Below are positions 1 through 5,671 of a DNA stretch of 5,671 nt, piece after piece (the stretch's first letter is position 1; each line of letters begins with the position of its first letter). The notes beneath the pieces are model-generated. The model had not been told where the DNA came from and ran no database searches. It saw nothing but the letters and a program-made list of their open reading frames with translations. Source of the DNA: a virus. The stretch spans positions 1 through 5,671 of the IMG/VR virus record IMGVR_UViG_3300012973_000440. The stretch is one strand, 5' to 3'. The position numbers and the translations under genes were made by a program.

Positions 1-1527
1 AACTTCATCAATATAATATCTAACTGGTGTGCCATAGGTTGCGGCGACATATAAGATATTATACTCTGAAGCCAAATCATCATATTTGATAATAGCGGTA
101 GAGCTCGCTCCATCAATAATACCGTCTTCATAATACTCTGGTTTATAAGCATTTAGACTCAAAATATCTCGTAATCTTGTTCCACCAATTACATCAGATT
201 CACTTACAGTAATAAGAGTTGTAGCAATCGTGGAATAAGCAGAAGATAACTCTTGTTTATATCTTACGATAATGTTTTTGGTGCGAACCGCTTGAATCTC
301 TTCATAAACAATCATAATAGGAGCTGCTTGAGTTAAAGCATCAAGGCTAACTTCACCGTTGTAAGAGAAGTCTTCATCAAACTGATATCCTTCTGGTCTG
401 TGTGCCGCGATAGGAATAATATCGCTCAATAGAGGATTGTTCATAAACATTAAAGCATTAATATTAACTGTTTCTACTATTGGTTCAGTATTTAAATCTA
501 CAGTGTAATAATGAACAGTAATTGGATACTCAATAGGAGTATAATAAACTTGTAAAACGCCTTGGTTTAATACATCATCATAAGTTTGAAGACTAGACTC
601 ATTATAAAGTTTTCCATCTTCATAAGGAGCTGTGTGATACTTATTAAAATCAATGTTTAAATCAGTAAGAACATTAAAAGCTTCATTAAAACGCTCTTGA
701 TATTTAACCTGGATAGTAGCAGTGGTTAAGCGATACCAATCCGGATAAATACCCGCGTAATATTCTACAAATAAAGTATTAGTGGCTCTGGTGTAAATAA
801 CGCTATAAGCTACTTCCAAAGTGTCGTATGTGATTAATTCATCAGCATTATGGTCTTCAATATAACCAGAATTATAATAAGCCGGTGCTGGACGATAACC
901 TTCTACACTAATAATGTCTCCAAGTTTAGAGCCATCATATAAAGAAGCCTCAGTAACATTGACATACATTGAATTAATAGTTTCAAAAGAACCATCATCT
1001 TTTTCCACTTTGTAAGCTACTAAAACGTTTTTACTGCGGTCCACTTCAATCTTTTCATAGAAAACTGAAATAGGAGAGGCCGCAAGCAGATTTTCAAGAG
1101 TTACTTGTTTATCAAAATTAACTCTTGCTTTATATCCGACAGGGCGATAAGATTGAACATCTACTAATTGTCCAACTGTTTGATATTTTGCTAATTGTGG
1201 TTGTGTAAATGAAACTGTGCGAATTAACATCTCATTAAATATACCGGCACCATTGTCTAAATAATAATTAACCGTAATATTATATGACATTGGAGTATAA
1301 TTAATATTTAAAACCTAAATAGATTGTAAATTCTCATATGTTAATTCTAAATCTCCTAAATTAGTTACAACTCCAGGATTGTAATAATCAGGACGTAATC
1401 TATCAACATCAACGCCCAAATCATTAAATGTAATATTGTCTTTATCGAACATTGAAGCTCGGATAGGCACTGTTACAATTTCAATTAATGAAGTGGTGTC
1501 TTTATAATAGGCTACAGTTAGTTTAAA
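1..1527 (-). repeat. Diverged tandem protein-level repeats (period 81-84 aa) inside the Dit-like gene, with a higher-order ~250-aa three-repeat unit present twice
   Basis: Repeat starts on the minus strand are near 1527, 1284, 1032, 780, 528, 279 and 30. Each repeat opens with a x-V-x-Y-(Y/K) strand (LTVAYY, ITVNYY, VLVAYK, LFVEYY, ITVHYY, IIVRYK, PVRYY). Most contain a (Y/H)-(R/K)-P-x-(G/Y)-Y motif, and each ends in a h-x-V-x-Y strand. Repeats 2-3-4 pair with 5-6-7. For example, KNVLVAYK...GSKLGDIISVEGYRPAPAYY...ITYDTL matches KNIIVRYK...GTRLRDILSLNAYKPEYY...IKYDDL, and LLAASPISVFYEKIEVDRS matches LTQAAPIMIVYEEIQAVRT. Confidence 0.65.
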
Positions 1528-1929
1528 GGCGTTAGTCATATTTGCGTTTGTAGTATAAATTTCACGCTGTCCTTTGGCATAACCACTAGACAAAGTATAT
1601 GATACTACAAAATTACCATTTTTTAACCGAGTTGGCTCTCCTGTGTCAACAATATTAACATCAAAAAAGAAATTTAAATCATCGAATTTAATGGTCGCTT
1701 TTTTAAGCATAGCGGTTAAGCGGCTTATACGTTTAAAAGCCTCTTCCTCGTCCTAGCAAAGCACTAAAAATTCTAATTTAATCTTTTTAAAGCGGTCTTG
1801 CTGACGAATAAAAGTAGGCTGAATGTCTCCATCCAACCACTCTTGGGCCGTGTCTATATCATTACTATATAATACGCGGTCGAAAAGCTAAATGCCAAGA
1901 GTATCTAATTCAATACCGTTTATTAACAT
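1..1929 (-). CDS. Distal tail protein (Dit)-like N-terminal domain fused to tandem ~83-aa MucBP/Ig-like adhesin repeats (probable baseplate adhesin or receptor-binding protein); 3'-partial; needs TAG read as sense
   Basis: ATG 1929-1927 lies 6 nt downstream of AAGGAGG (plus-strand 1936-1942). Hand translation of the minus strand is open for all 643 codons to the window edge, apart from three TAGs (1888-1890, 1753-1755, 1315-1317). The N-terminus MLINGIELDTLGI[TAG]LFDRV...DRFKKIKLEFLVLC[TAG]DEEEAFKRISRLTAMLKKATIKFDDLNFFFDV fits the siphovirus Dit (Sipho_tail) N-domain pattern from memory. Track ORF 1315..1710 is an internal fragment. ATG 1710 and ATG 1290 have no Shine-Dalgarno (SD) site. Confidence 0.7.
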
Positions 1930-1931
1930 TT

Positions 1932-2099
1932 TTAGCCTCCTTGTCTTTGAATTTCAAGTTCGATTTTATTTAATAGAATCGAAGTTGTGTCTTCTTTTGG
2001 AGTAGATGTTTGAGTCATTTTAGCCTATTTGTTTGCGGCTTCTTGTGCGGCCGCACTTAGTTGATTAGATAAAGTATCTAACAATTCTTCATAGTTCAT
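1932..2099 (-). CDS. Small (55 aa) probably helical protein of unknown function, in the position normally held by the tape measure gene
   Basis: ATG 2099-2097 with GGAGG at 2109-2113 (9-nt spacer); it overlaps the upstream TGA as ATGA. TAA at 1934-1932. One in-frame TAG (2025-2027). Sequence: MNYEELLDTLSNQLSAAAQEAANK[TAG]AKMTQTSTPKEDTTSILLNKIELEIQRQGG. No family recognised. Confidence 0.55.
1936..1942 (-). promoter_or_regulatory. Shine-Dalgarno site AAGGAGG for the Dit-like gene
   Basis: Plus-strand CCTCCTT, 6 nt upstream of ATG 1929. Confidence 0.7.
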
Positions 2100-2590
2100 T
2101 CGGTCAAACCTCCAATTTTTAAATTTTCAAAAGTTTGGTTACGTTCTTCAAGATTGCCTATTGTATACCCCAAATCTTTTGTTAGACGAATTAACTAGTC
2201 ATTATCACTACTTACTATAGCTATTTTTACTAAATTTGCTTCGGTTTCTTTTTTCCGAAGATAATTATTGTAAGCCCTCTTAATTTCTTGAGGAGTCATA
2301 GTCATACATTCTGTTGGTGACACGCCTATTTCTCCAACAGCCATAGAATATAACTCTTCAAGCTCTAATAAAGAGGGTGCCTCAGATGGCACCGAAAACA
2401 TTGTTAAATCATTGTTTTCAATAATTTCTTGAATGTCTTCGAATGTCACCCAAGGCTATAAGCTAATTAAAGCACAATATAGATGAAATGCTAAATTATT
2501 CTCTACATTATTTGATTTTTCGTGTAATAGGATTAACCCTTTTAGACCAAATTTGGTCTAAAAAATTTGTTTTTTAGTTTTAAAAATCAT
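2096..2590 (-). CDS. Tail assembly chaperone-like protein (gpG-like N-terminal part plus a possible gpT-like part in the same frame), 164 aa
   Basis: ATG 2590-2588 has only a weak purine-rich SD and overlaps the end of the major tail gene by 11 nt. TGA at 2098-2096. Three in-frame TAGs (2558-2560, 2456-2458, 2195-2197). Sequence: MIFKTKKQIF[TAG]TKFGLKGLILLHEKSNNVENNLAFHLYCALISL[TAG]PWVTFEDIQ...SSDND[TAG]LIRLTKDLGYTIGNLEERNQTFENLKIGGLTE. Its position directly after the major tail gene and the F-G-L-K-x-L-x-x-L / Y-x-A-L pattern are typical of siphovirus chaperones (from memory). Track ORF 2195..2449 (GTG start, no SD) is the middle fragment. Confidence 0.55.
2109..2113 (-). promoter_or_regulatory. 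Shine-Dalgarno site GGAGG for the 55-aa ORF
   Basis: Plus-strand CCTCC, 9 nt upstream of ATG 2099. Confidence 0.65.
2540..2563. repeat. Perfect 24-nt palindrome (potential 10-bp stem with 4-nt loop) at the major tail / chaperone gene junction
   Basis: TTTTAGACCAAATTTGGTCTAAAA is its own reverse complement; every pair 2540/2563 through 2551/2552 was checked. It starts 17 nt downstream (mRNA sense) of the major tail gene stop, lies inside chaperone codons 10-17, and includes that gene's first TAG (2558-2560). Its function is unknown. Confidence 0.5.
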
Positions 2591-2987
2591 TGTAACGTTC
2601 TTTCTCTAGGGGGCCGGTGCCCAATAGCTTAAGATTATATTTAAATTCTTTATTAAATATAGCAGAGGTAGGGAAGTCTACCAATAGAGCAGAACCATTA
2701 TAAGTATTTGAACCAATAGTAAAGGAAACTTTCACAGTTTTATTTTCCATAAAACAATCTTCTAAGGTTTGTAATGCGTCATCGTCAATAACATATAAGC
2801 CTTGGCAAGTAATATTCCAAGTTTTTATACCTGATAGACTTTCGCCCCAGTCTCCATTAATTCTGTTGGTAATATCTATAATTTGAGCTTTTCGTTCTAA
2901 TACAGCTCCTTGTTGACCACCCAGAGGTTTTCCGTCAATGGAAATGATAACATCAATACTTTTTACTAAATTATTGAACTATGTCAT
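2580..2987 (-). CDS. Major tail protein, TP901-1/phi13-like family, 135 aa
   Basis: ATG 2987-2985 with AAGGAGGT at 2996-3003 (8-nt spacer). TAA at 2582-2580. TAG is codon 3 (2979-2981). Verified codon by codon: MT[TAG]FNNLVKSIDVIISIDGKPLGGQQGAVLERKAQIIDITNRINGDWGESLSGIKTWNITCQGLYVIDDDALQTLEDCFMENKTVKVSFTIGSNTYNGSALLVDFPTSAIFNKEFKYNLKLLGTGPLEKERYNDF. The layout G-G-Q-x-x-x-x-L...ID-x-T...W-x-E...G-x-K-(S/T)-W...Y-x-G-x-A...L-x-G-T-G-x-L matches that family from memory. The gene is missing from the standard-code track because of the codon-3 TAG. Confidence 0.8.
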
Positions 2988-3378
2988 CTTCGTTTACCTC
3001 CTTTTGGCTTTGTCCTAGAAGAAAATCGAATACAACTACGCCGTGTTTTTTTACTGGTCCAGTCGACCTATCATCTAAAATTTTAAAGGTCTTTTGATAC
3101 GCATAAAGTAATTCTGGCATATCCGCAACTAAACTTTGTAAATTATTATTTATATCCTCTACAATATCTATGATTTCTAATTCACCATTATAAGTAGAAA
3201 ATATATCTAGTGTTAAACTCACAGCATCGACCTTTAAATCGAAACTATTGAGTTTCGTCGCATTACCTAAACGAAGCATTAACCAAGGAAATTTCTCATT
3301 GTATGTTCCATTATCGGTAATGTTATATTCTAAATCTTTTATTAAAGAATAAAAGCGTTCTTTAATTTTTTTAATCAT
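2971..3378 (-). CDS. Tail terminator / tail completion-like protein, 135 aa
   Basis: Track ORF. ATG 3378-3376 with AAGGAGAG at 3384-3391 (5-nt spacer). TAA at 2973-2971. No TAG. It overlaps the major tail gene start by 17 nt. The call rests on size, position immediately upstream of the major tail gene, and alternating beta-strand-like segments (FPWLMLRLG, VSLTLDIFS, HGVVVFDFLL). It is based on position and pattern only. Confidence 0.5.
   Translation of the reverse strand: MIKKIKERFYSLIKDLEYNITDNGTYNEKFPWLMLRLGNATKLNSFDLKVDAVSLTLDIFSTYNGELEIIDIVEDINNNLQSLVADMPELLYAYQKTFKILDDRSTGPVKKHGVVVFDFLLGQSQKEVNEDDIVQ
2996..3003 (-). promoter_or_regulatory. Shine-Dalgarno site AAGGAGGT for the major tail protein gene
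   Basis: Plus-strand ACCTCCTT, 8 nt upstream of ATG 2987. Confidence 0.75.
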
Positions 3379-3380
3379 TT

Positions 3381-3584
3381 TTACTCTCCTTTCGGAGCAG
3401 GAACTAAAGTATAGGCTTCAATTGTGTCTCGTTTAGTTAGAAATAAAAACTTCACATAAAGATGGTCCTAAACTTGAATTTCTTGCCCGTTTTCATCGGT
3501 TTGAGTAATATAATGAGGAATTGCCCAATCATATACATAACCGGCAGGTGCCTCATATTTAGTCATTCTATTTGAAAAGGCCAT
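3381..3584 (-). CDS. Hypothetical protein, 67 aa
   Basis: ATG 3584-3582 with GGAGGA at 3591-3596 (6-nt spacer). TAA at 3383-3381. One in-frame TAG (3468-3470). Sequence: MAFSNRMTKYEAPAGYVYDWAIPHYITQTDENGQEIQV[TAG]DHLYVKFLFLTKRDTIEAYTLVPAPKGE. No family recognised. Absent from the standard-code track. Confidence 0.6.
3384..3391 (-). promoter_or_regulatory. Shine-Dalgarno site AAGGAGAG for the tail-terminator-like gene
   Basis: Plus-strand CTCTCCTT, 5 nt upstream of ATG 3378. Confidence 0.65.
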
Positions 3585-3590
3585 TTCGGT

Positions 3591-3596
3591 TCCTCC
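3591..3596 (-). promoter_or_regulatory. Shine-Dalgarno site GGAGGA for the 67-aa ORF
   Basis: Plus-strand TCCTCC, 6 nt upstream of ATG 3584. Confidence 0.7.
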
Positions 3597-4211
3597 TTAA
3601 GTTATAATAATATCTGGGACATAGGGCACACCGTGGCCCCCGCCGCCCCTAAGACCACCACTTCCACTTCGGAAATCGTGTCCTGTAATAGCTTGAATAA
3701 AAGTCACAATAAGAGCAACAACGATTGCCGCCAATATCATTCCAACGAAACCGGCCAAGCCACCGCCTCGTCCGAAGCCTAAACCAGGGCCTTGCCCTCG
3801 TCCGCCTCGCTCCATTGCCATACGCTATTCTTCTTCCTCGGCTTCAAGAAGCATTTCTTCCTCGGCTTGAGCTTCATCCACAGCCTAATCCCATAAAGGT
3901 GCGGCCGCCGCTAATGCCGCCGCAATGGCTGGCTCAAAGTAGGGCTAAGAAGGACAGCACCAAGTGCCATACTCTACATATTGAGCATATTCGCAAATGG
4001 TTTCAGCACGACAGCTGGTCTCATCACAGTCAGCTTCCAAGGTAGAACGGAGATAGCCTGTGTCTACTGGCACAAGCTATCTCGATACCTCTAAAAAAGT
4101 TTCTACAAAAGCTTGACAGCCTAAGCTATAATCAGGATAAATATTATATTCTTCTGTGGAATCAATATAGCCAAAATCATCGACGACATCAAATTCACAC
4201 AAAAGTCCCAT
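3597..4211 (-). CDS. HK97 gp10-family neck/tail-completion protein with an acidic linker and a Gly/Arg-rich transmembrane C-terminal extension, 204 aa
   Basis: ATG 4211-4209 (TAATG overlap with the upstream stop; AAGGAG at 4223-4228). TAA at 3599-3597. Four in-frame TAGs (4077-4079, 3945-3947, 3885-3887, 3825-3827). The segment ...FLEVSR[TAG]LVPVDTGYLRSTLEADCDETSCRAETICEYAQYVEYGTWCCPS[TAG]PYFEPAIAAA... carries the P-V-D-T-G-x-L-R-x-S ... Y-A-x-Y-V-E-(F/Y)-G-T ... P-(F/Y)-x-x-P-A signature of the HK97 gp10 family (PF04883/TIGR01725, from memory). The C-terminal 74 aa equal track ORF 3597..3821. Confidence 0.75.
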
Positions 4212-4453
4212 TATTTATGATACTCCTTCAGTTCGTGTATTTCATTTTCAATATTTTCTATGTGTTCTTCTACAACACTTTCTTTGCGTTCAAGCTCATA
4301 AGTTCTTTCAATTAGATTATTGTGTTTATTTACTTTTTGCTCTAATTGTTCTAATCGATAATTAATTAATTTGCTTGAGGCGATTACGCCAATGGCAGAA
4401 CCAATAATAGTTCCAAGAAATCCAATTAGGGCAATTATAATACCTTCTGTCAT
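4211..4453 (-). CDS. Small membrane-anchored coiled-coil protein, 80 aa, function unknown
   Basis: Track ORF. ATG 4453-4451 with AAGGAGGT at 4463-4470 (9-nt spacer). TAA at 4213-4211. No TAG. An N-terminal hydrophobic helix (GIIIALIGFLGTIIGSAIGVIASS) is followed by a charged heptad-like segment (LEQLEQKVNKHNNLIERTYELERKESVVEEHIENIENEIHELKEY). Confidence 0.7.
   Translation of the reverse strand: MTEGIIIALIGFLGTIIGSAIGVIASSKLINYRLEQLEQKVNKHNNLIERTYELERKESVVEEHIENIENEIHELKEYHK
4223..4228 (-). promoter_or_regulatory. Shine-Dalgarno site AAGGAG for the HK97 gp10-like gene
   Basis: Plus-strand CTCCTT, 11 nt upstream of ATG 4211. Confidence 0.55.
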
Positions 4454-4462
4454 TTTTGCTTT

Positions 4463-4470
4463 ACCTCCTT
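4463..4470 (-). promoter_or_regulatory. Shine-Dalgarno site AAGGAGGT for the membrane coiled-coil gene
   Basis: Plus-strand ACCTCCTT, 9 nt upstream of ATG 4453; it overlaps the upstream TAA stop. Confidence 0.75.
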
Positions 4471-4999
4471 ATCCAGCTATATAGATGAAGACGCCATTTG
4501 GGCCTACCTAATAATTACTTTTACCAGTAACGGTAATCGTTTTTGCTTCAGTATCGACCACATATGTTACTGATGGACTTAGGTCTCCAAATACGCTTCC
4601 GTCAGAATATCCAGTTAAGTTTTTTAATCCACTACTAATCGAATTACTGCCGTATTTTCTGGTCTATGCCGCTCCTTTAGAAGAATCTAATAGAGGAGAA
4701 AAAGTATAATAATCAGATTTTCCAGCGGTTGTTGACGTAGAATTATAACTTCCTGCTAAAAATAACATCCAATTCGCTTTCTATACATCAGATATATAAG
4801 AAGATACGTCAAATGTATAGGTATAAGCTCCATTGGCCGTGCCTGTAATAGCAGCCCAATTTAATTCACCACCAGAAGGTAGATTAGTAATAGCTGTTGC
4901 CATATCCAAAGGGCCAAGTAAATCTGTAGTTCCATTTTTTTCTCGAATTGCGTTGCCAATAGATGACAATGTGCTTTCTTCTATAAATACTTTACTCAT
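4469..4999 (-). CDS. Fiber-like structural protein, 176 aa
   Basis: ATG 4999-4997 (TAATG overlap with the upstream stop; GAGGAGGG at 5009-5016). TAA at 4471-4469. Three in-frame TAGs (4781-4783, 4664-4666, 4508-4510). The N-terminus ESTLSSIGNAIREKNGTTDLLGPLDMATAITNL resembles the L-x-x-I-(A/G)-x-A-I-R-x-K-x-G ... M-A-x-x-I motif that I recall at the N-termini of phage fiber or receptor-binding-type proteins. The C-terminal part is rich in Ser, Thr, Gly and Tyr. Track ORF 4781..4999 is the N-terminal fragment. Confidence 0.6.
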
Positions 5000-5671
5000 T
5001 AGTATTGACCCTCCTCTGCGTTAGGATAGGTAGATAAAGCCGCAGTAATTAACGCGTTCACCTAATCTGCGGTTTGATACCCTTTATTATCAATTTCATT
5101 TTTTGTATAATAATTTGATAAATTAACACGAGTAGAACCAACTTGTTCAAAGCTACCATTTATATACAGATATTCATCATAATAATCCATAAAATTACTA
5201 CTATTATTTACTGGAAGCAAATAAATAGTATTGGAATTAGCTGCTTCTCCTGGTAGATTCTAAACAATTTCAACATTAAAACCAGGAGGTAGAGAGGCTA
5301 ACACCTCTAAAACAATTTCCGTCTTGTCGGCGTCTGTCCAGTAATCCGTTCCTCGAACAGGAGTATAACCGTTAGGGCCGGCCGGACCCTACACCCCTTC
5401 TTCCCCTCGAGGGCCAATCGGTCCCTATGGACCTACTTCTCCCTGAATGCCTTGTGGACCTTGGGGACCCGTATCACCCTTGGGCCCTTCAGGTCCAATG
5501 GGACCTTGAGGGCCTATATCTCCTTTAATACCTTGCTCGCCTTGAGGACCTTGAGGTCCAGTTAAACCAGTTTCTCCCTTAGGGCCAGCCGGACCTTGAG
5601 GACCTTGCTCACCAATCGGGCCTTGGGGCCCTTCAGGACCCACTAAAGCCGCGATATCAACCCAAGGGGAA
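4999..5671 (-). CDS. Collagen-like triple-helix repeat fiber protein; 5'-partial (start lies beyond the window)
   Basis: The frame is open from the window edge to TAA 5001-4999, apart from four TAGs (5425-5427, 5389-5391, 5260-5262, 5062-5064). It has 30 uninterrupted Gly-X-Y triplets, followed by [20 protein letters not shown]... and ...[34 protein letters not shown]..., a non-collagenous C-terminal part typical of phage collagen-like fibers (from memory). The track's GTG start at 5643 is internal; the frame continues upstream as [13 protein letters not shown]. Confidence 0.85.
5009..5016 (-). promoter_or_regulatory. Shine-Dalgarno site GAGGAGGG for the fiber-like gene
   Basis: Plus-strand CCCTCCTC, 9 nt upstream of ATG 4999. 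Confidence 0.7.
5368..5640 (-). repeat. Collagen Gly-X-Y tract, 30 consecutive triplets plus a closing Gly
   Basis: [71 protein letters not shown][TAG] [11 protein letters not shown][TAG] GPA GPN G. The periodicity is unbroken only if both TAGs are translated. Confidence 0.9.

Follow-up and report, generated by a model that had tools for sequence, protein, structure and literature searches.

Classical amber suppression employs a tRNA-Gln(CUA), as exemplified by E. coli supE. Phages that translate TAG as glutamine (genetic code 15) are found among the crAss-like phages, the Lak megaphages, and the clades described by Borges et al. (bioRxiv 10.1101/2021.08.26.457843), who also cite glutaminylation of TAG suppressors. 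For crAss-like phages, metaproteomic confirmation is reported by Peters et al. (PMC9523058). The recoded phages of Borges et al. include small Firmicutes phages with genomes of ~22–34 kb, among them the Oscillospiraceae-infecting Topaz clade (22±3 kb, TAG-recoded, temperate), whose one analysed prophage resides in an Oscillospiraceae sp. and is bounded by an integrase and a host tRNA-Thr. The hosts of the Topaz and Garnet prophages are standard-code bacteria. According to the same study, ~90% of genes are recoded when a phage and its host share code 25, compared to 26–71% for phages of standard-code hosts, and a suppressor tRNA was detected in only ~40% of TAG-recoded genomes.

We analysed a 5,671-nucleotide stretch of viral DNA (hereafter the window; IMG/VR record IMGVR_UViG_3300012973_000440), which is a neck and tail gene block of an uncultivated small siphophage wherein TAG is read as a glutamine codon. 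This recoding is real but of a kind already described for gut phages, and the unusual feature is that no means of decoding TAG is apparent in the genomes of the lineage or its relatives. The closest complete relative (L009, 93% identical to the window) is a circular genome of 25,571 bp with 60 in-frame TAGs, whose circularity is evident from a 55-nt terminal repeat and from a capsid gene that is completed when the two ends are joined. The source of the window is very probably a siphophage of ~25.6 kb with a probable Bacillota host, in which UAG specifies Gln and translation terminates only at UAA and UGA. The window is the neck-to-tail part of its single-strand structural operon.

Like known code-15 phages, this lineage has low GC content, carries in-frame TAGs within structural genes that align with Gln in homologues, prefers TAA among the stops, does not use TAG as a terminator, and varies in code state among close relatives. 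In contrast, it is very small, almost entirely structural with hardly any standard-code early module, and encodes no suppressor tRNA, RF2, or tRNA synthetase. When judged by its published description, Topaz resembles the lineage in size class (L009 falls at the upper edge of the range), in decoding TAG as Gln, in carrying genes on one strand, and in having Bacillota-type relatives. A recoded family member (L027) carries a TAG-free tyrosine integrase gene beside a tRNA-Thr(CGT) gene. However, L009 has no integrase, unlike Topaz. An integrase is also present in the standard-code member L015. The TAG-free integrase of temperate relatives would fit the published idea that recoding holds lytic and structural genes silent until amber suppression becomes available.

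A preliminary description of the window, made from the letters alone, had proposed that TAG is a sense codon throughout a phage structural operon, and its reading of the gene layout proved correct in every particular. Each of the 20 CTA triplets that it named corresponds to a TAG codon lying in frame within a minus-strand gene (Table 1). When only TAA and TGA are allowed to stop translation, this strand resolves into 10 genes that need no frameshift and contain neither TAA nor TGA internally. The nine gene ends comprise eight TAA codons and one TGA codon at the lower coordinates given in Table 1. A GGAG or GGAGG site lies 5–11 nt upstream of eight of nine merged-gene starts, the exception being G8, whereas the apparent starts of the fragments produced by the standard code (1710, 2449, 5643, and 1290) have no upstream site of this type. 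Pfam and PHROG matches identify a collagen-like fibre, an XhlA-like protein, a neck protein, a tail terminator, and a tail tube, which mark the region as a phage structural operon.

Table 1. Genes of the window. TAG positions are those of the first letter of the corresponding plus-strand CTA triplet.
Gene	Position	Strand	Description	In-frame TAGs	Matches and other features
G1	4999..5671	-	3' part of collagen-like tail/head fibre gene, cut by window end; G-X-Y repeats, then C-terminal domain	4 (5425, 5389, 5260, 5062)	Stop TAA at 4999; Pfam Collagen 5.7e-15; PHROG tail fibre families, best 1.9e-35
G2	4469..4999	-	176 aa; probably fibre-associated protein	3 (4781, 4664, 4508)	Stop TAA; GGAGG upstream; TAATG start overlaps G1 stop; N-terminal ~80 aa also in a 461-aa protein of L009; no match in Pfam or PHROG
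G3	4211..4453	-	80 aa; XhlA-like, N-terminal transmembrane helix and coiled coil	None	PF10779 XhlA 6e-5 (below gathering score); phrog_1863 5e-14
G4	3597..4211	-	204 aa; HK97-gp10/neck-like N-terminal domain, Gly-rich segment, transmembrane helix	4 (4077, 3945, 3885, 3825)	3945 is residue 89; phrog_5 tail completion/Neck1, weak, 0.0027
G5	3381..3584	-	67 aa	1 (3468)	
G6	2971..3378	-	135 aa; tail terminator / tail completion protein	None	phrog_176 5e-9; PF11367 2e-4; identical protein on six public contigs
G7	2580..2987	-	135 aa; major tail tube protein	1 (2979, codon 3)	PF06199 Phage_tail_2 5e-13; phrog_1407 5e-23
G8	2096..2590	-	164 aa; tail-chaperone position	3 (2558, 2456, 2195)	Sole window gene with TGA stop
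G9	1932..2099	-	55 aa	1 (2025)	ATG overlaps G8 stop (ATGA)
G10	1..1929	-	First 643 codons of giant gene	3 (1888, 1753, 1315)	

Treating TAG as a sense codon increases the coding density from 68% (table 11) to 99.4% and the mean gene length from 107 to 189 amino acids. Neither TGA nor TAA, when tried as the sense codon instead, causes the genes of the window to merge, and both were rejected. The two off-frames of the same genes served as a control, in which TAG accounts for 24% of the stop triplets (88 of 370). Chance can be excluded as the source of the pattern because the probability that all 20 in-frame stops are TAG is ~3e-13 given this off-frame share. Among 1,891 codons in the window, Gln would be specified by 20 TAG, 57 CAA, and 6 CAG codons, such that TAG makes up about a quarter of the Gln codons and largely replaces CAG. 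TAG serves as a terminator at none of the nine gene ends in the window and at none of 30 in L009. The warning that standard annotation would be badly wrong is borne out for table 11, which shatters the operon and hides a ~2,900-amino-acid tail protein, both of which are recovered by code-15-aware gene calling. It does not extend to a public protein collection, which already has read-through models with Q at TAG.

An alignment-based scan of IMG/VR revealed family contigs of 24.4–27.2 kb, and the resulting family of ~30 genomes has standard-code and recoded members interspersed. TAG load ranges from 0 to 14 per 1,000 codons even among close relatives. Other searches were negative: megablast of the window against GenBank phages, an exact 37-mer of the window against IMG/VR, and a single-protein scan of IMG/VR with G10 all returned no match. 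The Bacillota-type host proposed in the preliminary description appears to hold as judged from terminase sequences, the nearest of which come from Bacillus and Clostridium phages (48–49% identity among GenBank phage large terminases, TerL) and from Bacillota prophages. A scan of 185,579 GTDB species genomes with two patterns turned up no member of the family; the alignment of the giant protein yielded no relative there and hence no prophage or host. A GTDB scan with the TerL alignment recovered only relatives with at most 52% identity, in Bacillota and a few other MAGs, which have at most 8 genes in common with the family.

The preliminary description also anticipated that recoding would be accompanied by a phage-encoded suppressor tRNA. 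This expectation failed for L009, the complete relative on which the absence rests given that the window is itself a fragment. L009 carries no tRNA and no code-change gene, and ARAGORN scans of the window and of 42 family loci gave no tRNA-CUA. With relaxed settings (lower thresholds, introns allowed), ARAGORN gave 35–85 spurious calls per genome, and the CUA candidates among them were rejected because they occupy non-conserved positions inside genes and also occur in standard-code members. Rfam searches for a suppressor were negative both across the whole genome (E≤1) and in the intergenic-rich region (E≤10). Pfam, PHROG, and the collection's precomputed Pfam annotation revealed no release factor or tRNA synthetase among L009 genes. 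Finally, a presence/absence comparison of recoded and standard-code members uncovered no gene that is confined to recoded members and present in all of them.

Arguing from these absences, we infer that TAG decoding is probably supplied in trans, since no tRNA-CUA, release factor, synthetase, or recoding-specific gene was found in L009 or its relatives. The decoder would most simply be a Gln-accepting amber-suppressor tRNA from the host or a co-resident element, or alternatively a non-canonical RNA that escapes detection. Suppression of the E. coli supE type is the simplest mechanism for inserting Gln at UAG via host GlnRS, but searches of the phage revealed no tRNA of this kind. A more specific proposal, which we offer tentatively and consider possible rather than likely, is that the lineage operates without any code-change machinery of its own and relies on its bacterial host or a co-resident element for efficient UAG-to-Gln decoding, with as many as 33 TAGs to be read in a single gene. 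If true, some gut or rumen Bacillota would have a natural and so far unrecognised form of amber suppression or RF1 down-regulation, and phage TAG load would track this host trait. The family adds to the question left by Borges et al. of how TAG is decoded in recoded phages that lack a suppressor tRNA. Its ~30 genomes can be inspected in full, with recoded and standard-code members side by side, and they offer a convenient experimental system because genomes of ~25 kb that are almost fully annotated give a hidden factor little room.

The rival reading that best withstands the evidence is that the host itself reads UAG as sense or has no effective RF1, in which case the phage simply shares the code of its host and no switch occurs. 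Such a host would account for a 25.6-kb genome, and relatives, with no tRNA-CUA, release factor, or recoding-specific gene, for the presence of TAG in packaging, head, tail, and HNH genes of L009, and for the near absence of TAG terminators, even in relatives with zero TAGs. However, TAG is strongly avoided in some genes, supplying only 2% of Gln codons in the scaffold and the N-terminal part of the capsid protein, and it is missing from the L027 integrase. Recoded and standard-code members are also mixed within one family. To our knowledge, no bacterium uses UAG as a general sense codon, which likewise counts against this reading. In addition, only 17 of 31 L009 genes carry TAG, whereas ~90% would be expected with a shared code by the figures of Borges et al. 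for code 25, and the published Topaz and Garnet prophages reside in standard-code bacteria. We therefore regard a host with an altered code as improbable.

The uneven distribution of TAG bears on a second rival reading as well. TAG provides 30% of Gln codons in TerL and 43–48% in the minor head protein and the G8 family, the latter being the most TAG-rich gene family of the group (48%). The most highly expressed genes, those for the capsid and scaffold, avoid TAG, and low-copy genes are enriched in it, so that decoding of TAG seems less efficient than that of ordinary codons. The same bias, together with the failure to find a suppressor, could be explained if TAGs were leaky stops that serve to throttle protein output: ordinary tRNA-Gln would read them as a near-cognate, at a low level, and no dedicated suppressor would be involved. 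The giant gene makes this very unlikely. It carries 9–12 TAGs in the lineage of the window and 33 in L017, and 12 TAGs with 50% readthrough at each codon would, by simple arithmetic, leave ~0.02% full-length product. Per-codon decoding must therefore be near complete. Furthermore, TerL, which is essential single-copy machinery, carries 7 TAGs, including one that encodes an invariant Gln adjacent to the Walker A motif.

The giant gene itself is continuous over at least 2,392 codons in L003, with 9 TAGs and zero TAA or TGA codons, and encodes 2,945 amino acids in the 93%-identical P0001. An AlphaFold2 model of the P0001 N-terminus, which stood in for the G10 protein of the window, has a pLDDT of 80 and gave Foldseek matches to the TP901-1, p2, and NF5 baseplates. 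On this model, the protein begins with a Dit-like domain. Repeated modules of ~85 amino acids follow in the sequence. Neither a profile of the protein compared to PDB sequences nor Pfam gave a match, and none was found in GenBank phage records. The surrounding genes correspond to an SPP1/TP901-1-type siphophage module, with a neck protein, tail terminator, tail tube, and two small genes in the same order, SPP1_Dit and then Prophage_tail (Tal) farther downstream in L009, and an SPP1-type portal and Terminase_3. Unlike in that module, the tape-measure slot is occupied by the ~2,900-amino-acid protein with its Dit-like N-terminus and β-rich repeats, and no tape measure family match was found anywhere in L009.

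The assignment of TAG to Gln (translation table 15), which the preliminary description had drawn from precedent, is supported by the residues that lie opposite TAG in homologues. In alignments with relatives, the TAGs of this phage are paired with Q more often than with any other residue. Although the counts are inflated by shared ancestry of the sequences, Q accounts for 22 of 66 residues, mostly encoded by CAA, when the TAGs of the window genes and the rest of G10 in L003 are compared to standard-code relatives only (background 3% Q), and for 228 of ~555 aligned positions at L009 TAG sites (CAA 149, CAG 79). A family-wide likelihood analysis placed Q first, 447 nats above the next residue, and a reciprocal test did so by 146 nats. 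Individual sites agree with this trend. Residue 89 of G4 is Q in 19 of 24 relatives and TAG in the other 5. In L009 TerL, TAG encodes residue 42, immediately behind Walker A, and of the terminases of ~70 standard-code Bacillota prophages 58 have Q there. The two TAGs in the G1 collagen repeat fall at Y of G-X-Y, where Q is more common than any other residue. Overall, TAG functions here as a sense codon, subject to purifying selection, and it most likely specifies Gln.

Could TAG instead encode another amino acid, such as pyrrolysine, Lys, Glu, or Tyr? After Q, the residues seen most often opposite TAG are K and E, and some TAG sites are variable or lie opposite G, T, or P. However, K and E are the usual substitutes of Q, and the top rank of Q in both likelihood directions, its enrichment of ~7-fold or more over background, and the use of TAG at conserved-Gln sites in G4 and TerL all favour Gln. 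Moreover, CAA is the codon that aligns most often with TAG, and two mutations separate the two. We thus consider a residue other than Gln highly improbable.

The TAGs are also reproducible. Six contigs from independent assemblies, of which five derive from ENA samples and one from Logan SRR6059974, match the window at 99.3–99.98% identity, and assembly error can be excluded because every covered TAG is present in them. Strain variants occur at 44 sites, 37 of them at codon position 3, and these variants include sites downstream of TAGs. Codon calls gave 36 synonymous and 8 non-synonymous variants (6 distinct changes). The notion that the locus is a prophage in decay or an artefact of assembly or sequencing, with TAGs that are true nonsense mutations or errors, has in its favour only the fragmented look under table 11 and is refuted almost beyond doubt by the lack of TAA, TGA, and frameshifts in the window, by the six concordant assemblies, and by the mostly synonymous variants, and it is further opposed by homology blocks of ~30 relatives, in which TAGs number in the hundreds and other stops are nearly absent, and by the many family contigs of 24–27 kb, of which the one checked is circular.

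A scan of L009 for promoters and terminators performed no better than scans of shuffled sequences. When the nucleotides flanking TAG were compared to those flanking CAA and CAG, we observed a mild depletion of T at position +4 and a clear depletion of C at position -1, the latter reflecting CTAG avoidance; these counts are inflated by shared ancestry and say little about RF1 competition.

When only TAA and TGA are treated as stop codons, the minus strand of the window (5,671 nt, 36% GC) resolves without a frameshift into an unbroken series of ten genes, G1 to G10, whereas the standard code (table 11) yields about a dozen short ORFs. The preliminary description had placed 20 TAG codons in frame on this strand. 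All 20 indeed lie in frame within G1 to G10, and the 1,891 codons of these genes include no in-frame TAA or TGA. Also as described, the nine gene ends in the window are eight TAA codons and one TGA codon, and at several junctions the stop overlaps the following start codon (TAATG or ATGA). A GGAG or GGAGG site is located 5-11 nt 5' of eight of the nine merged-gene starts (the exception is the start of G8), and the starts of the table-11 fragments carry no such site. In the comparison originally proposed, coding density in the window is 68% and mean gene length 107 aa under table 11, compared with 99.4% and 189 aa under table 15. Because TAG accounts for only 24% of stop triplets when these genes are read in their off-frames, the probability that all 20 in-frame stops would be TAG is approximately 3e-13. 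Reading TGA or TAA as sense instead leaves the genes unmerged. Public gene models are the same as the merged genes called here.

Gene decay and assembly error can both be excluded as the source of these TAG codons. The exact G6 protein is present on six public contigs from six samples that are 99.3-99.98% identical to the window, and every TAG codon in the window regions covered by each contig is present. Among the window and these contigs there are 44 variant sites. Codon position 3 of the merged frames accounts for 37 of them, and 36 are synonymous; such sites also occur 3' of TAG codons. Furthermore, the G10 gene on contig L003 remains open for 2,392 codons with nine TAGs and no TAA or TGA. 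Decay would also predict that TAA, TGA or frameshifts are equally common elsewhere, but in homology blocks across the family TAGs number in the hundreds and TAA and TGA codons are nearly absent.

The preliminary description had named amber-to-glutamine recoding as a precedent, and comparisons within the window, within the family and outside the family all place glutamine first. Two TAGs in the collagen repeat of the window occupy the Y position of G-X-Y, where glutamine is the commonest residue, and glutamine is likewise the commonest partner of the window phage's own TAGs. Opposite the TAG sites of L009, the closest complete relative, family members carry glutamine at 228 of the roughly 555 positions that are not themselves TAG (CAA 149, CAG 79), followed by lysine (55) and glutamate (39), with all such counts being phylogenetically non-independent. 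A likelihood analysis built on the family's own substitution table places glutamine 447 nats ahead of any other residue, and 146 nats ahead when run reciprocally. When restricted to five standard-code relatives, the comparison gives glutamine, mostly CAA, for 22 of 66 residues opposite TAGs in the window genes and in the rest of G10 in L003, against a background of 3%. At G4 residue 89, 19 of 24 relatives encode glutamine and the other five have TAG. Residue 42 of the L009 large terminase (TerL), beside Walker A, is TAG-encoded, and 58 of about 70 standard-code prophage terminases from Bacillota have glutamine there. All of these lines of sequence evidence agree on glutamine as the residue probably inserted at TAG, and a public protein collection already assigns it at all 12 TAGs of the L009 giant protein (P0001).

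Both the original observation and its interpretation are correct, and the phenomenon is already known. As the preliminary description anticipated, recoding of TAG to glutamine is established in crAss-like phages, Lak phages and the clades of Borges et al. (bioRxiv 10.1101/2021.08.26.457843), and Peters et al. (PMC9523058) report metaproteomic support for the use of code 15 by crAss-like phages. Among the Borges et al. clades are small TAG-recoded Firmicutes phages, namely Topaz (22±3 kb) and Garnet and Amethyst (about 34 kb). At the sequence level the window belongs with code-15 phages, and its lineage is similar to Topaz in size and code, and relatives share the integrase and tRNA-Thr. A suppressor tRNA is a frequent but non-defining feature of such phages, being detectable in only about 40% of TAG-recoded genomes (Borges et al.), and the window lacks one.

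A phage-encoded suppressor tRNA had been expected, but tRNA-CUA is absent from the window, L009 and the relatives scanned. ARAGORN identified no tRNA gene in these sequences except one tRNA-Thr(CGT) in the relative L027, and Rfam scans revealed no tRNA-like RNA. Candidates obtained with a lowered ARAGORN threshold were not conserved and were rejected as noise. The encoded genes include no release factor or tRNA synthetase, and we found no gene that all recoded members share and the standard-code members lack. From the absence of a decoder gene in a complete genome that is ~95% coding, we infer that the most likely decoder would be a factor that the host or a co-resident element provides in trans, or else a non-canonical RNA. 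Decoding must be efficient because the giant gene that begins with G10 holds 9-12 TAGs in the window's lineage, and its L017 counterpart has 33. If each of 12 TAGs were read through at 50%, only ~0.02% of the product would be full-length. Residual interest lies in the fact that decoding machinery is wholly absent from a small, well-sampled family of mixed code.

An alignment-based scan of IMG/VR yielded 29 further family loci, with complete contigs of 24.4-27.2 kb. Individual members have between 0 and 11-14 TAGs per 1,000 codons, with the densest members being L017, L036, L041 and L042. Members with no TAG (L014/L034, L015, L021, L022 and L040) are scattered over at least three positions among recoded members (L009, L017, L036, L037 and others) on a rough neighbour-joining tree, and the giant genes of L015 and L021 have none. 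The code also varied within the clades of Borges et al., who proposed TAG depletion as a precursor of recoding. TAG terminates only 0-1 genes in each zero-TAG member, and this near-absence is the depletion they proposed. The otherwise recoded L027 carries its tRNA-Thr adjoining a tyrosine integrase, an arrangement that resembles the Topaz prophage boundary (integrase and host tRNA-Thr, Borges et al.). This integrase gene contains no TAG, which matches the lysogeny-switch idea. An integrase is also encoded by the standard-code L015.

The closest G10 homologue, P0001 (93% identity), is encoded on the 25,626-nt ENA contig L009. Because the two ends of this contig share an exact 55-nt repeat and the capsid gene is completed across the junction, L009 represents a complete circular genome of ~25.57 kb. 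Its 31 genes lie on one strand (about 95% coding) and include small and large terminase subunits, an SPP1-type portal, minor head protein, scaffold, capsid, connectors and fibres, followed by the gene set of the window and then SPP1_Dit, Tal and an HNH endonuclease, the last located just 5' of the terminase genes. L009 further encodes an HTH protein and a weak winged-helix (Rep-like) protein, and has a few small ORFs. No polymerase, helicase, primase or integrase was found in this complete genome, whose replication module is extremely reduced, and no endolysin or holin was recognised throughout it. L009 is 93-99% identical to the window outside a mosaic fibre region, and several assemblies break off within the collagen repeat, as the window does. 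G8 and G9 stand where the tail chaperone pair, for which a programmed frameshift is usual, is expected.

Genes and features of the window and related phages
Feature	Sequence	Coordinates	Strand	Description
G1	window		minus	collagen-like fibre (Pfam Collagen; PHROG tail fibre)
G3	window		minus	XhlA-like membrane and coiled-coil protein
G4	window		minus	weak neck/gp10-like N-terminus, then Gly-rich segment and transmembrane helix
G6	window		minus	tail terminator
G7	window		minus	tail tube protein (PF06199); TAG at codon 3
G2, G5, G8, G9	window		minus	no family assignment (Pfam, PHROG)
G3 and G4	window	3597-4453	minus	located among head-tail joining genes
G7/G8 overlap	window	2580-2590	minus	11 nt
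G8 stop/G9 start overlap	window	2096-2099	minus	ATGA
Fibre region	window	4469-5671	minus	collagen gene fused to C-terminal domain, then 176-aa G2
Fibre region	L009	1505-5033		618-aa collagen protein; separate 89-aa protein matching G1 C-terminus; 461-aa protein sharing only first ~80 aa with G2
Giant ORF (G10)	window	1-1929	minus	start of giant protein
Giant ORF	L003	3761-10936		at least 2,392 aa
Giant ORF	L009	7768-16605		2,945 aa, 8.8 kb
Sole non-structural genes	L009	18113-20266		HTH, HNH endonuclease, 209-aa weak winged-helix (Rep3_N/ScpB-like), three small ORFs
tRNA-Thr(CGT)	L027	20824-20899		complete
Tyrosine integrase	L027	21192-22142
Integrase	L015	11203-12099

The giant protein has 241 homologues of about 1,900-2,960 aa, and its gene occupies one third of the 25.6-kb L009 genome. 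Its N-terminal ~160 aa are predicted to adopt the fold of a siphophage distal tail protein (Dit), and this part precedes many repeats of ~85 aa that carry the motif 'ITVNYY'. We found no match for the protein in Pfam, PDB sequences or GenBank phage records. The gene fills the tape-measure slot, and among the proteins of the complete L009 genome none could be recognised as a tape measure protein. An unusual giant protein with a Dit-like N-terminus in this slot is a further point of residual interest.

No relative of the giant protein was found in the GTDB species genomes. The nearest terminases are those of Bacillus and Clostridium phages (48-49% identity), and prophage terminases of Clostridium, Oscillospiraceae, Lactobacillus and other Bacillota reach at most 52%. 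From the nearest terminases, the GGAGG sites and the low GC content, we infer support for the Bacillota-type host suggested in the preliminary description.

In recoded genomes, TAG represents 17% of glutamine codons overall. Its share, computed family-wide (L009 genes g30, g31/g01, g14, g29 and g26), is lowest for the scaffold gene and the 5' portion of the capsid gene, which encodes its N-terminal part (2%), rises to 8% for the C-terminal part of the capsid and 30% for TerL, and reaches 43-48% for the G8 family and the minor head protein. Given the low share in scaffold and capsid, TAG behaves like a costly or rare codon. Across the family, C stands just 5' of 6% of in-frame TAGs, compared to 15-20% before CAA and CAG, and thus CTAG is avoided. 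T at position +4 of TAG is also mildly depleted family-wide.

Follow-up and report, generated by a model that had tools for sequence, protein, structure and literature searches.

Code-15 recoded bacteriophages were reportedly described by Ivanova in 2014. Phages that read TAG as glutamine under this code are known among the crAss-like phages, the Lak phages and other gut phage clades (Borges 2022, preprint 10.1101/2021.08.26.457843; PMC9523058), and in crAss-like phages the reassignment has been validated by proteomics (Peters 2022, PMC9523058). An amber suppressor is detectable in only 40% of TAG-recoded phages according to one survey (10.1101/2021.08.26.457843) and in 52% according to another (PMC11210395). 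In amber suppression of the E. coli supE type, a tRNA-Gln with the anticodon CUA is charged by GlnRS (PMC12636597).

Here we compare these systems with the window, by which we mean the whole stretch of viral DNA analysed, 5,671 bases long and with a G+C content of 36%. Like the code-15 phages, the window has in-frame TAGs in structural genes, a TAG that aligns with glutamine, and TAA and TGA kept as stops; like them, too, its phage has a low G+C content (36% here) and close standard-code relatives that rarely use TAG as a stop. It differs from them in that the genome is very small (~25 kb) and made up almost entirely of virion genes, and in that TAG is spread across nearly all genes, the terminase included, rather than being confined to a distinct late block. 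The phage has no suppressor tRNA, as is the case for about half of the known code-15 phages, in which none is detectable. Suppression of the supE type, in which a CUA tRNA accepted by GlnRS places glutamine at UAG, is the presumed mechanism here, although, in contrast to that system, no such tRNA gene is found in the window phage. What we describe is ordinary code-15 recoding in a new, small (~25 kb), tRNA-less phage lineage.

The gene block and its relatives

When TAG is read as a sense codon, the window resolves into ten contiguous open reading frames, and every recognisable gene lies on the minus strand. It comes from the block of late (virion) genes of a tailed phage whose genome measures ~25 kb. 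The genes are:

4999..5670, minus strand: collagen-like tail-fibre protein, C-terminal 223 codons; four in-frame TAGs, TAA stop; the frame leaves the window end
4469..4999, minus strand: g2, 176 aa; TAGs at 4781-4783, 4664-4666 and 4508-4510
4211..4453, minus strand: g3, 80-aa membrane/coiled-coil protein, XhlA-like below the Pfam threshold; no TAG
3597..4211, minus strand: gp10-like protein (the label is that of the earlier note), 204 aa; four TAGs
3381..3584, minus strand: g5, 67 aa; TAG at 3468-3470 (residue 39)
2971..3378, minus strand: g6, tail terminator or tail-completion protein (PHROG 176, E=5.3e-9); no TAG
2580..2987, minus strand: major tail (tube) protein (Pfam Phage_tail_2, E=5.1e-13); TAG at 2979-2981 (residue 3)
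2096..2590, minus strand: g8, 164 aa, placed as a tail assembly chaperone would be; TAGs at 2558-2560, 2456-2458 and 2195-2197
1932..2099, minus strand: g9, 55 aa, in a tail chaperone position; TAG at 2025-2027
1..1929, minus strand: giant protein, N-terminal 643 codons; TAGs at 1888-1890, 1753-1755 and 1315-1317

The collagen-like frame matches Pfam PF01391 (E=5.7e-15) and PHROG tail-fibre families with E-values down to 1.9e-35, g6 has an additional gp17-like Pfam match that lies below threshold, and g2 matches no family in Pfam or PHROG. Two names given to genes in the earlier note were not confirmed by family profiles. The frame at 1-1929 had been called Dit-like; its N-terminus has no match in Pfam, PHROG or NCBIfam, and the relatives show that it is the start of a protein of ~3,000 aa, with a separate SPP1_Dit protein encoded downstream. 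Gene calls in the relatives give the giant protein a length of 2,930 to 3,078 aa, and it has no Pfam match. It consists of repeated beta-rich modules and sits in the tape-measure slot (L004 from 12280; L222 and L223, 1-6265; L076, 2-4657); in L224, a relative with a similar terminase, the same slot is occupied by a normal tape-measure gene. Downstream of the giant gene the relatives encode a small protein of 116-133 aa with the SPP1_Dit C-terminal domain and then a Prophage_tail protein.

The frame at 3597-4211 had been assigned to the HK97 gp10-like proteins, and here no Pfam-A or NCBIfam match was obtained even at E≤5. The protein has no sequence relative in the PDB, and a structure search of the PDB with its AlphaFold model (pLDDT 76) gave nothing useful; in BFVD the model finds weak matches to entries named 'putative tail component' (E 3e-3 to 7e-3), while entries labelled HK97 gp10 do no better than E about 0.2. 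Position and modelled fold may be compatible with the HK97 gp10 family, of which the protein is at most a putative member. In the C-terminal half of the protein (3597-3830) an acidic helix is succeeded by a stretch rich in Gly and Arg, then by a hydrophobic helix predicted at residues 152-175, and last by a conserved P-D-I-I-I-T end, a layout that is unusual for a head-tail joining protein.

Our first scans of IMG/VR, other metagenome collections, ENA and Logan returned 74 related loci (58 non-redundant), to which later scans added loci from terminase searches and contig look-ups. Contigs of the family cluster at 24-27 kb and share a conserved gene order: small and large terminase, portal, capsid, connectors, collagen fibre genes, the gp10-like gene, tail terminator, tail tube, two small genes, the giant gene, the small Dit-domain protein, a Tal-like protein and ~3 kb of small genes. 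Two of the loci (L029, L005) are 94% identical to the window at the DNA level over positions 1-4454. From ~4455 to 5671, the part that holds g2 and the collagen protein, this identity collapses. The fibre module is mosaic, and the pattern, as seen in the alignments, looks like mosaic exchange of receptor-binding genes. With megablast, no deposited phage genome matched the window. Among species-representative genomes, a profile of the gp10-like protein found no prophage relative, and the terminase found only relatives at 47-48%, in Amphibacillus and Bacillus (Bacillota).

In a distance (neighbour-joining) tree the recoded genomes form two clades, with standard-code members near each, and the window lies deep in the clade that we refer to as Gln-type. 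Standard-code members without any in-frame TAG are L006, L008/L076, L036, L043, L012, L013, L149, L220 and L221, and in these TAG is rare as a stop. We observed that L006 and L008/L076 fall within the Gln-type clade, an arrangement that implies that recoding was gained or lost more than once. The standard-code L076 carries a tyrosine integrase gene at 6360-7253; in the corresponding region of L080, which is recoded, no integrase-sized frame is apparent in the list of open reading frames.

TAG is a sense codon in the window

Our recount of the window agrees with the 20 in-frame TAGs reported earlier, which are found in eight of the ten frames. The stops inside the window are eight TAA and one TGA, with no TAG, and TAG makes up 20 of the 83 presumed glutamine codons. 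Since the frames stay unbroken only when TAG is translated, it is a sense codon in the window. The sole TGA stop is that of g8, which overlaps the ATG of g9 (ATGA, 2096-2099); since g8 ends in TGA, this codon still acts as a terminator here. The recoded relatives likewise terminate with TAA and TGA only. Relatives at 86-92% protein identity carry the same TAGs, their orthologues are full-length when TAG is read through, and the genes behind the database entries for proteins of such relatives fail to give the deposited protein under the standard table.

The amino acid assigned to TAG

The earlier note had argued that the periodicity of the collagen-like tract identifies the residue encoded by TAG as glutamine. 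The tract runs on the minus strand from 5640 down to 5371 and comprises 30 Gly-X-Y triplets (GPE...GPN), or 31, to 5362, if GYT is counted; the boundary of 5368 given earlier falls one codon past the 30th triplet, an immaterial difference, and the tract itself is as described. Ten of the 28 triplets free of TAG do carry glutamine at Y (7 GPQ, 2 GEQ, 1 GIQ), and both TAGs of the tract are in frame at Y. If X and Y are equally likely, however, the chance that two TAGs both fall at Y is 0.25, so their placement in the window alone is not significant. A position-and-neighbour model, estimated from all collagen tracts of the phage family with a flat prior, gives the two collagen TAGs of the window by themselves a posterior of ~0.34 for glutamine, 0.24 for serine and 0.19 for alanine. 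The argument is thus weak for this tract alone, and it works when pooled over the family. Across 50 distinct tracts of the phage family with 983 triplets, 300 of 309 glutamines (97%) are at Y and 123 of 139 glutamates (88%) are at X. Within the window's clade the collagen TAG is at Y in 43 of 43 instances, with none at X, and at this scale the placement is significant. The residues found at X beside it (P, I, E, V) match those beside glutamine, and the collagen likelihood favours glutamine by 26 nats over arginine and by 38 nats over lysine. In the collagen-like tail fibre, TAG would then supply the glutamine that is strongly preferred at the Y position.

The eight TAG sites of the collagen-like and gp10-like genes, with the sense-coded residues that they face in relatives, are:

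5425..5427, minus strand (CTA on the plus strand): TAG, collagen residue 82, at Y in GP[TAG]; repeat alignments ambiguous
5389..5391, minus strand (CTA on the plus strand): TAG, collagen residue 94, at Y in GV[TAG]
5260..5262, minus strand: TAG, collagen residue 137, in the C-terminal domain; partners Q3, S1, with FNTEIVQELP in standard-code L006
5062..5064, minus strand: TAG, collagen residue 203; CAG in L004, few other partners
4077..4079, minus strand: TAG, gp10-like residue 45; variable column (D9, T6, E4, Q4)
3945..3947, minus strand: TAG, gp10-like residue 89, just before P-Y-F-E-P-A; Q24, H1, R1
3885..3887, minus strand: TAG, gp10-like residue 109; E14, Q3 and others, alone favouring glutamate
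3825..3827, minus strand: TAG, gp10-like residue 129; CAA in L004; A8, Q5 and others

The most informative site of the window is that at 3945..3947, where seven relatives also have TAG. A glutamine before P-Y-F-x-P-A had been predicted for this gene, and the column holds glutamine in 24 of 26 sense-coded homologues; in a separate comparison the count was 18 of 18. Elsewhere in the window, TAG faces glutamine in 6 of 10 sense partners in g5 (residue 39), in 6 of 9 at residue 45 of g8, and in a mixed column at residue 14 of the giant protein (Q9, K5, E2). L004 has CAA at the TAG of the major tail protein (residue 3), at that of g9 (2025-2027) and at residue 205 of the giant protein, a column that reads G7, Q4. 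Residue 132 of g8 is in an acidic column (D5, E5), and the sites in g2 have sparse partners (S3, Y1 at the first) and are uninformative. Only ~6 of the 20 sites lie in columns in which glutamine is the modal residue, and some columns are rich in glutamate or aspartate.

Database proteins were considered as evidence and rejected. A search with the gp10-like protein gave 399 matches, of which the closest, P0001 (92% identical) and P0002 (86%), show Q at the four gp10-like TAGs; their DNA has TAG at those sites, so that the deposited Q is itself a product of code-15 translation and its use would be circular. For this reason we turned to codon-checked DNA, and the residue was inferred from DNA loci only, reading directly the codon beneath each aligned residue. 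We aligned 21 gene families at the codon level. Each codon was taken in turn to have no assigned meaning, and the residues found opposite it were matched against substitution profiles derived from these alignments themselves. This self-calibrated decoder returned the right residue for 59 of 59 multi-codon sense-codon controls and called TAG as glutamine. For the 13 usable non-collagen sites of the window the posterior is 0.95 for glutamine. In 161 distinct TAG columns from the 13 genomes of the window's clade, glutamine leads glutamate by 32 nats and is called in 1000 of 1000 bootstraps, with the clade controls, CAA, CAG, GAA, GAG, AAA, TAT, TGG, TTA and TCT among them, decoded correctly. TAG sits where homologues have a glutamine encoded by CAA or CAG: among relatives at ≥70% amino-acid identity its partner is CAA in 43 and CAG in 28 of 153 cases (71 together), glutamate being next with 14, and each of the eight TAGs in the L004 terminase is opposite a glutamine in the standard-code L006 and L008.

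Other ways of scoring were less discriminating. A plain Codetta-style product of profile emissions, applied to the window alone, decoded 55 of 61 controls and reached no decision on TAG (Q 0.46, E 0.37). Profile emissions taken over every family column with the codon decoded 28 of 61 controls, were biased towards abundant residues, and were discarded.

The glutamine reading comes chiefly from the codon-checked alignments with the DNA of related phages, a form of the alignment check proposed in the earlier note; the pooled collagen tracts support it, the window's own tract being insufficient. We are rather confident, from these comparative data, that TAG in the window most probably means glutamine and that the phage uses code 15, with TAA and TGA as terminators.

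That TAG might instead encode another residue (lysine, serine, tyrosine, tryptophan, leucine or pyrrolysine), or be read ambiguously by near-cognate tRNAs, we regard as improbable. Several of the TAG columns are variable, and the search for a CUA tRNA that would fix the residue found none (see below). Lysine, however, is 38 nats worse than glutamine in the clade analysis, serine, tyrosine, tryptophan and leucine fall outside the best three (glutamine, glutamate, lysine), and serine trails glutamine by 87 nats in the pooled family analysis; these outcomes come from a decoder that places TAT, TGG, TTA, AAA and TCT correctly. Near-cognate readthrough of low efficiency is incompatible with genes that hold 4 to 13 TAGs each. 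As for pyrrolysine, no pyl genes were seen among the ten frames of the window with Pfam, PHROG or NCBIfam, the window holds no tRNA, and the TAG columns behave as glutamine.

Glutamate, which seems to be inserted at TAG in a sister clade of this family (see below), is a reading of the window's TAGs to which we give a slightly smaller chance still. It is the runner-up in the profile-emission, window and clade decoding, and two of the sites, gp10-like residue 109 and g8 residue 132, are in the acidic columns described above. Against this, its posterior from the window alone is 0.02, it falls short of glutamine by the 32 nats given for the clade, and in close relatives TAG faces glutamine 71 times and glutamate 14 times. 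Moreover, the collagen TAG of the window's clade is never at X, where 88% of glutamates are found, and in the neighbour-joining tree the window is nested well within the Gln-type clade. The notion that the TAGs are true stops, produced by gene decay, misassembly or occasional programmed readthrough, has nothing in its favour beyond the meaning of TAG in the standard table and can be practically dismissed, as all 20 are in frame within long reading frames that TAA and TGA do not interrupt, independent assemblies (L004, L005, L029) retain these frames, often with TAG at identical positions, the Gly-X-Y register continues across both collagen TAGs, and standard-code relatives have sense codons at the positions concerned.

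A sister clade and the source of the decoder

Decoding genome by genome divides the recoded phages into two sets, which coincide with the two clades of the distance tree. In the second, clade B (L014, L015, L017, L018, L019, L044, L045), 56 TAG columns decode as glutamate, by 10 nats over glutamine and in 1000 of 1000 bootstraps, with the controls decoded correctly. Among close relatives TAG faces GAA or GAG in 24 of 45 cases and glutamine in 6, a distribution of partners that differs from that of the window's clade at p=6e-10. The collagen tracts are likewise the opposite of those in the window's clade, with TAG at X 20 times and at Y once (p=1e-15). In the terminase of L019/L147, TAG occurs in three columns that hold glutamate in 37 of 37 homologues, and one of these columns belongs to the Walker-B motif, of which it is the second acidic position, CWFEEA becoming CWIE[TAG]A. 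In P-loop ATPases, glutamine at the Walker-B glutamate position abolishes hydrolysis. Three further genomes, fetched afterwards from other samples by a protein search followed by contig look-up, show the same tendency: TAG faces glutamate at 23 of 35 sites with a standard-code partner in L219 (19 of 24 in conserved context), at 6 of 9 in L222 and at 7 of 10 in L223. A terminase-pattern scan of IMG/VR for Glu-type genomes returned only standard-code members, exact patterns being unable to cross a TAG.

From these alignments, clade B apparently reads TAG as glutamate, a reading that would be undescribed before: the literature that we searched gave no account of TAG→Glu for phages or bacteria. 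Nuclear codes in which UAG means glutamate are those of peritrich ciliates (table 30) and Blastocrithidia (table 31). The meaning of the codon there is the same as that which we infer for clade B, not for the window; these codes, however, are eukaryotic and reassign UAA as well, whereas clade B consists of phages in which only TAG has changed and TAA is the main stop. We stress that the glutamate reading concerns the sister clade and not the window's own TAGs. If it holds for clade B, the meaning of TAG is not uniform in the family and is not transferable from distant relatives, and the code-15 translations of clade B proteins in databases (for example P0121 and P0122), which have Q wherever the DNA has TAG, are probably systematically wrong at the sites in question.

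A tRNA with anticodon CUA, whose identity elements the earlier note had hoped to inspect, was found neither in the window nor in its complete relatives. ARAGORN scans of the window and of 110 related loci detected no tRNA gene. Two complete genomes of the family were covered from end to end: IMGVR_UViG_3300001517_000005 (25,540 bp), which is Gln-type, by L011 and L080, and IMGVR_UViG_3300031994_000473 (26,023 bp), which is Glu-type, by L054 and L147. Neither had an Rfam match, at the gathering score or at E≤1, and ARAGORN gave no CUA-anticodon candidate at 80% thresholds, with introns allowed, or in mitochondrial mode. Neither the window nor the complete relatives encode any tRNA, and among the genes of the phage there is none for a suppressor tRNA, a release factor or a synthetase.

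Given that only 40-52% of TAG-recoded phages have a suppressor, the absence of a tRNA has precedent. Single genes of the family contain up to 13 TAGs, for which leaky readthrough would be insufficient. We propose that in the window's clade TAG would be decoded by an efficient amber-suppressor tRNA with the anticodon CUA, charged by glutaminyl-tRNA synthetase. As the phage has no tRNA gene, the decoder must come from outside its genome, and it may be supplied in trans by the host, by a resident element or by a co-infecting phage. On balance we lean towards the view that this family of ~25-kb phages has reassigned the amber codon at least twice, to glutamine in the window's clade and to glutamate in the sister clade, with no phage tRNA in either and the meaning supplied in trans.

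Translation table 15 is the right one for the window, so that its ten genes can be properly annotated. Code-15 translation of every TAG-recoded phage, in turn, can place glutamine on catalytic glutamates, and if the reading of the family with two meanings is true, gene callers that assume code 15 would mistranslate the Glu-type genomes. The window itself is of modest interest and the phage family of considerably more, for it holds together standard-code members, members in which TAG means glutamine and members in which it apparently means glutamate, all of them without tRNA genes. As such, the family offers a compact natural setting in which to ask how phages bring about the reading of a stop codon and what determines the amino acid inserted there.
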